Source: Candidatus Micrarchaeia archaeon (GTDB taxonomy: Archaea > Micrarchaeota > Micrarchaeia > Anstonellales > J096). From it: a DNA stretch of 64,000 nt. The translations under genes were made by a program, and so were the position numbers. This document shows, piece after piece, positions 1 through 64,000 of this stretch. Below the pieces are notes generated by a model. The model did not search any database and was not told the DNA's origin. It saw only the letters and a list, made by a program, of their open reading frames with translations. Numbering within the stretch: position 1 is the stretch's first letter; each line of letters begins with the position of its first letter. The stretch is from NCBI GenBank assembly GCA_041500865.1, contig JBGQMY010000004.1, forward strand, positions 10,079-74,078, written 5' to 3'.

Positions 1-405
1 ATCTGTTTCGGTAACGATTTTACCCTGTCCTGCAGTTTCCATTTTTTCTAGCATTGCTTTAATTAGTTCTGCTTTTCTTGTGTTGGTTTCTTTTTTCATT
101 TCTCCTTCTAGTCGATTAAGATCTATTTCAAACTGATCTATAGTTAGTCTACTTTTTTCCGTCTGTTCCGTCTTATTCCCGCTCGGTACGCTCATCGCGA
201 CCTCCTGCGCCGTGGCAATCGACGGCTTGAACAGCAGCAGCGCGCCGATGCCGACAAGCCCTGCAAAACTCGCAAACGCCGTTTTCCTGCCAATGCCTCT
301 TGTTCTCTTTCTTGCCTTTTCCTCTGTAAGGGGCTCTCCCGGAACATGACCATGAGTAGAACGAACTGCGCTAACCATCTTCCCCTTAGATTTTTCGCCT
401 ATCAT
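1..405 (-). CDS. Hypothetical exported/membrane-anchored protein, 5' part (runs off window start)
   Basis: Manual translation from ATG at 405: MIGEKSKGKMVSAV...RKTAFASFAGLVGIGALLLFKPSIATAQEV...; open to position 1; basic region followed by a hydrophobic stretch and AxA. Confidence 0.65.
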   Translation of the reverse strand, partial: MIGEKSKGKMVSAVRSTHGHVPGEPLTEEKARKRTRGIGRKTAFASFAGLVGIGALLLFKPSIATAQEVAMSVPSGNKTEQTEKSRLTIDQFEIDLNRLEGEMKKETNTRKAELIKAMLEKMETAGQGKIVTETD

Positions 406-582
406 GCTCTATTTTATGCGTCTAACTGTTTAAAAACATAGGTGCTTTATTTATAAATGACAAAGGACGGGTCTATCGTCACGGCAAACTATAGCAACCC
501 CATTGTCTCTCTGACCTCTCTCTTTTTAATCCAACAGCTTCTTTGACGAAACAGTCGGCCAAGCAATGAACGAGCGCGTCCT

Positions 583-2850
583 TTGGTTCCCAAAAAGGAA
601 GGTATTTATTCTGAAATAGTGCAAAAGGCAGCTATGGTGGTAATACAAAAACCGCTACAGGTTGTAATGAAGGAAAAAGGCATTGTTGAGCCAAGAGAAA
701 TAGAAAAGGTAAAGCAGCAGTGTCTCAAATACAAGGATATGGTGGACACTTTTTATAATGAAGCAAATGTATGGGTCCGTGACGGGATGACTGACTCACA
801 AAAGCAGGAAACACTGAAGAAAAAGTATTTTGAATTGGAATCAAGTCTCGAAATTGGGAAATACGCAGGCATATGCTCGTATGTATATGCATGGAAGATG
901 GAGGTTTTGTCCAGCTATATTTTTACAAAAGGCGACGTTCACGCGAGCATAAGCATGGCTGCAAACCCCGCGATAGATATGCCTATAGGATCATTTGAAG
1001 AGAAAAAAAGCGCATTTGAATATTTGGAAGGAATATCCGACAAAATAGGCAGTTTCATAATGGCGCTTAGCTCTTCCGCTTCACTACAAAAAATCGCGAA
1101 CAGAGCAGGAGAAATAAGAGAAGAATTCGCATCATATATGGGCAAAAAAACAGATAAAAAGTATACATCCAGGATGATGGATACTGAAATTTTAATTTAC
1201 GGCTCTGAATTTGAGTTTTTTAAGGATCATTATATATCATTCGGCATAAGCGAATCTGGAGCAGAAGCGCTTGCAAAACAAAGATGCAAATCGGAGAGTA
1301 TACAAGTGGCAGGTCTCTACAGTTCCAAAACAAATACACTGCGCATTAATCTTGAGCGCCTGAAAAAGGATAATGGCAGTGACTACCTTTCCCAGGTATG
1401 GGTTACCGTGGCGCACGAGCTGGCGCACAGCTTGGGTGGTTTTAAGGGCAGATACCATGATATGGACACCGAAGTGTTCAATGACGCAATCTGCGAGCAT
1501 ATAGCAGATGATTTTGTAAGAAACGGGCTTAAAATGGATTTCAATGGCAACTCATATACCCGCCTGATGAATTCAATATGCTGGAAGCTTTTTGGGCTGG
1601 TGGGAGAAGAAAAAGTGTTTGAAGCTTATGTAAACAAGGACATATCAATTATACAGAACGACATTGATGAGGCCGTTTCGCTTGACCCAAAACTGGAAGA
1701 TTTCCTGAAAAAGAGCAGGAAATATCTAATGGATTCGGAATGCGTCCATTTCAGGTGTTTTGCGGCATTGATGACTGAAGAGCTTGAAAACACCAACGTA
1801 ATAGATGGAATGGCGCGCCATTATGCCCGCATAATCGCAAGAAGGATATTTTCAGACTGCAGGGGAAGAAGGGAAATTGAAGAGCCAAAGCTGTTTTTCC
1901 CGCGCAATTCCATTTCAGATGATGAAGCTGCCATAAGGGCGGGGCTCGTATCAATAAATGAGAATATGGAAGAGCGCAGGGCAAATTCGCTTCCGATTTA
2001 TTTTGACCCTTATTTCATTTCTACGATGTCCGCCCAGATTGCCACGGAATACAAGCTTGACGGCAGAAATTTGGCTGATACTGATAAATTTATTGGATAC
2101 CTAGTCGATGCGCTGAATAGGAATATGGATCCAAAAAGCGGTTATGTCCCCCTGCGCGAAAAATTCATGGCGCAGACTTCTTTGGACAACACCGAAAGAT
2201 ATTATGGCGCAAGCATCTTTGATTATGCATTGCTCTATCTCTTCCTGGATAATGGCGGGGTTCTGCCAAAGTCCATCAGGGAGATTGACCTGCAGATAAG
2301 GCGATTCATAAAAAAGACGGATTATTCAAGGTTCGGGCCGTTTACGGATGCCCTTGTGGAAGAAACATTCAGGAAAACCCTGAACCTTGTAAGGATAAAG
2401 ATGAAAGAGAGCTCCTCCATTGACCGTTTAATGACTGATTCGGACCTGAAAAATGAGATATCCTCAAGATATGGGCTTAACTCAGCTGATATTGCGCCAT
2501 TGGTTGCATTGGTCAGGGAATATGCGCGCCATGTTGGGGTAGAGGATATGGCTAGGTATTATCCACAATATGCCCATTATTCAAAGCCCAGCCCATGGGA
2601 GATATTGGGTATCATGCGCGCTGCTGTGCGAAACATCGCAGGAATGATGTACATGCCGCCTGTCGAAGCGGGCGGCAGCACGTTTTATGGCAGTTGCGTG
2701 ACGCCTATCACAGGTCCAATGCTAAAGGATTATTTCAATATCGCCGTTGAAGAGAACAGGATTCATCAAAACGTTAAAACTGCAACCTTCTGCTCTGCGT
2801 CTGCCCAACTTTACATACCGATGGGATTTACCGGAACAGTCGAGTTGTAA
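583..2850 (+). CDS. Putative zinc metallopeptidase (HExxH zincin), 755 aa
   Basis: VAHELAH motif followed by EVFNDAICE (gluzincin-like third-ligand region); AT-richer than the core genes; TTG start uncertain. Confidence 0.6.
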   Translation: MVPKKEGIYSEIVQKAAMVVIQKPLQVVMKEKGIVEPREIEKVKQQCLKYKDMVDTFYNEANVWVRDGMTDSQKQETLKKKYFELESSLEIGKYAGICSYVYAWKMEVLSSYIFTKGDVHASISMAANPAIDMPIGSFEEKKSAFEYLEGISDKIGSFIMALSSSASLQKIANRAGEIREEFASYMGKKTDKKYTSRMMDTEILIYGSEFEFFKDHYISFGISESGAEALAKQRCKSESIQVAGLYSSKTNTLRINLERLKKDNGSDYLSQVWVTVAHELAHSLGGFKGRYHDMDTEVFNDAICEHIADDFVRNGLKMDFNGNSYTRLMNSICWKLFGLVGEEKVFEAYVNKDISIIQNDIDEAVSLDPKLEDFLKKSRKYLMDSECVHFRCFAALMTEELENTNVIDGMARHYARIIARRIFSDCRGRREIEEPKLFFPRNSISDDEAAIRAGLVSINENMEERRANSLPIYFDPYFISTMSAQIATEYKLDGRNLADTDKFIGYLVDALNRNMDPKSGYVPLREKFMAQTSLDNTERYYGASIFDYALLYLFLDNGGVLPKSIREIDLQIRRFIKKTDYSRFGPFTDALVEETFRKTLNLVRIKMKESSSIDRLMTDSDLKNEISSRYGLNSADIAPLVALVREYARHVGVEDMARYYPQYAHYSKPSPWEILGIMRAAVRNIAGMMYMPPVEAGGSTFYGSCVTPITGPMLKDYFNIAVEENRIHQNVKTATFCSASAQLYIPMGFTGTVEL

Positions 2851-2895
2851 ATAAACATGGCGGGGCAAACATATTGCCTTCCGTCTAGGGAATAC

Positions 2896-3831
2896 TCACT
2901 TATGCTCCGAAACAACGCCGCCGTGCGCCATGAAAATGCGGACCTTTGCGCTTTCGGACCTTGAGAACAGCGAACTGCCCATAATCAATACCTCATCCTT
3001 GGCCCCGCTGACCTCGTTCTGTATCTCGGCATAGACGCAAGGCGTGTATCCCTCGCAGCAGTTGGATGAAAGCAAATGTTTGCGGTTCACAACAACCCAG
3101 CCTGCAGGGAGCCTGACCATCGTGCCGGAAGCCAGCACAGGGTCTACGCCCTTGCCAAGGTTGGTGAACCCGAATGCAATGTACGAGCGCGGCGGGTCAA
3201 TGGTCCCGTCCCTGATGCGGAAGGACGCGCTCATCCACGAGTAGCCGGAAGAAAGGGTTGAATGCATGACGCCGACCCAGCCGTTGCCCATCGCCTCTAT
3301 TATGCTGGCAGAGGTGTTCTGCCCAAGCACGAGCTCGACAGAGTCCTTGCCGGAGTAGTTCAGCTTCACCCCGTTCTGCGAAAACGAAAATCCCCAAAGG
3401 CCGTTGGTCTCCTCCAAAGAGGCGTTGTACGAGTTTGACAAAAGGGACTGGAAGAAGTTTTTATTGCTGTTTTTCCTGCCAGGCAGGGAGTGATACAGCA
3501 CCTTCACGGCAGTTTCGCTGGAGAAGCTAGGGACAGTGGAGACGCCGGAAAACCCGGTTATCACGCCATTCGGGCCGGCCAGGACGTTGGAAAGCCTTTT
3601 CCTTGCTGCCTCAAACGTCTTTTCAACAATTGTGTCTGCAGCGGAAACGCCCGGAAGGGCAGAAAACTCGGGGGCATTGGCGTCCATGAGCCTGCTTGTC
3701 TTTATCGCAGCCGGCTTCGGGGCCTTTGGATAGGATTCAGAAAGCGGGAGCAGGGCCAGCATTGCGGCAACTGCGCACTTTGCCACTGTTCCGGCGCGGC
3801 ACCTTTCCCTTGCGATGAATGAGGCACGCAT
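2896..3831 (-). CDS. Hypothetical secreted protein
   Basis: Start moved to ATG 3831 just after a TATA-containing motif; hydrophobic CAVAAMLALLPLS segment. Confidence 0.6.
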   Translation of the reverse strand: MRASFIARERCRAGTVAKCAVAAMLALLPLSESYPKAPKPAAIKTSRLMDANAPEFSALPGVSAADTIVEKTFEAARKRLSNVLAGPNGVITGFSGVSTVPSFSSETAVKVLYHSLPGRKNSNKNFFQSLLSNSYNASLEETNGLWGFSFSQNGVKLNYSGKDSVELVLGQNTSASIIEAMGNGWVGVMHSTLSSGYSWMSASFRIRDGTIDPPRSYIAFGFTNLGKGVDPVLASGTMVRLPAGWVVVNRKHLLSSNCCEGYTPCVYAEIQNEVSGAKDEVLIMGSSLFSRSESAKVRIFMAHGGVVSEHK

Positions 3832-3833
3832 AT

Positions 3834-3865
3834 CCCTATATTTGATAAATAGTGTTTTTAAATGT
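3834..3865 (-). promoter_or_regulatory. Shared promoter ACATTTAAAAACACTATTTATCAAATATAGGG (copy 1)
   Basis: 31/32 identical to 5378-5409; contains TTTAAAAA directly upstream of ATG 3831. Confidence 0.75.
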
Positions 3866-3895
3866 GTCTTTTTTAGCCGGAAAGCAGCCTTGGCG

Positions 3896-5374
3896 TCAGT
3901 ACGATGCTGCCATGTTGTCTCCAGGCCCCTTCTGCGCAGAGGCAAGCCTGCCAAGGGCCTTGCGATACTGCTGCCAGTGCCGCTCAACAAGCAAGGCGTA
4001 CTTGGCCTTGGATGCAGTGCCGTTGTAGTCCTGAACGGCCTCCCGGCAATATGATACGATGGTTGGCATCCTGCCCGTGAAAGACAGCAGCCCTGTTCCG
4101 GTATTCATGTAATAATTGTACCTGTAGTTGAGCGCGCCGGCCATCATGTTCATGGTTATGTCGCCCTGCCTGTCGTCCTTGACCTGTATGGCGTCAAAAA
4201 GGCCGGCCATCATAATCCTGGCATTCCCGAAATCATCCTTTTCGGGCAGCACGAATTTCATCACGTTCTCCAGCTCCCGCTTGTTTTCGTATGTGTTATA
4301 TGCGGCGTAGCTGAACAGCGGGCTGCCCCGGGTCAGCTGGCAGATGCCCTTGCCTTTCCTTGTATAATATTCATGGTCCATCCCGGTTTCCTGCGTCATC
4401 AGGGCAAGCAGCGTGCTCCTTTCAACGCCGGTCAGCTGCTCCATGGCGTCTGCAAGCACAGCGACCATGGCAAGGTACCTGTTGGACAGGTTCGGCCTTA
4501 TGATTTTCCTGTTTGCAGGAACCGAAACAGTCATGTCAATGCCCCTGTATGAGTCGTATTTCACGAGCTTGGTCCCTGCCTCCCCCCTGCCGTCCCTCAT
4601 GGCAATCATGACGTCGACGCTGCTGCACACCCTGTCCCAGTCTATGTTGGCGGCCAGCCGGTCTGCCATCTCCTTCCACCTTTCCCTGTAAAAGAATACG
4701 CATGCTATGCCTATGGATTTTTTCACGTAGTCCCTGTACTGGCCCAGGTTCACCCAGGGCGGCGGCGCGAACCTCACGCCATTCTTCCTTGCGCCGTAAT
4801 CGTCTTCAAGGCTCTTCGGAAAAACGGATGCCATCTGGCTGAACGCGCGACTGCGCCTCTCGAGCCAGTTCTGTATCTGGCCATGGTGCCTCTCCGGGCC
4901 GGCGTTGTCCATCGCAGGTATCCTGGTTGGCATCGCATTTATTGCCTGCTTTATCAGGTCCTCGGCCTCCTTCTGCGCCTCGTAGGCGGCCTTTTTCATG
5001 CTGCCAACGGCATCCTTGTTCTGGTTCACGTATTCCGGAGGCAGCACTATGATTATCTTCTCGCTCTTCATCCGCTTTATGACGGTTTCCGGGCTTTCAT
5101 TTCCCTTCATTTTCGGAGTGAGGTATATGACGGTTGGGGCATTCTCCGACTCTTCAGGCGTCTTTATCGCATTGGAAAACGATATTTTTTCCGTTCTTTG
5201 GGCCGCGCCCATGCCTTCCGTGTATGCATCAACGAACGGGGCTGTCGTGATTAACGCCCCCAGGCCGAAGAGCCTGATTAGGGATTTGCAGCGCCTTTCC
5301 TTTCTTATGGCCGCATTGCGCAGCCTGGCTTTTGGGCCATGGATTCTTCTCTTTCGTACAGACACGTTCCCCAT
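3896..5374 (-). CDS. Membrane-anchored protein with C-terminal SLT/lysozyme-like (lytic transglycosylase) domain
   Basis: Motifs in family order: LLALMTQETG (catalytic E), GKGICQLT, NMMAGALNY, AVQDYNG, KYALLV; N-terminal basic region plus hydrophobic LFGLGALITTAPFV. Confidence 0.7.
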   Translation of the reverse strand: MGNVSVRKRRIHGPKARLRNAAIRKERRCKSLIRLFGLGALITTAPFVDAYTEGMGAAQRTEKISFSNAIKTPEESENAPTVIYLTPKMKGNESPETVIKRMKSEKIIIVLPPEYVNQNKDAVGSMKKAAYEAQKEAEDLIKQAINAMPTRIPAMDNAGPERHHGQIQNWLERRSRAFSQMASVFPKSLEDDYGARKNGVRFAPPPWVNLGQYRDYVKKSIGIACVFFYRERWKEMADRLAANIDWDRVCSSVDVMIAMRDGRGEAGTKLVKYDSYRGIDMTVSVPANRKIIRPNLSNRYLAMVAVLADAMEQLTGVERSTLLALMTQETGMDHEYYTRKGKGICQLTRGSPLFSYAAYNTYENKRELENVMKFVLPEKDDFGNARIMMAGLFDAIQVKDDRQGDITMNMMAGALNYRYNYYMNTGTGLLSFTGRMPTIVSYCREAVQDYNGTASKAKYALLVERHWQQYRKALGRLASAQKGPGDNMAASY

Positions 5375-5377
5375 ATG

Positions 5378-5409
5378 CCCTATATTTGTTAAATAGTGTT
5401 TTTAAATGT
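5378..5409 (-). promoter_or_regulatory. Shared promoter (copy 2)
   Basis: 31/32 identical to 3834-3865; directly upstream of ATG 5374. Confidence 0.75.
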
Positions 5410-5507
5410 ATTTCCTTATGCATCATCCGATGCTGAACCCTGTGCCCTTTGGCAAGCTGCAGCCAACAAAGCCAGAAAACTTATTAACCCATCAGCAGAT
5501 ACTCGGC

Positions 5508-5975
5508 ATGGACGACAGAGGCTTCATGGAGGCTGCGATAGCCAAGGCAAGGAAAGGCATAACGGAAGGCCAAGGTCCCTTCGGCGCCCGCATAGCCAAG
5601 AAAGGAAAAACCGTCTCCTGCGAGCACAACAAAGTCTGGAAAAGCACGGATCCGACTGCGCACGCGGAGATGGAGGCAATAAGGAAGGCGTGCAAAAAGC
5701 TCAAGTCCATAGACCTTTCAGGCTGCACGATATATTCAACGACTGAGCCGTGCCCCATGTGCTTCTCTGCCATACACTGGGCAAAAATATCGAGGATAGT
5801 CTACGGCGCGACAATAAAAGAAGCAAAGAAATATGGTTTCCACGAGCTGGAAATATGCGTCACCACCATGGAGAAGGTCGGGAAGGAGCGCATACCCCTA
5901 AGGCCCGGATTCATGAGGAAGGAATGCGTCGCCCTTTTCAGGGAATGGAAAAAGTCGGGCGCAAAAACCTACTGA
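5508..5975 (+). CDS. Nucleoside/guanine deaminase (cytidine deaminase-like, Zn)
   Basis: HAE...PCPMC motifs, GPFGA; start moved to ATG 5508. Confidence 0.9.
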   Translation: MDDRGFMEAAIAKARKGITEGQGPFGARIAKKGKTVSCEHNKVWKSTDPTAHAEMEAIRKACKKLKSIDLSGCTIYSTTEPCPMCFSAIHWAKISRIVYGATIKEAKKYGFHELEICVTTMEKVGKERIPLRPGFMRKECVALFREWKKSGAKTY

Positions 5976-6412
5976 AGCCTGAACCCCATCCCTTTGGCTA
6001 CCCCGTTCCTTTCGGAGAACCCGACGCTGGCTTCGATAGCATAGTCGATTTCGCCCTTAGGCGCGTAATGCACGCATCCATTGGTCTTGTCGCAGGTCTC
6101 CATCATGATTATCTCGGTCACGGTTCCGCCCTTCACGCAAATCAGCTCCAAGGGAAACTTCACGTTCTGCATCCAGAATGAATTGTTCAACCTGCCCGCT
6201 AGGCCCATCGGAAACACCATACCATAATCGTCAGGCATTGAGCTACGGAACATCATGCCAAGCGTTTTCTTAACGGCATTGTCCGCAAGCTCGCCGCCGA
6301 AGCATTTTTCCCCGAAGCAGAACCTTGCAGGGGTCGTTTTAAGCATGAGGATTACTGCAATAACAAGTATGAAAATGGCAAGAGCAGCAGCCAACGCTAT
6401 GTTGTAACTCAT
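5969..6412 (-). CDS. DUF192-family protein with N-terminal TM helix
   Basis: ELAD...GMMFR...GMVF...FWMQNVKFPL pattern; ATG overlaps the TGA of the upstream ATPase. Confidence 0.8.
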   Translation of the reverse strand: MSYNIALAAALAIFILVIAVILMLKTTPARFCFGEKCFGGELADNAVKKTLGMMFRSSMPDDYGMVFPMGLAGRLNNSFWMQNVKFPLELICVKGGTVTEIIMMETCDKTNGCVHYAPKGEIDYAIEASVGFSERNGVAKGMGFRLQ

Positions 6413-8691
6413 GCGGGGCCGGTCTCCCTCTTGTTGGCCTCGATGCCCTCCTTGAGGAGCTTCGGGAACTGCGCATCCCACCTTTTCTGGGCCTCGCCGA
6501 AGTCAACAATCCCGTTATCGTCCTCAAGCGCGACCATCACCCTGTTGATGAAGTTGTTGCACTTGAGGAAGAAATCCAGCTGCGTGAGCTCCTTTATGCC
6601 GGTCTTTGCCGCGGCGTTGTTTATGTCAGAGAAAATCTTTCCCTTGAAGAACGCCTGCAGGACGTATTGCTCCGGCGGTATGCCGGTCAGGTCGCTCTTC
6701 CTCTTTATGAGCGGCGGTATGAATTCGAAGCTTAGCTCCTTTGCCATCTTCTTCATGTCAATGCCGGAAAGGTCGGCTGCCTCGGCCTCCTTGTTTTTCA
6801 GGAACAGGCAGTTCAGCACGGAACTTTCCAGCGAGTTGCCCCTTTTGTAGTCAAACGTCTTCACGAACTGCTTGTTCTCCCTGTCAGACTCGTAGGCGTA
6901 CCCTATGACCCTGTTCGTCCTGCCCTTCCTGCCGAACTTCACCTTGTTCAGGAAAACGTAACGGTCGGTCGCGAACATGGACGCCGCAGGTATGCCGAAG
7001 AACAGCTCCAGCCTGTCCTTGATGTCGTCAAGGCTTTCCGCGTGCAGGTTGTACAGCAGGAACACGCCTGGCTGCGTGTTCAGCAGGTTGATTACGCCCT
7101 GCACGGCGCTCCTGCTCCTTATCTCGTTGATTACGAGCGCGGCGTCGCCCATCCTGAGCAGCGCGTTTGCCATAGAAACCAAGTCCAGCTCCTTGACGTC
7201 CTTGCCTTCCACGTCCCCTGCCGCGACCTTCGCCGCGCCTATGTGGAAGCCCCTTTTGCGGAACGTGCGGACCGGGATTTCCCATATGTCCTGTATCGGG
7301 ATGATTCTCTTGCTCGGGCCGATTGCGGCAATCTCGGCGGCCGTGAAGGCCGTCTTTCCGCTCCCTTTCACGCCCAGGATTGCGCCGCTGGCGCCCATGC
7401 TCACGGACACGTCGTCATATCCGGCGAAGAACGGGGACATGGACTTGTATGCCAAATACTGCGCGTACGTGAACGGCTCTTCAGCCAGTATCCTCAGCGC
7501 GCCCTGCAGCTCGCCGAACGTCGCAGGCGGCCTTTGCAGGTGGCACCTCAGCGCCTCCCTTTTCATGACCACGTCCGCAATCGGGAAGTTCTCGTCGAAC
7601 TTTGTGCCCTTTTCCGAGAACACCATGTTTTTGAACGCCCTTTCAAGCATCTCGTAGTTGTACCTGTACAAAGACTGCACAATCCCGAACTCCCTGCTGT
7701 CCATGTATATCGGGCTGTTCTCGCTGTCTATGTAGATGTCCGTGAGGTTGTCCTTGTCCAGCATCAGGTTTTCCAGCGGCGAGCCCATGCCCACGACCCA
7801 TGCCGATGCCTCCCTTGCCATTATCAGCGCCTCCCTTGGCGTTATGTCAACGTTGTTCTGGAGCGCCTGGTCCATGAACTTGGCCTTGTACTCGTTTATC
7901 TTCAGCCCGAAAAGTATCGTGTAATCCATTGACGTGAAGTTCTCCTTTATCTGGGAGTCTATCATGTCCTTCAGCATTTTCTGCAGCGGAGGGGCCAGCC
8001 CGTCCAGCACCGGGTTGTCCATCCTGTATATCATGTAGTCCCTTTCAGGTATCTCGAATATCTGGACCTGGACCCCGAACGGCAGCTCGTATTTCGCCTT
8101 CGGGTCTTTCAGGGCAACTGCGTTATCCGGAAGGTCAAGGGAGATTGTGCTTGCGAACAGCAGGCTCTTTGTTCCTACCAACGAAAGGAATGCGCTCCTC
8201 ATGTCGCCCTTGGCCTTGACCAGCTTTATCATCTCGGTGGCTTCAAACCTTTTCAGTATCCCCGCCACCCATCCCTGGAACGTCTGCAGGCCCTTCATGA
8301 ACGCCGCGGTGTCGGGCGTCGCCTCCTTGTAGTCGCTGAGCAGCCTTGCCGCGCTTACGGGGTTCATGTACGCATAATCGACGAATTTTTCAAGCAGCGC
8401 CTGCCTTTTCCTGTAGTTCGGGTCAGCAGTATGGCCGTATATCTCCTTCTTCATCCTTATTCCTTCAACCTGCGCGATGACCTTTGCGTACTCGATGAGC
8501 ACGCTTGCCTTCTGCGGCGGCAGGATGAACGTGATTTCCTCCTCGTAGTCTATCTCCTTTATCGGCGTGTCTGATATGATGCTGACAAGGTTCTTCAAAT
8601 GGTAGTTTATGAATTCCGGAGACCCGAATTCGTACGGGCATTTAGCCAAGTCCACGATTCCCTTCGCGCCCTCTATCCTCAAGTCGCACAT
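6409..8691 (-). CDS. Type II/IV secretion or Tad-pilus ATPase (VirB11/TadA/CpaF family)
   Basis: Walker A GVKGSGKT, Asp-box IQDIWEI, ALLRMGDAALVINEIR, His-box LHAES. Confidence 0.85.
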   Translation of the reverse strand: MCDLRIEGAKGIVDLAKCPYEFGSPEFINYHLKNLVSIISDTPIKEIDYEEEITFILPPQKASVLIEYAKVIAQVEGIRMKKEIYGHTADPNYRKRQALLEKFVDYAYMNPVSAARLLSDYKEATPDTAAFMKGLQTFQGWVAGILKRFEATEMIKLVKAKGDMRSAFLSLVGTKSLLFASTISLDLPDNAVALKDPKAKYELPFGVQVQIFEIPERDYMIYRMDNPVLDGLAPPLQKMLKDMIDSQIKENFTSMDYTILFGLKINEYKAKFMDQALQNNVDITPREALIMAREASAWVVGMGSPLENLMLDKDNLTDIYIDSENSPIYMDSREFGIVQSLYRYNYEMLERAFKNMVFSEKGTKFDENFPIADVVMKREALRCHLQRPPATFGELQGALRILAEEPFTYAQYLAYKSMSPFFAGYDDVSVSMGASGAILGVKGSGKTAFTAAEIAAIGPSKRIIPIQDIWEIPVRTFRKRGFHIGAAKVAAGDVEGKDVKELDLVSMANALLRMGDAALVINEIRSRSAVQGVINLLNTQPGVFLLYNLHAESLDDIKDRLELFFGIPAASMFATDRYVFLNKVKFGRKGRTNRVIGYAYESDRENKQFVKTFDYKRGNSLESSVLNCLFLKNKEAEAADLSGIDMKKMAKELSFEFIPPLIKRKSDLTGIPPEQYVLQAFFKGKIFSDINNAAAKTGIKELTQLDFFLKCNNFINRVMVALEDDNGIVDFGEAQKRWDAQFPKLLKEGIEANKRETGPA

Positions 8692-8790
8692 GTGCCTAGT
8701 ATTGTTCCCGATATTTTTAAACCTGATGGCGTTTTTTCAGCGCATTCACTTGTCGATACTATTTTAAACACATTCCGCCACATCAACACA

Positions 8791-9546
8791 ATGCAAACTG
8801 AAAAGCCAACACAGCCTTTGCAAGCTGGAACGCCGGTGTGCCGGGGTCGGTTCAAAAATAAAAATGTGCTCCTGGCATTCGACAACGACGGTGTTCTCAG
8901 GGACGAGTCTGGTTCCTACCAGAGGTGCGTGAAGGAAACAGTCTCTTTTTTCAGCGGGACTCCGCCAACTGAGAAGGAGTTCATAGAATCGCTGATGCGC
9001 AGCAACAACGACTGGGAAAGAACGCATGAAATACTGAAGATACGTGGGGCACTAGTCAGTTTCAACCGCGTCAAAAGGCATTTTCAGGAACTTTATCTGG
9101 GAAAGGGCATGGATTTCAGCGGATACATCAAACACGAGCCGTGGTTGGCGAACAACAACCTGCTCGCGAGGCTGGCTGAAAGCCACGTGTTGGCAATAGT
9201 CAGCGGCGCGCCAAAAAAAGAGGTGGTGCATACTCTGGAAAAGAACGGCGCATCCGGCTATTTCAGTTTCATCTGGGGAATGCGGAAGCATAAGGGGAAA
9301 GCAGATGCGCTGAGGGAGGCTATAAGGCGCTTCAGGCCGGAGAGGACGTATTTCTGTGACGACCGGCCCTCGCCCATAAAGGCGGTGCTCGCCATGGGCA
9401 TTGAAAACCTCTTGGTCTATGGGATCCTGCCGCCCGGGGCTGAGATAAGATGGAAGGAAACGCTCTTGGCTGCCGGCGCGGCTGCGGTGTTCCGCGACGT
9501 CAACGAATACTGCTGGTTTTTGCTAGACGTAGCCAGAAGGATGTAA
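8791..9546 (+). CDS. HAD-superfamily hydrolase
   Basis: Motif I FDNDGVL, IVSG, K, CDD; start moved to ATG 8791 after TTTTAAA. Confidence 0.85.
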   Translation: MQTEKPTQPLQAGTPVCRGRFKNKNVLLAFDNDGVLRDESGSYQRCVKETVSFFSGTPPTEKEFIESLMRSNNDWERTHEILKIRGALVSFNRVKRHFQELYLGKGMDFSGYIKHEPWLANNNLLARLAESHVLAIVSGAPKKEVVHTLEKNGASGYFSFIWGMRKHKGKADALREAIRRFRPERTYFCDDRPSPIKAVLAMGIENLLVYGILPPGAEIRWKETLLAAGAAAVFRDVNEYCWFLLDVARRM

Positions 9547-9556
9547 GCAGGTATAT

Positions 9557-10645
9557 TCAGTCCTTTCCGCTTATGAAATCCTCAAGCCTTTTCCTTGCGT
9601 CAGGGTCTGACATCTCCATTGGGGGATGCTTCATAAGATAGGCGCTTGCCGCCGTTACCGCGCCGCCCTGCTTCCTGTCAAGCGCGAGCTTGGCGCACCT
9701 TATTGCATCAACCGAAATGCCTGCGGAATTGGCCTTGTCGTCAACCTGGAGCCTTACCTCCATGTTGTACGGCCTGTCGGCCCACATCAGACCCTCTATC
9801 CTCATGTACATGACCTTCGTGTTTTCAAGGAACGGCACGTAGTCGCTTGGGCCAATGTGTATGTTATTGTCGGAAAGCCTTTCCCTCAGCTGGCTCTGCA
9901 CGCTTTCAGTCTTGCTTATCTTCTTGCTGGTTAATCTCGTCAATTCTTTCATGTTCTGGAAATCCGTGTTGCCGCCGACGTTCAGCTGGTAGCTTCTCTC
10001 TATCTTTGTGCCCCTGTCGTCGCAGAGCTTCGCGAGCGTCCTGTGCACTATCGTTGCGCCTACCTGGGCCTTTATGTCGTCCCCTATTATTGGAATCCCT
10101 TTTTCCCTGAACCTTTTCTCCCATGCAGGGTCGCTTGCGATGAAAACAGGCACGCAGTTGACGAACGCGCAGCCCGTCTCAAGCGAAACCTCTGCCCAGA
10201 ACTCCGTGGCTTTTTGGCTGCCGACAGGAAGGTAGCTGACAATCACTTCAGTCTTTGTTTTCCTTATCTCGTCCAAAATTTCCTTTCTCAGCTGCTCCAT
10301 CGGCTTGTTTGTAATAGGGTCTATCTTTTCCTTGACAAAATATCCTACCCCATCGAGTACTGGGCTTTCCCTGACAATGCAGTCTGATTTCGGCATGTCC
10401 TTTATCCAGTCCACCATGTTCGGGGGTGCGTTCCCTGCCTCATGCAGCGGCTTGCCGACCTTGTTCTTTGCGACGTCAAACGCGCTGACGAATTCTATGT
10501 CCTTCCACGAATACCCGCCCAATGTGTCGTGCATCAGGCCTGCAACCTTTTTCGATGGATTCCTCTTGTAGTATTCCAGCCCCTGCCAAAGCCCTGCAAA
10601 GCAGTTCCCTATTCCGACAATTCCGACGCGAATCTTTCCTGCCAT
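9557..10645 (-). CDS. ino1: myo-inositol-1-phosphate synthase
   Basis: GIGNC, YLPVGS, GDDIKAQVGAT, YQLNVGGNTDF, SKKISKT, DKANSAG. Confidence 0.95.
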   Translation of the reverse strand: MAGKIRVGIVGIGNCFAGLWQGLEYYKRNPSKKVAGLMHDTLGGYSWKDIEFVSAFDVAKNKVGKPLHEAGNAPPNMVDWIKDMPKSDCIVRESPVLDGVGYFVKEKIDPITNKPMEQLRKEILDEIRKTKTEVIVSYLPVGSQKATEFWAEVSLETGCAFVNCVPVFIASDPAWEKRFREKGIPIIGDDIKAQVGATIVHRTLAKLCDDRGTKIERSYQLNVGGNTDFQNMKELTRLTSKKISKTESVQSQLRERLSDNNIHIGPSDYVPFLENTKVMYMRIEGLMWADRPYNMEVRLQVDDKANSAGISVDAIRCAKLALDRKQGGAVTAASAYLMKHPPMEMSDPDARKRLEDFISGKD

Positions 10646-10725
10646 TTTTTGCACACAGTAGTTTTGTCCGGCTTGTTTTAAAGAGTTGCTATTGCGTTTT
10701 AAACTGTTTTGGGCATAATAAGGCT

Positions 10726-11202
10726 ATGGAGCAGCGGCATAAGGAAAGGAGCCAAAAACCAAAGCTGCGCGAGCGCACAAGGCAGGTGCTGGCATCGGCT
10801 GCGCGGTCAATAAAGAGGGCGTTTGCCGGAAGAAGACTTGACAATGCGTTCTTCAGGGCCGTGCGGAATGGCGACAACGCGGAGATAAGGCGGCTCATAA
10901 AGGCCGGAGCCGACATCGCCGCAAAGGGCGATTTTGGCTGGACAGCCCTGCACTATGCCGCAAACAACGGACATGTCCAAACCTGCGCCCTGTTAACAAG
11001 AGAATACGCGAAAGCCGGCGGAGACATAAAAGAGCTAATCGCCATAACGGATGCTTTTGGCTGGACAGCCCTGCGCCGTGCCACAAAATGGAGATATGCC
11101 CAAATCGCGCAGTTATTCAAATCCATGCCGCTATTGCAAGGCTGGGTTGGGAAGGAAACGTTCAGCTCGTTCATGGAATCGTTCGGGGAATGTGTTTCCT
11201 AA
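10726..11202 (+). CDS. Ankyrin-repeat protein (FxxxFxxC-tail family)
   Basis: GWTALHYAANNGH; C-terminus FMESFGECVS. Confidence 0.9.
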   Translation: MEQRHKERSQKPKLRERTRQVLASAARSIKRAFAGRRLDNAFFRAVRNGDNAEIRRLIKAGADIAAKGDFGWTALHYAANNGHVQTCALLTREYAKAGGDIKELIAITDAFGWTALRRATKWRYAQIAQLFKSMPLLQGWVGKETFSSFMESFGECVS

Positions 11203-11261
11203 GGCTAATCCGTCAAGCAGCAATGGATGCTTTTTAAATATTCCTCACTAATCAATATCCG

Positions 11262-13979
11262 ATGGCGAAAAAAACCCTGGAGCAGGTGAGGGTCAAGGCC
11301 CTCATAAGGCAGGTCCAGTCAAACGATTCCGCGCTCGGCGCCATAATAACGTACCTTGCGTGCATCTCCATTCTCTTCGCGATATACTTCTATCCCGTCT
11401 ACCTGATACCGTTCCTTGCGCTGATTCCGGCATTGCTTTCATACAAGTTCCATCCTGGCATCGGGCTTACGGCAACCTGGCTCATCGCATTGCCGGCATT
11501 TGCGTTCCAGAGCGCGGTTTTCGCCTGGGTCGGCTCGATATTCCTTATCGTCGTGCTTTACACTGCTGCCGACCATTGGGCGACCATATCGCTTGCCACG
11601 ATAGCGGTGTTCCTGCCTTTTGCGCCGTTCCCGCTCTCGTTCCTGGGGGGCTTCATCTACCTCGTCCTGCTTGTGGGCGGGATGTACCTTGGCTCAAAGG
11701 AAAGCATGCCGTTCACCGTGACGACAGTATTGCTCATATTATTGGCAAGCGCAACGTGGAACGTGCCGAACTCGGCGCATTTCCCGCTAAATCCCGCAAG
11801 CAATTTCCAGACAAACGACTATCTGCTGCGCGCGACAGACATACCGTTTTATTACTCTGACTTCCTTCCTGCCTACTCCAAGGCGATATCCAACCTGGTC
11901 AACTTCGGGGCGGCAATGAACTTCGGGAACACGCTGGGCGTTTTGTGGCACAACCTGATGGTCATATGCTTCGGCGACACAGGGCTGATGCAGGCGCTGT
12001 CATGGATGGCGGTCATCTGGTCGGCAGTGTACTTCACTGGCAGGCCGCTTGTCCGCCTTCCGATGATGCTGCACAAGAAAGTGGAAATGTCGTTCCTCTT
12101 CCTGCTGCTGATTCCCGTGATTTACACCATTTTCTATGCGCTTGACAACAGCCCGTACCTGATAGAGATGCCGATATACGCCGTGGCCAGCATACTGGTC
12201 GCGCAATGGATGATGAACAACAAGATAATGACGTTCAAGGAGCTTGAGATAAGGAGCCATGAGACAGAGAAAAAGTTCGGGACAACTGCGGTGCAGGAGA
12301 TGTCCCTCAGCACAGACGTGCAGAGCATGGAGGATTTCGCCAACTACGAGGAGACGAAAAAGGAAATTTACAATTCAATAGTGATTCCGCTGCAGAAGCC
12401 GGAAATATCCATCGCATACAATATCAATCCGCCAAAAGGCATCCTGCTTTTCGGGCCCCCGGGAACCGGAAAAACGTTTTTGATGAAGGCGCTGAGCAAG
12501 AAACTGGACTACAACATGCTTTACATAAAGACGTCGGACCTGCTCAGCTCCCTGTACGGCGAAAGCGAGAAGAACGTGAGCAAGATATTCCAGAATGCGA
12601 AAAAGACGGCCCCATGCATACTTTTCTTCGACGAGATAGACGCCATAGGCAAGAAGCGCTCCAGCGAGGACTATGTGACGTCAAGGGTGCTGGACACCCT
12701 GCTGGTCGAGATGGACAACACAATGTCAAAGCCAGGCAAGCCGGTCATATTCGTGGCTGCGACCAACGTGCCCCAGCTGATAGACAGGGCGTTCATGAGG
12801 CCCGGCAGGATAGACAAGATAATATACATGCCGCTGCCGGACAGGCACGGCAGGGAGGAAATCTTCAAGGTCAAACTGAAGGGACTTCCGATTGCCGATG
12901 ACGTTGACCCTGGCAAGCTTGCCGACGAGACGGACAGGTTTTCGGGCGCCGACATAACGCTGGCAGTCCAGGAGGCGAAAGGAAGGGTGGTTGACAACCT
13001 AACTGAAAAGCTCACTGAGGACCAGCCGGCAAAGGGCGAGATAGAGCTTATAACGATGGACGACCTGCTTTCGGCGGCGAAGTCGATAAAGCCGTCCACG
13101 TCGTTTTCGGACCTGGAGGCTTACGAGAAATTCCAGTACGACTTTGAAAGGAAGAGGAAGAAGGAGACCAAGAAGGAGGAAGGCGCGATTGACTTCAAGG
13201 ACGTCGTCGGCATGGACGACGTCAAGGAAACGCTCAAGCAGTCGCTTGAGCTTCCGATAAAGCACCCTGAGCTGATAAAGGAATACAGGATTGAGGTTCC
13301 AAAGGGCATACTGCTTTTCGGGCCTCCCGGAACGGGAAAAACCTACCTTGCAAAGGCAGCAGCAGGCGAATTCAAGATACCCATACTGCTTGTCAGCGGG
13401 GCAGACCTGATGAAAAAAGGGCCGTCGGCCGCAGCTGAAGAGCTGAAGACGATATTCAACAGGGCAAGGGAGAACCCGCCGGCAATAGTGTTCATAGACG
13501 AGCTGGAGACAGTGGCGCCCCTCAGGGGCTCTTCAGACATCATAGTCGGCCAGCTGCTCCAGGAGATGGACGGCTTGGCAAAGAACAGGAACATCATGGT
13601 CATAGGCGCAACCAACATGCCGCACATGGTTGACACTGCGCTGCTCAGGCCAGGCAGGTTTGACAAGATAATATACGTCAGCCCATCGGACCTTGCGGCA
13701 AGAAAGGACCTTTTCAAGATGTACATGGCGCCGTTTGAGAAGGGGCTGGACCTTGCGGCGCTCGCCAAGAGCAGCGACGGCTTCTCGGCCGCGGATGTAA
13801 AGTCCGTATGCTCGGAAGTGAAGATAGACGCCGCAAAGGAAAAGATAAGGGGCATGGGCCAGCCGTCCATCACGACGGAAAAAGTGATGGCGAAGCTGGT
13901 CTCAAGGAGGCCGTCAATAACCCAGAACATGCTCAGGGAGTTCGAAAGGTTCATGCAGGAGTATGGCGAAAGAAGGTGA
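11262..13979 (+). CDS. Polytopic membrane protein fused to two CDC48-like AAA+ domains
   Basis: About 320 hydrophobic N-terminal residues; two GPPGTGKT; Walker B FFDEID and FIDELE; two RPGRxD second regions of homology. Confidence 0.9.
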   Translation: MAKKTLEQVRVKALIRQVQSNDSALGAIITYLACISILFAIYFYPVYLIPFLALIPALLSYKFHPGIGLTATWLIALPAFAFQSAVFAWVGSIFLIVVLYTAADHWATISLATIAVFLPFAPFPLSFLGGFIYLVLLVGGMYLGSKESMPFTVTTVLLILLASATWNVPNSAHFPLNPASNFQTNDYLLRATDIPFYYSDFLPAYSKAISNLVNFGAAMNFGNTLGVLWHNLMVICFGDTGLMQALSWMAVIWSAVYFTGRPLVRLPMMLHKKVEMSFLFLLLIPVIYTIFYALDNSPYLIEMPIYAVASILVAQWMMNNKIMTFKELEIRSHETEKKFGTTAVQEMSLSTDVQSMEDFANYEETKKEIYNSIVIPLQKPEISIAYNINPPKGILLFGPPGTGKTFLMKALSKKLDYNMLYIKTSDLLSSLYGESEKNVSKIFQNAKKTAPCILFFDEIDAIGKKRSSEDYVTSRVLDTLLVEMDNTMSKPGKPVIFVAATNVPQLIDRAFMRPGRIDKIIYMPLPDRHGREEIFKVKLKGLPIADDVDPGKLADETDRFSGADITLAVQEAKGRVVDNLTEKLTEDQPAKGEIELITMDDLLSAAKSIKPSTSFSDLEAYEKFQYDFERKRKKETKKEEGAIDFKDVVGMDDVKETLKQSLELPIKHPELIKEYRIEVPKGILLFGPPGTGKTYLAKAAAGEFKIPILLVSGADLMKKGPSAAAEELKTIFNRARENPPAIVFIDELETVAPLRGSSDIIVGQLLQEMDGLAKNRNIMVIGATNMPHMVDTALLRPGRFDKIIYVSPSDLAARKDLFKMYMAPFEKGLDLAALAKSSDGFSAADVKSVCSEVKIDAAKEKIRGMGQPSITTEKVMAKLVSRRPSITQNMLREFERFMQEYGERR

Positions 13980-13984
13980 AAGAC

Positions 13985-15415
13985 ATGAAAATCTCAATAA
14001 CAGAAAAGCCTGATGCGGGCATCATCGCATACGCGGCGTTCAAGGGCGAGAAAAAATCCGCCAGCCTGGTTTCGGCCGCATTGGCAAAGGCCGTGAAGGC
14101 TGGCGTTTTCCGGGGCAGTCCCATGGAGGCGTCGTTTTTCAACGACAATGGCCAGTTCCTTTTCATAGGCCTTGGCAAGAAGGAGGACTTCTGCGAGGAT
14201 GACGTCAGAAAGGCCGTCGGCATTGCAGTGAAATGGGCAAAAGGAAGGAAGCTCGGCTCGCTGTGCTTCGTTCCAAACCCCGATGCAGGAAAGCCGGAAA
14301 GGCAGGCCGCGCTTGCAGCCGAAGGCGCACTGCTTTCAGACTTCACAGTCAACTTCAAGACGGACAAGGAGGACAAGGAGCAGAAGGAGCTTTCCTTTTC
14401 AATTGTTTGCAAAAAATCGGCGCAGAAACCTTTTTCTGACGCCGTTGTTGCCGCAGAGGCGCAGAACTATGCCAGGAAACTGGCAAACACGCCGCCGAAC
14501 ATCGCGACACCGGAGTTCATGGCAGCAGAAGCCAGGAAGCTCGCAAAGGAATGCAAGTTCTCAATAGAGGTTTTTGACCGTAATGGATTGAAAAAGATTG
14601 GCGCGAACGGCATACTTGCTGTCAATGCAGGCAGCCCGCGCCAGGCATACATGATTCATCTTATTTACAAAGGCGGGAAAGGAAAGATAGCCCTTGTGGG
14701 GAAGGGCATAACGTTTGACGCCGGCGGCATAAACGTCAAGCCCTCTGATGCGATGCTGGACATGCACATGGACAAGACAGGCGCATGCGTTGTTTTGGCC
14801 ATAATGAAGGCCGCATACACACTCAAGCTTCCTTTTGAGATTCACGGCATCGTCGCCTTTACTGAGAACATGCCTGATGGCGCTGCTTACAAGACCAACG
14901 AAATAATCAGCATGGGCGGCAAGACCGTTGAGGTCTACCATACGGACGCAGAAGGCAGGATAATCCTTGGCGACTGCCTGTATTACGCCTCGCAGAAGGC
15001 AAAGCCGGACTATATTATAGACTATGCCACGCTGACAGGCGCGATGAGCGTCTCGCTTGGCAGGCAGGCGTCGGGCCTTTTCTCCAATGACGACGGGCTT
15101 TCTGACACTCTTTCAAAAGCCGGCTTCGAGACATGGGAAAGGGTTTGGAGGATGCCGATGTGGAAGGAATACGATGAGCTGGTCAAGGGGGCAATCGCTG
15201 ACATCAGGAATGTAAGCACAGCAAAGGGCGAGGGCGGCTCCATCTCAGGCGCCAAGTTCCTTGAGGCATTCGTCGGCAAGGGCATCAAGTGGGCGCACCT
15301 TGACATAGCGTCAATGGATATCGCAAAAGGCCATCCTTACCTAAATGACTTTGGCATAGCTCCGGGCGTCAGGCTTACAATAGCCGCGCTTAAGGCGATG
15401 ACAAAAGGGAAATAA
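13985..15415 (+). CDS. pepA: Leucyl aminopeptidase (M17)
   Basis: VGKGITFDAGG, MHMDKTG, TDAEGR, ATLTGA, WAHLDIA. Confidence 0.95.
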   Translation: MKISITEKPDAGIIAYAAFKGEKKSASLVSAALAKAVKAGVFRGSPMEASFFNDNGQFLFIGLGKKEDFCEDDVRKAVGIAVKWAKGRKLGSLCFVPNPDAGKPERQAALAAEGALLSDFTVNFKTDKEDKEQKELSFSIVCKKSAQKPFSDAVVAAEAQNYARKLANTPPNIATPEFMAAEARKLAKECKFSIEVFDRNGLKKIGANGILAVNAGSPRQAYMIHLIYKGGKGKIALVGKGITFDAGGINVKPSDAMLDMHMDKTGACVVLAIMKAAYTLKLPFEIHGIVAFTENMPDGAAYKTNEIISMGGKTVEVYHTDAEGRIILGDCLYYASQKAKPDYIIDYATLTGAMSVSLGRQASGLFSNDDGLSDTLSKAGFETWERVWRMPMWKEYDELVKGAIADIRNVSTAKGEGGSISGAKFLEAFVGKGIKWAHLDIASMDIAKGHPYLNDFGIAPGVRLTIAALKAMTKGK

Positions 15416-15417
15416 AT

Positions 15418-15987
15418 TCAGAACTCTATCTCGTTGCCGCCCCTTCTCTCCGACTCCTCCTCTGCCTTGGCCTCTGCCTCCAGCTTCTTCATCTTGAGGC
15501 GGATGTTCTTGCCGCTGATGTTCACAGGGATGGAGATTGCCGCCTCTATTGGAACGACGGTGTAGATGTTCTTTGCCAAGTCCACTGCATTGACCTTCGC
15601 CTTCTCTCCCTTGAACGGGCCTGATATTATCTCAACGATGTCTCCCGGCTCTATGGCAACCGCGACCTCGGCCTTCTTCTCCATCATCTTCTTGACGTCC
15701 TCAAAGGTCAGGGGCGCGCCCTTTATCATGCCCTTGACGTGCTTTACCCCGTCAATGAGCTTTGCCACGGCATTGTCGTCGTCTGCCTCCATGACCAGGT
15801 ATCCCCTTACGTCCTCCTTGAAGAATATGGAATAGACTTTCGCCTTTGTCGCCCTCACCTTCTGGCTCAGCATCATGGCCGTTATCTTCTCCTGCTTGAC
15901 CGCTATCCTGACTATGAAGAACTTGTGCTGCGCCGAAGCATCAACAGGCTGCGGCGGCGCCTCTGCCATCTTTTCCATATCATCCAC
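15418..15987 (-). CDS. spt5: Transcription elongation factor Spt5
   Basis: NGN domain (GYLVME) plus KOW GDIVEIISGPFKGEKAKV; canonical ftsZ-secE-spt5 order. Confidence 0.92.
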   Translation of the reverse strand: MDDMEKMAEAPPQPVDASAQHKFFIVRIAVKQEKITAMMLSQKVRATKAKVYSIFFKEDVRGYLVMEADDDNAVAKLIDGVKHVKGMIKGAPLTFEDVKKMMEKKAEVAVAIEPGDIVEIISGPFKGEKAKVNAVDLAKNIYTVVPIEAAISIPVNISGKNIRLKMKKLEAEAKAEEESERRGGNEIEF

Positions 15988-15991
15988 CTTC

Positions 15992-16159
15992 TCATACGAG
16001 ATTCACTATTAGCGACATCACGATGCCGATTCCGCCCAGTATGAGCAGGAACACGGCCGTTATCCTCGCGACCTTGCTTATCTCGTCCTGCTCCGGGTTC
16101 TCGGCCCTCCTGAGCACGAATATGCTTTTCTTTATCAAGTAAAGTATTCCCTGCCCCAT
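15992..16159 (-). CDS. secE: Protein translocase SecE/Sec61-gamma (not in ORF track)
   Basis: Manual translation MGQGILYLIKKSIFVLRRAENPEQDEISKVARITAVFLLILGGIGIVMSLIVNLV; lies between ftsZ and spt5. Confidence 0.9.
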   Translation of the reverse strand: MGQGILYLIKKSIFVLRRAENPEQDEISKVARITAVFLLILGGIGIVMSLIVNLV

Positions 16160-16163
16160 CCGC

Positions 16164-17384
16164 TCACCCTACCTCTTCCAGCTCAAGCTCGTCAAGCTCG
16201 ACCGGCTTCAGCGTCATGTCCTGTGCAGGGAACTTGACCCCCGCAAGCACGACCAGCACCTTGAGCGCCGACTTCTTCATCTCCTTCTCTATCCTTGCGC
16301 CGAACTTTATGAGCACGTCCGGAGAAACCCTTTTTGCCGTTTCCTCCACGATATACTGCACTTCCTTGAGCGAGAGGTCCTCTCCGCCGGTTATGTTAAT
16401 CAGTACCCTGTTGGCGGATGAGATGTCCACGTCAAGCAAAGGCGAGCTTAGCGCAGTCTCTATAGCTATCCTCGCCCTCTCTTCCCTGGGCACGTCAACA
16501 TTCGCCTCCCCGACGCCTATGACCGCATACCCGCCGTCCTTCAGCGCGGTGCTGAGGTCCGCGAAGTCAACATTGACCAGGCCTTCCTTTGTGACAAGGT
16601 CGCTTATGCCCTTGACCGAGCCCGCAAGCACCTCGTCGCAAACCCTGAAAGCAGTGTTCAGCGGCAGGTCAGGAGCTATGGTGAGCAGCTTGTCGTTCTT
16701 TATTATTATCAGCGTGTCCACGCTCCTCCTGAGCTTGTCCAGGCCCTGCAGCGCATTCTGGTATTTGACCTTCCCTTCTGACGTGAACGGAAGCGTGACT
16801 ATGCCTATGGTGAGCGCCTTTGTCTCGCTCTTCGCCATCTTTGCCATGACAGGCAGCGAGCCTGTTCCCGTTCCCCCTCCCATCCCGCACGTGAGGAACA
16901 GCAGGCTGGCGTCCTTTATGGACTCCTTTATGACTTCTATGGTCTCCTGCGCCGCCTTCTCGCCGCATTCAGGGCTGCTTCCGCATCCCCTCCCCCTTGT
17001 CAGCTGCTTGCCAAGCAGTATCTTCCTGTTCGCCTTTATCTTCAGCAGATGCCTGGCGTCGGTGTTTGACGCTATGAGCGATATGCCCGTAACGTTCATC
17101 TCGTGGAGCCTGTTCAGCGTGTTGCATCCGCTTCCCCCTGCCCCTATGACGAATATCTTCGGCTCGCTTTCCTCTATGAACTTGAGTATGTCCTCCTCGT
17201 CGTCGCTCGCGCTGGCCGTCATCCCCTCCGCAACTTCCGCGGCGCTGTATTTCTCTTCCTGCGCTGGCATAGGTGCTGTGATGGCTGGCGCCGGCGTTGC
17301 AGGGGCTGGGGCCTGCGGCGCAGCGTTCTGCGCTGGCTCTTTAAGCATCTCCTCAGGCTGGGGCTTTGTCTCCTCTCCTTCCAT
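16164..17384 (-). CDS. ftsZ: Cell division protein FtsZ
   Basis: GAGGSGCN, NTD, GMGGGTGTG, NVDFAD; acidic Pro/Ala-rich N-terminal extension. Confidence 0.97.
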   Translation of the reverse strand: MEGEETKPQPEEMLKEPAQNAAPQAPAPATPAPAITAPMPAQEEKYSAAEVAEGMTASASDDEEDILKFIEESEPKIFVIGAGGSGCNTLNRLHEMNVTGISLIASNTDARHLLKIKANRKILLGKQLTRGRGCGSSPECGEKAAQETIEVIKESIKDASLLFLTCGMGGGTGTGSLPVMAKMAKSETKALTIGIVTLPFTSEGKVKYQNALQGLDKLRRSVDTLIIIKNDKLLTIAPDLPLNTAFRVCDEVLAGSVKGISDLVTKEGLVNVDFADLSTALKDGGYAVIGVGEANVDVPREERARIAIETALSSPLLDVDISSANRVLINITGGEDLSLKEVQYIVEETAKRVSPDVLIKFGARIEKEMKKSALKVLVVLAGVKFPAQDMTLKPVELDELELEEVG

Positions 17385-17499
17385 CTGAACTCACCTTTCG
17401 CTAACGGATTTGCAATATTTGAACAATCATGTTTAAAAAGTTGCCTAAATGTGCCACGTTAAAGATGTCAAAAAAATAAAAAAGAAAATTGAAGAGGAT

Positions 17500-17790
17500 T
17501 CACCTCTTCTTCTTGCCTTTCTTCTTCGCTGCCTTTTTCTTTCCCCTCTTTCTCTTCCTCTTGGCGCCTTTCCTGCCGCCCCTGTTCATCTTCGCCTTGT
17601 ACACATATCCGTCGTTCCCGACGTAATACAGATATCCGGCCTGCTTGCTCACCTTGGCGCTGCCCACCTTCTTCTTCCTTCCGCCGGTGTTGTGCTTCAT
17701 GGGTACGGCCCAGACGCATCCGTCGCTTCCTACGAAGTAGAGATATCCCTTTTCCCTACTTATCTTTTCATTTCCTATTTTTTCTGCCAT
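17500..17790 (-). CDS. Small basic protein with duplicated GYLY[FY]VGxDG repeat and Lys/Arg tail
   Basis: 96 aa from MAEK; GGGGTG RBS-like sequence upstream and oligo-T tract downstream. Confidence 0.8.
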   Translation of the reverse strand: MAEKIGNEKISREKGYLYFVGSDGCVWAVPMKHNTGGRKKKVGSAKVSKQAGYLYYVGNDGYVYKAKMNRGGRKGAKRKRKRGKKKAAKKKGKKKR

Positions 17791-17945
17791 TTTGTATACA
17801 CCCCTAATTTTTCTTCTGTTCGCATTTTGCGTTCCCCTCTTTTTAAACTTTGTCCCCGTCAACCCGACAATCCTACGAATACAGTTGTTTTTAGTGTTGG
17901 TAGCTCGTTGTTTTACGTCGGTTTTCGGTTTTTTTAACGTCGATC

Positions 17946-18002
17946 CTTTTTCTTTAGAAAAGAAAAAGTCTTCACCCCAAAAGAAACTACTTTAGGCGCT
18001 GC
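17946..18002. repeat. Short intergenic element, copy 1 (A/T palindrome + AAACTACTTTAGGCGCTGC)
   Basis: CTTTTTCTTT-aga-AAAGAAAAAG inverted repeat; 19-mer 17984-18002 identical to 19162-19180. Confidence 0.75.
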
Positions 18003-18033
18003 TGCGCCACGACGTGGGATTGCGCCATGCAGC

Positions 18034-18060
18034 CTGATTTTTAATCCTTTGCCGCACAAT
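18034..18060 (+). promoter_or_regulatory. Ankyrin-cassette promoter motif (CTGATTTTTAATCCTTTGCCGCACAAT)
   Basis: Related motifs precede the ankyrin genes at 18565, 19218, 20010, 20439, 22371 and 49674. Confidence 0.7.
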
Positions 18061-18066
18061 GGAATC

Positions 18067-18540
18067 ATGCTGCAGAAAAGAACTCCGGTATTTTCGCCGT
18101 TCCTGCACAAGCAGAAGAGCCTGTCCTTAAGGGCTAGGGAGCGCATAGGCGTCTTTTTCTGGGAATTCGGGCGCTATCTGCAGGACCGCTACGGCACGTT
18201 CAACAGCGACCTCCTTGAGGCAGCGGACCATGGGTATGTCGGCGCAGTTAAAGTAACATTGAAGAAAAAGGAGGTCAATATAAACACGCGGGACAAGTAC
18301 GGCAACACTCCGCTGATTCTTGCGGTCCAGGAAAACAACATCAAAGTAGTTAAAGTGCTGATTGGGAACGGGGCGGATGTTTTCCTGAAGAACAAAAACG
18401 GCGTGAGCGCACTGTCGCTTGCGTCCAGCCGCAAGCGCGCAGAGATAGCCGCTCTTCTTGTTGGGTTTTATTTGGAGAGCGTCCTTGCAGACGGCGCCAA
18501 GCCGTTTTACCATCTATTTAGAGACTGCACCGCCGCCTGA
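18067..18540 (+). CDS. Ankyrin-repeat protein
   Basis: GNTPLILAV, GADV, GVSALSLA; C-terminus FYHLFRDCTAA. Confidence 0.9.
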   Translation: MLQKRTPVFSPFLHKQKSLSLRARERIGVFFWEFGRYLQDRYGTFNSDLLEAADHGYVGAVKVTLKKKEVNINTRDKYGNTPLILAVQENNIKVVKVLIGNGADVFLKNKNGVSALSLASSRKRAEIAALLVGFYLESVLADGAKPFYHLFRDCTAA

Positions 18541-18564
18541 TTTATAACACCTTTGCCATATAAA

Positions 18565-19137
18565 ATGACTATGCAAAAGCAGGAGCCGTTGCTGAAAAGA
18601 ATCCTCAGGAAGCTAAGGCCAGCCAAGCAAAATCCCCTGCCCAGCGAGAAGCGGTATCTTTCAGCTGTAGACCAATATCTGGCAGACAGCAGGCTGATGC
18701 GTGCCGCAGGAGGAGGCGACATAAGCGAGGCTAGGCGCCTGCTGAAGAAAGGCGCGAACGTAGATGCGAACATAGTTAAGCCTGACCATGATTACATGAC
18801 TCCGCTCATGTTTGCCGCACAGAATGGCCACACTGAAATTTGCGCGCTCCTTCTCGAAAATGGCGCAAACATCGAGGCTGTGGATGACGTCGGCAGGACC
18901 GCGCTCGTGATTGCTGCATGGTGGTGCCATCTGGAAATATGCAAGCTTTTGATTGAAAAGGGCGCAAGCATGGCCACAGCAACCAACGGCATAAATTTAT
19001 TTTCATATACCCATGCCGAAAACAAAAAAGAAAAAATCGAATTTTTGTCAGGGCTCATGATAGGAAGGATGGCTGGCAAGGAAGCCGCCACGGCCTTTCT
19101 TTCGGATTTCAAAGAGTGCACAGCCCCTTTCTTTTAG
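18565..19137 (+). CDS. Ankyrin-repeat protein
   Basis: TPLMFAAQNGH, GRTALVIAA; C-terminus FLSDFKECTAPFF. Confidence 0.9.
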   Translation: MTMQKQEPLLKRILRKLRPAKQNPLPSEKRYLSAVDQYLADSRLMRAAGGGDISEARRLLKKGANVDANIVKPDHDYMTPLMFAAQNGHTEICALLLENGANIEAVDDVGRTALVIAAWWCHLEICKLLIEKGASMATATNGINLFSYTHAENKKEKIEFLSGLMIGRMAGKEAATAFLSDFKECTAPFF

Positions 19138-19180
19138 AAAAAGAAAGCTGCTGCGGAAAGAAAACTACTTTAGGCGCTGC
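19127..19180. repeat. Short intergenic element, copy 2
   Basis: CTTTCTTTT-aga-AAAAGAAAG inverted repeat plus the identical 19-mer at 19162-19180. Confidence 0.75.
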
Positions 19181-19217
19181 GCGCTATTTTTAACACCTTT
19201 GCCGCACCAATCATATA

Positions 19218-19964
19218 ATGGAAAAGCGCAAATGCGGCACCAATGGGGCATTTTCAAAAGCCAAAAAAAAGCCGTTCAGAAGGATTGCGGAAAGGCTCAA
19301 GGAGACAGGCAAAAGGATAACGTCACGCTTGCTGAAGCTTGAATCAGACCCCCCTGATATACTATTCAAGATAATGGAGACCAAAAACACGAAGCTGATA
19401 GAGGCTGCAGTTGACAGAGACACCGCAAAGATGAAAAAGCTGATAAAGAAAGGAGCTTGCGTCAATACTATGATAGAACTTGGCAAGGTGTCAGCCCCGC
19501 TCATCCATTACTGCGCCATCAATGACGCCTATCCGCAATTGTCTCTCCTGCTGGAGAACGGCGCAGACCCGTACACAAGGGACGCGCGCGGCATGACGGC
19601 ACTCATGCACGCCGCGGGGCACAGCAGTTATAACATATGCTGCGCGCTGATTGCAGACATGCTGACAAAAGGGAAAGACATAAACGCGACTGACAACGAG
19701 GGCATGACGGCGCTGATGCACGCGGCGACGCACGCAGAGAATGACGTATGCGCGCTGTTCCTGTTGCATGGCGCAGCAGACCCGTATGCCAAGGCCAAGG
19801 ACGGCAGGACAGCCTATATCTTTGCAGGGAACAGCATGACCAGGAAGGCAATCGCGCGCAACGCCCTTGGCCCTGCCTTGGCAAGCCCCTTTTTGGAACA
19901 GATGCTCGGCAAACAGCCAGTCTCTTTCAGGGCCAATTTCCTGATGTGCATCGGCAAGGGCTGA
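19218..19964 (+). CDS. Ankyrin-repeat protein
   Basis: GMTALMHAA twice, GADP; C-terminus FRANFLMCIGKG. Confidence 0.9.
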   Translation: MEKRKCGTNGAFSKAKKKPFRRIAERLKETGKRITSRLLKLESDPPDILFKIMETKNTKLIEAAVDRDTAKMKKLIKKGACVNTMIELGKVSAPLIHYCAINDAYPQLSLLLENGADPYTRDARGMTALMHAAGHSSYNICCALIADMLTKGKDINATDNEGMTALMHAATHAENDVCALFLLHGAADPYAKAKDGRTAYIFAGNSMTRKAIARNALGPALASPFLEQMLGKQPVSFRANFLMCIGKG

Positions 19965-20009
19965 GATGAAAAAGCCCTGATTTTTAATTGTTTGCCATAT
20001 GATGAGATC

Positions 20010-20408
20010 ATGGCGTTGAGCGGGGTCGAGTTTCTGATTGCAATGGACAGGGCGGACAACCCGTCCATGCGCATTCCATTCAGGAAAGGCACGGAGAGAT
20101 ACAAGCGCATAATGGAATTCTCGGACACCATCATCCGCGAAAGGAGGCAAAGCCAGCTGGACCAGGATTTCCTGTACATGATGGAATTGGGCAACGTCAA
20201 GGAGGCGGAAAGGCTGTTCTGGAAAGGAGCGGACGTCAACGCAAGGCAGGACGACGACCTTGCCTGGGGCGCAGGAGCATGGGCTGCCGACAGGAAGGGG
20301 GCAGATGCGATGCTCAATAGGATAACGCGCCTGCAAAGCCTGAGGTTCCTTGGAAAAAACGTTTCGTTGCAGTTTTACCGTTCATTCAGGAAATGCCTCG
20401 CCACTTAA
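20010..20408 (+). CDS. Degenerate ankyrin-repeat protein (FxxxFxxC-tail family)
   Basis: GNVKEAERLFWKGADVNAR; C-terminus FYRSFRKCLAT; cassette promoter upstream. Confidence 0.7.
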   Translation: MALSGVEFLIAMDRADNPSMRIPFRKGTERYKRIMEFSDTIIRERRQSQLDQDFLYMMELGNVKEAERLFWKGADVNARQDDDLAWGAGAWAADRKGADAMLNRITRLQSLRFLGKNVSLQFYRSFRKCLAT

Positions 20409-20438
20409 TTTATAATGCCTTTGCCGCACAATAAAGAT

Positions 20439-21179
20439 ATGCGGAAAAGGCAGCTCCAAAGGGATGCACTGGCAGGGAAAACGGCCAAACCAAAAGCAGA
20501 CATCGCGAAAAGCGAGAATCCTGCATTGTCCGAAACGGAGCAGGGGCGGCTCAATGGCGAACTCCTCCGCATTGTAGACGATAGCTTCAAGGCTGACGCT
20601 AAAAAAGCGGAAGAGGTAGAGCGGCTCGTCAACGCAGGCGCGGACATCACAGCAAAGACGCCTGCCAACTGGACAATCCTGCACTGCGCCGCAGCCTATG
20701 GCGACATCGAAACCTGCGCATTGATTATAGGGAAATACGCGGAATCGCACAGAAGCATAAAGGATCTGATTGGCGCAAAGGCGAATGGCGATGATACGGC
20801 CCTGAAAGAGGCCGCAGTCAATGGACATGCCAAAGCCTGCGCATTGCTTATCAGGGAATACGCAAAAGCAGGCGGTGACGCAACTGAACTTATCACCGCA
20901 AAGGACGAATACGGCCAAACAGTCCTGCATAAAGCCGCGAACATCGGAAACACTGATATCTGCATTCTCCTTATGGAGGAATACGCAAAAGCAGGCGGTG
21001 ACGCAACGGACCTCATCTATGCAGAGGACTACAAAGGCAAGATACCCGTGCAGTCTGCTGTAAAATGGGGACAAACCAAAACCAAGCAGTTCCTTGAGTC
21101 ACTCGAAAAGCTTGGAGCAGCCATGGGGAACAAAACATTCAATTCGTTCATGAAATCCTTCAGCGAGTGCATCGCCTGA
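20439..21179 (+). CDS. Ankyrin-repeat protein with 41-aa extended repeats
   Basis: TILHCAA, TVLHKAA, EYAKAGGD twice; C-terminus FMKSFSECIA. Confidence 0.9.
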   Translation: MRKRQLQRDALAGKTAKPKADIAKSENPALSETEQGRLNGELLRIVDDSFKADAKKAEEVERLVNAGADITAKTPANWTILHCAAAYGDIETCALIIGKYAESHRSIKDLIGAKANGDDTALKEAAVNGHAKACALLIREYAKAGGDATELITAKDEYGQTVLHKAANIGNTDICILLMEEYAKAGGDATDLIYAEDYKGKIPVQSAVKWGQTKTKQFLESLEKLGAAMGNKTFNSFMKSFSECIA

Positions 21180-21230
21180 CTTTAGGCACAACCGACATAT
21201 TTTTAAATCATTTACCACAATTGGAAAAGC

Positions 21231-21794
21231 ATGGGCAAAACCACGAAAATGCTGCTTGCGGAAATCAAAAGCGAAGGCAAAAGGCCAAATAAGATATTAT
21301 TGGTGGACATCCTGCCGACCTCGGGCCCCAGATGGCACCAGAAGGTGCTGGAGCACCTTAATAATGCTTTAGTGGAGGCGTTGGAGCACCAAAGGAAGGA
21401 AAAATACAGTTCAAATTATTTCAGGAAATACAATCCAAGCTATTTCAAGCGGCTGTTGCTGGCGGGCGCAAGCCCGAACGCAAAAAGCACTAGCGGCGGC
21501 GGCACCAGGGCCCTGCAATATGCCGTGGAGTCCGGAGACATCAAAATCTGCGAGCTGCTGGTTGAAAACGGCGCAAACCCCAACCTGAAGGACAATATTG
21601 GGCTGACTTCGCTGCATAGTGCCGTATACCATAAGAAAACCAAAATATGCAAGATTCTGGTTGAAAACGGCGCAGACGTGGACGCAAAGGACAAGAACGG
21701 CGAAACGCCTCTGGAAATGGCCAAACGGCACAAACACACTGACATCGTAAAGATTCTCAAAGCCGCAAGGGCGAAAAAGGCAGGCAGCACATGA
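21231..21794 (+). CDS. Ankyrin-repeat protein (no Cys tail)
   Basis: GANPNLKDNIGLTSLHSAV, GETPLEMA; paralog of the next gene. Confidence 0.9.
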   Translation: MGKTTKMLLAEIKSEGKRPNKILLVDILPTSGPRWHQKVLEHLNNALVEALEHQRKEKYSSNYFRKYNPSYFKRLLLAGASPNAKSTSGGGTRALQYAVESGDIKICELLVENGANPNLKDNIGLTSLHSAVYHKKTKICKILVENGADVDAKDKNGETPLEMAKRHKHTDIVKILKAARAKKAGST

Positions 21795-22306
21795 ACAAAA
21801 ACGCAGGGTTGTTCGCTGAAACCAAAAAAGGCGGGGACAGGAGACAAAACAAGATGGCGGCAGACATCCTGCCAAGCGAAATGTTCAAATGGCATCCCAA
21901 GGTGCAGGCGCACCTCAACGATGCGCTGCTGGACGCATTTGAAACGGCAAGGGAAAAGGAATACGGCCTGAATTATTTCAAGAGGATTCTGCTGGCAGGC
22001 GCAAACCCGAATGCAAAAAACATGAGCGGGCAAAGGCCCCTGGGCCATGCCGCAAAGGCAGGAAACATTCAGCTCTGCGCGCTTCTTTTGAAGAATGGCG
22101 CAAACCCCAACCTGAAGGACAACCTTGGATTCAGGCCTTTGCATTGGGCGGCATTCTGCAACAGGCCCAACGTCTGCGCCCTGCTTCTGGTGTCAGGCGC
22201 GGATGCCGATGCGACGGACAACGCAGGCGATACGCCCATGGACGTAGCAAAGCGGCGAGGCCATGCCACAATCATGGAGATTCTGAAGGCCGCAAAGAAA
22301 AACTGA
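21791..22306 (+). CDS. Ankyrin-repeat protein (no Cys tail)
   Basis: GANPNLKDNLGFRPLHWAA, GDTPMDVA; ATGA overlap with the previous gene. Confidence 0.9.
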   Translation: MNKNAGLFAETKKGGDRRQNKMAADILPSEMFKWHPKVQAHLNDALLDAFETAREKEYGLNYFKRILLAGANPNAKNMSGQRPLGHAAKAGNIQLCALLLKNGANPNLKDNLGFRPLHWAAFCNRPNVCALLLVSGADADATDNAGDTPMDVAKRRGHATIMEILKAAKKN

Positions 22307-22370
22307 ATTTTCCTGTAGTTGAATTGCGCTTCGGTGCCTAATTTATAATATCCTTGCTGCACAATAAAGC

Positions 22371-22817
22371 ATGCAGGAAAGGAAGCAAGGAAAAATAGGG
22401 CAGGCATTCGCCAAGTCAAAAAATACAAAAAGGCACGTCAGCAAAAAAGAGCTGGAATATCTCAGCAAGGCGCTTCTCGACGCCGTATGGTATGAAAACA
22501 AAGCAGGTATAGTGCGGCTCATAAGGAAAGGGGCTGACATAACTGCAAAGTACGGTGAATTTAGGGAGACCCCTTTGCAAAGCGCCGCAGGGGACGGATA
22601 CACCAGTGTCTGCGCCCTGCTGATATCGGAATGCATAAATTCAGGCAAAGACATAATCAGATTCATCAACTCAAAAGACAAAGACGGCGACACAGCAATG
22701 AAACTTGCCGCAAAGAAGGGGCATGTTCAAACCGTGGACTTCTTCAAATCAATCAAATGGCTTGCGTATGCAACCGGAAGCGAATTCATGAAATCCTTCA
22801 GCAAGTGCATCGCCTAG
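22371..22817 (+). CDS. Ankyrin-repeat protein
   Basis: ETPLQSAA, GDTAMKLAAKKGH; C-terminus FMKSFSKCIA. Confidence 0.9.
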   Translation: MQERKQGKIGQAFAKSKNTKRHVSKKELEYLSKALLDAVWYENKAGIVRLIRKGADITAKYGEFRETPLQSAAGDGYTSVCALLISECINSGKDIIRFINSKDKDGDTAMKLAAKKGHVQTVDFFKSIKWLAYATGSEFMKSFSKCIA

Positions 22818-22931
22818 CCATCATTCGGGCCTGTCCGCAACATTTATAAATATTCCCTCTGCAATTGAGGTTTATCTATCTGTCAATTGGGCATCCCATT
22901 GCGGGCAATGCCGAAGCAGAAGGGTGGTACG

Positions 22932-23885
22932 ATGTCAGACATAAACAAGCCAAGGAGAGGTTCACTTGCATACAGGCCAAGGAAAAGGGCGGAAAGGCAG
23001 ATGCCCGAGATTTCCTTCTGGCCGGCCGTCAAGGAAAAGGCGCTGCTGGATTTCCCTGCGTACAAGGCAGGCATGACCAGCGTCAGCTACGTGGACAAGA
23101 CAAAGTCCCCGACAGGCGGCATGGAAGTGACGCTCGGCGCAACGGTGCTCGAGGCCCCGCCAATCGTCGTTTACGGCGTCAGGGGATACTCAAGCAACAG
23201 GACGTACGACCTTTTTACCGACAACAAGGAAATCCTAAAGTTCATAGCGCCAAAAAGCGGCGTAGCGAAATCCTCTATGAAGGAAGGGGCGGAGTTCGAG
23301 GACGTGAGGGTATTGGCGTTCGCGCAGCCGTCAAAGACGCTGATGGGCAAGAAGCACATAGAAAGGATGGAAATTGGCGTCGGCGGAGAAACCGCAAAGG
23401 ACAAGCTGGAATACGCGAAGACGCTTTTGGGAAAAGAAGTTCACGTTTTGGACGTGCTGAAGCCTGGCCAATATGTCGACATCGCAGCGATAACGAAAGG
23501 CAAGGGCTGGCAAGGCGTGATTAAAAGGTTCCACGCAGCCAAGCAGAGGCTGAAAGCAACTGGAAAGGTGAGGCACACTGCGCCAATCGGCTCGTTCAAG
23601 CCAGGGTACGTCATGTACACGATGCCAAGGGCAGGGCAGATGGGGTACCACAAGAGGATAGAGCTTTCAAAATGGATAGTCAAGATTGCGGATTCCGGGG
23701 CAGTGGACCAGATAAACCCGTCGTCCGGGTTCCCGCACTACGGATTCATCAAGAACGACTACATACTGATAAAGGGCTCGGTTGCAGGGCCTACAAGGAG
23801 AATGGTCCGCCTGAGGTACGCGATGAGGAACCCGAACGTGGTTCAGTCAAACGTCACGTACATCTCAAAGGAGCCAAAGAACTGA
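22932..23885 (+). CDS. rpl3: 50S ribosomal protein uL3
   Basis: PRRGSLAYRPRKRA, YKAGMT, TKGKGWQGVIKR, RAGQMGYH. Confidence 0.97.
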   Translation: MSDINKPRRGSLAYRPRKRAERQMPEISFWPAVKEKALLDFPAYKAGMTSVSYVDKTKSPTGGMEVTLGATVLEAPPIVVYGVRGYSSNRTYDLFTDNKEILKFIAPKSGVAKSSMKEGAEFEDVRVLAFAQPSKTLMGKKHIERMEIGVGGETAKDKLEYAKTLLGKEVHVLDVLKPGQYVDIAAITKGKGWQGVIKRFHAAKQRLKATGKVRHTAPIGSFKPGYVMYTMPRAGQMGYHKRIELSKWIVKIADSGAVDQINPSSGFPHYGFIKNDYILIKGSVAGPTRRMVRLRYAMRNPNVVQSNVTYISKEPKN

Positions 23886-23894
23886 GGGATTGAA

Positions 23895-24695
23895 ATGAAA
23901 CTCAAAGTTTATGACCTGTCCGGAAAGGCGGTTGACGACATACAAGTGCCGGATTCCATGCTTGAGGACGTCAGGGAAGACCTAATCAGGCGCGCGGTGC
24001 TCAGCGAGGAAAGCAGGGAATACCAGCCAAAGGGGGCCTACAGGTGGGCAGGCCTGCAGACGTCCGCACAATACAGGGGAAGGAAGGAAGCCTTCGCGTC
24101 GCTCAAGAACAGGGGCCAGGCCATGCTGCCAAGGGAATTCTATGGCGGAGGCACGGCAGGCCGCGTAAGAAGGATACCGTCCTCAGTAAAAGGAAGGAGG
24201 GCGCATCCGCCAAAGCCCGAAAAAATACTGGTTGAGCAGATGAACAAGAAGGAGTTCGCAAAGGCCATGCGCTCCGCAATATCAGCATCGCTTTCGGCAA
24301 AAGAGGTCAAGGCAAGGGGCCATGTCATAGGGGACAGCTACCCTGTGGTGCTTGCAGACGCGTTTGAGTCGATAAAAAAGACAAAGGACATGATAAGCGT
24401 CATCAGCGTCTTCATGAAGGGGGACATTGAAAGGGCTGCAAGGGGAAAGAGGGTGAAGAGCGGCTTGAGGAAAAGAAGGGCCGAGCAGACCAAGTACCCG
24501 AAGTCGGCGCTGATAATAGCGTCGGAAGGCTCGTCCGCGCTGAAGGCCGGGAGGAACATCCCGGGCGTAGACACGGTGACGCCCAAGGCGCTCAAGGTCA
24601 AGAACCTTGCGCCAGGCGCAAAGCCAGGGCGCCCTATCATCATAAGCGTGAAGGCGCTCAAGGAGCTGCAGTCCATTTGGGGTGAAAGGAAATGA
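23895..24695 (+). CDS. rpl4: 50S ribosomal protein uL4
   Basis: REDLIRRAV, GRRAHPPK, RNIPGVD, LAPG. Confidence 0.95.
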   Translation: MKLKVYDLSGKAVDDIQVPDSMLEDVREDLIRRAVLSEESREYQPKGAYRWAGLQTSAQYRGRKEAFASLKNRGQAMLPREFYGGGTAGRVRRIPSSVKGRRAHPPKPEKILVEQMNKKEFAKAMRSAISASLSAKEVKARGHVIGDSYPVVLADAFESIKKTKDMISVISVFMKGDIERAARGKRVKSGLRKRRAEQTKYPKSALIIASEGSSALKAGRNIPGVDTVTPKALKVKNLAPGAKPGRPIIISVKALKELQSIWGERK

Positions 24696-24940
24696 TAATA
24701 AAAGGCGTTGTCAAGACCGAAAAGGCAGTTAATTTAGCTAGCTTCAGGAAGACCATTCCGTTCATAGTCGACAACAGGTCGAAGAAGCCGGAGATAAAAT
24801 CCGAGATAGAGAAAATGCTGGGCAAGAAAATCAAAAGAGTGAGGACCCACGTGAATTTCAAGGGCAAGAAGATTGCATACGTTACGTTCGCGGACAACGT
24901 CGATGTCGACGAGCTGGCCGCGTCGCTTAACCTGGTTTGA
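24692..24940 (+). CDS. rpl23: 50S ribosomal protein uL23
   Basis: TEKA, FIVD, KKIAYV; operon position. Confidence 0.92.
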   Translation: MIIKGVVKTEKAVNLASFRKTIPFIVDNRSKKPEIKSEIEKMLGKKIKRVRTHVNFKGKKIAYVTFADNVDVDELAASLNLV

Positions 24941-24954
24941 CCGGGTGAATCAAC

Positions 24955-25704
24955 ATGGGAAAAAGGCTTAAGCAACAGGTAAGGGGGAAAGGGACGCCGA
25001 AATACAGGGCGCCGAGCCACAGGTTCAAGGTTGACGTCTCGCACAGGCCGTACGACGACATTGAGAAGACGGGCGTCATAATGGGCGAGGTCATGGGGTT
25101 TGTCGACGACCCGGGAAGGGGCAGCATCCTCGCGTCAATCAAACTGGACGACAACACCGATTTCCACATAATAGCGCCGGAGGGCCTTGCGATAGGAGAC
25201 AGCATAGAGATAGGCTCGCAGGCAAAGGTCGGCATAGGCAACATAATGCCGCTTTACGCGATACCGGACGGAACCTACATATACAATATTGAGAGGGACC
25301 CGGGCGATGGCGGCAGGTTCGTTAAGTCGTCAGGGAACTACGCGGTCGTCATCTCAAAGGACGAGAGGTTCGTCTACATAAAGATGCCGAGCAAGAAAAT
25401 CATAACGTTCAATCCGGACGCAAGGGCGCAGATAGGCGTGATAGCCGGGGGCGGCGTCAAGGACAAGCCGCTGCTCAAGGCAGGCACCGCATTCCACAAG
25501 CACAGGGCAAGGCGCCACCTCTGGCCAAAGAACAGGGGGGTGAAGATGTCGCCGTTTGACCACCCGTTCGGCGGGAAGCAGCACCACAAGGGCAAGTCAA
25601 GCAGCGTGGGCAGGAACGCCCCGCCGGGAAGGAAGGTCGGCCACATAGCGTCAAGGCAGACGGGCAGGGGCGCAAAGGCCATCAGGAAAGAGGACCAGCA
25701 GTGA
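24955..25704 (+). CDS. rpl2: 50S ribosomal protein uL2
   Basis: MGKRL, DPGR, DHPFGG, APPGRKVG. Confidence 0.97.
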   Translation: MGKRLKQQVRGKGTPKYRAPSHRFKVDVSHRPYDDIEKTGVIMGEVMGFVDDPGRGSILASIKLDDNTDFHIIAPEGLAIGDSIEIGSQAKVGIGNIMPLYAIPDGTYIYNIERDPGDGGRFVKSSGNYAVVISKDERFVYIKMPSKKIITFNPDARAQIGVIAGGGVKDKPLLKAGTAFHKHRARRHLWPKNRGVKMSPFDHPFGGKQHHKGKSSSVGRNAPPGRKVGHIASRQTGRGAKAIRKEDQQ

Positions 25705-25709
25705 GGTGA

Positions 25710-26120
25710 ATGAGCATGTTGAAAAAGCCGCAATACAGGGGAATGGAAGACACTCAGCTCAAGGACATGCCTTTGGAGGAGTTCGCGAAGATGGCGAAAT
25801 CCAGGGGGAGAAGGGCCATACTTAGGGCGCTGAAGGGCATGAACATAGAATACATGCAGCTGATTGACAAGACAAGGGCCATGAAAAAGAAGAAAATCAG
25901 CAAGCCAGTCAGGACGCACTGCAGGGAAGCGGTGATAATCCCCGAATGGCTCGGCATGGCGTTCAAGGTCTACAACGGAAGGGAGTGGAAGGACGTCGAG
26001 ATAACGGTTGAGAAGCTCGGCCACAGGCTCGGCGAGTATAGCTACACAACAATATTCGGGAAGCACTCGGGACCCGGCATCGGAGCAACCAGGGGAAGCA
26101 AGTTCATCTCGGTCAAGTGA
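25710..26120 (+). CDS. rps19: 30S ribosomal protein uS19
   Basis: RTHCR, GHRLGEY, PGIGATRGS. Confidence 0.96.
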   Translation: MSMLKKPQYRGMEDTQLKDMPLEEFAKMAKSRGRRAILRALKGMNIEYMQLIDKTRAMKKKKISKPVRTHCREAVIIPEWLGMAFKVYNGREWKDVEITVEKLGHRLGEYSYTTIFGKHSGPGIGATRGSKFISVK

Positions 26121-26130
26121 GGTCGTGCAC

Positions 26131-26628
26131 ATGTATTCGCTTAAGGCAAAGGACGAAACGAAGGCCGCGAAGGCGAGGCTGGAAGGCGTTGACGCCAGCT
26201 TCAAGGACCTTGCGGAAGTGTGCGGCAACATCAGGGGAAAGCCAATAGCAAAGGCCATCTCGCTGCTCGTGAAGGCAAAGAAGGCCGAGATTCCTATCCT
26301 GTATAGGAGCCACAACAAGCATCTCGGGCACAGGAGGGGGCTTGGCGGCAGGAAGGGCAGGTATCCCATCAAGTCAGTCGCCATAGTTCTGAAGGTCCTG
26401 CAAAGCGCGATAGCGAACGCAAGGGCCAAGAGCCTTGCAGAGGACAGGCTCGTCGTGTGGCACGCGTGCGCGAACAGGAAGATGGTGTTCAGCAGGCTGC
26501 AGCCGAAAGGCCTGAGGAAGAAGCACGACTTTTCAACCTCAAGGATTGAAATAATATTGACAGAGGCGCCGGTCAAGGCGGAACCCACGAAGAAGGGGAA
26601 AGAGGCGAAGGCGCCCAGTAAAAGGTGA
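26131..26628 (+). CDS. rpl22: 50S ribosomal protein uL22
   Basis: SFKDLAEVC, GRYPIKS, ANA. Confidence 0.95.
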   Translation: MYSLKAKDETKAAKARLEGVDASFKDLAEVCGNIRGKPIAKAISLLVKAKKAEIPILYRSHNKHLGHRRGLGGRKGRYPIKSVAIVLKVLQSAIANARAKSLAEDRLVVWHACANRKMVFSRLQPKGLRKKHDFSTSRIEIILTEAPVKAEPTKKGKEAKAPSKR

Positions 26629-26634
26629 AATTGC

Positions 26635-27348
26635 ATGGTAATGAAGAGCATCAGGAAGAAGTTCATAGAGGAGCCGGTCCTGAAGAAGAGGATAGTCGAG
26701 TTCCTTGAGAACTACTTCTCCAGGGTGTGGATAGCGAACATAGACATCAAGCGTTCCCCGATTGAGACGAGGATTTACCTGGAGGTCATGGACCCGAGGG
26801 GATTCATGAACCGCAAGAGCAGGATAATATCCAGGGCCGCGCAGCTGCTTTCCACCGAATTCAAGATTGAGAACCCGAAGATAAGCCTCATTGAGATAAA
26901 GAATCCGTGGCTTGAGCCCAGGATTGTGGCCCGAAAGGCGGCAAAGGATTTGGAGATGGGCAAGAAGGCGCGTTCCGTGCTCTATAAATTGTTATCCAAC
27001 ATCATGCAGAACGGCGCTGTAGGCGCAGAGCTGATTGCGCACGGAAAGCTCGGGGCAAAGGGCGCAAAGTCAAGGAAGATAAAGGTTTATGCAGGATTCG
27101 TGCCGAAGGCCGGCAACCCGGTCAAGGAAGTAAGGACGGTAAAGTATGCGATAGTGACAAAGTCGGGAATCATAGGGATTACGGTCAGGATTGCGCCGCC
27201 AGGCATCTATCTGCCTGACAAGATGAAGCAGATAGCGAAGGCGGAGCAGGACAAGACAGACGCTGCTGCAGCCCAGGAAGGGGCAGCGGTTCCGCCGGCG
27301 GAAGGCGCGAGCAAGGAGGGTGTTGAGAATGCCGTTGCCAAAGGCTAA
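26635..27348 (+). CDS. rps3: 30S ribosomal protein uS3
   Basis: KH-like N-terminus, GAVGAEL..GKL, GIIGITVRI. Confidence 0.92.
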   Translation: MVMKSIRKKFIEEPVLKKRIVEFLENYFSRVWIANIDIKRSPIETRIYLEVMDPRGFMNRKSRIISRAAQLLSTEFKIENPKISLIEIKNPWLEPRIVARKAAKDLEMGKKARSVLYKLLSNIMQNGAVGAELIAHGKLGAKGAKSRKIKVYAGFVPKAGNPVKEVRTVKYAIVTKSGIIGITVRIAPPGIYLPDKMKQIAKAEQDKTDAAAAQEGAAVPPAEGASKEGVENAVAKG

Positions 27349-27682
27349 AGACTTCAGGGAAAAGACGGAAGAGGAGCTTGCGAAGGACCTGGCCAACTTC
27401 GGCAAGGAGATTGCGACGCTGCCGGACACGAAGTACGGCCGGAAGCAGTCCCTCAGGAAGCTTGTCGCAAGGATTCTGACTGTAGTTAATGAAAGAATAA
27501 GGGCGCAAAAGGCAAAAATGCCGAAACAAACAGCAAAAAAGGCAATCAAGCCCAAAAGGCCAAAGCCGGACGCTTCCAAAATATACAGGCAGCCGGCTCA
27601 GCCCAAACAGGCACAAAAACCAGCAAAAGCCCCAAAGAAACAGGCCCAAAAGCCTAAGACGGCAGCCAAGGCGAAAAAATGA
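27329..27682 (+). CDS. rpl29: 50S ribosomal protein uL29 with long K/A/P/Q-rich tail
   Basis: KDFREKTEEEL...LRKLVARILTV; position after uS3. Confidence 0.88.
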   Translation: MPLPKAKDFREKTEEELAKDLANFGKEIATLPDTKYGRKQSLRKLVARILTVVNERIRAQKAKMPKQTAKKAIKPKRPKPDASKIYRQPAQPKQAQKPAKAPKKQAQKPKTAAKAKK

Positions 27683-27730
27683 CAACATTTAAAAGGCTAT
27701 ATACGCAAGAGTGGAAGAGGTGCAACAAGA

Positions 27731-28036
27731 TTGGGTGAAATATGCCAAACGTGCGGTTTGCCTCGTGACCTCTGCGTCTGTGACCTCCTGGACAAGGAGG
27801 AGACACGGCGGATAAAGGTTTACACGGCCAAGGCGAAGTTCAACAAGCTTGTCACCGTCGTTGAGGGCCTGGAAAAGAAGCAGATAAAGGAGACCCTCAA
27901 GGAACTCAAGAGGAAGCTGGCATGCGGAGGGTCAATAAAAGAGGAGTTCATCATTCTCCAGGGGAACCACATGAAGCGGGTTCCGGAGATTTTGGTGTCC
28001 ATGGGCTTCAAGAAGGAAGCGATGGAGTCGGCATAG
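27731..28036 (+). CDS. sui1: Translation initiation factor aIF1/SUI1
   Basis: CQTCGLP.DLCVC, LKRKLACGGS, LQGNH. Confidence 0.95.
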   Translation: MGEICQTCGLPRDLCVCDLLDKEETRRIKVYTAKAKFNKLVTVVEGLEKKQIKETLKELKRKLACGGSIKEEFIILQGNHMKRVPEILVSMGFKKEAMESA

Positions 28037-28308
28037 GCCGCATAAGCGCAGAAAACCTCGCGCTCCATGAGCTGATAGGGCTCAGGGTCCGCGTGCAAAG
28101 AAGTTCGTCCACGTACGAAGGCAAGGATGGAACCGTGGTGTGGGAGACGAGAAACACGCTCCTCATCCGCTCCGCTGGAAAGACGTGCGTGGTGCCGAAG
28201 CGCGGCAATGTGTTCGCGTTTAGCGTTCACGGGAAAAAGGTTTCCCTCGAAGGCTCGTCGCTGGAGAGGGACCCGGTAGAAAGGACCAAGAAAGGGATGG
28301 TAGCATGA
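28033..28308 (+). CDS. rnp1: Ribonuclease P protein component 1 (Rpp29/POP4)
   Basis: HELIGLRVRV, GTVVWETRNTL, VPK; start uncertain (possible ATA at 28033). Confidence 0.88.
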   Translation: MGRISAENLALHELIGLRVRVQRSSSTYEGKDGTVVWETRNTLLIRSAGKTCVVPKRGNVFAFSVHGKKVSLEGSSLERDPVERTKKGMVA

Positions 28309-28628
28309 CGCTGGAAGAAATCAACGATGAAATAGGAAGGAAAGTCAAGGAGGAATGCATATCCTCCAGGGGAATGAAGGTCAAGGGCACCGTTGTCTCC
28401 ATAAAGATGAAGAACACGGCGACCATTGAAAGGGAATTCTCCAAGACGCTCCACAAGTACAAGAGGGTCGCGATAGAGAAGAGCAAGATACACGTTCACG
28501 TGCCTGAAGGCATATCGCTCGGCCTTGGCGATGTCATCGAGGCGCAGCAGACGAGGAAGCTGAGCAGGACGAAGAACTGGGTAATAACCAGGATAATAAG
28601 CAAGGCTGTTGAGGCCAAGGGTGAATGA
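28305..28628 (+). CDS. rps17: 30S ribosomal protein uS17
   Basis: GTVVSIKM, KYKR, GDVI...RKLSRTK. Confidence 0.95.
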   Translation: MTLEEINDEIGRKVKEECISSRGMKVKGTVVSIKMKNTATIEREFSKTLHKYKRVAIEKSKIHVHVPEGISLGLGDVIEAQQTRKLSRTKNWVITRIISKAVEAKGE

Positions 28629-28629
28629 C

Positions 28630-29028
28630 ATGAAGGGCCTAACTTCCAAGGTAACCAAAACCCTCACTATTCTCAGCAACCTGAAATGCGACGACAACAG
28701 CGGGGCGCAGGTTCTGAAGATAATAGGGCTGCAGAGGTACAAGGGCGTCAGGAACAGGTATCCGGCTGCAGGCGTAGGCGACACAGTCATATGCTCTGTC
28801 ATAAAGGGCGACACGAAGATGATAGGGACGAAGGTAACGGCAGTCATAACGAGGCAAAGGAAAGAGTACAAGCGGCCGAACGGCACAAGGATAGGGTTTG
28901 AGGACAACGCAGCAGTCCTCATAAACGAGGACGGGCTTCCGATAGGGACCGAAATAAAGGGCGTCATAGCCAGGGAAGTGGCTGAAAAGTACCCGAAGGT
29001 GTCCGCAATAGCGGCCATGGTTATTTAA
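28630..29028 (+). CDS. rpl14: 50S ribosomal protein uL14
   Basis: DDNSGA, FEDNAAV. Confidence 0.97.
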   Translation: MKGLTSKVTKTLTILSNLKCDDNSGAQVLKIIGLQRYKGVRNRYPAAGVGDTVICSVIKGDTKMIGTKVTAVITRQRKEYKRPNGTRIGFEDNAAVLINEDGLPIGTEIKGVIAREVAEKYPKVSAIAAMVI

Positions 29029-29038
29029 GGGTGATTTG

Positions 29039-29527
29039 ATGGGAACGATAAAATCCTCAAGAAGGAGGTTTCACGCGCCTGCGCAGCACCGCAGGAAGGA
29101 CAGGCTCATGGTCCACGTTGACAAGGAGACAGGCAAAAAGCTTGGCATAACCTCGAGGTCAGTCCTGGTAAGGAAGGGCGACACTGTCAAGGTGACAAGG
29201 GGCGCGTATGCCGGGAAATCCGGGCAGGTCCTTGCAGTTGACTACGTAAAAAGCATGTTTGACATGGAAGGCATAACCAAGACCAACTCCAGGACAAAGA
29301 AGGAGGTCGCTGTGCCAATGGAGCCGTCCAATGCCGTGCTTGTCGCAAGGGGCGACATAAAGGCGCTGGCAAAGAGGCAGCCAAAAAAGAAGGAGCAGCC
29401 CAAAGAGGAAGCAAAAGAGGAAAGGAAGCAGGACGCCAAGCAGTCTGCAAGGGAGACAGAGGCGCAGGAAGCCAGGAATGCAAAGACCGAGAGCGCGCAG
29501 CTGTCCCAAAAATTGAGGAATGATTAA
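29039..29527 (+). CDS. rpl24: 50S ribosomal protein uL24 with charged C-terminal tail
   Basis: KOW VRKGDTVKVTRG, PSN. Confidence 0.93.
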   Translation: MGTIKSSRRRFHAPAQHRRKDRLMVHVDKETGKKLGITSRSVLVRKGDTVKVTRGAYAGKSGQVLAVDYVKSMFDMEGITKTNSRTKKEVAVPMEPSNAVLVARGDIKALAKRQPKKKEQPKEEAKEERKQDAKQSARETEAQEARNAKTESAQLSQKLRND

Positions 29528-29528
29528 T

Positions 29529-30215
29529 ATGGCAAGGAAAGGACCAAGGAACCATCTCAAGAGGTCTAACATTCCGGACAAGGTCTGGATAAGGAACAAG
29601 AAGGCTTACAAGTACATCAGGAGACAGAGCCCCGGGCCGCACACCATGGGGACGTCAATGAGCCTGGGCGTGCTTATGAGGGACATCATGAAATGCGTTG
29701 ACAACCTAAAGGAGGCGCAGTTCATCATGAGAAAAGGCCACGTCAAGGTTGACGGCAGGGCAAGGAAAGACTCCGACTTCCCAATTGGGTTGATGGACAT
29801 AGTTGAGGTAAGGGGCGCGGCGTACAGGATAGTGATAGGCCAGCATGGCAGGTACGAGGCAAAGGAGACTGACAAGAAGGACAAGAAGCCGCTCAAGATA
29901 ACCAGGAAGGTTTCGCTTTCAAAGGACAAATTCCAGCTTACGTTCCACGACGGCAAGACTAAAACGACGAATGACAACAGCCTTGCGGTCAACGACGTGG
30001 TGCTGTTTGACATCGCGAAAAAGGACATGGCTGACGTTGCAAAGCCGGTTGTCGGCTCAATGTGCCTCATAACGGAAGGAAGGCACTCCGGCAAGAAGGG
30101 GACGATAACGAAGATAAGCGGGACCGAGGTCAAGGACGTCACGATAGACGTGGACGGGAAAGCCATAATCACCAGGTTCAATTACATCTTCCCGATAAAG
30201 GAGGGGTGGCTCTGA
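29529..30215 (+). CDS. rps4e: 30S ribosomal protein eS4
   Basis: HLKR, PGPH, VKVDG, FPIGLMD, FHDG. Confidence 0.96.
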   Translation: MARKGPRNHLKRSNIPDKVWIRNKKAYKYIRRQSPGPHTMGTSMSLGVLMRDIMKCVDNLKEAQFIMRKGHVKVDGRARKDSDFPIGLMDIVEVRGAAYRIVIGQHGRYEAKETDKKDKKPLKITRKVSLSKDKFQLTFHDGKTKTTNDNSLAVNDVVLFDIAKKDMADVAKPVVGSMCLITEGRHSGKKGTITKISGTEVKDVTIDVDGKAIITRFNYIFPIKEGWL

Positions 30216-30790
30216 TGGCAGAAGCGAAAACGGAAAAAGCCGGGAAGAAAACGGAAAAGAAGGAAAAACCCGCCAACAAAGGGGCCAACCCCATGCGGGA
30301 AATAAAAATTGCCAAGGTTACGGTCAACATCGGCGTTGGCGCGCCAGGCGAGAGGCTGGACAACGCGCAAAAGCTGCTTCAGGAGATAACGGGCATAAAG
30401 CCGCTGGTCACGAAGGCAAGGACAAGGAACCCCGTGTTCAAGCTCAGGAAGGGGCTGCCGATAGGCGCCAAGGCGACGCTCAGGAAAGAGGCGGCAAAGG
30501 CATTCCTGAAAAAGGCGTTCATAGCAGTGAAAAACATGCTCAGCAGCGAAAACTTCGACAACAGGGGCAACTTCGCATTCGGCGTAAGGGAATACATCGA
30601 CTTTCCGGGCGTGAAGTACAACCCTGAAATCGGCATGTTCGGGTTTGACGTGTGTGTCACGCTGGAGAGGCCCGGCTACAGGGTGAAAAAGAGGAAGATA
30701 GCGACATCCAGCATAGGCAAGAAGCACTGGGTGACAAGGGACGAGGCAATCGGCTTCGTGAGCGGCGCCTTCGGCGTCAATGTTCAATGA
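30215..30790 (+). CDS. rpl5: 50S ribosomal protein uL5
   Basis: NPMREIKIAKVTVNIGVG, FDNRGNFAFG. Confidence 0.97.
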   Translation: MAEAKTEKAGKKTEKKEKPANKGANPMREIKIAKVTVNIGVGAPGERLDNAQKLLQEITGIKPLVTKARTRNPVFKLRKGLPIGAKATLRKEAAKAFLKKAFIAVKNMLSSENFDNRGNFAFGVREYIDFPGVKYNPEIGMFGFDVCVTLERPGYRVKKRKIATSSIGKKHWVTRDEAIGFVSGAFGVNVQ

Positions 30791-30800
30791 ATTGGTGGTC

Positions 30801-30989
30801 ATGATGACAGATATCAAGAAGCCTGCCGAGATAAACAGGAAAAGCTTGGACAGGCAGAGGGGAAGGGGAATAAGGATGTGCAAGAAGTGCGCGACGACGA
30901 AAGGACTCATAAGGAAATACGGCCTTTACGTCTGCAGGAGATGCTTCAGGGAAATGGGCGAGGACCTGGGCTTCTTCAAGTACAACTGA
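30801..30989 (+). CDS. rps14: 30S ribosomal protein uS14 (Zn type)
   Basis: CKKC...KYGLYVCRRCFRE...GF.KY. Confidence 0.96.
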   Translation: MMTDIKKPAEINRKSLDRQRGRGIRMCKKCATTKGLIRKYGLYVCRRCFREMGEDLGFFKYN

Positions 30990-31004
30990 AAATGGGTGTT
31001 CAAC

Positions 31005-31391
31005 ATGGCAATAGACCTGCTTTCTGACGGCCTCAACAAGATAAAGCTCTGCGAAAGGGTAGGCAAGGCGGAATGCGACGTCAAATACTCGAAGCTGCTT
31101 GCCAGCGTGCTTGACGTGCTGAAGGCTAACGGATACATAGCGGAATACGCGCAGAAGGACAACGGCAAAGGCGGGCTGCTCGCAGTGAAGCTGAACGGGA
31201 AGATAAACGAGCTGAGGTCGGTCAAGCCAAGGTTCGCGGTCTCAAGCAAGAAGTGGGTTGAGACTGAAACGAACTTCCTGCCGTCATACAACATAGGGCT
31301 GCTGGTCGTGTCCACGCCAAAGGGCGTGATGAGCAACAAGGAAGCCAAGGAGGCGAAGATGGGGGGAAGGCTCATAGCCTTCGTCTACTGA
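31005..31391 (+). CDS. rps8: 30S ribosomal protein uS8
   Basis: KPRF, STPKGVM, GGRLIAFVY. Confidence 0.96.
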   Translation: MAIDLLSDGLNKIKLCERVGKAECDVKYSKLLASVLDVLKANGYIAEYAQKDNGKGGLLAVKLNGKINELRSVKPRFAVSSKKWVETETNFLPSYNIGLLVVSTPKGVMSNKEAKEAKMGGRLIAFVY

Positions 31392-31400
31392 GGTGCTGCT

Positions 31401-31904
31401 ATGAGATACGTTTCAGTTGTTGCGCCAGAAGGCGTTTCTGTTTCAATAGACGGGCGGACAGTCACTGCCAAGGGGCCAAAGGGCCAGGTCAAGGCGGAGT
31501 TCAAGGTCGTTGGCGTGAACATGTCAATCAAGGACGGGAAGTTTGAGGTGGAAGGCACAAATACCGGCTCCATCAACACAATTAAGAGAAGGGTCCTGAT
31601 GTTGCTTGAGGGGGCCGCAAACGGATTCTCGCGGAAAATGGTCATACGGTATGCGCACTTCCCGATAAAGGTGAGCGTGAAAGGCAGCACGCTTATGATA
31701 GACAATTTCTACGGCGAGAAGAAGCACAGGCAGGCGAAGATAGTCAACGACACCAAGGTCAAGGTCGCGGGCCAGGAGCTTATCGTGGACGGCCCAAGCA
31801 TAGACGACGTGACGCAGACGGTCGCCAACATAAGGCAGGCGACCAAGACAAGGGAGAAGGACAAGAGGGTCTTCCAGGACGGCATTTACGCCGTAGGGGA
31901 ATGA
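31401..31904 (+). CDS. rpl6: 50S ribosomal protein uL6
   Basis: KGPKG, YAHFPI, DKRVFQDGIY. Confidence 0.96.
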   Translation: MRYVSVVAPEGVSVSIDGRTVTAKGPKGQVKAEFKVVGVNMSIKDGKFEVEGTNTGSINTIKRRVLMLLEGAANGFSRKMVIRYAHFPIKVSVKGSTLMIDNFYGEKKHRQAKIVNDTKVKVAGQELIVDGPSIDDVTQTVANIRQATKTREKDKRVFQDGIYAVGE

Positions 31905-31905
31905 G

Positions 31906-32352
31906 GTGCCAAGCATGAACAAGAAAAAGAAGCCGGATTTCATAATTCCAAACTCAAAAAGCATAATGAGGGTCCCTTCAAGGTGGAGGAAGCCGAGGGG
32001 CATAGACAACAAGAAGAGAATACGGTTGGCCGCGCACGGCAAATCGCCGCGCATAGGCTACAAGAACAGCAGCATTGTCAGGTTCACGCACCCGTGCGGG
32101 AACTTTGAGGTGATTGTGCACAACCCGGCGCAGCTGGAAGGCCTGAAGGACGTCGTAATAAGGATAAGCGGCCCTGTAGGGAACAAGAAGAGGATTGCGA
32201 TTGTGAAAAGGGCGGGCGAGCTCAAGCTGAGAGTCCTGAATCCCAAGGTCAAGCTGCGCGAAAGCAAGCCGAAAACGGGAGCCAACGAGCCAAAAGGCGG
32301 CGAAATCAAGCCAAAGCCAGAGGCCAACGAGCCAAAAGGTGAGAAGAAATGA
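31906..32352 (+). CDS. rpl32e: 50S ribosomal protein eL32
   Basis: WRKPRGIDNKKR, HPCG; tail carries a duplicated ANEPKG. Confidence 0.95.
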   Translation: MPSMNKKKKPDFIIPNSKSIMRVPSRWRKPRGIDNKKRIRLAAHGKSPRIGYKNSSIVRFTHPCGNFEVIVHNPAQLEGLKDVVIRISGPVGNKKRIAIVKRAGELKLRVLNPKVKLRESKPKTGANEPKGGEIKPKPEANEPKGEKK

Positions 32353-32795
32353 ACATGAAGACGCTCAGGAGGATAGCCGCAGAGACGCTCAAGGTAGGGA
32401 GAAACAGGATAAGGATAACATTCAATGCAGACACAAGCGAGGCAATAGGCGGCGCCATGACAAGGGCGGACGTTGCAGGCCTGGCAAAGGACGGCACGAT
32501 TTATGCCGTACCTGTGAAGGGAAGGCCGAAAAAGGAGAGGCGCAAAGGCAGGGGCGAGGGAAAGAGGAAGGGAACGATGAATGCCAGGATGCCGTTCAAG
32601 GACCTCTGGATGAAAAGGATAAGGGCGCTAAGGAAATACCTTGCCACGCTTGTTGCAAAAGGCTACGTTGACAGGAAGAACAAGAGGAAGCTGTACCTTA
32701 AGATGAAGGGGGGGTATTTCAGGGGCAAGTCGGCGTTCCTTGCATACCTGAAGGACAACGGCTTCCTGCTGAAGGACGCAAAAGAGGTGAAATGA
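32349..32795 (+). CDS. rpl19e: 50S ribosomal protein eL19
   Basis: RRIAA.LKVG, GEGKRKGT, WMKRIRALR, KGGYF. Confidence 0.96.
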   Translation: MNMKTLRRIAAETLKVGRNRIRITFNADTSEAIGGAMTRADVAGLAKDGTIYAVPVKGRPKKERRKGRGEGKRKGTMNARMPFKDLWMKRIRALRKYLATLVAKGYVDRKNKRKLYLKMKGGYFRGKSAFLAYLKDNGFLLKDAKEVK

Positions 32796-32796
32796 C

Positions 32797-33375
32797 ATGC
32801 CAAGAGCGAAATCCCCGATTTACGCCGTGCCTTTCAGGAGGAAGAGGGAAGGCAGGACCATATACGGAAGGAGGCTTGCGCTGCTGCAAAGCAGGAAGCC
32901 CCGTTTAGTCGTAAGGAAGACAGGCAGGGGCCTGGTGCTGCAAATGGTTTCTTTCATGCCAGAAGGGGACAGGACCATCGTGGCAGTCAACACAAAGAAG
33001 CTCAAGGAATACGGATGGGTTCCGAAAAGCAACATGCCGACAGCTTACCTTGCGGGCCTGCTCATAGGCAAGCTTGCAAAAGGCAAGGGCATAGCGAGCG
33101 CGGTGCTGGACATCGGAAGGCACACGCCGACAAAGCAGAGCATAGTCTTCGCAGCCATGAAAGGCGCGATGGACGCGGGCGTGGAGTCTGCGATGGGCAT
33201 GGAGCTTGACGAGAACAGGCTGAAGGGAGCCCATATCGCGGAGTACGCAAAGCTCATAAAGGGGGACAAGGAGCGCTACGCCAGGCAGTTCTCCCAATAC
33301 ATTGAGGCGAAGGTGGACCCGGAAAGGCTAACGGAGCTTTTTGAGAAGGTCAAGGCCAAGATAATGGAGGGTTGA
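32797..33375 (+). CDS. rpl18: 50S ribosomal protein uL18
   Basis: RRKREGRT.Y, RLVVRK, AYLAG, LDIG. Confidence 0.96.
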   Translation: MPRAKSPIYAVPFRRKREGRTIYGRRLALLQSRKPRLVVRKTGRGLVLQMVSFMPEGDRTIVAVNTKKLKEYGWVPKSNMPTAYLAGLLIGKLAKGKGIASAVLDIGRHTPTKQSIVFAAMKGAMDAGVESAMGMELDENRLKGAHIAEYAKLIKGDKERYARQFSQYIEAKVDPERLTELFEKVKAKIMEG

Positions 33376-33401
33376 TTGTTATGGCAAGGTATGGAGGGTT
33401 T

Positions 33402-34010
33402 ATGGCTATGTCAATAGGAGACTGGGAGCCAAGGACCGAACTCGGAAGGAAGGTCAAGAGCGGGGAGATAACGAACATTGACGACATACTGAAGGCGGGC
33501 AAACGCATACTGGAGCCGGAGATAGTGGACATGCTGCTTCCTGAGATAAAGACTGAAACAGTCAAGATATCAACGACGCAGAGGGTGACGGATTCTGGAA
33601 GGAGGATGAGCTTCAAGGCCATAGTGCTGGTCGGGGACGGAAACGGCCACGTGGGCCTTGGGGTCGGCAAGGCTGCGGAGACAGGCCCTGCCATAGACTA
33701 CGCGACAAGAAGCGCCAAGAAAAGCCTGATGTATATACCAAGAGGCTGTGGCTCGTGGGAATGCAGGTGCGGGAGCGGCCACTCTATACCGTTCGCTGTC
33801 AGCGGCAAGCAGAGCTCCACCACGGTTGAGCTGAAGCCTGCGCCAAGGGGCCTTGGACTGGCTGTCAATGACAACATCAAGATTGTGGCCTCGCTGCTCG
33901 GCATAAAGGACATATGGGGCCAGGCAAGGGGCTCTACGGACAACGTGTACAATTCGCTGGTCGCCACGCTTAAGGCGCTGAAGAAGATACAAAAGGGTGC
34001 TGTCCAATGA
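33402..34010 (+). CDS. rps5: 30S ribosomal protein uS5
   Basis: WEPRTELG, TDSGR, GCGSWEC, PAPRGLG. Confidence 0.97.
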   Translation: MAMSIGDWEPRTELGRKVKSGEITNIDDILKAGKRILEPEIVDMLLPEIKTETVKISTTQRVTDSGRRMSFKAIVLVGDGNGHVGLGVGKAAETGPAIDYATRSAKKSLMYIPRGCGSWECRCGSGHSIPFAVSGKQSSTTVELKPAPRGLGLAVNDNIKIVASLLGIKDIWGQARGSTDNVYNSLVATLKALKKIQKGAVQ

Positions 34011-34450
34011 ACCACTTTGAAAAGATGGACAAGGAAATCATAGCGGTCATCAGGGTAAGGGGCAGGAGGAGCATGAAGCCGAAGATAGACCATACGCTTG
34101 AGCTGCTCAAGCTGAGCAGGACCAACCATGCCGTCGTTTACAAGGCGACGATGCCGATAATCGGCATGCTCAAGGTCGTCAAGGATTACGTGGCGTTCGG
34201 CAGGATATCAAAGGGGACGCTTGAGGCGCTGATAGCCAAGAGGGGCGAGAAGGGCTCAAAGAAGGCCTCGGAAGTCGTAAACCCGAAGGAGGTCGCAGAG
34301 GCCGTTTTCGCAGGCAAAAAGCTGGGCGACTACATAGACCCGGTCTTCCGTCTCGCGCCCCCGAGGAAGGGATGGAAGAACGTGAAGAAGCCGGAGCTGC
34401 TTGTGCCCGAGAGCGGGGACATAGACGGCATTATCAAGAGAATGATGTGA
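34007..34450 (+). CDS. rpl30: 50S ribosomal protein uL30
   Basis: AVIRVRG, TLELLKL, FRLAPPRKG. Confidence 0.95.
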   Translation: MNHFEKMDKEIIAVIRVRGRRSMKPKIDHTLELLKLSRTNHAVVYKATMPIIGMLKVVKDYVAFGRISKGTLEALIAKRGEKGSKKASEVVNPKEVAEAVFAGKKLGDYIDPVFRLAPPRKGWKNVKKPELLVPESGDIDGIIKRMM

Positions 34451-34461
34451 AGGGGATACTC

Positions 34462-34887
34462 ATGACCAGAAGATATGCCAGGAAGACCGGGAAATGGAGG
34501 GGCTCAAGCAGCCACGGCTGCGGAAACTGCAAAAACAGGAGAGGCAAAGGCAACAAGGGCGGAAAGGGCCGGGCGGGAAAAGGGAAGCACAATAAGCACA
34601 AATGGACCTACATGGTTGCCTATGAAAGGGACAGGATAGGCAAGAGGGGCTTCGTGCCGCTCAGTTCCACTCATTGCGAAAAAACAATCAACCTCTGGGA
34701 GATAAACGGGCTTGTGGAGCAGGGCAAGCTTGAGAAAGAAAAGGACAGGTACGTGCTTGACTTTGAAGGCAAAATCCTTGGCTCCGGATTGCTAAACTAT
34801 CCGCTCAAGGTGAAAGCCAAGGCCATAAGCGATAAGGCAAAGGCCAAGATTGAAGCCAAGGGAGGCTTAGTCGAGGTCTCGGCCTGA
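34462..34887 (+). CDS. rpl15: 50S ribosomal protein uL15
   Basis: RG...HG.G, GGKGRAG, KILGSG, AKAKIEAKGG. Confidence 0.95.
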   Translation: MTRRYARKTGKWRGSSSHGCGNCKNRRGKGNKGGKGRAGKGKHNKHKWTYMVAYERDRIGKRGFVPLSSTHCEKTINLWEINGLVEQGKLEKEKDRYVLDFEGKILGSGLLNYPLKVKAKAISDKAKAKIEAKGGLVEVSA

Positions 34888-34898
34888 GGTGCCCCATA

Positions 34899-36323
34899 AT
34901 GATACAAGAGATATTTGAGTTCCTGGGAGGGCTTGCCAAATACCTTCCGGAAGTTGACGTGCCGAAGAGGCAGCTGACAGCAAAGGAGAAGCTTTTCTGG
35001 CTTGGGGCAGTAGTCGTGGTCTATTTCATACTATACCACCTGACAGTTTTTGGCCTGAGGACGGGCGGCGCAGGGACCGACTTCATCCAGGTCGTTACAG
35101 CGTCAAAGACCGGAAGCTTCCTCACGCTCGGAATCGGCCCCATAGTCATGGCAAGCCTGTTCCTCCAGCTTTTCGTGGGAGCCGGGCTGCTCAATTTAAG
35201 TTTGCAGGACCCTGCGCAGAAGAGGAAATTCCACCAGATGCAGGTCGTCCTTGCCATAATAGTGGCAATACTTGAAGGTTACGCATTCGGCACCAATTTG
35301 ATAAACAACGGGATGTCAGACCCTGTCATGATAGGGAAGATGGGAGGGGCGGCTGCGGTTGGGGGCTTCCTGCTCCATCTGGTGGCGTTGCAGTTCGTGC
35401 TCGGCGCCGTATTCGTCATATACATGGACGAAATAGTGCAGAAATGGGGCATAGGCTCGGGCATCAGCATGTTCATAGCCGCAGGCGTCAGCGCCACAGT
35501 CGTCAACCAGGCAATCTCAATACTGTTTCTCGGCTCCAACAGCGTGCTTGCCAAGTTCGCCGAGGGCGGGGCTAACGCAATAAGCCAGTCCATCGTGGCC
35601 ATAATACCCATTTTCTCGACCATACTGATATTTTACCTTGCCATATACGGCTCGCTGCTGAAAGTCAAGATACCGATATCGTTTGCGGCGCTCAGGGCGT
35701 CCGGAAGGCCGCTGGAGCTGCCCCTTTTCTACGTTTCCAACATACCGGTCATATTCGCCGCCGCGCTGTTCATGAACGTGTCCTTTGTGCATACCGCCGT
35801 AATAGGCGCCATCACCCCTGACAACCAGGCCTGGATGGGCCCGCTTTCGGACGTTGTCTACATGCTGACGCCGTTCTACGTTGGCATAGACATGAACACC
35901 TATTTCAGCCAGCTCATGCAGCCCACGCAGTATCTCGGAATCCCGGGATGGGGCCATGCCCTTATATATGTGACGACACTTTCGATAGTCGCAGTTTTTT
36001 TCGGCCTGTTCTGGATAGAGATGGCGAAGATGGACGCAAAGAGCATAGCCGCCCAGCTCGGCCAGTATGGGGCCAACATACCCGGCTTCAGGCAGGACAG
36101 GAGGTTCCTTGAGGAGAAGCTTAACGAGTATATCACGCCGCTCACGATAGCCGGCTCGTTTGCAGTAGGCTTGCTTGCGGGGATTGCGGACCTCACTGGC
36201 GCGCTGGGAACCGGAACCGGAATCCTGCTTACCGTGATGATACTTTACCAGTTCACAAGGCAGTCGTCTGAAGTCATACAGACGTACTTCCCCAATTTCT
36301 CAAGAATCGTGCTGGGTGAATGA
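34899..36323 (+). CDS. secY: Preprotein translocase SecY/Sec61-alpha
   Basis: LGIGPIV, KWGIGSGISMFIAAGV, YVSNIPVI, IPGFR, GTGILLTV. Confidence 0.97.
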   Translation: MIQEIFEFLGGLAKYLPEVDVPKRQLTAKEKLFWLGAVVVVYFILYHLTVFGLRTGGAGTDFIQVVTASKTGSFLTLGIGPIVMASLFLQLFVGAGLLNLSLQDPAQKRKFHQMQVVLAIIVAILEGYAFGTNLINNGMSDPVMIGKMGGAAAVGGFLLHLVALQFVLGAVFVIYMDEIVQKWGIGSGISMFIAAGVSATVVNQAISILFLGSNSVLAKFAEGGANAISQSIVAIIPIFSTILIFYLAIYGSLLKVKIPISFAALRASGRPLELPLFYVSNIPVIFAAALFMNVSFVHTAVIGAITPDNQAWMGPLSDVVYMLTPFYVGIDMNTYFSQLMQPTQYLGIPGWGHALIYVTTLSIVAVFFGLFWIEMAKMDAKSIAAQLGQYGANIPGFRQDRRFLEEKLNEYITPLTIAGSFAVGLLAGIADLTGALGTGTGILLTVMILYQFTRQSSEVIQTYFPNFSRIVLGE

Positions 36324-36326
36324 AAG

Positions 36327-36890
36327 ATGTATGTCATAATGGGGTTGCCTGGCGCAGGCAAGACAACGGTCATAACGAGCCTCAGGAAGCTCATGCCCAA
36401 GCTGAACGTAGTCAACTTTGGCGACGTAGCGCTTGAGGCCGGCAAGAGGCTCTATAAGATAGAGAGCAGGGACGAGATGAGGAAGAAGCTCAGCATTGAG
36501 CAGCAGCAGAAGCTCCAGGAAGAGGCCATAGCGGTCCTTTCCAGGATGACTGACCGCAATGTATTGCTTGACACGCATTGCGCGGTGAAGACGGCTACAG
36601 GCTACCTTCCGGGGCTGCCGTTCTGGATGCTCCAGAAGCTGAAGATAAATGGCTTCATACTGGTGTCCGCAAAGCCGGAGGAGATATTCAGCAGGAGGAA
36701 GAACGACCCTGCAAGGCCCGGACGCGATGCGGAAAGCCTGGACGAGATGAAGATGCACGACGCAATAAGCCGCGGCATGCTTGCGACGTATGCGGTGCTT
36801 GCCGGGGCGCCTGCCATGATAGTGGAGAACTCGGAAGGCAAGGTTGAGGATGCCGCGAAAAAGGTAGAATCGATGCTAAGAGGAAGATGA
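36327..36890 (+). CDS. adk: Archaeal adenylate kinase
   Basis: GLPGAGKTT, RDEMRK, DTH, GYLPGLP. Confidence 0.95.
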   Translation: MYVIMGLPGAGKTTVITSLRKLMPKLNVVNFGDVALEAGKRLYKIESRDEMRKKLSIEQQQKLQEEAIAVLSRMTDRNVLLDTHCAVKTATGYLPGLPFWMLQKLKINGFILVSAKPEEIFSRRKNDPARPGRDAESLDEMKMHDAISRGMLATYAVLAGAPAMIVENSEGKVEDAAKKVESMLRGR

Positions 36891-37666
36891 TGGACTTCAT
36901 CTATGCCATAGTTGCCTTTTCCTTTGTTTACCTAGTGCTGCTTAGGGCCGTGATGCTGAAGCTGGGCCTGAAGGAGTCAAACAAGCTCAGGGAGCGGCTG
37001 AGCGCGCTTGACAAGCAGTTTTTTGAGGCGTCCAAGAAGGGCAACGCGAAGGAGATGGAAAAGCTCAACGCCGAGAAGATACCCATCTCCATGCAGATCA
37101 TGAACATGCAGCTGAAGATGATGCTGCCCATGCTGATACTCTTCTTTGTCATGGTGATGGTGCTGAATGCGATGAACCCGCAGACCGGCGACGACGTTTC
37201 CATAAAGAACGTTTCATCCGTCAACCAGACTTTCGCACTGTCCAACCCGTCCATGGAGGCGTTCAGGATAGCTGGCAAGGACACGTCCAACACGTCCTTC
37301 ACAGGCTACATATACATAAGCAAGGAAAGGGGCATCTACACCAACTTAACGCCTGGCTACACCATTTATCCCATAATAAAGGGCTCGGGCAACTACGACG
37401 TCTATCCAATTGAGCAGAACGGCGCAATATCCCTGAAAGCGGAAAACATTACGCAGTTTGACTCCGTGGAATTCGATTCAGGCACGGAATCCAGCGTTTT
37501 CGTCCCGCTTGACATAATAGGGATACGGTTTGTATACGGTGCGCAGGGCCTGTTCATCTTCTTTGGCTTCCTGCTTGGCATAATCGAGCAGGTGTTCATG
37601 GGCAAGGCGCTCAACAACGCCATAGAGAAGGCGATGGAAAGGCTTGAAGGGAAGAAAAGCAATTGA
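36887..37666 (+). CDS. DUF106/EMC3/TMCO1 (Oxa1-superfamily) membrane protein
   Basis: TM, coiled coil, Met-rich segment, TM pattern; conserved position after secY-adk. Confidence 0.8.
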   Translation: MMDFIYAIVAFSFVYLVLLRAVMLKLGLKESNKLRERLSALDKQFFEASKKGNAKEMEKLNAEKIPISMQIMNMQLKMMLPMLILFFVMVMVLNAMNPQTGDDVSIKNVSSVNQTFALSNPSMEAFRIAGKDTSNTSFTGYIYISKERGIYTNLTPGYTIYPIIKGSGNYDVYPIEQNGAISLKAENITQFDSVEFDSGTESSVFVPLDIIGIRFVYGAQGLFIFFGFLLGIIEQVFMGKALNNAIEKAMERLEGKKSN

Positions 37667-37672
37667 GTTTGG

Positions 37673-37734
37673 TTGCGGATCAGAGTCAAGTCATCTCATC
37701 ATCAGTCAGGATTTCACCTCTCATCATCCCGCAA
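37673..37734 (-). ncRNA. Box C/D methylation-guide sRNA
   Basis: Minus strand: TTGCGG-G-ATGATGA(C)-GAGGTGAAATC-CTGA(D')-CTG-ATGATGA(C')-GATGACTTGACT-CTGA(D)-T-CCGCAA; 6-bp terminal stem; TTTAAAAA at 37758-37765 upstream. Confidence 0.88.
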
Positions 37735-37910
37735 TAATTGCCATATGCTGAGCCCTGTTTTTAAATTAAAGCCTGCTGCGCGGAAAACGCGCGCGGTTTC
37801 CCATTTTGGCTTTTTCTAAAACATTTTTGAAAAATTTTTGCAAAAAGAATTTTTGAAAATCCGCAAATAACTTTTTAAACTTAACTCTTATAAAAAATAA
37901 TTGCATAGAA

Positions 37911-38291
37911 ATGTTGGAAAGCAAGAAATTGGTTGTGGCGCCGGTTCCAGGAAGGAAATTATCGTCGTCAAAAACCCCCAACTCGAAAATTCTGTGCAGC
38001 TTTTCGCTTTTCAAAAACCTATTGGAAAAAAATGGCGCGAAAAAGGCGATTGCTGAAAAAGGAAACATTTCCTCTATACAAAAAAGGATTCTTAGGCCCT
38101 CATACCTGAACTCTGACAGGAGAAAATTGGCCAGCGGCCATTTCATGCTTGCTTCTGAAACAAGGATGCGTAAATCCGAATCTGTATCCGTAAACCCTAA
38201 GAAAAAGGAAGACGTAAACGTTTTTGTTGATTTTGACGATTTTGAAGAGCCAGAAGTTTACAGATGGAAAAGGCCATTATTGGACGACTAA
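37911..38291 (+). CDS. Hypothetical basic protein
   Basis: 126-aa AT-rich ORF after TATA-like sequence; no motif recognised. Confidence 0.4.
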   Translation: MLESKKLVVAPVPGRKLSSSKTPNSKILCSFSLFKNLLEKNGAKKAIAEKGNISSIQKRILRPSYLNSDRRKLASGHFMLASETRMRKSESVSVNPKKKEDVNVFVDFDDFEEPEVYRWKRPLLDD

Positions 38292-38301
38292 CAAGATTGA
38301 A

Positions 38302-38541
38302 TCAAGCCTCAACGATATCCTTAAAATGCGTTAATGCGACATTTGGCCTGAGGCTTCGCCCTTTCGGGCCGGTTATGCGCTTTGCAAAAAGGAGGTAGCC
38401 GTTTCCGTTGAGCCTGTATGCATATATGTCGGAGTTGGCCGGCGTTACGTCCAGTATCTTGGCAGGCCTTGCAAGAACCCTGAGCTTTACGCTCCTGTCG
38501 CCGGAATAGTAAACGAATTCCTGCAATGGCGCTCTTTTCAT
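38302..38541 (-). CDS. Hypothetical protein
   Basis: 79-aa ORF with TTTAAAAA upstream; no motif recognised. Confidence 0.5.
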   Translation of the reverse strand: MKRAPLQEFVYYSGDRSVKLRVLARPAKILDVTPANSDIYAYRLNGNGYLLFAKRITGPKGRSLRPNVALTHFKDIVEA

Positions 38542-38638
38542 AGGTGTCTTTTACTGTGCAAACCTGTTTTTAAACGTATTCGTAAGTCCCGAAACGGCCA
38601 TAACAAGGAATTAAAACCTTCCTTCCCCAATCAAAGCC

Positions 38639-38911
38639 ATGGCAAAGGTTTACGTCGTTAATGATGACAAGTGGATTGAGGTTGCGGACGGCACGAAGCT
38701 TATTGCGCTCCAGAACCAGAGTAGCATACTCTTCGCCTGCGGCGAGGGCGTGTGCGGCAGCTGCCTTGCGACCATAAAGGAAGGGGGAGGCAACCTTGCG
38801 CCGCCCACAGACTACGAGAAGCAGATGCTCCAGAACTTCGGCGCCAAGCCCGGCCAGAGGCTGCTTTGCCAAGCGGTTATAAACGGCGGCGAGGCCAAGA
38901 TAGAGCAATAG
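38639..38911 (+). CDS. 2Fe-2S ferredoxin
   Basis: CGEGVCGSC...RLLCQ. Confidence 0.92.
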   Translation: MAKVYVVNDDKWIEVADGTKLIALQNQSSILFACGEGVCGSCLATIKEGGGNLAPPTDYEKQMLQNFGAKPGQRLLCQAVINGGEAKIEQ

Positions 38912-38912
38912 G

Positions 38913-39740
38913 CTATCCCTTTTTTACCCTCGCTATGAAGAACCCCTCGCTGTTGAGGTCTTTTGGGGATATTCTCCACGTTTTCCTGAATTCGTTGCCA
39001 AATTCAGCCAATCCGGAGCTGTGCGGCAGCTCAAGGCCGATGGTTTCAAGCTTCGCGTTTTCAAACTTCTCTAAAAGGTACCTAATAACGCCCTCGTTTT
39101 CCTTATCCGTTATCGTGCATGTTGAATAAACAAGCGTTCCGCCTGGCTTCAGGGCCTTGAAAGCCGAAGAAATCATCTTTTTCTGCACGTCTGGCATGAC
39201 TATGAGGCTTTTGCTGTTTATCCTTTCCCAGGCATAGGGATGGGAGCCCAGCGCCGTGCAGGGCGCATCCAACAGCACCTTGTTAAACATGTTTTCCATG
39301 CCAAGGTTTTTGCCGTCTAAGGATATGACTACGGAATTTAACGCGCCAAGCCTCGCTACATTGGACATTAAGGCATCAAGCCTTTCCTCCTGGTCGTTGG
39401 CAACTGCAGCCCCCCTATTCTCCATTAACATTGCAATTTCAGTGAATTTGCTTCCGGGGGATGCCGCAACGTCCAGTATAATATCTTTTTCGCCAAAAGA
39501 ACCAAAAACAAGCGGAACCACTGATGATGAAAGGCTCTGCGGATGGATCCATCCGCACTTGTAGTCCAGCGTCTTTCCGGGATTGCCCTCAACGACGCTG
39601 AACATGAACGGAACTGGGGTCTTCTCAAGGACAAGGCCTGATTTTGCAAGATACTCGTTTATGGGCATCTTGAGCGTGTTTACCCTTATGAAACTCTTCG
39701 CAGCCTTGAGCTGCGCGATGTATTCGTTGTCCTTTTCCAT
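38913..39740 (-). CDS. RsmB/NOP2/NSUN RNA m5C methyltransferase
   Basis: RVNTLK, DVAASPGSK, LDAPC, VYSTCT, ENE, GFFIA. Confidence 0.95.
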   Translation of the reverse strand: MEKDNEYIAQLKAAKSFIRVNTLKMPINEYLAKSGLVLEKTPVPFMFSVVEGNPGKTLDYKCGWIHPQSLSSSVVPLVFGSFGEKDIILDVAASPGSKFTEIAMLMENRGAAVANDQEERLDALMSNVARLGALNSVVISLDGKNLGMENMFNKVLLDAPCTALGSHPYAWERINSKSLIVMPDVQKKMISSAFKALKPGGTLVYSTCTITDKENEGVIRYLLEKFENAKLETIGLELPHSSGLAEFGNEFRKTWRISPKDLNSEGFFIARVKKG

Positions 39741-39793
39741 TTGGATGATTGTTCTGCGGGAGATATTTAAATGCTATCTCCATATCAACAACC

Positions 39794-40564
39794 ATGGCTG
39801 CGCTCAGGCTGGTTTCCTGGAACGTCAACGGCATAAGGTCCTGCTGGAAAAAGGGATTCCTGGACATATTCAAGGCCAAAAAGCCCGACGTCGTTTGCAT
39901 CCAGGAAGTCAAGGCCTCCAAGGAGGACATGCCAAAGGAATTGGCTTACGTTCCCGGCTATTCGCTTTACCATTTTCCTGCCAAAAGGAAGGGCTATGCA
40001 GGCACCGCAGTCTATTCAAGGATTAAGCCGCTTGCAGTCGTTTACGGCATCGGCGAAAAGAGGTTTGACGACGAAGGAAGGGCCATAACGCTTGAGTTTG
40101 ACAAATTCTGCCTTGTGAACGCCTATTTTCCAAACTCCCAGCACGGCCTTGGGCGGCTGGATTTCAAGCTGGAATACAACCGGCTCATCCTTGCTTATAT
40201 CAAGGGGCTGGAAAGGTCAAAGCCGGTTGTCGTCTGCGGCGACTTCAATGTTGCGCACAGGGGGATAGACCTTGCCAATCCCAAGCAAAATGAAAAGAAC
40301 GCAGGGTTCACGATTCAGGAAAGGGATTGGTTCGCTGATTTTCTTTCCAAAGGGTTTGTTGACACGTTCAGGATGTTTGAATCCGGAGCCGGGCATTACA
40401 CCTGGTGGGGATACAGGTTCAACCTTCGCGCACGGAACATTGGGTGGCGCGTGGATTATTTTGCTGTTTCGGAATCGCTCAGGAAAAAAATAAAATCAAG
40501 CAGGATTTTGAAAGATGTTTTGGGCTCGGACCATGCCCCAATCGTGCTTGAGATTAACATTTAA
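39794..40564 (+). CDS. xth: Exodeoxyribonuclease III / AP endonuclease
   Basis: SWNVNGIR, QEVK, GDFNVAH, GWRVDY, SDHAP. Confidence 0.96.
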   Translation: MAALRLVSWNVNGIRSCWKKGFLDIFKAKKPDVVCIQEVKASKEDMPKELAYVPGYSLYHFPAKRKGYAGTAVYSRIKPLAVVYGIGEKRFDDEGRAITLEFDKFCLVNAYFPNSQHGLGRLDFKLEYNRLILAYIKGLERSKPVVVCGDFNVAHRGIDLANPKQNEKNAGFTIQERDWFADFLSKGFVDTFRMFESGAGHYTWWGYRFNLRARNIGWRVDYFAVSESLRKKIKSSRILKDVLGSDHAPIVLEINI

Positions 40565-40571
40565 AACTATG

Positions 40572-40716
40572 TTATAATTTCTAATACTATATTATTATAA
40601 TGGCATTTATACCAAAACAGGGCCTTGGGCATACCAAACCAGGCCATTTTACGCGGTTCACAAAGCCAGAAATTCTGGTTGATCTGTCTATTATAAGAGT
40701 ATGTTAGAAATTATAA
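40572..40716. repeat. 13-bp perfect inverted repeat pair in an AT-rich intergenic region
   Basis: TTATAATTTCTAA (40572-40584) and TTAGAAATTATAA (40704-40716). Confidence 0.6.
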
Positions 40717-41068
40717 TAATCTATTATAAGTATTACTTTAGCTATTTCGCATGCTGGAACCTAGCCCCCAGAAGCAAAAAGGTGCCCCTTTTTTAGGATG
40801 TTTTATTATAATAGTCTTTTAGAAAAGATAAGATGTTATTATATCTGAGAACTCGTTTACTAATATGGTATAGCAAAAAACCGCGCTGTTTATGTCTGTT
40901 TACTTATATGCGAAACAAACAAGGAACGCCAAAACCGCGTTCAGGGAATTGGGTTTACCATTATGATATTGTTGTGCAACCCTGGAACTTGGAACCCCCC
41001 TGATTTGCCAAAAGTGCCTGAAAGGATGGTTTTGGCCTTGTTAAGGTTACTGAGGTGGGGTATTCTTC

Positions 41069-41347
41069 TTAATCCAACCAGTTGTATCCCTTACCTCTAT
41101 GAATTATTTTTGTTATCCTTACTTCCTGATTTATTATTGAATAAACTATTCTGTAATCGCCAACTCTTAGTCTGTATAGTGCCGGATTGGCTGATCCTTC
41201 CAGCTTTTTTATATCCGCGCCGCTCCGTTTTCTGAACGGATTTTCCTTAAGGGCATCGAATGATTTTTTGACTCTATTCTTGGTTTCTTCGTCAAGTGAA
41301 TATAGTTCATCCCTGGCGGATTCAGAGATTAATACGTTGAATGGCAT
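41069..41347 (-). CDS. RelE/ParE-family toxin
   Basis: IKKLEG, YRLRVGDYRIVY, IIHR. Confidence 0.92.
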   Translation of the reverse strand: MPFNVLISESARDELYSLDEETKNRVKKSFDALKENPFRKRSGADIKKLEGSANPALYRLRVGDYRIVYSIINQEVRITKIIHRGKGYNWLD

Positions 41348-41355
41348 TGTATCAC

Positions 41356-41538
41356 TCAAATATCGTCAACATTGTAGAACTTTTCGTTTTTGAGTATGAA
41401 TGCCTGCTCATCATAGAACAATTGTCTTTTTGCAAGTTCCATCAACTTGTTTAATATTTTGTCATATGTTTCGTCTTTCCTGCCATACATCTTAAGCATT
41501 TCGCGGGTTTCTTCGGATATTGATATTGTAGTAGCCAT
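41356..41538 (-). CDS. Putative antitoxin (ribbon-helix-helix-like)
   Basis: MATTISISEETREML...ETYDKIL; directly upstream of the toxin. Confidence 0.8.
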   Translation of the reverse strand: MATTISISEETREMLKMYGRKDETYDKILNKLMELAKRQLFYDEQAFILKNEKFYNVDDI

Positions 41539-41643
41539 ATAATCACACATAATGGTTATATACAATTATATTTTTAAACTTATCCATAATGCCTGCTCTT
41601 GTATTGATATCCATATTTAAACCCTTTTTCTGCCAACTATATC

Positions 41644-42270
41644 ATGACGCGTTTGTTTATCATCAGGCACGCCGAACGCCATAAGATAAAAACCCAGGCA
41701 GACGTGCCAAAGGTGCTGCTGACTAAAAAAGGGAAAGCCCATGCCAAACAGCTCGGAGTGCTGATGAGGATGAAACTCAACTCTGATAAGATAAGCATAG
41801 TCACAAGCAGGTATGAAAGATGCTTCCAGACAGGCACATCTTTCTCATGGGGGTACGGCCTAATCAATGTTTCAATGCTACAAAAGGACCCGAATGACTT
41901 TCTGCACCGCGTTTTCAGGTACGGACTGCGACTGGAAAGGCGGCGTGCATACAACCATATCTTCAAGCATGAAATATATGGAGATACGATGAGGCTTTGG
42001 AAAAGAGGGCATTACAAAAATATCCTTGTGAACCCGCAATGGCTCTTCAGCGCCATGCTGCAGTTGGCCGAGCTGTCAATGACCGACACGATGTTCATCT
42101 TCGCCCACGACATAAGCGTGTCCGCAGTCGGCATATGCAATGGCATAACCGAGCTTTACTCAAAAAAGCCGGGCTTCCTGCATGGAGTGTATACAAATGA
42201 CCACAAGAAGGGAGAATGGAAACCTTTTGTTCCTAGCGAGAATATGAACTTACTACCAAAAATAGATTAG
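41644..42270 (+). CDS. Histidine phosphatase family protein
   Basis: IIRHAE, LTKKG, S.YERC.QT, FAHD. Confidence 0.85.
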   Translation: MTRLFIIRHAERHKIKTQADVPKVLLTKKGKAHAKQLGVLMRMKLNSDKISIVTSRYERCFQTGTSFSWGYGLINVSMLQKDPNDFLHRVFRYGLRLERRRAYNHIFKHEIYGDTMRLWKRGHYKNILVNPQWLFSAMLQLAELSMTDTMFIFAHDISVSAVGICNGITELYSKKPGFLHGVYTNDHKKGEWKPFVPSENMNLLPKID

Positions 42271-42284
42271 AAATAAAAAAATAA

Positions 42285-42764
42285 TCAGACTTTTATCCTA
42301 AGCAGCAGTATCGCCAGCACGATTATGGCCAGGATTGCGCCAACTACCATCCACAGCCCCCCAAGGCTGAAGCTCGGTGTGGAATTGTTTGGTGTAGCCT
42401 GCGCGGGCTGGCTGCCGGTTGTATGGGTTGCCTGCGTGCTGCCGCTGGCATTCGCCTTGGGCGAGGTTGCGTTCTGCGCTGGCGCCGAATTGTTCGCGAC
42501 AGAAACCGTAGTTGTCTGCCCGCCGGCTATGTGCGGCTGGATTCCTGCGCGGCAGTTGCTCTGGCATGACAGGCAGGCGCTTGTGTTGTCCTGCGGGCCA
42601 TGGCAGAACCCGCCGTCCGAGTCCCACTGGCCGTTGCCGCATGCGTTGGTGCAGCAGTCCTTGAGGCAGGTCATTGGGGTCGAGCCCGTGACGTGCATTA
42701 CCGAGAATCCCAGGCCTGCAAGGCCCAGAACCAGCATAAACATCAGTATCTTCATTGTTGGCAC
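42285..42764 (-). CDS. Cys-rich surface protein with C-terminal TM anchor
   Basis: Signal peptide, 8-Cys domain, S/T/Q/A linker with NxS/T sequons, hydrophobic tail ending RIKV. Confidence 0.75.
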   Translation of the reverse strand: MPTMKILMFMLVLGLAGLGFSVMHVTGSTPMTCLKDCCTNACGNGQWDSDGGFCHGPQDNTSACLSCQSNCRAGIQPHIAGGQTTTVSVANNSAPAQNATSPKANASGSTQATHTTGSQPAQATPNNSTPSFSLGGLWMVVGAILAIIVLAILLLRIKV

Positions 42765-42847
42765 CTAATGTAATATGCGTGAAACCGTTTAAAAGTCCAT
42801 TGGAAGGATTACATACCTTTTTAAACGCTTAATCACACAATAGACGC

Positions 42848-43513
42848 ATGGCCCACGAGGCAAGCAAGGACAAAAAAGCCGGCATAGGCGAACCAAAAAA
42901 GCAGCCGTTAAATGAAAAGCTGAAGGTGGAATCAGACAAAGCGGATGACTTCAGTGCAGCCAAGACAACGAAAATACCGGGTCCGGGAATAACTACAGAT
43001 TTTCCCCTAAATAGGAAAGAAAGCGCCGCTACGCCCCTAATGAACGCTGTGCTGTGCGCCGAATTGAATTACAATGCGAAAAAGGCAGGCTTGCCGCATT
43101 ATAAGAAGATAGAGGAGCAACTGCTGGAAACCGCGGGCATAGTCTCCAACGAGCAATACGCGTTTGTAATGATAGACATAGGCTCGCCTGACACGGGTAA
43201 ATTCACGTCAGCATGCGGCACCGCAGCCCTTCCTGTCTTTTCCAATGTGGATGTGATAAGGTTCCTAAGGGAAAACGGCGTAAACGGCATAATCGGCGTG
43301 GTTTACGACCATGAGGCCCAGGATACGTACGATGGAAAGAGGGTACCGCTCAGCGCCATAGTGCTGCCCATAAATGAAGAACGCGGCAGGAAGTTTGAGG
43401 AAATAGTCTCAAGGATAGGCGGCAGCTTCAGGTGCGAAAAATTGAATCTTGAAACAATAAACAAGGACGACTTAAGCTGCAAGTGGCATTGGACGATATA
43501 CGAGTCGGAATGA
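42848..43513 (+). CDS. Hypothetical protein
   Basis: 221-aa ORF with TTTTTAAA upstream. Confidence 0.65.
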   Translation: MAHEASKDKKAGIGEPKKQPLNEKLKVESDKADDFSAAKTTKIPGPGITTDFPLNRKESAATPLMNAVLCAELNYNAKKAGLPHYKKIEEQLLETAGIVSNEQYAFVMIDIGSPDTGKFTSACGTAALPVFSNVDVIRFLRENGVNGIIGVVYDHEAQDTYDGKRVPLSAIVLPINEERGRKFEEIVSRIGGSFRCEKLNLETINKDDLSCKWHWTIYESE

Positions 43514-43578
43514 TGCGCCTTTTCCTGTTTTTAGCTCCATAGAAACATTTAAAACACGTTAGCCTATGATTATACACT

Positions 43579-44550
43579 ATGTCAAAACAAATGCTGGTTG
43601 AACGCGCCAAAAAAGGCTGGAAAACCAATCTTCAATCCTATAAGGATGCCATTGACGAAGGCACAATGCCAAAAATAAAGGTAATGGTAAATGGGCTGCC
43701 TGGCAAGATGGCGACTGAACTCGCAAAAAAGCTCATAGCATCAAAGAGATTTGAGGTGCTTCCGTATTCGCTTACTGGCCAAGAGATAAACATTGGCTCT
43801 TTTGAGGTTAATCCCATTGCTGTTTATGAATTACTCAAGCCCGACGCCAGGGAGGCGTTTATTGGAAAGATTTCAACCCAAAAGCCCGATGTTTCCATTG
43901 ACTTTACGCATCCCTTGGCAGTCAACGCCAATGCGGAATTTTACGCAAGGCACAAGCTGAATTTTGTGATGGGGACTACGGGCGGAGACAGGACCAAGCT
44001 GGAACAGACAGTGGTCGATTCAGGCATCATGGCAGTCATTGCGATGAACATGGCCAAAGCCATTGTCGCTTTCCAGGCAATGATGAAGCATGCGGCAGAC
44101 ACCTACCCTGATGCTTTCAAAGGGTATGTTTTGGAGATTGTTGAAAGCCACCAGCAAAAAAAGGCAGACACGAGCGGAACCGCGAAAGCGCTTGTGGCCA
44201 ATTTTAACGCCCTTGGGATACCATTTCGTGTAGGCCAGATAAAGATGATTCGGGATCCGCCAAAGCAGCTTGAAATGGGCGTCCCTGAAGAGGCGCTGGG
44301 CGGCCATGCTTGGCACACGTACACGCTGAAATCCGCAGAAGACGGCGTATTGATGAGCTTTACCCACAATGTGAACGGAAGAAGCGTATACCTGCCAGGC
44401 ACCATTGACGCAGTAGAATACCTTGGCTACAAGGCCGCGCTTGCAAAAAGGGGAAAGTTCCTTTCAATGGTTGAAAACCTGGGCAGGGCAGCCGGCATTA
44501 AGAAAAAGGGCAAAGTTTACACTATGATGGATGTCCTGAAGGGCAAATGA
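43579..44550 (+). CDS. dapB: 4-hydroxy-tetrahydrodipicolinate reductase-like
   Basis: NGLPGKM, IDFT, VMGTTG, ESHQQKKADTSGTA, GHAWHTY. Confidence 0.88.
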   Translation: MSKQMLVERAKKGWKTNLQSYKDAIDEGTMPKIKVMVNGLPGKMATELAKKLIASKRFEVLPYSLTGQEINIGSFEVNPIAVYELLKPDAREAFIGKISTQKPDVSIDFTHPLAVNANAEFYARHKLNFVMGTTGGDRTKLEQTVVDSGIMAVIAMNMAKAIVAFQAMMKHAADTYPDAFKGYVLEIVESHQQKKADTSGTAKALVANFNALGIPFRVGQIKMIRDPPKQLEMGVPEEALGGHAWHTYTLKSAEDGVLMSFTHNVNGRSVYLPGTIDAVEYLGYKAALAKRGKFLSMVENLGRAAGIKKKGKVYTMMDVLKGK

Positions 44551-44617
44551 CCTTTCCTTGGTTTTGCCTGCCATAAGAGGCTATTTTAAAAGGATTTCTG
44601 CACCCGTATTGATACGG

Positions 44618-44689
44618 GCCTCCATAGCTCAGCGGTAGAGCGACCGCCTTGTAAGCGGTAGGTCGTGGTTTCAATTACCACTGGAGGCT
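44618..44689 (+). tRNA. tRNA-Thr(TGT)
   Basis: Acceptor GCCTCCA/TGGAGGC, D arm GCTC/GAGC, anticodon stem ACCGC/GCGGT with loop CT-TGT-AA, T arm GTGGT-TTCAATT-ACCAC; no intron; CCA not encoded. Confidence 0.93.
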
Positions 44690-44836
44690 TTTAAAGGCAG
44701 TATAAAAAGGCCTGTCCGGGCGTGGGTTGGGCTACCCTGGCTTCCGTATAGGAAAGGCACCAAAGAACACATATGGCTATAAAAACCAACATTTAAAAAC
44801 ACTTATTTATATAATATGTAGCAAAATGGTGATGCG

Positions 44837-46252
44837 ATGCCCCACAAGATAGCCAAGAGAAAGGTTATTCCCGCTGCTAAAAAAAATGCAACTGCAAAAA
44901 AAATAAGGACATGGGAGAACTCAAAGGATGCTGCTGATGCTATTTTAGGGGATTGCGTGGAGCTCGAGCCGTCCAAAAAACTAAGGAAAATCAAATTCGT
45001 CGACGCAATAGGCCTTCTCAACAGTTGCAACGAAGAGATGCATAAATTGGATGCCGCGATTGGCGCAAAGACCAAGGAGCTGAAAAAGCTCCGGGAGGAA
45101 GGCGAAAACCAGGCTGCCATGCTGGACGCAGCAATGCATGCATACGAAACAGCCTCCACGAACAATGAACGCATTGACGCCAGGCTGGTGGCCATTGAAA
45201 TGGAGATAGCCTCAAAGGAGCTGGAGGCAACTGGCGCAAAGTCGGCGGCAGAGGAGCTGAAGAGGGTGTATGACATAGCCAGAGGGAGGCTTAGCCAGTT
45301 TGTGGCAACCCCGAACGGGCCTGTAGACGAATCCTTTGGCAGCATTGAGCGGCTTATGGCATTGTCTACCGAGAAGCTGGGGCAGGCGTCTTCGCTCAAA
45401 TCGCAAATGAAGGCGTTTGAGAAACAGGCAACGGAGGAGCAGAACAGGGAGGACATGCTCGGCGAACATGTGATGGACCTGCGGGACAAGCTGGAGCTCA
45501 ACGTTGAGCAGATTGCAGGGCTGCACGGGGCGCTTTCGTTCCTTAATGCAAAGAGAATAGAAAAACAGGACGACATCGCCATAATATTGAAGAAATCAGG
45601 CTTTGGGGAGATAAGCGCGCTCGTGTCAACGCTCAGGGCCCAAATTGATGAGGCGAACCGCACGATAGTGGCCACTCAAATGACGGCCAATGCCGATATA
45701 TCCAACCGGGACGGCATGATAACGAATCTCAAAGGCAATGTCAAGGAACTGCGCATCCTGGTCAGCGAACAGAAAACCAGATTCGATGCTCTCTTGGTGA
45801 AGGCAAAGGGGATAATAGGTACAAAGGAGAACGCAATACGGACCCTTGAGTGTGCGATTGCTGCTCCCGAAGCTTCCGGTGAGAGGATAATCAAAATGAC
45901 CAGAGTGATAGCCGCATTAATGGAAAGGCTCGCAGCTGCCGGCAGGGAACAGCCCAAGGCTGGAACGCGCGGAAGGGTAATAGGCGTCATGCCGTCCAAG
46001 GACGAGGAGCTTAAAGAGACACGGGGGAAACTGGCTGAAATGTCAAGAAACTATGAACAGGCCATAACCAGGCACGGCAGGCTAAAGGCAGCGCACGAAA
46101 GGACCGTGGCCATGGTCGATAGGCATGTCTTGGTGATGGATTCCATATTGTCCCGCCCGTTCAGCAAGGGCGCCGCAAAGAAGAGCCTGTCGAAGTTCAG
46201 AAGCGCCTTCAAGGCACTGGACTCTTCAATGACCGGCAATACAGACCGTTGA
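44837..46252 (+). CDS. Long coiled-coil protein
   Basis: Heptad-like E/K/A/L-rich helices throughout; basic N-terminus. Confidence 0.75.
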   Translation: MPHKIAKRKVIPAAKKNATAKKIRTWENSKDAADAILGDCVELEPSKKLRKIKFVDAIGLLNSCNEEMHKLDAAIGAKTKELKKLREEGENQAAMLDAAMHAYETASTNNERIDARLVAIEMEIASKELEATGAKSAAEELKRVYDIARGRLSQFVATPNGPVDESFGSIERLMALSTEKLGQASSLKSQMKAFEKQATEEQNREDMLGEHVMDLRDKLELNVEQIAGLHGALSFLNAKRIEKQDDIAIILKKSGFGEISALVSTLRAQIDEANRTIVATQMTANADISNRDGMITNLKGNVKELRILVSEQKTRFDALLVKAKGIIGTKENAIRTLECAIAAPEASGERIIKMTRVIAALMERLAAAGREQPKAGTRGRVIGVMPSKDEELKETRGKLAEMSRNYEQAITRHGRLKAAHERTVAMVDRHVLVMDSILSRPFSKGAAKKSLSKFRSAFKALDSSMTGNTDR

Positions 46253-46428
46253 AGCGCGCCTTGCCTGGAAAACTGATATTGCAGCAAAAAAGCCCTGATG
46301 TGGCCATGGGGCCAAAATATTGCCGCTGAAGCAGGGTCTATGGCTTTTTCCGAAGCGGCGCACGCTTTAAAAAGGCGGAAGCGAACCGATGTTTTTTATA
46401 TCCTTTCCTTCACATGCGTCTTGGTGTT

Positions 46429-46734
46429 ATGATGTTCGGAAAAGTGGAGCCAGGAAGCAGTATAATACACAGCATAAGGAGCATGAAGCTTGAGCCTGTT
46501 GAGGTAATACGGGGCGGGGCAGTGACCTGCACGTTCGCAGCAGACGCAGGAAGCGAGGTAAACGTGCTCGTTTATTCTATATTGGACCAGAAGAACATAG
46601 ACGAATTCAGCATGGCGGCAAACGGCAACCTGCAGAACTTCAGGGTCAGCACCGCGCCTCTTTCCCCTGGCGAATACATGGTAAAGATCCAGAGCGGAAG
46701 GGATTTCAGGAGCGGAAAGTTCAACGTTGTGTGA
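46429..46734 (+). CDS. Hypothetical beta-rich protein
   Basis: LSPGEYMVKI Ig-like C-terminal strand pattern; overlaps the start of the next gene. Confidence 0.6.
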   Translation: MMFGKVEPGSSIIHSIRSMKLEPVEVIRGGAVTCTFAADAGSEVNVLVYSILDQKNIDEFSMAANGNLQNFRVSTAPLSPGEYMVKIQSGRDFRSGKFNVV

Positions 46735-47606
46735 GGTTTAAGGCGATGGAAGAGGGAGAAGGGAAATTCATATACAGCCTTTCCGAGCTGAAGGACAAGG
46801 CGCCGAAGTTCTTCGGGGTTAAGACCGGCACAAAGCTGGACAACATGTTCTACATTACAGAATACGATGAAATATCAAAAAGGCCGGTGAAGAAGATACT
46901 GGGCGGCATACCCTACCTGTCAGTGATGAACGTGGTAGGGATACCGGATACGGGCAAGAGCGTGTTTGTGGAGCAGTTCGCCATAATGCAAGCCTCGCTT
47001 GGCTACAAGGTGCTTCTTGTGACTACGGAAAACCCATCCAACTTCTTATACAAGAGTTTGCTTTCGCGCTCATACGCCATGGGCATAAACTTTGACGAGA
47101 TAACTGACAACTTCCTGGTCATAGACGCGACAAGGGAGGACGCGCTCAGGAACAACACAAAGAGGCTCCTCGGGCTGATGAACTACGCCATGGAAAAGAA
47201 GAAGAGCACCATAACGATAATAGACTCCATAACGGGACTTTACGAGCACAAGGAGCTGGAGGCGAGGCAGATAGTGAGGCAGGTGTTCAATTTTCTTAAG
47301 GAAAGGAAACAGACCGCAGTCTTCGTTTCACAGAAAAGGTCGTCGCAGGACTCCCAGAGTTCGGAAGCTGCAGGCGGGCTTGGCGTGGCGCACATAGTCG
47401 ACGGGACCATAGTCATGGACAAGAAGGTGCTGCAGACGAAGTATGAGGAGATGTTCTACAACATACCGGTCGGCTCGCTTTTGAGGACGATAAGGATAGA
47501 CGGCTGCAGGGTCGCCGGCCATGACACGGAGACGTACCTGATGGACATAACGGATTTGGGCATTGTGGAGGTCAAGGAAAGGCTTTCCACGTCAGTCAAA
47601 AGATAG
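46731..47606 (+). CDS. KaiC-like RecA-superfamily ATPase (single domain)
   Basis: GIPDTGKS, IIDSITG, HIVDGTI, IRIDGCR. Confidence 0.88.
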   Translation: MRFKAMEEGEGKFIYSLSELKDKAPKFFGVKTGTKLDNMFYITEYDEISKRPVKKILGGIPYLSVMNVVGIPDTGKSVFVEQFAIMQASLGYKVLLVTTENPSNFLYKSLLSRSYAMGINFDEITDNFLVIDATREDALRNNTKRLLGLMNYAMEKKKSTITIIDSITGLYEHKELEARQIVRQVFNFLKERKQTAVFVSQKRSSQDSQSSEAAGGLGVAHIVDGTIVMDKKVLQTKYEEMFYNIPVGSLLRTIRIDGCRVAGHDTETYLMDITDLGIVEVKERLSTSVKR

Positions 47607-48020
47607 TTATACCCTTTTTCTCAGGAAAAGGAACCAAAGCAGGAACAGCATGGCTACGACGAATATGACCATGCCGGACGATATCAGCTGTATGCCGTAT
47701 TCAATGCCTATGCGGGGGAAGTCCCATATGCTGTACATCTCCCTTATGTTGTCCTTGCATGGGTAAAGCAGCTGCTGCGACGCCAAAGGATTCAGCCAGG
47801 CGCAGAGGTTCCTGGAAGGCGAATAAAGCAGTATCTTGTCTGCAGGCGTCACATAATTCGGGTCCATTTTTACGTATGTGCCGTTGGCCGACTGCACGTA
47901 ATATTCAACGTCCTGCAGGGCCTGCATGCTGGAAGCGTCGTAGGCCTGGTACTGCTGCGGCATCGTCTGCGCAAAGCATAGCGAAAGCAGCGCAAGAACC
48001 AAAAAAACTATGCTTCTCAT
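47607..48020 (-). CDS. Hypothetical membrane protein
   Basis: Signal peptide plus C-terminal TM and RKRV. Confidence 0.7.
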   Translation of the reverse strand: MRSIVFLVLALLSLCFAQTMPQQYQAYDASSMQALQDVEYYVQSANGTYVKMDPNYVTPADKILLYSPSRNLCAWLNPLASQQLLYPCKDNIREMYSIWDFPRIGIEYGIQLISSGMVIFVVAMLFLLWFLFLRKRV

Positions 48021-48026
48021 GGCATT

Positions 48027-48407
48027 TCACTTCCTTATCCTCTTCATTGCCTCCTTTATCGCGGCTATGGGCAGTTCCGCGCACCCCTTCATCTGGAAGT
48101 TGGACGTTACGTCAACGCCCATCAGCTTGTTAACGTAAGCCATGTCTATCTCCCCAAGATGGTTTATAGGCTTTCCGATTATGTCGCCCATGAGCATGGA
48201 TGACACGACCACGCCGACGAAGCAGGAAACGCGCTCGAACGAGGCGTCCTCGACCTTTCCGTCCCTTACCTTCAGGTATATCCTTATGTTGTCGGCGCAG
48301 CTGACATAGGATTCCGCGCTTATGACATCCGGCCCTTCCAGCTTGCCCATGTGCTTCTTCTCGTTGAATATGCCGATGTATTTGTCATAGATGTCGGAGT
48401 CTGCCAT
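48027..48407 (-). CDS. SufU/IscU-like Fe-S scaffold
   Basis: Three Cys (SCAD, SCF, GCAEL); adjacent to sufS. Confidence 0.85.
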   Translation of the reverse strand: MADSDIYDKYIGIFNEKKHMGKLEGPDVISAESYVSCADNIRIYLKVRDGKVEDASFERVSCFVGVVVSSMLMGDIIGKPINHLGEIDMAYVNKLMGVDVTSNFQMKGCAELPIAAIKEAMKRIRK

Positions 48408-48411
48408 GGCG

Positions 48412-49578
48412 TCACCTGAACCCTATGGCGCTGAGCGCATCCAGCAGCGCGTCAACGTCGCCCTTGTCATTGTAGACGTAGAAGCTGGCCCTTGCAGAGC
48501 CTGTTATGCCCAGCCTCTTGTGCAGCGGCATGGCGCAGTGGTGCCCGCCCCTTATGGCCACGTTTTTGGCGCTGAGGAAATACGCGACGTCGTTTGCGTG
48601 CATTCCGTCCACGTTGAACGCCACGACACCGGCCTTCTTTGAGACGTCCTTTGGCCCGTACTGCGTTATCTTCTTCATTTCGGACATCCTTTCAAGCAAG
48701 TATTTTGTGAGTTCCATCTCGTGTTTCCTTACTTTTTCCATGCCAATCCGTTTCAGGACCTCTATTGCCTTCGAAAGGCCAACCGTCTCAGCAATGGGCG
48801 GCGTTCCTGCCTCGTATTTGTAAGGTACGCCCGAGAACTCCGTGCCTTCCACCCCAACCGACTTTATCATGTCGCCTCCGAAAAGGAACGGCCTTGCCTT
48901 GTCAAGCGCCCCGTCCCTGATGTACAGCACGCCTATTCCGGTCGGCCCGAGCATCTTGTGGCCGGAGAACGCGGCAAAATCGCATCCCGCGTCCTTGACA
49001 TTGAATTCCGCATGCGGAACGGCCTGCGTTGCGTCTATGACTGAAATGGCATTGCTGTCCCTTATCTCCTTGCATGCCTTTTTCATGTCGTTCAGCGTGC
49101 CCAGCACGTTGCTGGCCGCGGAAAGCGCGTAAAGGCCGGCCTTCGGAAGGGGCCTGAAGAAGCCTTCGTCGTCAATGTCAACATAATGGATTTTCTTTTT
49201 CCTGTAGCCCGCGATTGTCTGCCAAGGCACGAAATTTGAGTGGTGCTCCATTACGGAAACCGCATAGGAATCCGGCTCCAAAACGTATGCCGCGAGGTTG
49301 AGGGCCTCTGTGGCGTTCTTGGTGAAGACAATCTCTTCCGGCTTTGCCCCGATTAGGGATGCGGCCGCCTTCCTTGCGTCCTCATAGGCGTTCGTGGCCC
49401 TTTCGCTTAATTTGTACATGCCCCTGTGGATGTTGGCATAGCTCGTTGAGTAGAAATCCGACATTGAGTCTATCACTTCCTTAGGCTTCTGGGTTGAGGC
49501 CGCTGAATCAAGGAAAATGAGCCCAGGATTGTTCCTGAATATCGGGAATTCCTCTTTCGGCATTAACGGTTTATCCAT
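48412..49578 (-). CDS. sufS: Cysteine desulfurase, SufS group
   Basis: LDSAASTQKP, ANIHRG, EHHSN, SGHKM, RGGHHCA, RASFY. Confidence 0.95.
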   Translation of the reverse strand: MDKPLMPKEEFPIFRNNPGLIFLDSAASTQKPKEVIDSMSDFYSTSYANIHRGMYKLSERATNAYEDARKAAASLIGAKPEEIVFTKNATEALNLAAYVLEPDSYAVSVMEHHSNFVPWQTIAGYRKKKIHYVDIDDEGFFRPLPKAGLYALSAASNVLGTLNDMKKACKEIRDSNAISVIDATQAVPHAEFNVKDAGCDFAAFSGHKMLGPTGIGVLYIRDGALDKARPFLFGGDMIKSVGVEGTEFSGVPYKYEAGTPPIAETVGLSKAIEVLKRIGMEKVRKHEMELTKYLLERMSEMKKITQYGPKDVSKKAGVVAFNVDGMHANDVAYFLSAKNVAIRGGHHCAMPLHKRLGITGSARASFYVYNDKGDVDALLDALSAIGFR

Positions 49579-49673
49579 ACGGAACGTTGGCAAAGGACAA
49601 TTTTTAAACCATTAAGTTCAATTATTGAACTTACCTGATCTGATTTTTAATATCTTTGGCGCATAACAAAGGC

Positions 49674-50309
49674 ATGCAGGAAAAGAGTAAACCCAAAGAG
49701 AATGCGCCAACAGGTAAATTGGCATCAAAAATGGACATCAAGCCAAGTGAGAAGCATATATTATCTAAACAAAGGCAGGATTGGCTCAATAATAAGCTTA
49801 TCGATGCCGCAAAACGGGGCTATGATGACAAGTTAATCCGGCTCATCAAAAAAGGCGCAAACGTCAACGCCAAGGACAATGACGAACTGACAGCGCTTAT
49901 GCATGCCGCAAGGGTCGGGAGCATAGAAACCTGCAAAATTCTCATTGAGCATAAAGCAAAAATTGATATGAGGAACAGGAATGGCGATACAGCGCTTATT
50001 CATGCTGCATTAAACGGAGAGACTGAAATCTGTGAACTCCTGCTTGAGCATAAAGCCAATATTGATGCAAAAGACACTGATGGCATAACAGTGCTTATGC
50101 ATGCCGCAAGGGGCGGGAGCATTGAAACCTGTAAATTCCTGCTTGAGCATAATGCCTATATTGGGGTAAAGTCCAAAGACGGAAAAACAGCATTCATGTG
50201 GGCTATATGGCATCAACACGAAGAAACAGCAAAATTCCTGAAGCTTTATTCTATAAAAAAGATTCTGGGCAAGGCATTTCTTTCCAGATTTGACGAATGC
50301 ATCGCCTAA
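49674..50309 (+). CDS. Ankyrin-repeat protein
   Basis: TALMHAA, GDTALIHAA; C-terminus FLSRFDECIA. Confidence 0.92.
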   Translation: MQEKSKPKENAPTGKLASKMDIKPSEKHILSKQRQDWLNNKLIDAAKRGYDDKLIRLIKKGANVNAKDNDELTALMHAARVGSIETCKILIEHKAKIDMRNRNGDTALIHAALNGETEICELLLEHKANIDAKDTDGITVLMHAARGGSIETCKFLLEHNAYIGVKSKDGKTAFMWAIWHQHEETAKFLKLYSIKKILGKAFLSRFDECIA

Positions 50310-50314
50310 TTGTT

Positions 50315-52444
50315 CTACCTGGCCCCGCCGCCTCCTCCGCCGTGGCCGCCGCCCCCGAAACCGCCGCCGCCAAACCCGCCATGGCCTCCGTGGGAAGGGG
50401 ACATCGCCATCGCATGGGAGTTTACGGCATAAAAGCCGATTGCGGCGAACCGCGTTGTCCGGTTAAGGGAAAGGTATGCGGAATCCGACATCTCCTTGCC
50501 GTATTGCCTCATCTGGGATATCGCCTTTTCTGCAACGCCGAGCGCGGTCGCGTACACAAGCCAGTTTTTCCACATCAGGATTTCCTCCTTGCCGTACTTC
50601 TGTATCATGCCGTAATTGGAAAGCAGGTTGGAGAATGCGTCCCATTTTTTCTTTTCTATTATCATTTCATGGGTGTATTTCCCGAAAAGGTATTCGCCGA
50701 ACGCTATAATCATTACAAGCAACGCAGAAAGGAAGACCATCAGGGGAAGCATCACGTCCCATGAGTATGCGGAGGCTGCGCCACCGAAAAGCCATATTGA
50801 AGCAAGCAGCGAGCCTGAAACGAACGCCTTTGCTGCGTCGTAGCCCTTCTGGTCAAATGCCGATTCTGCGAGCCTTTTTGCGCAAGTCCCGGTGTTTTTG
50901 GCATTTGGGTAGTCGGAAACCTTGCTGAAGTCAGATGCGAAAACTGCGGCAAGGGACCTGTTTGCAGTAAGGTTGGGCTTCACGGCCTGCGCATCAAATA
51001 CGCACTGGCCGTTCTGGCTTTTTGTGCCATATGAAGAAAGTAGGTTAACGACGTTGGTTTCATACTCGTCAAGGGCCTGGCCTTCCGGGACGCCATTGTA
51101 GATTATCTTGTTTTCGCTTTCTATCTTGATTATGCCCCTTGACTCAAGGTCCATCAGCGTTGCATAAAGCGCGTTGCTGTCCATCCTGTCAGGGGTCCCG
51201 ACAAACAAAAGGTTGACTTCCCACGGTTTCCGTTTCTCATTGGGTACGGTGTGCAGCGTGTCTATGTCAAAAGGCACAGCGTCCTCCTTGCCGAACCTTT
51301 CATACAATAGGAAAAGGGCTGCTATGAAGCCAATTGCGAGCAATGACAGGACTATTATCCTGTAGTCAAAAACCGCCTTGTCCAGCGAGGCCGCAAGCCT
51401 GGTCCTGTCAAAATCCGGCTTTATGGCGTAATTGACGTCCTTGTAGCTGGAAAGGTAGCCTGGATTGGAAAGAAGAGCCCTGACGCTGAACGGCACCTGC
51501 GGGCCCATTGCACCCATCTCAACCGAATTGCCGGATATGCTGCCATACGGATATGTAAACAGCTCCTGTATCGCGGATTTTGACGTGTTGTTGATAAACG
51601 TCACGCGCATCCTGTCCACATTCAGGCCGAAGGCATCTGATATGACGTAGTTCGGGTCAGCGAAATCGGTGCCTTTTTCATAAGGCCTTGATATGGAATA
51701 GGCAAACCTTACGTCGTAATCCCCGGCAGGTATGCCATTGTCGTCCCTGCATACGTATTCCACATAATCGCCATAGTCGTTCTGGATGAAACGGAAGCCG
51801 TAGGGGCATGACTCGGACTGGAGCGAGACTGCGGACTGGCTGTCCTTGTTTACAGATATGTAAAGCTCGTGGAATTGCCCGCCGCCTGACACGGCGTAAT
51901 GCAGCGTCCTGTCTATAATAATTGAGTCATCATAAAGGGAAACTGTCACGTCCTGGAATGATACCGAGACGCCCCCTGATACGGCGCCAATGGCCTGTTT
52001 CGCTAAGTATGTGCCGCCAAGGGCAAGCAGGACGACAATGACTATCACTGCAAAGACCTTTGCCTCGCTCGTTTCCCTGTTAAGGAAGGAGGAGTGGAGT
52101 TTTGACTGCATTATCCCTCCGATGAAAACGACCGCAAGGAATGCCCAATACTCCGGAGGGACTATGGCAATCAGCCCTGAAAAGAGCAGAACCATGAACA
52201 ATGCCGCTATGGCGCCTATTGCCCAGCCGATGATCTTGAGCGAAGACAGGTTGCAGTATGCGAAAAATCCGGCTGTTATGAAGGCCAGCTTGAGCAGGAC
52301 TGAGAAAAGGCCGTATGAGGAAAAAATGAAGTCAATGGCCAAGGAGGATACGGCAACGAAGCCTATGAACAAAACAAGGAGGATTGCCTCAAGAAGCCAG
52401 TTTGTCTCAGGCTTCAGGGGCAAAAAAACCACGTCTTCTGCCAT
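50315..52444 (-). CDS. DUF2207-type membrane protein
   Basis: ATLMDL..RG.I, W.AF, W..WLVYATALGV, Gly-rich C-terminus; downstream of lemA. Confidence 0.85.
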   Translation of the reverse strand: MAEDVVFLPLKPETNWLLEAILLVLFIGFVAVSSLAIDFIFSSYGLFSVLLKLAFITAGFFAYCNLSSLKIIGWAIGAIAALFMVLLFSGLIAIVPPEYWAFLAVVFIGGIMQSKLHSSFLNRETSEAKVFAVIVIVVLLALGGTYLAKQAIGAVSGGVSVSFQDVTVSLYDDSIIIDRTLHYAVSGGGQFHELYISVNKDSQSAVSLQSESCPYGFRFIQNDYGDYVEYVCRDDNGIPAGDYDVRFAYSISRPYEKGTDFADPNYVISDAFGLNVDRMRVTFINNTSKSAIQELFTYPYGSISGNSVEMGAMGPQVPFSVRALLSNPGYLSSYKDVNYAIKPDFDRTRLAASLDKAVFDYRIIVLSLLAIGFIAALFLLYERFGKEDAVPFDIDTLHTVPNEKRKPWEVNLLFVGTPDRMDSNALYATLMDLESRGIIKIESENKIIYNGVPEGQALDEYETNVVNLLSSYGTKSQNGQCVFDAQAVKPNLTANRSLAAVFASDFSKVSDYPNAKNTGTCAKRLAESAFDQKGYDAAKAFVSGSLLASIWLFGGAASAYSWDVMLPLMVFLSALLVMIIAFGEYLFGKYTHEMIIEKKKWDAFSNLLSNYGMIQKYGKEEILMWKNWLVYATALGVAEKAISQMRQYGKEMSDSAYLSLNRTTRFAAIGFYAVNSHAMAMSPSHGGHGGFGGGGFGGGGHGGGGGGAR

Positions 52445-52457
52445 GCAGGTCAGATGC

Positions 52458-53033
52458 CTATTCAAACACTGTCGTGTCCACCCTGCCCTTTATCTCGGCC
52501 TCAAACTCAAGATAGCCCCTTTTGGCAAAGCCGAGCACCATTGCGTAGATGTTGGTCGGGAACTGCTCTACCGTGATGTTGTACTTCTGGACCTGGTCGT
52601 TGTAGAGGTAGCGGATGCGCGCAATCTCGTCCTCTATGTCCTTTACGGAGTGCTGGAGCTCAATGACGGTTTCGTTCCCCTTTAACACCGGATAGTTCTC
52701 AACAGCAACGTTTATGGCCCCAAGGATGGATTTTGCGAAGGCGTCGGCCTGCTGCGCCTGCTCAGGCGTCGTGAACTTCATTGACCTGTACTTGGTTATC
52801 TGCTCAAACGTGGACTTTTCGAACTTCAGGTAGCTTTTTGCAGACTGCACCAGCTCGTACAGCATGTCAAACCTCTTTTTCATTGCCACGTTTATCTGGT
52901 TGAACGTGCCCTCTATGCCGTTTTTCATGGCAACCAGCCTGTTGTATATCGGTATCGCCGAAAGGACGACAAGGATGACAACGATAATCGCTACTGCAAC
53001 TATTGCAAGCAATGCCAGTGTAAATATGTCCAT
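52458..53033 (-). CDS. lemA: LemA family protein
   Basis: YNRLV, KRFD, FEK, ENYP.LK, YND.V..YN, FPTN. Confidence 0.93.
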   Translation of the reverse strand: MDIFTLALLAIVAVAIIVVILVVLSAIPIYNRLVAMKNGIEGTFNQINVAMKKRFDMLYELVQSAKSYLKFEKSTFEQITKYRSMKFTTPEQAQQADAFAKSILGAINVAVENYPVLKGNETVIELQHSVKDIEDEIARIRYLYNDQVQKYNITVEQFPTNIYAMVLGFAKRGYLEFEAEIKGRVDTTVFE

Positions 53034-53118
53034 GCGCGGATATTGCGTTGATGCATTTAAAAATCTAATGGCGATTGCGTGGAATGGCATTTTAAACTGT
53101 TTTTTGCATAATGGAGCT

Positions 53119-53718
53119 ATGCAGAAAAGTAAGCGGCTCCCAAGGAATGCACAGGCAAAGGAACCGATTAAGTTCAAGGCTAGCATCATGCCAAGCGGGA
53201 AGCTGGCATTATCGGCAGAAGAGCAGAGTAGACTCAACGATGAGCTTTTTGCCAACGCATTAAATGGTAACAATGCCAATGTGACGCGGTTCCTCAAAGC
53301 AGGCGCAGACATCAAAGCAAAGGGCAATGATGGCCAGACAGTCCTGCACTATGCCGCATGCTTTGGACACACGGACGTTTGCGCACTGCTTATACAGGAA
53401 TACGCAAAAGCCGACGGAGATGTAAAGCAGCTTATAACCGCAAAGGACACGGAAGGCCTGACAGTCCTGCATTATGCCGCAGCCAATATCGACACCAGAA
53501 CCTGCGCACTGCTGATAAAGGAATACGCAAAAGCAGGTGGGGATATAAAGGGAATAATCAAAGCAAAGAACAATGCAGGCGAGACAGCCCATGGTTTTGC
53601 CGTAACTTGGCAACACCCTCAAACCGCACGGTTCCTTCTCGAATCCGGGGTTCGTGCGCTCATCGGAAAGGAATGCGGGAAACTATTCGTCTCGTTGTTC
53701 AGGGAATGCATAGGCTAG
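53119..53718 (+). CDS. Ankyrin-repeat protein with 41-aa extended repeats
   Basis: TVLHYAA twice, EYAKA[DG]GD twice; C-terminus FVSLFRECIG. Confidence 0.92.
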   Translation: MQKSKRLPRNAQAKEPIKFKASIMPSGKLALSAEEQSRLNDELFANALNGNNANVTRFLKAGADIKAKGNDGQTVLHYAACFGHTDVCALLIQEYAKADGDVKQLITAKDTEGLTVLHYAAANIDTRTCALLIKEYAKAGGDIKGIIKAKNNAGETAHGFAVTWQHPQTARFLLESGVRALIGKECGKLFVSLFRECIG

Positions 53719-53769
53719 CGCCACAGCGGCACCTAAAGGGTTTTAAAGAGTTTGAAGGGATGCCAACAT

Positions 53770-54642
53770 ATGCCAAAGCTTATCGACAAGCTAATCTCAA
53801 TAGGGCGGCTTACGAGGTTCGAGCACGGCATAATGCTGTCAATCGCCGTTTTCATCGGGTTCCTGCTAATCGGGGTTTCTGACGTCTCGCTTTCGCTTTT
53901 CCTCAACACCATGCTGGTGCCTTTCCTGATAGAGATGGGCGTGTTCTCCCTAAACGACGTGCTGGACATTGAAACTGACAAAATAAACAACAGGACAGAC
54001 AGGCCCCTGGTCACCGGAAGCATAAGCGAGAAGGAGGCAAAAACCATATCCGGTGCCTGCCTTGTGCTTGGCATACTGGCCTCTTCTTTCATAAACAGCG
54101 AGGCCCTGCTGATAACCACGGTTTTCGCTGCATTCGGCATAATCTACAACTACAAAATGAAGGACATACCGCTGCTGGGCAACATGTTCATTGGCACGAC
54201 GATGGGCATACCGTTCGTGTTCGCAGAGGTCGCATTCAGCGGCGGAATCACGGCAAAGTCGATGTACCTGTTCTGCGTGGCCTTTGTCATAGGGTTCGCC
54301 CGCGAAATAGTGAAAAGCGTGGAGGACTACAAAGGAGACATGGCTGCAAGGGGCTCAAGGACGCTTCCGGTCCTCATCGGCCCGAAAAAGAGCATGATGC
54401 TGGCCGGCCTGATATTCATGCTGTTCGTCCCGATATCCTATTTCTTCCTGATAAGCGTGTTCCAGCAGATAAGGATGATTGCCCTCATACCGCTCACGTT
54501 CGCCTATCTTATAATAGTGTATGCGCTGCTGGAATGCCTTTTCTGCACAGGGGAGTGCAGGAGCGAGGCTGCCACAATAAAGAAGCTCACGCTATTTGCC
54601 ATGGCGATAGGCCTGCTGGCAATGATAATATCATACCTTTGA
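53770..54642 (+). CDS. UbiA-family prenyltransferase (DGGGP synthase-like)
   Basis: NDVLDIETDKIN..RPL, REIVKSVEDYKGD, TLP. Confidence 0.9.
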   Translation: MPKLIDKLISIGRLTRFEHGIMLSIAVFIGFLLIGVSDVSLSLFLNTMLVPFLIEMGVFSLNDVLDIETDKINNRTDRPLVTGSISEKEAKTISGACLVLGILASSFINSEALLITTVFAAFGIIYNYKMKDIPLLGNMFIGTTMGIPFVFAEVAFSGGITAKSMYLFCVAFVIGFAREIVKSVEDYKGDMAARGSRTLPVLIGPKKSMMLAGLIFMLFVPISYFFLISVFQQIRMIALIPLTFAYLIIVYALLECLFCTGECRSEAATIKKLTLFAMAIGLLAMIISYL

Positions 54643-55146
54643 GGCCTGCCCAAAAATCTTTAACATTGCATCGGGCTTCGCCTTTGCCGCGATGCCGTAG
54701 CCCAGGTCAAAAAGCGAAATCGTGAGCAGAGGGCGCCAGTCCCACAGCAACAGCGCTATGAACAGGCTTCCGATTATCATCGCAGGCCTGAATTCCCTTA
54801 TGAAGGGCAGCTCCGTCTCGTCAATGGCCGCGCCTATCGCAAGCACGGCTACCGTGACCGGGCTGAGCACGCTGAAGTCCCTGACAAGGAAAACCGTTAT
54901 GGCCAGCACGGCAACGTAAGCCAGCTGGAGCGAAAGCTTGTCTATCTTTCCCATCAGCGGAAGCGCAATGAGCAGGCTGATTGCAATCTCCGGGGAAACA
55001 GTTATTACTGCGAAAGCGCCGATTGAGATGAAGATGGCGTTGACAATGAAATACGCAATCTCCTTTTTGCTCCTTCCGAGCGCAAAGCCGTCCAGCATCT
55101 TTGACGACAGGCCTGAAAGGAACACCGCAACGAGGGTTGGCACCAT
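54631..55146 (-). CDS. Hypothetical polytopic membrane protein
   Basis: Multiple hydrophobic segments; GKID motif. Confidence 0.65.
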   Translation of the reverse strand: MVPTLVAVFLSGLSSKMLDGFALGRSKKEIAYFIVNAIFISIGAFAVITVSPEIAISLLIALPLMGKIDKLSLQLAYVAVLAITVFLVRDFSVLSPVTVAVLAIGAAIDETELPFIREFRPAMIIGSLFIALLLWDWRPLLTISLFDLGYGIAAKAKPDAMLKIFGQASKV

Positions 55147-55288
55147 GCATTGCGCTTGCGCTGCGGAGTTTTTAACATTATTTGTTTTATTTGTTTTCAA
55201 TGCTAGCTTCCAATGGTAATTATACGCGCGCGTAATGCAAACATTTAAATATAAGGTTCGCATAAAACAAAACCAGAAGTGAATTACG

Positions 55289-55336
55289 ATGGCAGCAAAA
55301 AAGAAGGCCAAGAAAAAAGGCAAAAAGAAGAGATAA
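55289..55336 (+). CDS. Putative 15-aa lysine-rich microprotein MAAKKKAKKKGKKKR
   Basis: TTTAAATA at ~55244, AAGTGA RBS-like sequence, oligo-T tract downstream; shares its last 9 aa with the 17500-17790 protein. Confidence 0.6.
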   Translation: MAAKKKAKKKGKKKR

Positions 55337-55462
55337 ATTCTGAATACAGAATCTTAATTTTATTTTTTTCAATGGAAACGCAGGGGCTCCCCATCTCGCT
55401 TTCCATTCCAATTGTGAAAGGTTTAAATAATTGCGCAGCCAACCTTATTCAGGTGTTTTTGA

Positions 55463-55567
55463 ATGTGTGATGAGAAAGGATGCGTATGCACGTGCGGAAC
55501 AATGAAGAGGAAGGCAAAGAAGCCTGCAAGGAAAAAGGCAGTTAAGAAAGCCAAGAGGAGGAAGTGA
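55463..55567 (+). CDS. Putative 34-aa Cys/Lys-rich microprotein MCDEKGCVCTCGTMKRKAKKPARKKAVKKAKRRK
   Basis: TTTAAATA at ~55422, AGGTG RBS at 55451, extreme K/R/A composition. Confidence 0.65.
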   Translation: MCDEKGCVCTCGTMKRKAKKPARKKAVKKAKRRK

Positions 55568-55599
55568 TTCCTCCAAGCTTATTTTTCGGGGCTGGCTGC

Positions 55600-56859
55600 G
55601 TGCTTCTTGTCAGGGGAGGGACCCTTGTAGACGGATTCAGTGTAATCAAGGCAGACATGCTCATAGAAAACGGGAAAATACGGAAAATCGGGAAGGGCAT
55701 AAAGGAAAAGGCGGAAAGGACAATAGACGCCTCGGGAAAGATAGTCATCCCGGGCCTTGTCAATGCGCACACCCACCTTCCAATGACAATGCTGAGGAAC
55801 TATGCCGAAGGCAAGCCGCTGGAAAGATGGCTTAAGGAAGACGTCTGGCCTGCGGAAGCCAAGATGACGGAAAATGACATGTGCCTGGGCGGATACATGG
55901 GCGTAGCCGAGTGCCTGCTTTCAGGCACGACGTGCGCAGCAGACATGTTTTTCTTCGGCTCGCATGCCGTAGGCGCTGCCGCTGATTCGCTTAACATGAG
56001 GCTCGTGCAGTTCATGGACATCATGGACAGCGGGAAGGAATCCGATTTCGGCAAATGCGGCGCGTTCATATCCAAAGTAAGGAAACACAAGATGTCCAAG
56101 CCGGGCATAGCGTGCCATAGCGTGTCCAGGTGCGGAAAGGAGCTGCTTGTGGAAGGCAAGGGGCTGGCGCGCAAGGAGAACCTTGCATTCCAGATGCACG
56201 TTGCGGAGACGCGCACGGAGCTGTTTGAATGCATAAAGGCGCACGGCAAGAGGCCCGTGGAATATGCGGAGTCATTGGGATTGCTTGACAGGCAGACGCT
56301 GCTGGCCCATGCCTCATGGGTCACAAAAAGGGAAATCGGCATCATCGCAAAGAGCGGGGCCGCGGTTGCGCACTGCCCAATCAGCAACCTCAAGCTTGCG
56401 ACAGGGGGCATAATGCCGCTGGAGCAGTACAGGGAAGCAGGGGCATGCATTGCGCTTGGCACTGACGGCGCGTCAAGCAACAACTCGCTTGACATGATTG
56501 AGACAATGAAGATGGCGGGGCTGCTGCAGAAGCACAGGTATTGGGACGCTGCTGCAGGAAACCCGAAGGACCTCTTAACGTATGCGACCTATGGGGGCGC
56601 CAAGGCGCTTGGCCTGGACGCAGGAAGGATAGCAGAAGGCTGCCTTGCAGACCTTGTCATACTGGACCCGATGGAGAACATGGTGCCGCTTGGGGACGTT
56701 TACACGGCAATAGCCTATTCCTGCTCAAGGAAGAACGTTGAAACGGTGATTGTTGGCGGAAAGGTAAGCGTTGAGAACGGAAAACTGCTTAATTTTGACG
56801 CCAAGACAAGGGAAAGGTTCCTTGAAAGGGCGGATGCCATCAGGTCCGGTTCATCCTAG
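55600..56859 (+). CDS. Amidohydrolase, MTA/SAH (5'-deoxyadenosine) deaminase-like
   Basis: PGLVNAHTH, MHVAET, AH, HCPISNLKL, LGTDG..SNN. Confidence 0.88.
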   Translation: MLLVRGGTLVDGFSVIKADMLIENGKIRKIGKGIKEKAERTIDASGKIVIPGLVNAHTHLPMTMLRNYAEGKPLERWLKEDVWPAEAKMTENDMCLGGYMGVAECLLSGTTCAADMFFFGSHAVGAAADSLNMRLVQFMDIMDSGKESDFGKCGAFISKVRKHKMSKPGIACHSVSRCGKELLVEGKGLARKENLAFQMHVAETRTELFECIKAHGKRPVEYAESLGLLDRQTLLAHASWVTKREIGIIAKSGAAVAHCPISNLKLATGGIMPLEQYREAGACIALGTDGASSNNSLDMIETMKMAGLLQKHRYWDAAAGNPKDLLTYATYGGAKALGLDAGRIAEGCLADLVILDPMENMVPLGDVYTAIAYSCSRKNVETVIVGGKVSVENGKLLNFDAKTRERFLERADAIRSGSS

Positions 56860-57859
56860 TCGCTGCAAGGGCAGAGTCAAAATCAGATTTTTCCACGCTG
56901 CCGAGCCTTGCGCCCATCTTTCCAATCACTTTTGACGCGAAATAGCTGCCCAGCGTCCCGCAGACGTCCAGCCCGTAGCCGTTGCTGAACCCGTAAAGGA
57001 AGCCTGCTGCATACATGTCGCCTGCGCCGGTCGTGTCAACAACGCCGGAAGCGAAGGGAATTATCCTGTAGGTCTCCTTCCCGCTTCTTACGATTGAGCC
57101 CTTTGCCCCGAGCTTGACAACCCCGATTCCTGCAAGGCCGGCGATGAATTCCGCAGCCTTCTCGCCTTCCATCATGGAAAAATGCATGGATTCCGGCTCA
57201 TTCGCGAAAACAATGTCCGCATACTGCTCAACAAGGCTGACAAGGGCGTCCCTGTTCCTTGAGACTATGCCAGGGTCGCCAAGGTCCACGGATATCTTTG
57301 CGCCAGAGCGCTTTGCCTGCTCAATCGCGTATATTGAGACGTCCCGCATGCGCTTGTCTTCCAGCATGTAGCCCTCAACGTGGAAAATACTGCTCCTGCC
57401 GATGTCCCCGACGTTTATGTCGCGCTCCTCCATTGTCGCTGCAGCGCCCGTATAAACGGCAAAGGTCCTTTCCTTGTCCGGCGTTATGAACGTTATTGCA
57501 TAACCGGTCGGGATTGTCTCGTGCCTGCTGAACGTGGCCTTGACCCCGCTCTTGGCTGTTTCGGACTCGTAGATTGCGCCATAGTCGTCTGAACCGACCT
57601 TTCCGGAAAAGGCGGCCCTTCCGCCAAGCACTGAAACCCCGTAAACGGTGTTTGCGCCGCTTCCGCCTGGCGACAAAGCCGACTTAAGGCCTTTAAGGTT
57701 CCTTAGCAGGGACTTTGCCTCCTTCTCGTCCATAAGGTGGAAGTTGCCTTTTTTAAGCCCCAGGTTGGAAAGCTCATCGTCGTCTATCTCAATGAGGATG
57801 TCCATGATGGCGTTGCCTATGCCGGAAACGTCAAACGCCGGTTCAGAATCCATGTTCAT
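56840..57859 (-). CDS. PfkB-family nucleoside (adenosine/inosine) kinase
   Basis: GNAIMD, GGSGAN, ERT, DTTGAGD. Confidence 0.9.
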   Translation of the reverse strand: MNMDSEPAFDVSGIGNAIMDILIEIDDDELSNLGLKKGNFHLMDEKEAKSLLRNLKGLKSALSPGGSGANTVYGVSVLGGRAAFSGKVGSDDYGAIYESETAKSGVKATFSRHETIPTGYAITFITPDKERTFAVYTGAAATMEERDINVGDIGRSSIFHVEGYMLEDKRMRDVSIYAIEQAKRSGAKISVDLGDPGIVSRNRDALVSLVEQYADIVFANEPESMHFSMMEGEKAAEFIAGLAGIGVVKLGAKGSIVRSGKETYRIIPFASGVVDTTGAGDMYAAGFLYGFSNGYGLDVCGTLGSYFASKVIGKMGARLGSVEKSDFDSALAATRMNRT

Positions 57860-59121
57860 GTCCCTTCCTGCCAGCTGTTGAGGTATTTCACCTGCTCATC
57901 CGTAAGCGTGTCTATCTCCGTGCCCATCGCCTCAAGCTGCAGCCTCGCTATCTCGTTGTCCATCTCAGCAGGCAGATAGATGACTACGTTTGAAAGCTTC
58001 CCCCTGTTTTTCACAAGATGCTCGCATGCAAGCACTTGCCCACAGAAGCTTGTAGCCATGACCTCGCTCGGATGGCCTTCGGCGGCAGCCAGGTTGACCA
58101 GCCTGCCTTCAGCGCATAGGTAAATCCTTCTTCCATTAGGCAAGGTAAACTCGTCAAGGAATGGCCTTATCCTCCTTGTTGATTTGGCCATTTTCTTTAG
58201 TCCTTTGACGTCTATCTCAACGTCGAAATGGCCGCTGTTCGCCATTATCGCGCCGTCCCTCATCTGCGTCATGTGCTCTGTCCGTATGACGTTTATGTCC
58301 CCTGTCAATGTACAGAAGATGTCCCCGAGCTTGCATGCGTCCTGCATTTTCATGACCTGGAATCCGTCGTACTTGGCTTTCAGGGCGCACAGATGGTCAA
58401 CTTCCGTCACTATGACGTTTGCCCCAAGGCCTTTTGACCTGAGCGCAAATCCCTTGCCGCAGTCGCCGTATCCAACGACAACCATGTTCTTTCCTGCAAA
58501 CAGTATGTTGGTCGCCCTTATTATGCCGTCAACCGTGCTCTGGCCCGTTCCGTAGTAGTTGTCAAGCATGTGCTTGGTCTTGCTGTCGTTTACCGCAATC
58601 ATGGGGTATTTCAGCGCCTTGTCCCTTTCCATGGCCTTCAGCCTCAGGATTCCGGTCGTTGTTTCTTCGCATCCGCCTATTATGCCTTCAATCAGGTCAG
58701 GGTGCTTGAGGTGAATCTGCGAAACAAGGTCGCAGCCATCGTCAATCGTTATCTGCGGCTTTGACGCTATTACGTATTCAAGGTACCTGTAATAGTCCTC
58801 AACGCTCTCGCCCTTGTAAGCCCATACCTTGACGCCTGCTTCGGCAAGGGCGGCTGCAACGTCGTCCTGCGTTGAAAGCGGGTTGCAGCTGGTTATTGCT
58901 ACATCCGCTCCGCCTGCAGCCAGCGTCTTGACAAGCACGGCAGTCTCCTTTGTCACGTGCAGCGCAAGGCCTATCCTAACGCCCTTGAACGGCTTGTCCT
59001 TTTCCAGCCTTTTCTTGAGTTTGAGCAGCGCGCCCATGTGCGTTTCCGCGAACTCAACGTTCCTTCTTCCCTGCTCAGCCAGCTTGATATCCTTTACCTC
59101 ATAAGTGCTGCCTTTGTCCAT
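57856..59121 (-). CDS. ahcY: Adenosylhomocysteinase
   Basis: SCNPLSTQD, EETTTG, DNYYGTG, GHFDVEID, GRLVNL, GHPSEVM. Confidence 0.97.
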   Translation of the reverse strand: MDKGSTYEVKDIKLAEQGRRNVEFAETHMGALLKLKKRLEKDKPFKGVRIGLALHVTKETAVLVKTLAAGGADVAITSCNPLSTQDDVAAALAEAGVKVWAYKGESVEDYYRYLEYVIASKPQITIDDGCDLVSQIHLKHPDLIEGIIGGCEETTTGILRLKAMERDKALKYPMIAVNDSKTKHMLDNYYGTGQSTVDGIIRATNILFAGKNMVVVGYGDCGKGFALRSKGLGANVIVTEVDHLCALKAKYDGFQVMKMQDACKLGDIFCTLTGDINVIRTEHMTQMRDGAIMANSGHFDVEIDVKGLKKMAKSTRRIRPFLDEFTLPNGRRIYLCAEGRLVNLAAAEGHPSEVMATSFCGQVLACEHLVKNRGKLSNVVIYLPAEMDNEIARLQLEAMGTEIDTLTDEQVKYLNSWQEGT

Positions 59122-59176
59122 GTTGACACCTGTTCCGGTAATGCAAGAATAGGTTTAAAAAAAGGCGTGAAGGCGT

Positions 59177-59806
59177 TCAGGCCAGTATTGACTCAAAAAC
59201 GCCGGGGGTCCTGCGGTTCTGCCGTATCCTTTCCATCTGAGAAAGGGCATATGGCCCGTAGGCGCCGGCCGCATCGCCGAAGCCAAGCGGCTTAAAGGAA
59301 AAGAACGTATTGCACCCTTCCATCGCGGCGATGCACTCGCCATATCCTGAAACCAGCTCTGCCGTGCCCTTGGAGAAATAGCGCTTGTCCATCAGGCCCA
59401 TAAGCGCCCTCATGGCAAGGCTGAAGCTGCCTGCAACCAAGAGATAGTCATCCCTGTACACTGCCGCAACAGTAAGCAGGTTCGCCTGCTTTAGCAGGTA
59501 CATGGCGGTTGAGATGCATGCGATGCTCCTGTTGACAGAATCGGTTTCTGCGTTGCTTAAGGGCATTGGCACCATTGCAAGCGCGTTGAGCCTTGCCTGC
59601 ACCCTGAAGCGCATGTTGACAAGCCAGCACGAGAACAGCGTCTGCTTCAGGTCAATTGCCCTCCGCGGCCGCGAATCCGGGAACTGCTCCGGATAATCGT
59701 CATGGAGCGGCTCGCGGAAAGCTTCGCGGTCGTCATATGGGCTTTTCCTGCATCGCCCGGGCGCAACGCTCCCATTTACGAAAGGGACAGCGCTTACGTT
59801 TGCCAT
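59177..59806 (-). CDS. Hypothetical protein
   Basis: 209-aa ORF with TTTTTTAAA upstream; no motif recognised. Confidence 0.55.
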   Translation of the reverse strand: MANVSAVPFVNGSVAPGRCRKSPYDDREAFREPLHDDYPEQFPDSRPRRAIDLKQTLFSCWLVNMRFRVQARLNALAMVPMPLSNAETDSVNRSIACISTAMYLLKQANLLTVAAVYRDDYLLVAGSFSLAMRALMGLMDKRYFSKGTAELVSGYGECIAAMEGCNTFFSFKPLGFGDAAGAYGPYALSQMERIRQNRRTPGVFESILA

Positions 59807-59891
59807 GGTTTATTATGGTGGATTGGGTTTAAAAAAAGGTATTGGGGCGGATGCTCCGCCCCTGCTTGGCCTCTTTCGTGCCTGCGCTTGC

Positions 59892-60629
59892 TCAGCCTGT
59901 TGGAGCCGCAGTCGGCTGCGCCGGAAGCGTAAACGCGCTGTCATCCACGCCCTTCTCAACAGCCGTTGCCGTTATGGTCATGTTTGAAGCTGACATGGAA
60001 AGCATTATGCCGTCGCTTGAGGAGCAGTAGTCCGCGCTGGATGCTGGGCTGTCCGCCTCTGCTGGCAATGCTATCCTGAAGCATATGGCCGGGATTCCGG
60101 CTATTATGGTTGGGGAAAGCATCTGGACATTATTGTCTGAAACTACTGATTCGTTCAGCGTGCTTGGGGCTGACACCGGGCTTTCCTGCGAAGATGACGC
60201 CATGCAAGTGAAATTGTCCATGCCGGCTATCTTGAAGCTGAAGCAGTTGTATTTCTTGCCGTTAACCGTGAACATCTCGTATGTCATCGTCTCCATGCTC
60301 ATGTCCATCCTTTCATTGTCGCCTTTCACGTATTGGGTATATGTCGTATTGGTTGCAGCCGTCCCATAATTCATCACATATGTGGCCTTGTAATTTTGAT
60401 GCCCCACACCTAAGAAAAGCGCGCCAAGCTGGTCTGCCGGGCTGTTTCCGGGCTGCTGGTTGGACGCGTTTTCAGCCGCATTTGACGCATTGGAGACCAC
60501 CACTATTGGCGTTCCATTTCCTGCTGCCGGTGAGCTGTTGGCCACTGCGGCATTGTTGTTCCCGCCTATGCATCCTGCGAAGAGGACTGTAGTCACTATC
60601 AATGCTAACAATAAGGTTTGTGTTCCCAT
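59892..60629 (-). CDS. Putative lipoprotein, paralog A
   Basis: LFAGC lipobox; TYVMNY, YVKG, DSAFTLP. Confidence 0.75.
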   Translation of the reverse strand: MGTQTLLLALIVTTVLFAGCIGGNNNAAVANSSPAAGNGTPIVVVSNASNAAENASNQQPGNSPADQLGALFLGVGHQNYKATYVMNYGTAATNTTYTQYVKGDNERMDMSMETMTYEMFTVNGKKYNCFSFKIAGMDNFTCMASSSQESPVSAPSTLNESVVSDNNVQMLSPTIIAGIPAICFRIALPAEADSPASSADYCSSSDGIMLSMSASNMTITATAVEKGVDDSAFTLPAQPTAAPTG

Positions 60630-60737
60630 TTTTGCACCTTGCAACGGTGTTGCTGCACAAGGTTTAAAAATAGGCGGAAAACCATCGCGGAGCATCCGGA
60701 AATGGGCATATCCTTGCCATTGCCCATGCCTAAGGGC

Positions 60738-61409
60738 TCACTGCGGATTCGCCGGAAGGGCGAATGCAGAATCAGGGACGCTCCTGTTGAGGCCGGTTAT
60801 GTACATCCTTGAGAAAGGCGACCAGAACTCAAGCGGTATGCCGTCTGCCGAAAAGCAGTACCCGAATTCCACGTCGCTGCCCATTACGCTCGGCTTAAGC
60901 ACGTCAGGCACGTTGGTTGTCCCATCCCTCATGCTGACCTGGAAGCATTTGGCGTTGAGGCCGAATATTGTGCGGTCCGGAAGAGTGCTTACGACATAGG
61001 TGTCTATGTTTGCCTCAAGGCTTGCCGCAAGGTCCGTATCGTCCGTCACGTTGGCCGACGCCAGGCTGCATGTGACGTTTCCGCCAAAAGGCTGGCATGA
61101 GTAGGTGTCGCTGCCAATCTTGAAAATGGATGCTGAAGTGTTTCCGTCAAGGACGTCAACCCTGGCATTTCCCGCCTTCATGTAATAGGTTTCGTTCATC
61201 GTGGAGGAATTCCCGAAAAGGGAATAATTGACCACATACGTTGCCATATATTCTATAGTGTGGCCGCTCCTCAATATGTCCTTCATGTCCTGTATGGCGC
61301 TCAGGCTTGCGGTGTCGTTTGCGCCGCTTTGCTGGGTGGTTGGGCCCGGCGATATGCAGCCTGAAGCCAGCATGGCTGCGCAGAACAGTGCAAATAATAT
61401 AATCCTCAT
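60738..61409 (-). CDS. Putative lipoprotein, paralog B
   Basis: LASGC lipobox; TYVVNY, YMKA, DSAFALP. Confidence 0.75.
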   Translation of the reverse strand: MRIILFALFCAAMLASGCISPGPTTQQSGANDTASLSAIQDMKDILRSGHTIEYMATYVVNYSLFGNSSTMNETYYMKAGNARVDVLDGNTSASIFKIGSDTYSCQPFGGNVTCSLASANVTDDTDLAASLEANIDTYVVSTLPDRTIFGLNAKCFQVSMRDGTTNVPDVLKPSVMGSDVEFGYCFSADGIPLEFWSPFSRMYITGLNRSVPDSAFALPANPQ

Positions 61410-61469
61410 CCAGCATATAACGCGGACAAGGTATTTAAAGGTTAGCGGAAACAATGGTACGGGATTGAA

Positions 61470-62717
61470 ATGCAACGGGTCAAGCTCAAATGGAAAGGGA
61501 CGGAACTGCACGGCATACTTGTGAACGAGGAGAAGGGGCACAAGACCATAAAGCTGGACAGCGGATACAATATCGGGGTCAGCGACAAGGAAATAGAGAA
61601 AATGGAGCTTGGCGAGGCGGTTGACGTTGAGCTTGGCGAGAAAAAAGGCGGGGATGACGGCGACGTCGCGATACTCGGCTGCGGCGGCACGATAGCTTCT
61701 GAAGTGGATTATAACACGGGAGCGGTTTTCCCGCGCATGACGCCCGCGTTCCTGAAGGCGTCGTTTCCTGAACTTAACAACATCTCTTCAATAAAGTCAA
61801 GCATGGTCTTCAACATCTTCAGCGAGGACATGAACGCGTGGCACTGGGCGAAGATGGCCGAAAGCGCATACGAGGAGCTGAAGGACGGCAAGAAAGGCGT
61901 GGTGCTGATGCACGGCACGGACACTATGCATTATTCCGCTGCCGCGCTTGCATTTGCGCTTGAGGGGCTGAATGCGCCCGTCGTTTTCGTAGGCGCTCAA
62001 AGGAGCTCCGACAGGCCAAGCAGCGACAACAAGCTCAATCTGCTGAACGCGGTCTTTTCCGCGACCCAGAACATCGCCGAAGTCGGGATATGCATGCATG
62101 CGACGGTTGACGACTCATTCTGCCATTATCACAGGGGCGTCAAGGCAAGGAAGATGCACACCTCAAGGCGCGACGCATTCAAGAGCATCGGCATGCCGCC
62201 GCTTGCCAAAGTGGACTACAGGGACGGGACGTTTGAGGAGCTGCACCCGTACAGGAAAAGGTCAGGCGGAAGGCCGAAGCTGAGGAACAAGTTCAGCGAC
62301 AATGTCGCGCTGGTTTACGTTTATCCGGGCATAAAGAAGGGGATTATTGCCGGGCTTGGCAAATGCGACGGCGTCGTGCTTGCGGGGACCGGGCTGGGCC
62401 ACATACCCACAAACCCGGGCAAGGACAGGCACGCAACCCCCATCCTGAAGGAGGCAAAGGCGCTCGTTGATTCTGGAATCCCGGTTGTTGTGACGTCCCA
62501 GACCATATACGGAAGGGTGAACCACGACGTATATTCCGCAGGCAGGCTCATACAGGAAGCGGGCCTAATGGGGAACGGCCTGGACATGACGCCTGAAACG
62601 GCATACGTCAAGCTGTGCTGGACGCTTGGCCAGGAGAAGGACGCAAAAAAGGTCAGGAAAATCATGGAAACGAACGTCGCAGGCGAGATTACGGAGCGCT
62701 CGGCGCTTTCCGACTGA
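61470..62717 (+). CDS. gatD: Glu-tRNA(Gln) amidotransferase subunit D
   Basis: KLDSGYNIG, GGTIAS.VDY.TGAV, HGTDT, QRSSDRPSSD, RKMHTSRRDAF. Confidence 0.96.
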   Translation: MQRVKLKWKGTELHGILVNEEKGHKTIKLDSGYNIGVSDKEIEKMELGEAVDVELGEKKGGDDGDVAILGCGGTIASEVDYNTGAVFPRMTPAFLKASFPELNNISSIKSSMVFNIFSEDMNAWHWAKMAESAYEELKDGKKGVVLMHGTDTMHYSAAALAFALEGLNAPVVFVGAQRSSDRPSSDNKLNLLNAVFSATQNIAEVGICMHATVDDSFCHYHRGVKARKMHTSRRDAFKSIGMPPLAKVDYRDGTFEELHPYRKRSGGRPKLRNKFSDNVALVYVYPGIKKGIIAGLGKCDGVVLAGTGLGHIPTNPGKDRHATPILKEAKALVDSGIPVVVTSQTIYGRVNHDVYSAGRLIQEAGLMGNGLDMTPETAYVKLCWTLGQEKDAKKVRKIMETNVAGEITERSALSD

Positions 62718-62760
62718 GCAACCTCAAAAGATTTAAAAAGAATGCTGCAAAACATTGCAT

Positions 62761-63741
62761 ATGCGTTATTTCTTTGTTTTTCTATTATGTTTATTGGCTT
62801 TGTATGGCTGCATCAGTAATGAAAATAATAGCAGCTCAGACTTAATTAAAAATGAAACGTCATCGACTCTTTTGCAGTATCAATCACTAGAAAATAATTC
62901 TCCAAATGAGCTAAACTTAACTAAAAATGAAACCACTGTTGAAGTGCCAGGAAATAATTCATCAAATGAATCAGAACCAAAGAACTGCATATATCAAGGT
63001 ATGACTATTGAACATGGAAGGTGTATTATAGAGGAACAGCCCAAATTTTGTCAAGATGATGGTATAGTTGTGGATAAAGCGAACATATGCGGCTGCGCCA
63101 TAGGTTTTGAGGTGGATCTAAATTCGTCATTGCCAAATATTTCGTGCGTTTCTAAAAAATGCACAGATGGAACAAAAATAGGCAACTGCTCATTAAACAA
63201 ACCCAAGTATTGTCAAGATGACCCCAAAGGAACTGGGGGTGTTAGCTTCATAGATAAGTCTGAGATTTGCGGATGCCCACAAGGTTCTAATTTATATAAA
63301 AATAAATGTGCTAAATTTGGGGAAATAGGCGAAACATTGTCGAATGGCGATGTAGACCTTACTATTAACTCCATAACGTATAATAGTAGTGGAAGATATG
63401 ATACATCAGATAATGCTATAATTAATATGACTATTCATAACTTAAATATTCAAGATGAAGGATATTTTTTCATTAGATTATCAGATCATTTTTGGGTCGA
63501 AACTTCTAATGGAAACCAGTACCCTTCAGACTACTTCTCAAAGACTTGCTGGGATGGCTGCCAGCCTGTTTTGATTGGAGATAGCTGGAACGGACTCATA
63601 TATTATGATATCAGAAATGGAGAAAAACTAAAAACTGTTATTTTCAATAGCGGTTATAGTATAGAATCGAATTTTTATCCACCTTTTAATCGTTCAAATA
63701 TATTAGACAATGGCAAAACTCTGGTTTTTGAAATATCCTAA
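62761..63741 (+). CDS. AT-rich lipoprotein with two Cys-rich repeats and a C-terminal beta domain
   Basis: LYGC lipobox; PK[FY]CQDD...DK..ICGC twice. Confidence 0.75.
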   Translation: MRYFFVFLLCLLALYGCISNENNSSSDLIKNETSSTLLQYQSLENNSPNELNLTKNETTVEVPGNNSSNESEPKNCIYQGMTIEHGRCIIEEQPKFCQDDGIVVDKANICGCAIGFEVDLNSSLPNISCVSKKCTDGTKIGNCSLNKPKYCQDDPKGTGGVSFIDKSEICGCPQGSNLYKNKCAKFGEIGETLSNGDVDLTINSITYNSSGRYDTSDNAIINMTIHNLNIQDEGYFFIRLSDHFWVETSNGNQYPSDYFSKTCWDGCQPVLIGDSWNGLIYYDIRNGEKLKTVIFNSGYSIESNFYPPFNRSNILDNGKTLVFEIS

Positions 63742-63790
63742 AGGCCTTCTTACTCATAAATTAAATTTTCTACTTATAAAAGTGAACTCT

Positions 63791-64000
63791 CCCAGCACTA
63801 AAGTGCTGGGCTTCTCTGCTGATGCGGGATAAACGACGGCATGAACATCTGGCGGCGCTCCTCACTAATGTCCATCGTCCTTGAAAGCTCTTCCGTCTCG
63901 TGGTTTTCGATATAGTGCCTCACTGTTGAGGCTGTTATATTACTGACGGAACGGACGAACTTCCCCGGGCTCCAAAAATGGCCCTTTGGATACCTCAGCC
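63791..64000 (-). mobile_element. tnpA: IS200/IS605-family element: tnpA 3' end (63798 to window end) plus end hairpin
   Basis: Manual translation LRYPKGHFWSPGKFVRSVSNITASTVRHYIENH...SPAL*; hairpin CCCAGCACT-AA-AGTGCTGGG at 63791-63810. Confidence 0.88.

Follow-up and report, generated by a model that had tools for sequence, protein, structure and literature searches.

A widespread archaeal family of small basic hairpin-repeat proteins with a lysine-tailed clade in Micrarchaeota: a candidate for nucleic acid binding

HupB-type proteins consist of a small folded domain (HU) followed by a long, disordered C-terminal tail that is rich in lysine, alanine and proline and prone to repeats. Sul7d, Cren7 and CC1, which occur where histones are missing, are lineage-restricted, all-beta proteins of 7-10 kDa with high pI. 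At a still smaller scale, eL41 and bS22 are tiny K/R-rich ribosomal proteins that are made up almost entirely of basic residues and are encoded by free-standing mini-genes. One example of a tailed protein is the mycobacterial HupB/Hlp, a nucleoid protein with a histone H1-like lysine-rich tail; HupB is the subject of PMC5676037.

We were interested in a gene for a small basic protein, denoted P0001 here, that combines features of several of these systems. It lies in a window of 64,000 nucleotides, the whole stretch of DNA that was analyzed, from the genome of a Candidatus Micrarchaeia archaeon (1.04 Mb, 92% complete). As in HupB/Hlp, P0001 joins a folded domain to a disordered lysine-rich tail, the length of which varies greatly between relatives; unlike in HupB/Hlp, the folded part is not HU (PF00216 is missing from the Pfam scan of P0001 even at E <= 10 and has no match in the whole genome), and binding to nucleic acids is here a prediction. 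P0001 resembles Sul7d, Cren7 and CC1 in size, high pI, all-beta content, restriction to a lineage and a background in which no histone was found, but it is an internal tandem of two hairpins and matched neither the SH3-like nor any other solved fold (best Z 2.9). With the YWTD, DUF5050 and PQQ blades and the choline-binding repeats, it shares an aromatic strand, a D/N-G turn and a second strand, recurring every ~36-47 residues, but it has just two repeats, the solved examples were reached at E values of 0.37-0.39, and no propeller was matched by structure. The comparison with eL41 and bS22 applies to a micro-ORF elsewhere in the window, the relatives of which are peptides of 10-35 amino acids (aa), almost wholly basic and encoded by free-standing mini-genes; these differ from the ribosomal proteins in being lysine/alanine-based and without aromatic residues. 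Small basic proteins that carry an H1-like tail are a known kind, but for the folded module of P0001 no description came up in the libraries and literature searched: a full-text search returned, within the text that it covered, no account of the hairpin-repeat family or of archaeal polylysine mini-genes.

A family of two-hairpin basic proteins

The gene, its parts and its surroundings are:

17500..17790, minus strand: P0001 gene with its stop codon, encoding a basic protein of 96 aa; N-terminus conserved in 30 aligned homologs
17680..17790, minus strand: repeat 1, residues 1-37, a short strand and a beta-hairpin around G-Y-L-Y-F-V ... D-G ... M; AF2 strands 16-20 and 26-30, pLDDT >90
17575..17679, minus strand: repeat 2, residues 38-72, same motif as repeat 1; AF2 strands 53-57 and 63-67
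17503..17583, minus strand: K/R/G/A tail, residues 70-96, with a pI of 12.0 and 19 K+R, free of acidic residues; specific to the lineage and fast evolving
17799..17805, minus strand: SD-like AGGGGTG, 8 nt upstream of the ATG, as read from the sequence
17840..17848, minus strand: putative TATA-like box GTTTAAAAA (gene strand), 50-58 nt upstream of the ATG
17470..17489, minus strand: T-rich run just past the stop, likely an archaeal terminator that parts the gene from ftsZ
16164..17384, minus strand: ftsZ, the downstream neighbor, given as context (Pfam Tubulin 3.7e-44, FtsZ_C 1.6e-25)

The open reading frame at 17500-17790 is a real gene. Its translation on the minus strand is, as the earlier note had it, a 96-aa protein with two internal repeats, residues 1-37 and 38-72 being identical at 17 of 35 positions (E 7e-12 in the repeat alignment). 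The start at 17790 is backed by the conserved N-terminus of the homologs, the SD-like site and the TATA-like box; a longer, TTG-initiated reading of 120 aa is unsupported, given that the homologs begin at the ATG and that the same two elements precede it. The pI is 10.6 for the whole protein and 9.7 for the core, with 9.86 for the tailless paralog. As a proxy for expression, codon bias is unremarkable (AAG in 20 of 24 lysine codons, a level reached by 14% of genes).

The AF2 model of the core is confident (block mean pLDDT 89-95 over residues 1-70) and consists of two beta-hairpins, each with a short strand before it, whereas the tail is modeled as a low-confidence helix (pLDDT 56-62). In the alignment of 30 members, repeat 1 has five invariant columns (G15, L17, Y18, G24, M31) and repeat 2 has three (G52, Y55, G61), with M68 almost as constant; each hairpin is followed by a basic R-G-G-like linker. 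The plan of the family is two repeats of ~36 residues, each a beta-hairpin with an aromatic G-Y-L-Y-F-V strand, a D-G turn and a second strand ending in M, followed by an R-G-G-R-K-like linker; P0001 conforms to it, with both repeats, the invariant columns and a core of ~71 aa.

A word-seeded search with residues 1-70 yielded 109 homologs with E <= 0.01 among 150 candidates, most of them 71-85 aa long and named merely 'hypothetical', from Micrarchaeota, Bilamarchaeaceae, Woesearchaeota and Methanomicrobiales. An exhaustive phmmer search of 1.84 billion representatives found 292 proteins at E <= 1e-3, including 68 at E <= 1e-10, and a scan of GTDB species genomes gave at least 599 candidate stretches and at least 540 confirmed family loci. 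Within the same order, the family is present in 29 of 31 genomes, the one studied here included, and many of the 29 have two copies; the two genomes without a match are 90% and 82% complete. The second copy in the genome studied here, on contig 6, is a plain 71-aa protein that ends right after the second hairpin. Judged by these sequences, the P0001 core belongs to a conserved, widespread, uncharacterised archaeal family of basic proteins of ~71 aa, and its spread over Micrarchaeota, Woesearchaeota and several euryarchaeal orders merits a family definition and a structure.

Fusion partners in the family include zinc ribbons, transmembrane segments and an M48 peptidase (P0138, P0140 and P0157 for the latter two). 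In P0212, P0236, P0253, P0141 and P0138, two hairpins are parted by a linker of ~45 residues, or 4-8 hairpins are strung together, some behind a transmembrane helix; from these arrangements, the single hairpin appears to be the evolutionary unit of the family. The copies from Methanoregulaceae/Methanomicrobiales (L003, L007, L010, L015, L019, L024, L043 and L044) are 66-75% identical to the query and form one clade (support 94/89) nested in an otherwise micrarchaeal clade (98/87). Such nesting would fit a transfer of the gene, in either direction given that the tree is midpoint-rooted, between lineages of symbionts and of their possible hosts.

The profile and structure searches turned up no known family of proteins that bind something other than nucleic acids, a finding that, according to the earlier note, would have refuted its reading, and P0001 belongs to no Pfam or NCBIfam family. 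Searches with P0001 and all 30 aligned members gave sub-threshold matches to these libraries (best E 3.9e-4), and no single family was matched by more than 6 of the 30. DUF5050 was matched by two of the 30 (best E 0.0014). Choline_bind_2 was matched by P0001 at E 0.4 and 11.4 bits, against a cut-off of 27. P0001 has two repeats only, whereas propeller rings are closed by four or more blades and choline-binding repeats stand in many tandem copies. No Pfam match to the histone fold (CBFD_NFYB_HMF) was found in P0001, the core model of which is all-beta.

With a threshold of E <= 0.001 or Z >= 3, neither of two structural models found a match. For the 96-aa model, the best Foldseek E value against solved structures was 0.22 and the best VIA-align Z among 48,161 chains was 2.9; no SH3-like barrel of the Sul7d or Cren7 type was among the VIA-align rows, and with this best Z the fold may still apply. 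A relative with four hairpins and a zinc ribbon (P0115; model pLDDT 73.7) was likewise without a Foldseek or VIA-align match. The best E value in the PDB sequence profile search was 0.37, for the YWTD repeats of LRP6, followed by a choline-binding protein (E 0.39), both sub-threshold, and the ESM Atlas returned only 'hypothetical protein' clusters. The theme that recurs below threshold is that of hairpins like those of beta-propeller blades or choline-binding proteins, and among the sequences found by phmmer are bacterial proteins with many repeats that match DUF5050 or PQQ_2 propeller models. A three-copy complex prediction for residues 1-72 (score 0.00, mark 0.42) speaks neither for nor against self-assembly.

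The lysine-rich tail and its shared ending

Most family members end within a few residues of the second hairpin in the 30-member alignment. P0001 continues for 27 residues, a K-rich tail of low complexity and of the long K/A/P-rich kind. When 89 core sequences were placed in a maximum-likelihood tree, the tailed paralogs came out as a single clade (support 99/94) with 10 rows, P0001 and nine others from the taxonomic family of this organism (f1), to which the clade is confined. The proteins of this clade are 87-160 aa long in total, with tails of about 18 to 92 residues, the first dozen of which past the second hairpin are common to all, whereas the remainder is K/R/A/S/T/P low complexity; the tail of one of them (G014) consists of recurring units, made up of small residues (A, P, T) and runs of lysine, and closely recalls the tails of histone H1. 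Other branches have K/R tails of their own (P0174, P0155, P0118 and tree rows of 92-117 aa), and polycationic tails have evidently been gained repeatedly and independently within the family. Such gains amount to a natural experiment on the tuning of such proteins by disordered cationic tails.

Beyond their common beginning, the tails diverge fast. The tail of P0002, which is 96% identical to P0001 over residues 1-70, ends differently, as do those of two genomes of the same genus (G002 and G001), and the contigs of relatives stop matching from about 17537 toward the 3' end of the gene, that is, inside the tail. Such fast divergence among orthologous tails indicates that the tail is selected for composition, not for sequence.

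The last nine residues of P0001 and the stop are the same as those of a 15-aa ORF at 55289-55336, and within these last 10 codons five codons differ, at five nucleotides, all changes being synonymous or stop-to-stop, exactly as the earlier note had listed them. Its further suggestion, that this pattern points to selection on the peptide, has to be given up: the tails of G002, G001 and P0002 do not contain the 9-mer, and its absence even from a homolog so similar over the core argues that there is no selection on it. In addition, the argument that all differences are synonymous is circular, because the identity of the peptides was the criterion by which the pair was selected.

How often K-rich sequences match by chance depends on the comparison. 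Composition-preserving shuffles produced a C-terminal run of at least nine residues in 5 of 200,000 trials and any common 9-mer in 64 of 20,000. Among 216 natural pairs of relatives' tails and micro-ORFs, a 9-mer was common in 4, two of these without the window's own tail, and an 8-mer in 18. The caveat that had been attached to the match, namely that shuffled K-rich tails might often give the same, accordingly did not materialize in shuffles, where matches are rare, but natural K-rich pairs yield them far more often. Runs of more than five residues at the C-terminus were seen only with the window's own tail.

We propose that the nine-residue identity would be a coincidence of two sequences built by one simple rule, in which a small residue and three lysines recur before an arginine closes the peptide, and not conservation or recent copying. 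This reading is probably correct, being about twice as likely as copying in our estimate, although the rarity of the C-terminal register in shuffles and the DNA alignment scores given below run counter to pure coincidence.

The alternative is common descent, whereby the 3' end would have been copied between the tailed gene and the micro-ORF, in either direction, in the ancestor of the genus or in this species, through gene conversion or a short duplication that took the terminator along. Besides the 5 in 200,000 shuffles, it draws on local DNA scores of 30 and 33 for the window's own tail against the micro-ORFs of its own genome and of G002, compared with 10-24 for the other 14 combinations, and on BLAST, which joins the micro-ORF with 33 nt of 3' flank to the gene tail and its flank at 74% identity. 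The similarity of the flanks past both stops is, however, mostly that of a T-run, that is, of terminator composition, and 5 of 30 nucleotides differ without any change of amino acid, while substitutions and indels have accumulated in the orthologous tails of G002, G001 and P0002. Common descent is disfavored because a recent copy would be more alike as DNA and an old one would have drifted as protein. Moreover, the serine common to the tail and the micro-ORF of G002 is encoded by unrelated codons (TCG versus AGC), and natural non-cognate pairs have 8-mers and 9-mers in common at the frequencies given above. Copying therefore seems rather unlikely to us. Concerted evolution of tail and micro-ORF in G002 was rejected because the serine codons differ.

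Polylysine micro-genes

The micro-ORF is accompanied by the following elements:

55244..55253, plus strand: TATA-like box of the micro-ORF, the same element in G002, G001 and G007
55276-55282, plus strand: SD-like GAAGTGA of the micro-ORF, the same element in G002, G001 and G007
55289..55336, plus strand: 15-aa polylysine micro-ORF, its last nine residues those of the tail; orthologous 14-15-aa ORFs in G002, G001 and G007
55337..55369, plus strand: short inverted repeat, then a T-run, directly after the stop

The intergenic block that contains the micro-ORF is 76% identical in G002 over 313 nt, and in G002, G001 and G007, the last from another genus, an ORF of 14-15 aa has been retained together with its start, a TATA-like box, an SD-like site and a T-run past the stop. 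A degenerate pattern of the first nine codons of the micro-ORF, with at most one mismatch, was searched in 401 genomes of the class and matched 28 places in 26 of them; the reversed control pattern gave no match in the 401. Three of the 28 places are N-termini of longer proteins, one is a protein C-terminus at a contig edge, and the rest are ORFs of 10-30 aa. Together with the ORF of G002 and a second ORF beside one match, the pattern ORFs make up 26 distinct micro-ORFs, for which expression signals were compared with those of 896 random ATGs in the same loci:

TATA-like box: 23/26 micro-ORFs, 6% of random ATGs
SD-like site: 15/26 micro-ORFs, 8% of random ATGs
run of at least five T within 45 nt of the stop: 22/26 micro-ORFs, 9% of random ATGs
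all three signals: 11/26 micro-ORFs, 0.2% of random ATGs

By these patterns, the micro-ORF is a real, conserved gene type of its own. The 55289 ORF is the only lysine-based ATG micro-ORF of its kind in the genome, and polylysine micro-ORFs were found in 6 of 31 close relatives (G000, G001, G002, G007, G008 and G022), so the family is either patchy or too variable for the patterns used. Nine places with BLAST matches in other relatives were checked, one of which is a 35-aa polylysine ORF (G022), while the other eight are K-rich parts of larger frames or noise. The idea of a free-standing copy of the tail, put forward in the earlier note, finds no support in these data: the family of micro-ORFs is much wider than the tailed clade, and 568 kb around 80 loci of the hairpin-repeat family contain no ORF of this kind. 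Physical linkage to the family genes was also rejected, the same 568 kb having just one K-rich micro-ORF, of another type and ~1 kb away.

The polylysine mini-genes (55289-55336 together with L084, L116-L127 and L131) encode 10-35 aa, start with M-A-[A/T/V]-K-K-K and usually end in R. They would escape gene callers, being below the length limits, and suggest that very small, highly charged peptides are systematically absent from archaeal annotations.

Several other small ORFs were observed. Downstream of the micro-ORF, by 126 nt, is a second mini-gene (55463-55567, plus strand) for a 34-aa peptide with an N-terminal Cys cluster and a K-rich remainder, which has no Pfam match. In other genomes (L105, L108, L109 and L110), polylysine mini-ORFs that end in Cys clusters occur in tandem with Cys-free ones; the combination of a polybasic stretch with a Cys cluster suggests possible metal binding or membrane anchoring. 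Elsewhere in the genome, a 24-aa R/K/W-rich ORF without a Pfam match (G000:C8:37876-37950, minus strand; L140:177-251) presumably resembles the ribosomal protein eL41, and more so than the polylysine micro-ORF does.

Predicted function and gene neighborhood

The histone fold (PF00808) was detected in none of the 19 genomes of family f1 (G000-G018; 77-94% complete) and in 5 of 12 genomes of neighboring families. Because the pattern comes from one lineage and the genomes are 77-94% complete, the absence of histones counts as a single evolutionary observation. The genome studied here has one Alba gene (G000:C21:7142-7330).

We give an even chance to the reading that P0001 is a non-specific nucleic acid-binding protein, with an H1-like tail as a source of additional charge, in a lineage of family rank whose genomes yielded no histone fold. 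The hairpin core would bind DNA, in which case it would be an architectural protein, or RNA, and the disordered H1-like K/R tail would strengthen the binding electrostatically and without specificity, in the manner of similar tails on other nucleoid proteins. We infer non-specific binding from the basic two-hairpin core, the polycationic disordered tail, the repeated gains of such tails, and the lineage without a detectable histone fold or HU. If the hairpin-repeat family does bind nucleic acids, it would represent a new fold class of archaeal architectural protein and would take the place of the missing histones in a DPANN lineage. Against this reading stand the fusions to transmembrane regions and to the M48 peptidase, neither of which suggests chromatin. 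The hairpin motif, moreover, has a weak likeness to the blades of beta-propellers and to choline-binding repeats, both of which are binders of sugars or proteins. These membrane-protein fusions and the propeller-like motif leave room for a role outside nucleic acid binding.

One such role is that of a protein- or ligand-binding, or self-assembling, module akin to beta-propeller blades, with a tail that would anchor it on a different polyanion, for example an envelope polymer or an anionic membrane. Members fused to transmembrane regions or the M48 peptidase, or with 4-8 tandem hairpins (P0138, P0140, P0141, P0157), fit this picture, as do the bacterial DUF5050 and PQQ_2 proteins reached by phmmer and the sub-threshold LRP6 and choline-binding matches. 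All similarities to solved structures, however, are below significance, no propeller exceeded Z 2.9 in the structure searches, the free-standing form, small and strongly basic, looks cytoplasmic (the alignment shows neither a signal peptide nor a transmembrane segment), and polycationic tails were gained repeatedly. We regard this reading as unlikely.

Gene neighborhoods bear on a second alternative, namely that P0001 is a ribosome- or translation-associated RNA-binding protein and not a chromatin protein. Of 81 loci, 69 could be analyzed, 12 having been dropped since the ORF picker did not keep the family gene. The commonest neighbors are a divergent PAC2 gene (22/69) and, downstream, rpS6e and eIF2-gamma (13/69 each), with the family gene directly upstream of the latter two on the same strand in 13 of the 69 loci. 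The PAC2, S6e and eIF2-gamma neighbors hint at translation or proteostasis rather than DNA, and the R-G-G-like basic linkers after both hairpins and the position of the gene at the head of an ftsZ-secE-spt5 block could be read in the same way. Still, 56 of the 69 loci are without the rpS6e/eIF2-gamma neighborhood, the euryarchaeal loci have no common neighbors, and weak structural alignments to chains of ribosomal proteins do not rise above noise (Z 2.4-2.5), which makes a ribosomal role, in our estimate, slightly less probable again than the propeller-like module.

In the window, ftsZ begins 115 nt downstream of the P0001 gene, on the same strand, and is followed by a short membrane-like ORF without a Pfam match, taken to be a putative secE, and by spt5/nusG. 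The adjacency, which the earlier note had offered as a functional clue, is real, but among 11 relatives' loci compared it occurs in genus g1 alone (G000, G001 and G002), and ftsZ is found in 2 of 80 GTDB family loci, one of the two being the same contig as G001. The T-run after the stop and the separate TATA-like box and SD-like site before ftsZ suggest that the two genes are separate transcription units. That P0001 is a cell-division factor working with FtsZ is therefore very improbable: the same-strand order is kept in G001 and G002, but the confinement of the adjacency to the genus, the intervening signals and the eight other relatives' loci without ftsZ in their 1.5-kb flanks, six of which have tailed paralogs (G003, G004, G007, G011, G014 and G016), speak against the link.

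The preferred reading, that of a non-specific nucleic acid-binding protein, can be extended to a two-part encoded polycation system in Micrarchaeota without a detected histone fold. The hairpin-repeat protein, with its H1-like-tailed paralog, would then be complemented by mini-genes (with promoter, SD-like site and terminator of their own) for free polylysine peptides of 10-35 residues, 'encoded polyamines' that would be the functional counterpart of the tails. This extension is speculative, and we think it unlikely.

On the other side of the P0001 gene, an array of ankyrin-repeat genes (Pfam Ank) begins at 18049. Its genes have common upstream elements of 37-43 nt (within 17942-18069, 19138-19180, 19976-20012 and 20405-20441). 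At 17942-18000, contig depth is 5-8 times that of the surroundings in four metagenome runs, so this stretch is repeated in many contigs.

Follow-up and report, generated by a model that had tools for sequence, protein, structure and literature searches.

The question raised by this locus is why proteins with divergent ankyrin (ANK) repeats should end in the same short motif, F-x3-F-x2-C. In the window, i.e. the whole stretch of 64,000 nucleotides that was analyzed, eight ORFs lie in tandem on the plus strand (18049-22817), seven of which have an ANK match in Pfam. Three further ANK genes stand singly at 10726, 49674 and 53119, so that the gene inventory given in a preliminary description of this DNA was confirmed from the ORFs. 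The same description had counted the motif at the end of nine of the eleven ANK genes. This count was reproduced (six of the eight array genes and the three single genes), and the quoted peptides were exact. The gene start that it had placed at 18034 had to be corrected, since the first promoter is located there and the refined start is at 18067.

The starts of all eight array genes were refined from a promoter cassette described below, and all genes of the window discussed here lie on the plus strand. Gene 1 (18067..18540, 157 aa) encodes ANK repeats and a tail ending in FYHLFRDCTAA. Its stop is separated from gene 2 (18571..19137, 188 aa; ANK, tail end FLSDFKECTAPFF) by 30 bases only, which are the promoter cassette. 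Gene 3 (19218..19964, 248 aa) comprises ANK repeats and the tail end FRANFLMCIGKG. Gene 4 (20010..20408, 132 aa) is a single-repeat remnant without an ANK match in Pfam that could nevertheless be aligned with the family, and it retained the tail (FYRSFRKCLAT), as had been noted before for this nearly repeat-less gene. Long-loop ANK repeats and the end FMKSFSECIA were found for gene 5 (20439..21179, 246 aa). Gene 6 (21231..21794, 187 aa) belongs to a different ANK subfamily, is preceded by a diverged copy of the cassette and stops right after its last repeat without a tail. The start of gene 7 (21791..22306, 171 aa) overlaps the stop of gene 6; this ANK gene is also tail-less, and a relative of it is present at the matching position in the sister species. 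Gene 8 (22371..22817, 148 aa), an ANK gene with a short-linker tail ending in FMKSFSKCIA, is absent from the corresponding place in the sister species G002. The array adjoins the L3 operon and is syntenic in G002, where its gene content is different. Among the single genes, 10726..11202 (158 aa) shows the leader MEQRHKERSQ..., only ANK repeats in Pfam, an upstream promoter cassette and a tail (11122-11199) with the end FMESFGECVS, while the ANK genes 49674..50309 (211 aa) and 53119..53718 (199 aa) end in FLSRFDECIA and FVSLFRECIG, respectively. A further match of the motif expression in an 80-aa non-ANK ORF (50467-50709) was discarded as probably due to chance.

The bearer of this family is a tiny sediment archaeon with a genome of about 1 Mb. 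Considering all 8,082 ORFs of at least 60 aa in the genome, the motif was found at the C-terminus of 93, whereas 20 composition-preserving shuffles gave 5.05 on average and at most 9. Subtraction of six non-ANK ORFs resulted in 87 family genes, which amount to 54,144 nt or 5.2% of the 1.04 Mb assembly and are spread over 21 of 36 contigs. On several contigs, family genes are broken by the contig ends. The proteins comprise between one and eight ANK repeats, and repeats above the Pfam gathering cut-offs (PF12796, PF00023, PF13637) were determined for 10 of the 11 ANK genes of the window and for 16 of 18 tail proteins scanned.

With a profile of the tail, 78 places were matched in the DNA of this genome and 24 and 30 in the other two genomes of the genus, i.e. 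the tail occurs in 3/3 genomes of the genus. Zero matches were obtained in 38 further genomes from its family and order, and the tail was absent from all of the approximately 436 other genomes of the phylum that were searched. Within a 400-genome sample of the phylum, real matches came from the sister species alone; two weak matches were inspected and turned out to be unrelated genes. No family covering the tail was found in searches of Pfam, NCBIfam, PADLOC or PDB, in agreement with the earlier remark that it was not recognized as a named domain, and literature searches retrieved no description of it. Altogether, these data show a genus-restricted and hugely amplified family of small ANK-repeat proteins made in the cytoplasm. 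ANK binders account for roughly one gene in ten of this 1-Mb archaeal genome. A 2014 survey recorded ANK proteins of any sort in no more than 15 out of 133 strains of archaea (PMC3932732).

The family genes share a promoter cassette with a leaderless layout, consisting of a TATA-like box, the conserved TTTGCCGCACAAT, 6 bases and the ATG. At gene 1 (18037..18060) it comprises the TATA-like ATTTTTAA, 3 bases, the exact 13-mer and 6 bases up to the ATG. The 13-mer is likewise exact at gene 5 (20420..20432), contains two mismatches at gene 3 (19198..19210) and gene 8 (22353..22365), and three at the gene at 49674 (49655..49667), where the spacing is unchanged. In total, 10 of the 11 ANK genes of the window carry the cassette at a fixed spacing. 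Allowing at most one mismatch, 35 matches of the 13-mer were found genome-wide compared to 1 for the reversed control. It is carried by 29 of the 87 family genes and lies 5-7 bases upstream of the ATG in 28 of these 29. Since this promoter element is common to the family, the genes may well be turned on and off as one set.

At the protein level, the genes have a basic leader of 30-45 residues in common, which shows a median net charge of +5 over the first 30 residues. A simple run count yielded hydrophobic runs of at most 7 within the first 45 residues in 87/87 proteins, so that no N-terminal signal peptide or transmembrane helix was detected; the basic leader without a hydrophobic signal peptide had been described correctly. 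A leader of the family type was also found at the N-terminus of a bicupin protein (27/62 identities, E 6e-5). The leader is thus a more mobile module than the tail. Among the 18 tail proteins scanned, 16 contained ANK only and two no domain, and all 80 small tail-type proteins from the databases resemble family members; in neither set was the tail found on a non-ANK protein. As the tail is confined to ANK proteins, it is inherited with the ANK scaffold rather than shuffled, and its interpretation as a mobile tag was rejected. Accordingly, of the interpretation put forward in the preliminary description the pairing of a variable binder and an unchanging tail stands, while the modularity is not supported.

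The tail itself is a 26-residue non-ANK segment, which consists of the prolonged last ANK helix (FLKSME.L), a Gly hinge and a short amphipathic helix with the consensus F-[LMI]-x-[SA]-F-x-[ED]-C-[IV]-[AGS]-x(0-3). The two Phe and the Cys are placed at i, i+4 and i+7 and therefore on the same face of the helix. The Gly that had been reported ahead of the motif was recovered at position -14 from the Cys in 43/87 genes and at the hinge column of the profile in 67/81 aligned rows. Position -4 is S/A/D/P (S in 42/87), and position +2 is A in 36, G in 21 and S in 18 of 87. Behind the Cys, the 93 ORFs contain three residues in 55 cases, two in 20, four in 11, five in 6 and one in 1. In the AF2 model of the long-linker variant (10726 protein), a helix (H125-141) is followed by a break at G142 and a second helix (H143-157), with tail pLDDT values of 95/90/79, while the short-linker model (gene 8) shows one straight helix (119-147) with 73/69; the tail is helical in both variants. 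The repeat core is superimposable on DARPins (Z 14-15.5, rmsd of about 1 Å), whereas 50/50 structural alignments stop at model residue 135-140 and never include the tail (136-158). Likewise, generic ANK proteins cover only positions 1-20 of the profile in searches of PDB and of 1.84 billion proteins. The tail is distinct from the ANK repeat, and the existence of the tail-less ANK paralogs 21231 and 21791 indicates that it is dispensable for the ANK stack.

The conservation of the tail differs from that of the bodies. In 84 alignments the first Phe was found 84 times, the second 82 times and the Cys 83 times, and the corresponding numbers for the 80 database relatives were 79, 77 and 80, with exactly three residues after the Cys in 52. 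In comparison, ten family genes of the sister genomes showed only 36-48% identity to their best matches in the present genome, and the best cross-species match of the 20439 protein reached 40-43% at most, while ribosomal protein L3 of the same genomes is 87% and 71% identical. These values bear out the variable binder with a constant tail, and the ANK bodies evolve very fast across the species of one genus. The 27-nt tail cores were distinct in 87/87 cases with a median identity of 0.59, and their codons are mixed (TTC/TTT 67/20 and 69/18; GAA/GAG 27/25). Selection on the tail acts on the amino acids and not on the DNA.

With regard to the role of the tail, several explanations have to be weighed. 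It is very improbable that the ends have no function and owe their similarity to gene conversion or to paralogs having duplicated recently: the tandem arrays, the promoter DNA common to the genes and the contig breaks inside several family genes would fit such a process, but the tail cores all differ in their DNA, the mixed synonymous codons already contradict it, the nearest paralog within the family is only 46% identical at the median, and the motif persists across three species and the 80 database relatives. As a tentative preference, to which we assign somewhat less than an even chance, the family is considered as a set of variable binders with one constant docking helix for a common partner. 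The ANK groove would be the variable part that binds the targets and the tail helix the constant handle, with F, F and C plugging into a hydrophobic groove of one candidate partner, belonging either to the archaeon or to its putative host. About 90 different binders might thereby feed one common machine, and the invariant Cys suggests a contact that needs thiol chemistry or a very tight fit. Doubtful in our view, albeit the main rival, is a purely structural cap specific to the family. The extended final ANK helix and the F-x3-F-x2-C helix would then form a hairpin that covers the hydrophobic end of the ANK stack, with F, F, C and I/V as the core of the cap. The restriction of the tail to ANK proteins is in line with this, since common descent and a structural role could explain its presence, and the conserved residues (-10, -7, -6, -3, 0, +1) make up one hydrophobic face. 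The high pLDDT of the long-linker tail is expected for a helix that packs against the domain it belongs to, and the varying length after the Cys makes it probable that the free C-terminus is not read. Furthermore, Cys is commonly buried in the repeats of the family (TCALL) and need not imply any chemistry. On the other hand, a cap would be expected to change along with the variable repeat on which it packs, and buried outer-helix columns of the same proteins do exchange their residues (C40/A37/V12/M6 at one, F66/L40/I4/M4 at another), while F, F and C of the tail are fixed. In addition, paralogs without the tail finish straight after the last repeat, the tail is never superimposed on a following repeat or a cap in DARPins, and the short-linker model is straight and of lower confidence.

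The Cys could also be modified, either by CaaX-like processing or by another C-terminal lipidation or thiol-linked signal tethering the binders to the own membrane or that of the host, which we regard as quite unlikely. This would account for the Cys being the most invariant position and for the order Cys, [IVLT], [AGS], [AGQS] and end, and an ICMT-family gene (PF04140, 44.4 bits) was found within the taxonomic family in 3/3 genomes of the tail-bearing genus compared to 0/16 others. However, ICMT homologues also occur in 8/22 other genomes of the order without the tail, the M48 peptidase (PF01435, 125 bits here) is ubiquitous, and neither prenyltransferase subunit (beta, PF00432; alpha, PF01239) nor an Rce1-like protease (PF02517) was found in this 92%-complete genome. 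Due to the variable length behind the Cys (1, 2, 4 or 5 residues in 38/93 ORFs) and the missing prenyltransferase genes, a strict CaaX site is contradicted; unlike in CaaX substrates, the Cys is not always fourth from the end, and a2 is A/G/S in 75/87 instead of aliphatic. Similarly improbable is a transfer signal comparable to the C-terminal signals on substrates of type I and type IV secretion in bacteria. The tail, alone or jointly with the basic leader, would in this case earmark the proteins for export or for delivery into a host cell. The lack of a Sec/Tat-type signal peptide in a repertoire resembling symbiont effectors, the extremely fast evolution of the bodies and the more mobile leader on the bicupin protein point in this direction. 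The established C-terminal secretion signals are loosely defined, though, and do not contain three invariant residues, and no secretion machinery is tied to the family. Unlikely as well is a broader reading in which the tail serves an archaeal effector system as its address label. The label would be recognized, and its invariant Cys might carry a thiol modification or a lipid, with the genus-specific ICMT homologue acting on it; in this way the approximately 90 rapidly diversifying ANK binders would be sent out of the DPANN cell and onto or into its host cell.

Several known systems resemble the family in part. In poxviruses, Orientia and Wolbachia, the members of ANK families end in a constant PRANC or F-box, which are folded domains of 40-50 residues binding Skp1. 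As in these, a large and fast-evolving ANK family of a presumably host-dependent organism combines variable repeats with a constant C-terminal element, which here is, in contrast, a helix of 12-26 residues with F-x3-F-x2-C in an archaeon whose likely partners possess no SCF ligases. Neither PRANC (PF09372), F-box (PF00646) nor SOCS-box was found in 26 proteins scanned against Pfam (E <=0.01 or 0.001), which matched ANK families only. ASB proteins combine ANK repeats with a C-terminal SOCS box, whose amphipathic helix has a Cys in its docking face, but the spacing of the BC-box (L-x3-C-x3-[AILV]) does not fit, with Leu at position -4 in ASB and S/A/D/P here. A triad at i, i+4 and i+7 is known from the p53-MDM2 helix. 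The Legionella effector AnkB, an ANK protein with a C-terminal CaaX box that makes use of host farnesylation, also ends in a Cys and few small or aliphatic residues; in the present family only about 60% comprise exactly three residues after the Cys, a2 is A/G/S and the genome yielded no prenyltransferase. The NCBIfam equivalogs of Dot/Icm Ank effectors reached 56.7 bits at best, over the repeats only, compared to curated cut-offs of 450-1400 bits. DARPin and natural C-capping repeats are similar as helical elements closing an ANK stack, but the tail is no ANK half-repeat, remained unaligned to the cap in 50/50 rows and was unmatched by ANK proteins in profile searches. A further analogy was observed in a related genus (genome G008, another one of the Micrarchaeia family), with about 71 Ank_2 matches and many ANK ORFs sharing a C-terminal helical module of the type hydrophobic-x3-hydrophobic-x2-Cys (L-x-h-x-L-x-[EN]-C). 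This module, however, comprises about 45 residues and extends 15-20 residues beyond the Cys, neither tail profile matches the genome of the other, and hhalign aligned the ANK part only (probability 24.8). As G008 contains a comparable ANK family whose Cys-bearing tail is of another type, the combination of ANK repeats and a lineage-specific constant tail may recur in these archaea.

To our knowledge, neither an effector repertoire nor a targeting signal by which DPANN archaea might manipulate their hosts has been described. If the tail were indeed an address label, it would be the first recognizable effector-targeting signal in an archaeon-archaeon symbiosis. The scale of the ANK family is unusual for an archaeon and its design is easily recognized, with a common promoter element and leader, a hypervariable body and an invariant three-residue tail; a 12-residue peptide, one Cys and a 13-base candidate operator provide experimental handles. 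Even if the tail is only a cap, the family is still a striking lineage-specific expansion.

In the window, eight open reading frames (ORFs) on the + strand follow one another in tandem from 18049 to 22817, flanked on one side by ftsZ (16164-17384, - strand) and on the other by the ribosomal protein L3 operon (22887 onward). Seven of them showed ankyrin-repeat (ANK) matches above the Pfam gathering cut-off, while the exception, the 20010 gene (genes are named by their window start positions), aligns with the family across the leader, a single repeat remnant and the tail. The tandem run of eight ankyrin genes given in the preliminary description was thus confirmed, as was the retention of the tail by its nearly repeat-less member. 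The motif F-x3-F-x2-C, followed by 2-5 residues, forms the C-terminus of six of the eight proteins and of the products of the ANK genes 10726, 49674 and 53119, and the peptides cited in that description match exactly. The remaining two array genes (21231-21794 and 21791-22306, both + strand) belong to another ANK subtype and stop directly after the last repeat. Array DNA was present in four sediment metagenome runs, and in long contigs of three runs from three studies, possibly including the source itself, the array was found without any difference. Between ftsZ and the array lies a 120-aa Lys/Arg-rich ORF (17500-17862, - strand) with two copies of a GYLY(F/Y)VG(S/N)DG motif and a poly-basic C-terminus. 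An 80-aa ORF without ANK repeats (50467-50709, + strand), overlapping the ORF at 50315-52465 (- strand), contains F-x3-F-x2-C within its last 25 residues (FSFLLSFHGC), probably as a chance match.

Across the whole assembly (1,043,478 bases, 36 contigs, 92% complete), F...F..C followed by 1-6 residues was determined at the C-terminus of 93 of the 8,082 ORFs of at least 60 aa, compared to a mean of 5.05 and a maximum of 9 in twenty shuffles. Six of these ORFs (C2:3553, C3:6744, C13:5089, C13:15918, C30:2179 and C34:3101, by contig) gave no ANK regular-expression match, are of odd composition and look like chance matches; on these grounds they were left out of the counts below. The 87 remaining family genes are distributed over 21 contigs and comprise 54,144 nt, or 5.2% of the assembly, with a median protein length of 197 aa (range 42-378 aa). 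Since several further copies are broken by contig ends or carry extra residues past the motif, the true size of the family exceeds 87. A search of the genome with the Ank_2 profile gave at least 107 places, and a tail profile run on the genomic DNA gave 78.

Two full-length alignments, of 29 and of 40 members, showed one gene plan throughout. It begins with a promoter cassette, which precedes 10 of the 11 ANK genes of the window at a fixed spacing from the ATG. In it, a TATA-like box (ATTTTTAA or ATTTATAA) is separated by 3-4 bases from a variant of the 13-mer TTTGCCGCACAAT, which in turn ends about 6 bases short of the start codon. A genome search for the 13-mer allowing at most one mismatch gave 35 matches compared to 1 for the reversed control. 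With up to two mismatches the 13-mer lies upstream of 29 of the 87 family genes, ending 5-7 bases before the start codon in 28 of the 29, and 30 of its 77 genome matches head tail-bearing ORFs, most others heading truncated ANK genes. At three mismatches, the 24 matches in the window were not above the 28.7 expected by chance; the signal resides in those with up to two mismatches at fixed spacing. Diverged cassettes were found in the two other species of the genus (9 matches vs 2 for the control in G002, 2 vs 0 in G001). In archaeal promoters, a TATA box about 27 bases upstream of the ATG, as determined here, corresponds to a leaderless mRNA, so that leaderless transcripts are implied. In the tandem pairs 18540/18571 and 20408/20439 only 30 bases separate the genes, and the upstream stop codon (TGA or TAA) is immediately followed by the TATA-like box of the downstream gene; hence either the signals for termination and initiation overlap or transcription also reads through the arrays. 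The entire intergenic space of these pairs (18541-18570 and 20409-20438) is the 30-base cassette.

The cassette is followed by a basic leader of 30-45 residues with a median net charge of +5 over its first 30 residues. None of the 87 genes showed a hydrophobic stretch in the leader, in agreement with the variable basic leader without hydrophobic signal noted before. A few subtypes can be distinguished (MQERK.LQ.N.QAK.P.K.KADI.PSE; MEQRQKE..KPK.LRERTRQ.LASAA.S; MAQRL.ESK; MEKRK.K.REAFAKAK), and in the AF2 model of the 10726 protein part of the leader forms a long helix joined to the N-cap (H14-48, pLDDT 71-88). A homologous-locus search with a single family protein gave two chance matches, in Oscillospiraceae genomes, over leader residues 23-50 only. 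The family cassette also precedes a bicupin protein of this genome (Cupin_2, 98 bits; L064:1-837, G000:C13:22697-23536, + strand), whose leader (MEQRR...VLVSAARSI) is basic and of family type, with 27/62 identities to the 10726 protein (E 6e-5). Thus, in contrast to the tail, cassette and leader occur together on a non-ANK protein in at least one case, and the leader is more mobile than the tail. A cassette copy is likewise carried by a presenilin / signal-peptide-peptidase homologue (L062:4-876, G000:C9:18696-19571, - strand; PF06550, 48.7 bits; YD, GTGD and PAL motifs visible) immediately downstream of two family genes.

The proteins contain one to about eight ANK repeats of a standard or a long-loop type (EYAKAGGD..ELI). 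In the last repeat the outer helix does not break at the usual Gly-Ala and continues as FLKSME.L...., followed by a hinge Gly, which lies 14 residues before the Cys in 43/87 proteins and at the hinge column of the profile in 67/81 aligned rows. Counted from the Cys (0), the tail helix comprises F(-7), L/M/I(-6), S/K/A(-5), S(-4), F(-3), R/G/S(-2), E/D(-1, 67/87) and C(0), with I/V at +1 (67/87), A/G/S at +2 (75/87) and a further 0-3 small residues; positions -10, -7, -6, -3, 0 and +1 form one hydrophobic helical face.

AF2 models based on family alignments showed confident ANK folds for the 22371 and 10726 proteins (mean pLDDT 87 and 90). In the short-linker 22371 protein the tail is part of one straight last helix (H119-147; pLDDT 73 and 69 for the last two blocks), while in the long-linker 10726 protein this helix is interrupted at G142, giving H125-141 and H143-157 (pLDDT 95, 90 and 79). 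Foldseek against PDB returned DARPins and ANK proteins only, and in a structural alignment to 997 PDB chains DARPins reached Z 14-15.5. In each of the 50 rows listed, including those whose DARPin has repeats beyond this point, the aligned range ended at residue 135-140, which argues that the tail does not stand in place of a repeat or cap. The structure prediction proposed in the preliminary description gave a tail that is helical in both models and, in those 50 rows, never superposed on a DARPin repeat or cap.

Pfam searches with 26 family proteins gave ANK families and no other domain, and NCBIfam and PADLOC gave only far sub-threshold matches on the repeats. Against PDB sequences, ANK proteins matched the first 20 positions of the tail profile, which correspond to the last real repeat; that the tail is not a named domain thus held for all four collections. 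Among 1.84 billion representative proteins the profile had 1,017 matches at E <=0.001. The best 150 of these were giant ANK proteins matched at positions 1-20 only and, for about half, small proteins matched end-to-end at the C-terminus; all 60 small ones inspected have the same leaders, ANK repeats and tail. Of 157 database proteins 80 were of family type, with F(-7) in 79 and F(-3) in 77, a set selected for tails containing Cys and hence silent on the conservation of the Cys. A word-index protein search by tail region and by tail alignment returned 2 proteins and 10 proteins, respectively, each of them either ANK or lacking a Pfam match, the index being too strict for the motif. The best ESM Atlas match (0.94, all others below 0.9) was a cluster of 28-aa hypothetical proteins without family, probably fragments of the same tails. 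A derivation from a degenerate ANK half-repeat was considered for the Gly-to-Cys spacing (14 vs 16 residues) and rejected, since ANK proteins never match profile positions 21-46. Because no non-ANK protein with the tail was found in the genome or the databases searched, the tail, which has no name, is an integral end piece of a single protein family and not a tag shuffled among architectures. The profile check thus revealed tails in other genomes, of the same genus, and no non-ANK carriers, and the modular character first proposed found no support.

The two other species of the genus contain 24 and 30 tail-profile places, while no match was obtained in 38 genomes that represent 20 further genera of this family and order. 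Among 400 genomes sampled evenly across the phylum, true matches were restricted to the sister species. Eight other genomes of the phylum had matches of 16.9-19.7 bits, most over the repeat part only; two weak matches inspected as possible tail carriers were rejected as unrelated genes. ANK expansion occurs elsewhere, with 71 Ank_2 matches in G008, a genome of a related genus of the same taxonomic family, and 33 and 22 in two genomes of the order. Of 19 complete ANK ORFs fetched from G008, 7 share another C-terminal end, a conserved helical module that differs from the tail, spans about 45 residues and contains L-x-h-x-L-x-[EN]-C with 15-20 residues after the Cys (loci L068, L071, L073, L075 and L079). 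The profile of this module has 30 places in G008 and none in the tail-bearing genus. A homology of the two tails found no support, as hhalign aligned the profiles over the repeat only (probability 24.8). Thus, both related genera possess an amplified ANK family, each with a constant C-terminal helix of its own that bears a Cys.

While ribosomal protein L3 is 87%, 71% and 47% identical in G002, G001 and G008, the best matches of the 20439 protein are 40% in G002 and 43% in G001. When ten family genes at six loci of the sister genomes were compared to the 87, their best matches reached 36-48%, and the nearest paralog within the genome is at a median of 46% (29-95%). On the L3 side the array is syntenic in G002 (L090, G002:C21:12500-15940, compared to window 21700-23300). 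Immediately upstream of L3, G002 has one tail-bearing and one tail-less ANK gene; after the latter, about 600 bases of different sequence occupy the place that the 22371 gene has in the window. This difference represents gene gain or loss within a conserved array; the array is thus old and has kept its place while its content turns over. In contrast to the repeats, the tail is nearly fixed: in 84 hmmsearch alignments covering it, the residues were F 84/84, F 82/84 and C 83/84, compared to C40/A37/V12/M6 and F66/L40/I4/M4/Y2 in buried repeat columns. Gene conversion keeping the tails alike without function is very improbable as the cause, since all 87 of the 27-base tail cores are distinct (median identity 0.59) and synonymous codons are mixed (TTC/TTT 67/20 and 69/18, GAA/GAG 27/25, TGC/TGT 83/4; family-wide TGC/TGT 325/34). 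Altogether, variable ANK proteins are combined with a constant promoter element, leader type and tail under strong purifying selection.

This combination could be explained by variable ANK binders whose tail helix docks on one shared partner, a reading we favour tentatively, at somewhat less than even chances. It is suggested because F/F/C are far more fixed than core residues packing on the variable repeats, because they form an i, i+4, i+7 face as known from helix-in-groove contacts, and because the tail-less paralogs indicate that the stack does not need the tail. In addition, variable repeats and a constant C-terminal docking box are found together in the amplified ANK families of other host-dependent organisms. 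The main rival, a purely structural cap, is considered somewhat less likely than docking; it agrees with the exclusive association of the tail with ANK, with its high predicted confidence in the long-linker form and with the varying number of residues past the Cys. The same variable length speaks against a CaaX-like or other modification of the Cys, as do A/G/S at the a2 position and the lack of detectable prenyltransferase and Rce1 homologues in the 92%-complete genome. Such a modification would fit the invariant Cys and the exactly three residues past it in 55 of the 93 ORFs. It would also fit an ICMT-family gene, which within the taxonomic family was seen only in the tail-bearing genus (3/3 vs 0/16), although ICMT without the tail occurs in 8 of 22 further genomes of the order. 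It is considered improbable, and so is a function of the tail as a transfer signal. The ICMT-family membrane methyltransferase of this genome is located at L066:61-780 (G000:C6, + strand; PF04140, 44.4 bits).

The family is of an already known kind, in which a host-dependent microbe has amplified ANK genes that share a constant C-terminal element. PRANC/F-box ANK families resemble it in both respects, and SOCS-box and CaaX ANK proteins in joining ANK repeats to such an element, but the family lacks the defining feature of each. In the literature searched, which mostly did not extend to subscription journals, so that an earlier description is possible, neither an ANK expansion nor the F-x3-F-x2-C motif was described for Micrarchaeota or DPANN. 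The sole ANK remark of one DPANN paper is that Undinarchaeota have no ANK proteins (PMC7414124). Of 133 archaeal strains, a 2014 survey found 15 to have ANK proteins, and only four species to have more than one (PMC3932732). The family is striking by its scale and regularity and offers direct experimental handles on a function that, as we infer, may be the docking of variable ANK binders on one shared partner.

Follow-up and report, generated by a model that had tools for sequence, protein, structure and literature searches.

Can a stretch of 15 codons, most of them for lysine, be a gene in its own right, and if so, what would its product and that of a similar frame just downstream do for the cell? 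The question arises from the genome of a Candidatus Micrarchaeia archaeon of the DPANN group (G000; 1.04 Mb, 92% complete), in which two lysine-rich open reading frames, ORF1 and ORF2, lie in tandem between a membrane-protein gene and an amidohydrolase gene. The host is an ultra-small symbiotic archaeon. The region falls within a window of 64,000 nucleotides, the term being used here for the whole stretch of DNA that was analysed, and a preliminary description had proposed that the two frames are unannotated micro-genes, each with its own expression signals, encoding minimal DNA- or RNA-condensing peptides.

Two short frames and their signals

The features of the region are as follows.

54631..55146, minus strand: divergent membrane-protein gene, no Pfam family; left border of the intergenic region
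55244-55251, plus strand: TATA-box-like TTTAAATA of ORF1, 45 nt before the ATG
55278-55282, plus strand: Shine-Dalgarno-like AGTGA of ORF1, 6 nt before the start
55289-55336, plus strand: ORF1, oligolysine gene, 15 codons and TAA
55338..55369, plus strand: terminator-like signal of ORF1, formed by a 5-bp hairpin at 55338-55351 with a T-tract at 55358-55369
55422-55429, plus strand: TATA-box-like TTTAAATA of ORF2, 41 nt before the ATG
55451-55455, plus strand: Shine-Dalgarno-like AGGTG of ORF2, 7 nt before the start
55463-55567, plus strand: ORF2, 34 codons and TGA; cysteines at residues 2, 7, 9 and 11 precede a tail of Lys, Arg and Ala
55557..55586, plus strand: terminator-like signal of ORF2, a 7-bp hairpin (55557-55574) with the stop codon in its loop, then TTATTTTT (55579-55586)
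55600..56859, plus strand: adjoining MtaD-like amidohydrolase gene, outside the module, which probably starts with the GTG at 55600

Both frames lie at the coordinates originally quoted, on the plus strand, and the gap that holds them is a genuine intergenic one. The ATG at 55146 is the start of the membrane-protein gene, and the conserved N-terminus begins there in two relatives as well; a frame that runs antisense across ORF1 is open in G000 and closed in the same-genus genome G001. Homologues of the amidohydrolase align from residues 7-13 of its long frame, in line with a GTG start at 55600. The ORF1 peptide consists of 10 Lys, 3 Ala, 1 Gly and 1 Arg, with Met counted among the 15. Among ATG-initiated ORFs of 10-60 aa on both strands of the genome, only 42 reach a Lys+Arg content of 50% or more; ORF1 and ORF2 tie for second among these 42 (0.67), and most of the others are Arg-rich frames within longer ORFs. 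The label "unannotated" does not wholly hold for ORF2, an identical 34-aa protein being present in a public predicted-protein library.

Each frame has a TATA-like box, a Shine-Dalgarno-like match and a downstream hairpin with a T-tract, as expected of separately signalled genes, and the oligo-T tract reported after the first frame proves to be preceded by a hairpin. TTTAAATA itself occurs 73 times in 2.09 Mb. Directly upstream of the ORF1 copy lies a conserved A-rich, BRE-like stretch, and a 21-nt block around that copy is identical in G002, a second genome of the genus, and nearly so in G001; at the ORF2 box, G002 and the metagenome contig L187 share the block TGTGAAAGGTTTAAATAATT unchanged. 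The ribosome-binding signals are similarly retained, with GGTGAT or GGTGA at the place of the ORF1 site in eight of 11 relatives' loci, and the AGGTG of ORF2 kept in G002, G001 and L187. Within this genome, GGTG falls at -16 to -3 of 85 of 980 long-frame starts versus 132 of 5000 random ATGs. A hairpin, a T-run or both follow the ORF1-type stop in all 11 loci compared, and the stem of the ORF2 hairpin is preserved in G002 with one G-U pair. The ORF2 terminator sits just ahead of the amidohydrolase start and is probably leaky. The ORF2 stop and the amidohydrolase start are 32 nt apart in genus g1, to which the host belongs, no TATA-like box is found between 55567 and 55600, and transcription from the ORF2 promoter may run on into the amidohydrolase.

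Conservation and coding signature

The pair lies upstream of the amidohydrolase gene in both other genomes of g1 (G001 and G002), and is retained there even though the amidohydrolases are only 63% and 57% identical to that of the host. Two more ORF1/ORF2 pairs are found on the metagenome contigs L187 and L191. ORF1 has orthologues in G001, G002 and L187, and ORF2 has orthologues of 32 aa in G002, 29 aa in G001, 34 aa in L187 and 26 aa in L191. The arrangement upstream of an amidohydrolase is absent from 26 loci of other genera, each holding at most 1.5 kb of flank, and when 1.84 billion representative proteins were searched with a profile, only ORF2 itself and its G002 orthologue matched. Judged from five sequences, the ORF2 gene is confined to this genus.

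Substitutions are of the coding type. Once the part used as a search pattern is removed, differences among g1 ORF1-type genes fall at codon positions 1, 2 and 3 in the numbers 2, 4 and 14 (pN/pS 0.20), and those of a second genus, g19, in the numbers 7, 5 and 59 (pN/pS 0.06), all pN/pS figures given here being drawn from non-independent pairs of short, low-complexity sequences. The corresponding values are 0.11 for the plain, cysteine-free type of genus g23, 0.31 for the cysteine type of g23, and 0.42 for ORF2 in g1, where synonymous sites are saturated and five sequences represent one genus. Synteny in relatives and a bias toward synonymous change had been proposed beforehand as checks, and both came out in favour of genes: the pair is syntenic in the two same-genus genomes and the two contigs, and the ORF1 type has a third-position excess with pN/pS of 0.06-0.20. 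Where frameshifts in orthologous regions would have spoken for spurious frames, length changes are in frame and the peptides are conserved.

That the frames arose by chance in A/G-rich intergenic DNA is suggested by their shortness and low complexity, but four families of the order have kept the start, the frame, the stop and the signals on either side, indels keep the frame, and pN/pS lies at 0.06-0.20. Contradicted as it is by these conservation data, chance origin has next to no probability. A structured RNA was also rejected, as the region has no Rfam match and unremarkable folding energies: at E <= 1 there are no matches in 55100-55700 and the whole window yields a tRNA only, and the fold z-scores are only -1.6 and -0.8. 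On this comparative evidence, ORF1 is very probably a genuine micro-gene that is independently transcribed and translated, and ORF2 probably is one as well.

A family of oligolysine genes across the order

Genes of the ORF1 type extend well beyond g1, a fact that the preliminary description overlooked, as it did the recurrence in another family of the order of the pairing of a plain with a cysteine-bearing gene. A pattern consisting of the C-terminal six residues and the stop, run against 151 genomes of the order with the reversed pattern as control, gave 19 matches versus five for the control, and 11 of the 19 are stand-alone ORFs of at most 22 codons. A sequence-only model, R1, has matches at E <= 0.01 in 77 of the 151 genomes; of the 90 R1 places examined (30 loci and 60 fetched), 28 hold stand-alone micro-ORFs and one further place is uncertain. 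Counting G138, which was found by the pattern search, the family is verified in 29 of the 151 sampled genomes, spanning nine genera and four families, with one case (G249) outside the order.

Each member has an A/T-rich, TATA-like box some 30-45 nt upstream, most have GGTGA(T) 3-8 nt before the start, and a hairpin and/or T-run lies downstream. The peptides are 13-31 residues long, with all length differences in whole codons and one member made of six tandem 5-residue repeats, and are limited to Lys, Ala, Gly, Ser, Val, Thr and Pro; Arg is very rare in them and aromatic residues are lacking. Within g19 the family is verified in nine of 23 genomes, and R1 finds no member in, for example, G031, a 100%-complete genome that shares its genus with nine carriers; this patchy distribution implies that the family is either dispensable or too divergent for R1. 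A Pfam scan of 88 flanking ORFs at 21 loci revealed no recurrent neighbour gene, and none recurrent that would point to chromatin, translation or metal handling.

This variety of contexts bears on the idea that the frames are cis-regulatory elements, translated or untranslated, that control the downstream amidohydrolase, either as leader peptides responsive to polyamines or lysyl-tRNA or as a small RNA. ORF2 adjoins the amidohydrolase in every g1-type locus, its stop 32 nt ahead of the start with no promoter-like box between, and one g23 pair adjoins an Amidohydro_1 gene, but the g23 amidohydrolase is convergent rather than downstream, and ORF1-type genes, with terminators of their own and unrelated contexts in 21 loci, lack the linkage to one gene that marks a leader peptide. 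Together with an amino-acid conservation and a third-position bias that exceed what a stalling leader needs, and with no Rfam match and no unusual fold, these points leave a regulatory role only a slim chance.

Homology searches

Profile searches place the peptides in no described group. ORF2 and two g23 peptides match no Pfam family at E <= 0.01, including the profiles for histone H1, Hc1, Hc2 and protamine, and NCBIfam gave nothing meaningful for 10 peptides; ORF1 is shorter than the 20-aa minimum of these profile tools. Neither ORF2 nor the ORF1-family profile A4 matched any PDB chain at E <= 10, a search in which a short, low-complexity query has little power, and the best ESM Atlas score, 0.83, is below the meaningful level. 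Our literature search found no paper on such genes in Micrarchaeota or other archaea. A suspected fusion to ribosomal protein uS9 was discarded, since the Lys-rich uS9 N-terminus of G085 is an ordinary extension present across the order in carriers and non-carriers.

The ribosome is nonetheless a place where very small, very basic proteins recur, and the peptides could be lineage-specific ribosomal microproteins that fine-tune decoding or the joining of subunits from within rRNA pockets, the kind of site taken by eL41/eS32, bS22 and bL37. Such proteins readily escape notice: according to the accessible text of PMC5876184, the 24-aa bL37 and an eL41-like protein were found only by cryo-EM. Strong promoter-like and Shine-Dalgarno-like signals would suit a ribosomal role, as would the look-alike Lys-rich N-termini of the order's r-proteins uS9, eS1 and eS31. 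The true eL41/eS32 of the host, however, is a separate 38-aa ORF (G000:C8:37879-37992, minus strand; E 1.9e-7 to archaeal ribosome chains) with equal Arg and Lys and with the Trp and Leu that are conserved in eL41/eS32, traits absent from ORF1, which has 10 Lys to 1 Arg, no Trp or Leu and no bulky side chain. Length variation of 13-31 residues and internal repeats fit a fixed pocket poorly, distribution is patchy even in g19 (nine of 23 genomes verified), the uS9 fusion proved to be an ordinary N-terminal extension, and ORF2 and the family profile have no PDB match at E <= 10, though for so short a query this counts for little. We consider a ribosomal location unlikely.

Pairing with a cysteine-bearing paralogue

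A tandem pair of a plain gene and one with a Cys/His cluster is present in three of three g1 genomes and six of seven g23 genomes, and in none of 18 loci of other genera. The cluster is N-terminal in g1 and at the opposite, C-terminal end of the peptide in g23, and comprises 2-5 Cys and 0-3 His, making 4-6 ligands in all. ORF2 has C-x-C-x-C and its relatives have CC-x-CC-type clusters; clustered C-x-C or C-C motifs, which may bind metal as in metallothionein-like peptides, are present, and Pfam and NCBIfam give no profile match. The mixing of Cys and His in the g23 cluster is how metal ligands behave, and so lends indirect support to metal binding. Within a genus, the cluster has been both gained and lost on one scaffold, which argues against a precise conserved site. 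Pairs occur only in g1 and g23, both histone-less, a pattern seen in two lineages and noticed post hoc.

Two further readings start from the cysteines. The Cys-type peptide might chiefly handle metal, whether as a metallochaperone, as a mini metallothionein or through an N-terminal site like that of HypB; its Lys tail would then serve only solubility or docking, and the plain peptide would be functionally unrelated. The C-x-C-x-C of ORF2 and the CC-x-CC-type clusters of its relatives, the interchange of Cys and His in g23, and a Cys2 placed, like that of the HypB Ni site, beside the free N-terminal end all agree with this, whereas the HypB spacing C-x-x-C-G-C is absent, no Pfam or NCBIfam metal family is matched, no metal transporter or regulator is a constant neighbour, and the cluster is lost at the same locus in close relatives. 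That the gene recurs in tandem with a plain paralogue, moreover, points to a shared role, and a dedicated metal handler is quite unlikely.

Alternatively, the peptides might sit on the membrane surface, held by a polybasic run that binds the acidic lipids of archaea and by a lipid modification of the terminal Cys cluster. Eukaryotic anchors of the polybasic-plus-prenyl or polybasic-plus-palmitoyl kind supply the analogy, and the Cys cluster does lie at the extreme N-terminus (g1) or C-terminus (g23), adjoining the polybasic run. An isoprenoid enzyme is encoded in three of about 12 distinct contexts (UbiA in g1, squalene/phytoene synthase in G101, polyprenyl synthetase in G044), an observation that is post hoc and small. 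Against lipid anchoring, we know of no protein prenyl- or acyl-transferase in these archaea, His beside Cys in g23 suits metal binding better than lipidation, and cysteine is wholly lacking from the plain type, all of which makes this reading improbable.

Function and genome inventory

What then would the peptides do? The explanation that we favour is that genuine micro-genes encode polycations that act by charge rather than by fold. The ORF1 product would be an oligolysine peptide, free and disordered, that carries a net charge of about +11 and is one member of a Micrarchaeia-wide family of 13-31 residues; the ORF2 product would be a similar polycation with an N-terminal four-cysteine cap. 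As counter-ions or condensers made from a gene, both would attach to polyanions, DNA and/or RNA being the most probable, much as histone H1 tails, protamines or polyamines do. In the partner peptide the Cys (or Cys/His) cluster could bind a metal ion or form disulfides, and by joining several tails would turn the peptide into a multivalent, switchable cross-linker; the recurrent pairing with a Cys/His-capped paralogue suggests just such a simple, switchable cross-linking chemistry. From gene structure, conservation, coding-type substitution and recurrence of the pair, which are matters of observation, we infer translation, target and cysteine chemistry, and we judge this explanation as a whole to be evenly balanced between right and wrong.

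The DNA- or RNA-condensing role first proposed is consistent with the composition of the peptides, limited to Lys, Ala and Gly, with their free variation in length and with the negative search for histones and HU in the host genome. A polycation binds any polyanion, and the sequence data here are equal for DNA, for rRNA or the ribosome, and for acidic lipids or the membrane. The 92%-complete host genome encodes Alba and deoxyhypusine synthase, but searches of it turned up no histone or HU, no spermidine synthase or AdoMet decarboxylase, and neither of the polyphosphate kinases PPK1 and PPK2. With no such kinase found, polyphosphate is an unlikely target. The plain type is likewise no simple histone substitute, as it coexists in g19 with histones, present in 22 of 23 g19 genomes.

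Verified micro-genes occur in none of 26 genomes with a full-length spermidine-synthase match (E < 1e-20) versus 29 of 125 without, an exploratory contrast (naive Fisher p 0.0045) whose threshold was chosen after seeing the data and whose significance is overstated by the test because the genomes are kin. With the curated spermidine-synthase cut-off it shrinks to seven of 29 carriers versus 55 of 122 others. Possible, if doubtful, is the more specific proposal that Micrarchaeia which have lost polyamine synthesis, and some of them histones too, obtain their bulk counter-ion for nucleic acids as a gene-encoded oligolysine of 13-31 residues from a minimal transcription unit. With a paralogue in some lineages whose metal- or redox-sensitive Cys/His knob cross-links the tails, this would amount to a minimal protamine-like compaction system.

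With 13-18 codons, these genes rank among the shortest for which comparative genomics can document conservation and a separate promoter, and standard gene callers are blind to genes of this size. DPANN archaea hold 1-Mb genomes in very small volumes, and many are without polyamine synthesis and histones; peptides of this kind, if they are indeed bulk polycations, would go some way to explaining how nucleic acids are neutralised in such cells.

Comparison with known systems

Haloarchaeal zinc-finger micro-proteins carry two C-P-x-C-G-like pairs, and ORF2 has no CxxC pair of any kind. Another comparison is with the N-terminal CxxCGC site of HypB, where, according to the accessible text of PMC12284835, Ni(II) is bound by the N-terminal amine with Cys2, Cys5 and Cys7. 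ORF2 similarly has a disordered N-terminus in which the cysteine at residue 2 is soon followed by others at short intervals, but its cysteines are at 2, 7, 9 and 11, its orthologues have other spacings, and it carries a polycation tail and no GTPase domain.

The polyamines spermidine and spermine are soluble small molecules whose multiple positive charges neutralise nucleic acids. The proposed peptides resemble them in this but are gene-encoded, bear far more charge per molecule and, unlike spermidine, cannot serve as substrate for the deoxyhypusine synthase present in the genome. The histone H1 C-terminal domain, chlamydial Hc1 and Hc2, and Pseudomonas AlgP are Lys/Ala-rich tails or proteins that condense DNA. 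They share with the micro-gene products a Lys/Ala/Pro/Gly composition, disorder and action by charge on polyanions, but have at least 100 residues, whereas the whole product here is 13-34 residues and ORF2 has no Pfam match. For AlgP (PMC9239181) the target is polyphosphate, an unlikely one here because PPK1 and PPK2 were not found.

In size and basicity, ORF1 and ORF2 are like archaeal and eukaryotic eL41/eS32 and actinobacterial bS22 and bL37, which are tiny (24-38 aa), extremely basic, often unannotated and RNA-binding. ORF1 is nevertheless shorter (15 aa), almost pure Lys without the Arg/Trp/Leu pattern, and has no sequence match to them, a variable length and a patchy distribution.

Protamines are Arg-rich, with Cys cross-links and Zn bridges. 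The peptides predicted here have Lys in place of Arg, belong to an archaeal lineage and have no homology to protamines, but in joining a short polycation to potentially cross-linking cysteines, protamines are the closest analogue of the plain and Cys pair.

Two short genes and their expression signals

Both lysine-rich micro-frames named in the preliminary description are present in the window (G000:C4:10079-74078). As had been claimed, a promoter-like box and a Shine-Dalgarno-like site precede both, and a T-tract follows ORF1. They lie between two longer genes of a DPANN archaeal genome (G000) of 1.04 Mb in 36 contigs, with 52% G+C and 92% completeness:

54631-55146, minus strand: divergent membrane-protein gene, no Pfam family; left neighbour of both micro-ORFs
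55244-55251: promoter-like box TTTAAATA of ORF1
55289-55336: ORF1, the 15-codon oligolysine gene
55422-55429: promoter-like box TTTAAATA of ORF2
55463-55567: ORF2, 34 codons with four Cys near the N-terminus and a Lys-rich tail
right neighbour of both micro-ORFs: Amidohydro_1 (MtaD-like) gene

Shine-Dalgarno-like matches (6 nt for ORF1, 7 nt for ORF2) lie 5' of each ATG. Downstream of ORF1 a 5-bp hairpin precedes the T-tract, which is 12 nt long, and the ORF2 stop falls within the loop of a 7-bp hairpin after which TTATTTTT comes, both arrangements being terminator-like. The Shine-Dalgarno-like and TATA-like signals are meaningful in G000, because 85 of 980 long-frame first starts have GGTG directly 5' vs 132 of 5000 random ATGs, and 211 vs 194 of the same sets have a TATA-like word 20-60 nt 5', the calling of long-frame starts being crude in both counts. 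A scan of the whole genome for ATG-ORFs of 10-60 aa in which Lys and Arg make up at least 50% yielded 42, among which ORF1 and ORF2 tie for second and the remainder are mostly Arg-rich frames nested in longer ORFs; this speaks against chance frames.

Two features of the locus stand apart. A GGGGCTCCCC palindrome at 55383-55392, between the micro-ORFs, is minus-strand terminator-like, and its variant is kept in metagenome contig L187 and same-genus genome G002, not in same-genus genome G001. GTG 55600, just 32 nt past the ORF2 stop, is the probable start of the amidohydrolase gene; this gene has no promoter-like box of its own in the interval 55567-55602, and transcripts begun at the ORF2 promoter may read through into it.

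Conservation and evidence for translation

When the amidohydrolase was used as query against 41 related genomes and the loci were scanned for micro-ORFs, ORF1 and ORF2 were found upstream of the enzyme in both same-genus genomes (amidohydrolase identity to the G000 enzyme 63% in G002, 57% in G001) and at 0 of 26 loci of other genera, where the flank held at most 1.5 kb. The synteny that the preliminary description named as a check holds within genus g1: frames and start codons are intact, and TATA boxes, SD-like sites and T-tracts are likewise preserved. Orthologues of ORF1 are 14-15 codons long; those of ORF2 have 32 (G002) and 29 (G001), each with 4-5 Cys near the N-terminus and then a Lys-rich tail. 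Metagenomes supplied two further pairs, on the G001-like contig L191 and on L187, which is ~94% identical to the window and differs by two changes in ORF1, both synonymous, and by 12 base changes over nine codons in ORF2, five of those codons being synonymous.

Substitutions in the micro-genes concentrate at third codon positions, and the synonymous-change bias named earlier as a check is evident. Differences at positions 1, 2 and 3 number 2, 4 and 14 for the g1 ORF1 type (pN/pS 0.20) and 7, 5 and 59 for that of genus g19 (0.06), the pattern-selected part having been removed from both; pN/pS is 0.11 for plain and 0.31 for Cys-type genes of genus g23, and 0.42, with synonymous sites saturated, for g1 ORF2, all values coming from non-independent pairs of short, low-complexity sequences. 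If purine-richness alone were constrained, A/G changes would be spread evenly over the codon; the periodicity is therefore an argument for translation. At E <= 1 the micro-gene stretch matches no Rfam model, and its folding energies are close to those of shuffled sequences.

An oligolysine family across the order

Across 151 genomes of the order, a degenerate pattern of the last six ORF1 residues plus stop matches 19 times vs five for a reversed control; 11 of the 19 matches are stand-alone ORFs of at most 22 codons, five form the C-terminal tail of a longer protein and three are neither. A covariance model built from sequence only, running from the SD site to the stop, matched 77 of the 151 genomes at E <= 0.01, many weak matches being Lys-rich N-termini of ordinary proteins (uS9, eS1, eS31). 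Inspection of 90 places (30 loci from the model search plus 60 others, a set outside which some 35 of the weakest lie) gave 28 stand-alone micro-ORFs and one uncertain case. G138, which the pattern search had yielded, brings the genomes with a verified member to 29 of 151: three in g1, nine in g19, seven in g23, three each in g15 and g24, and one each in g20, g28, g38 and g42, in four of the 12 taxonomic families sampled, all as a lower bound. A phylum-wide sample added five matches outside the order at E <= 5e-4, one of them a stand-alone 18-codon member (G249).

Met-Ala opens the members' sequences; two to four Lys at a time then alternate with one small residue, and Lys-Lys-Lys-Arg is the usual ending. 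They span 13 to 31 residues; the longest, of 31 codons (genome G052, L175:254-346, minus strand), consists of six tandem 5-residue repeats, a pattern suggestive of lengthening through replication slippage. A TATA-like box and a hairpin and/or T-run accompany every gene, and GGTGA(T) is usually present too. At the g19 loci L054-L059 a terminator hairpin, GGCGGCAGCGCCGCC, lies ~10-60 nt past the micro-gene and is near-identical among several genomes, as is an extra ~25-nt block beyond the T-run; an Rfam search with this hairpin and block matched no family. The metagenome loci L184/L195, L186, L188 and L194 include 10-codon ORFs on unrelated contigs that end in Lys-Gly-Lys-Lys-Lys-Arg and have GGAGG-type ribosome-binding sites 5', and a 17-codon one on an AT-rich contig; oligolysine micro-ORFs may extend well beyond Micrarchaeia.

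Plain and cysteine-bearing genes

The pairing recurs in six of seven g23 genomes (family f9), where two micro-genes lie side by side, both equipped with a promoter-like box and a T-rich terminator of their own. One is plain oligolysine; the other matches it over the N-terminal two-thirds and then closes with 2-5 Cys and 0-3 His in a cluster. In g1, by comparison, the cluster is N-terminal and the gene order reversed. Within g23 the cluster is swapped for extra lysines at the same locus, so the two types are paralogues and the cluster an add-on. No Cys-type gene was found in 18 loci of other genera, nor was one seen elsewhere in G000.

Identity searches and genomic setting

Pfam (ORF2 and two g23 peptides, E <= 0.01) and NCBIfam (10 peptides) gave no meaningful match, PDB sequences none for ORF2 or the ORF1-family profile at E <= 10, and the ESM Atlas only sub-threshold look-alikes; a profile search of 1.84 billion proteins recovered ORF2 itself and its G002 orthologue, nothing else. 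Neither micro-ORF is eL41, which in this genome is a separate 38-aa, TTG-started ORF (G000:C8:37879-37992, minus strand; locus L197:280-393) that matches archaeal eS32/eL41 ribosome chains at E 1.9e-7 and has no Pfam match; ATG-only scans catch just its last 24 codons. An apparent ORF1-uS9 fusion proved to be the ordinary uS9 N-terminal extension, which order-wide (L083-L110) is Lys-rich and 15-60 residues long, and in families f9 and f1 also Ala/Pro/Glu-rich.

In the 92% complete G000, searches found no histone fold (two models), HU, spermidine synthase, AdoMet decarboxylase, PPK1 or PPK2; Alba and deoxyhypusine synthase are present. Histones occur in 50 of 151 genomes and are sharply lineage-bound (f1, 0/18; f6, 40/42; f9, 5/74, with 0/7 in g23; f12, 2/2), so that the plain gene is found both with and without them. 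In an exploratory comparison, a verified micro-gene occurs in 0 of 26 genomes with a full-length spermidine-synthase match (E < 1e-20) vs 29 of 125 others (naive Fisher p 0.0045), the genomes being kin, the threshold chosen post hoc and the contrast weaker under a curated cut-off.

Two other proteins were encountered. A 120-aa protein at 17500-17862 (minus strand), which has no Pfam family, contains two ~35-residue repeats with a hairpin-like Gly-Tyr-Leu-Tyr...Asp-Gly-Tyr-Val motif and a Lys-rich tail with an ORF1-like ending; 83-84-aa versions occur in genomes G009 and G012, and the protein is a candidate for nucleic-acid binding in family f1, which lacks histones. P0004 (G000:C6:14226-14360, minus strand; locus L198:227-361) is a very basic 45-aa ORF with a Lys/Arg/Ala tail, a TATA-like box 5' and no Pfam match.

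Possible function

The safest statement, judged from sequence, is that ORF1 and ORF2 are real genes, predicted to encode free polycationic peptides. Among the family loci the flanking genes differ (UbiA and amidohydrolase, Hjc, Dus, PEP carboxylase, SHMT, NYN/LSM, others) and none recurs tellingly. A ribosomal, a membrane or a leader-peptide role is possible. For the Cys/His cluster, metal handling is a possible role; were the peptides to bind nucleic acid, the cluster would serve as a metal or thiol cross-link. Charge-driven binding to nucleic acid is the most likely role, favoured because there is no fixed partner gene, because peptide length varies freely, and because composition is closer to H1-type tails than to rRNA-pocket proteins; the comparator literature is PMC5876184, PMC12284835 and PMC6136690.
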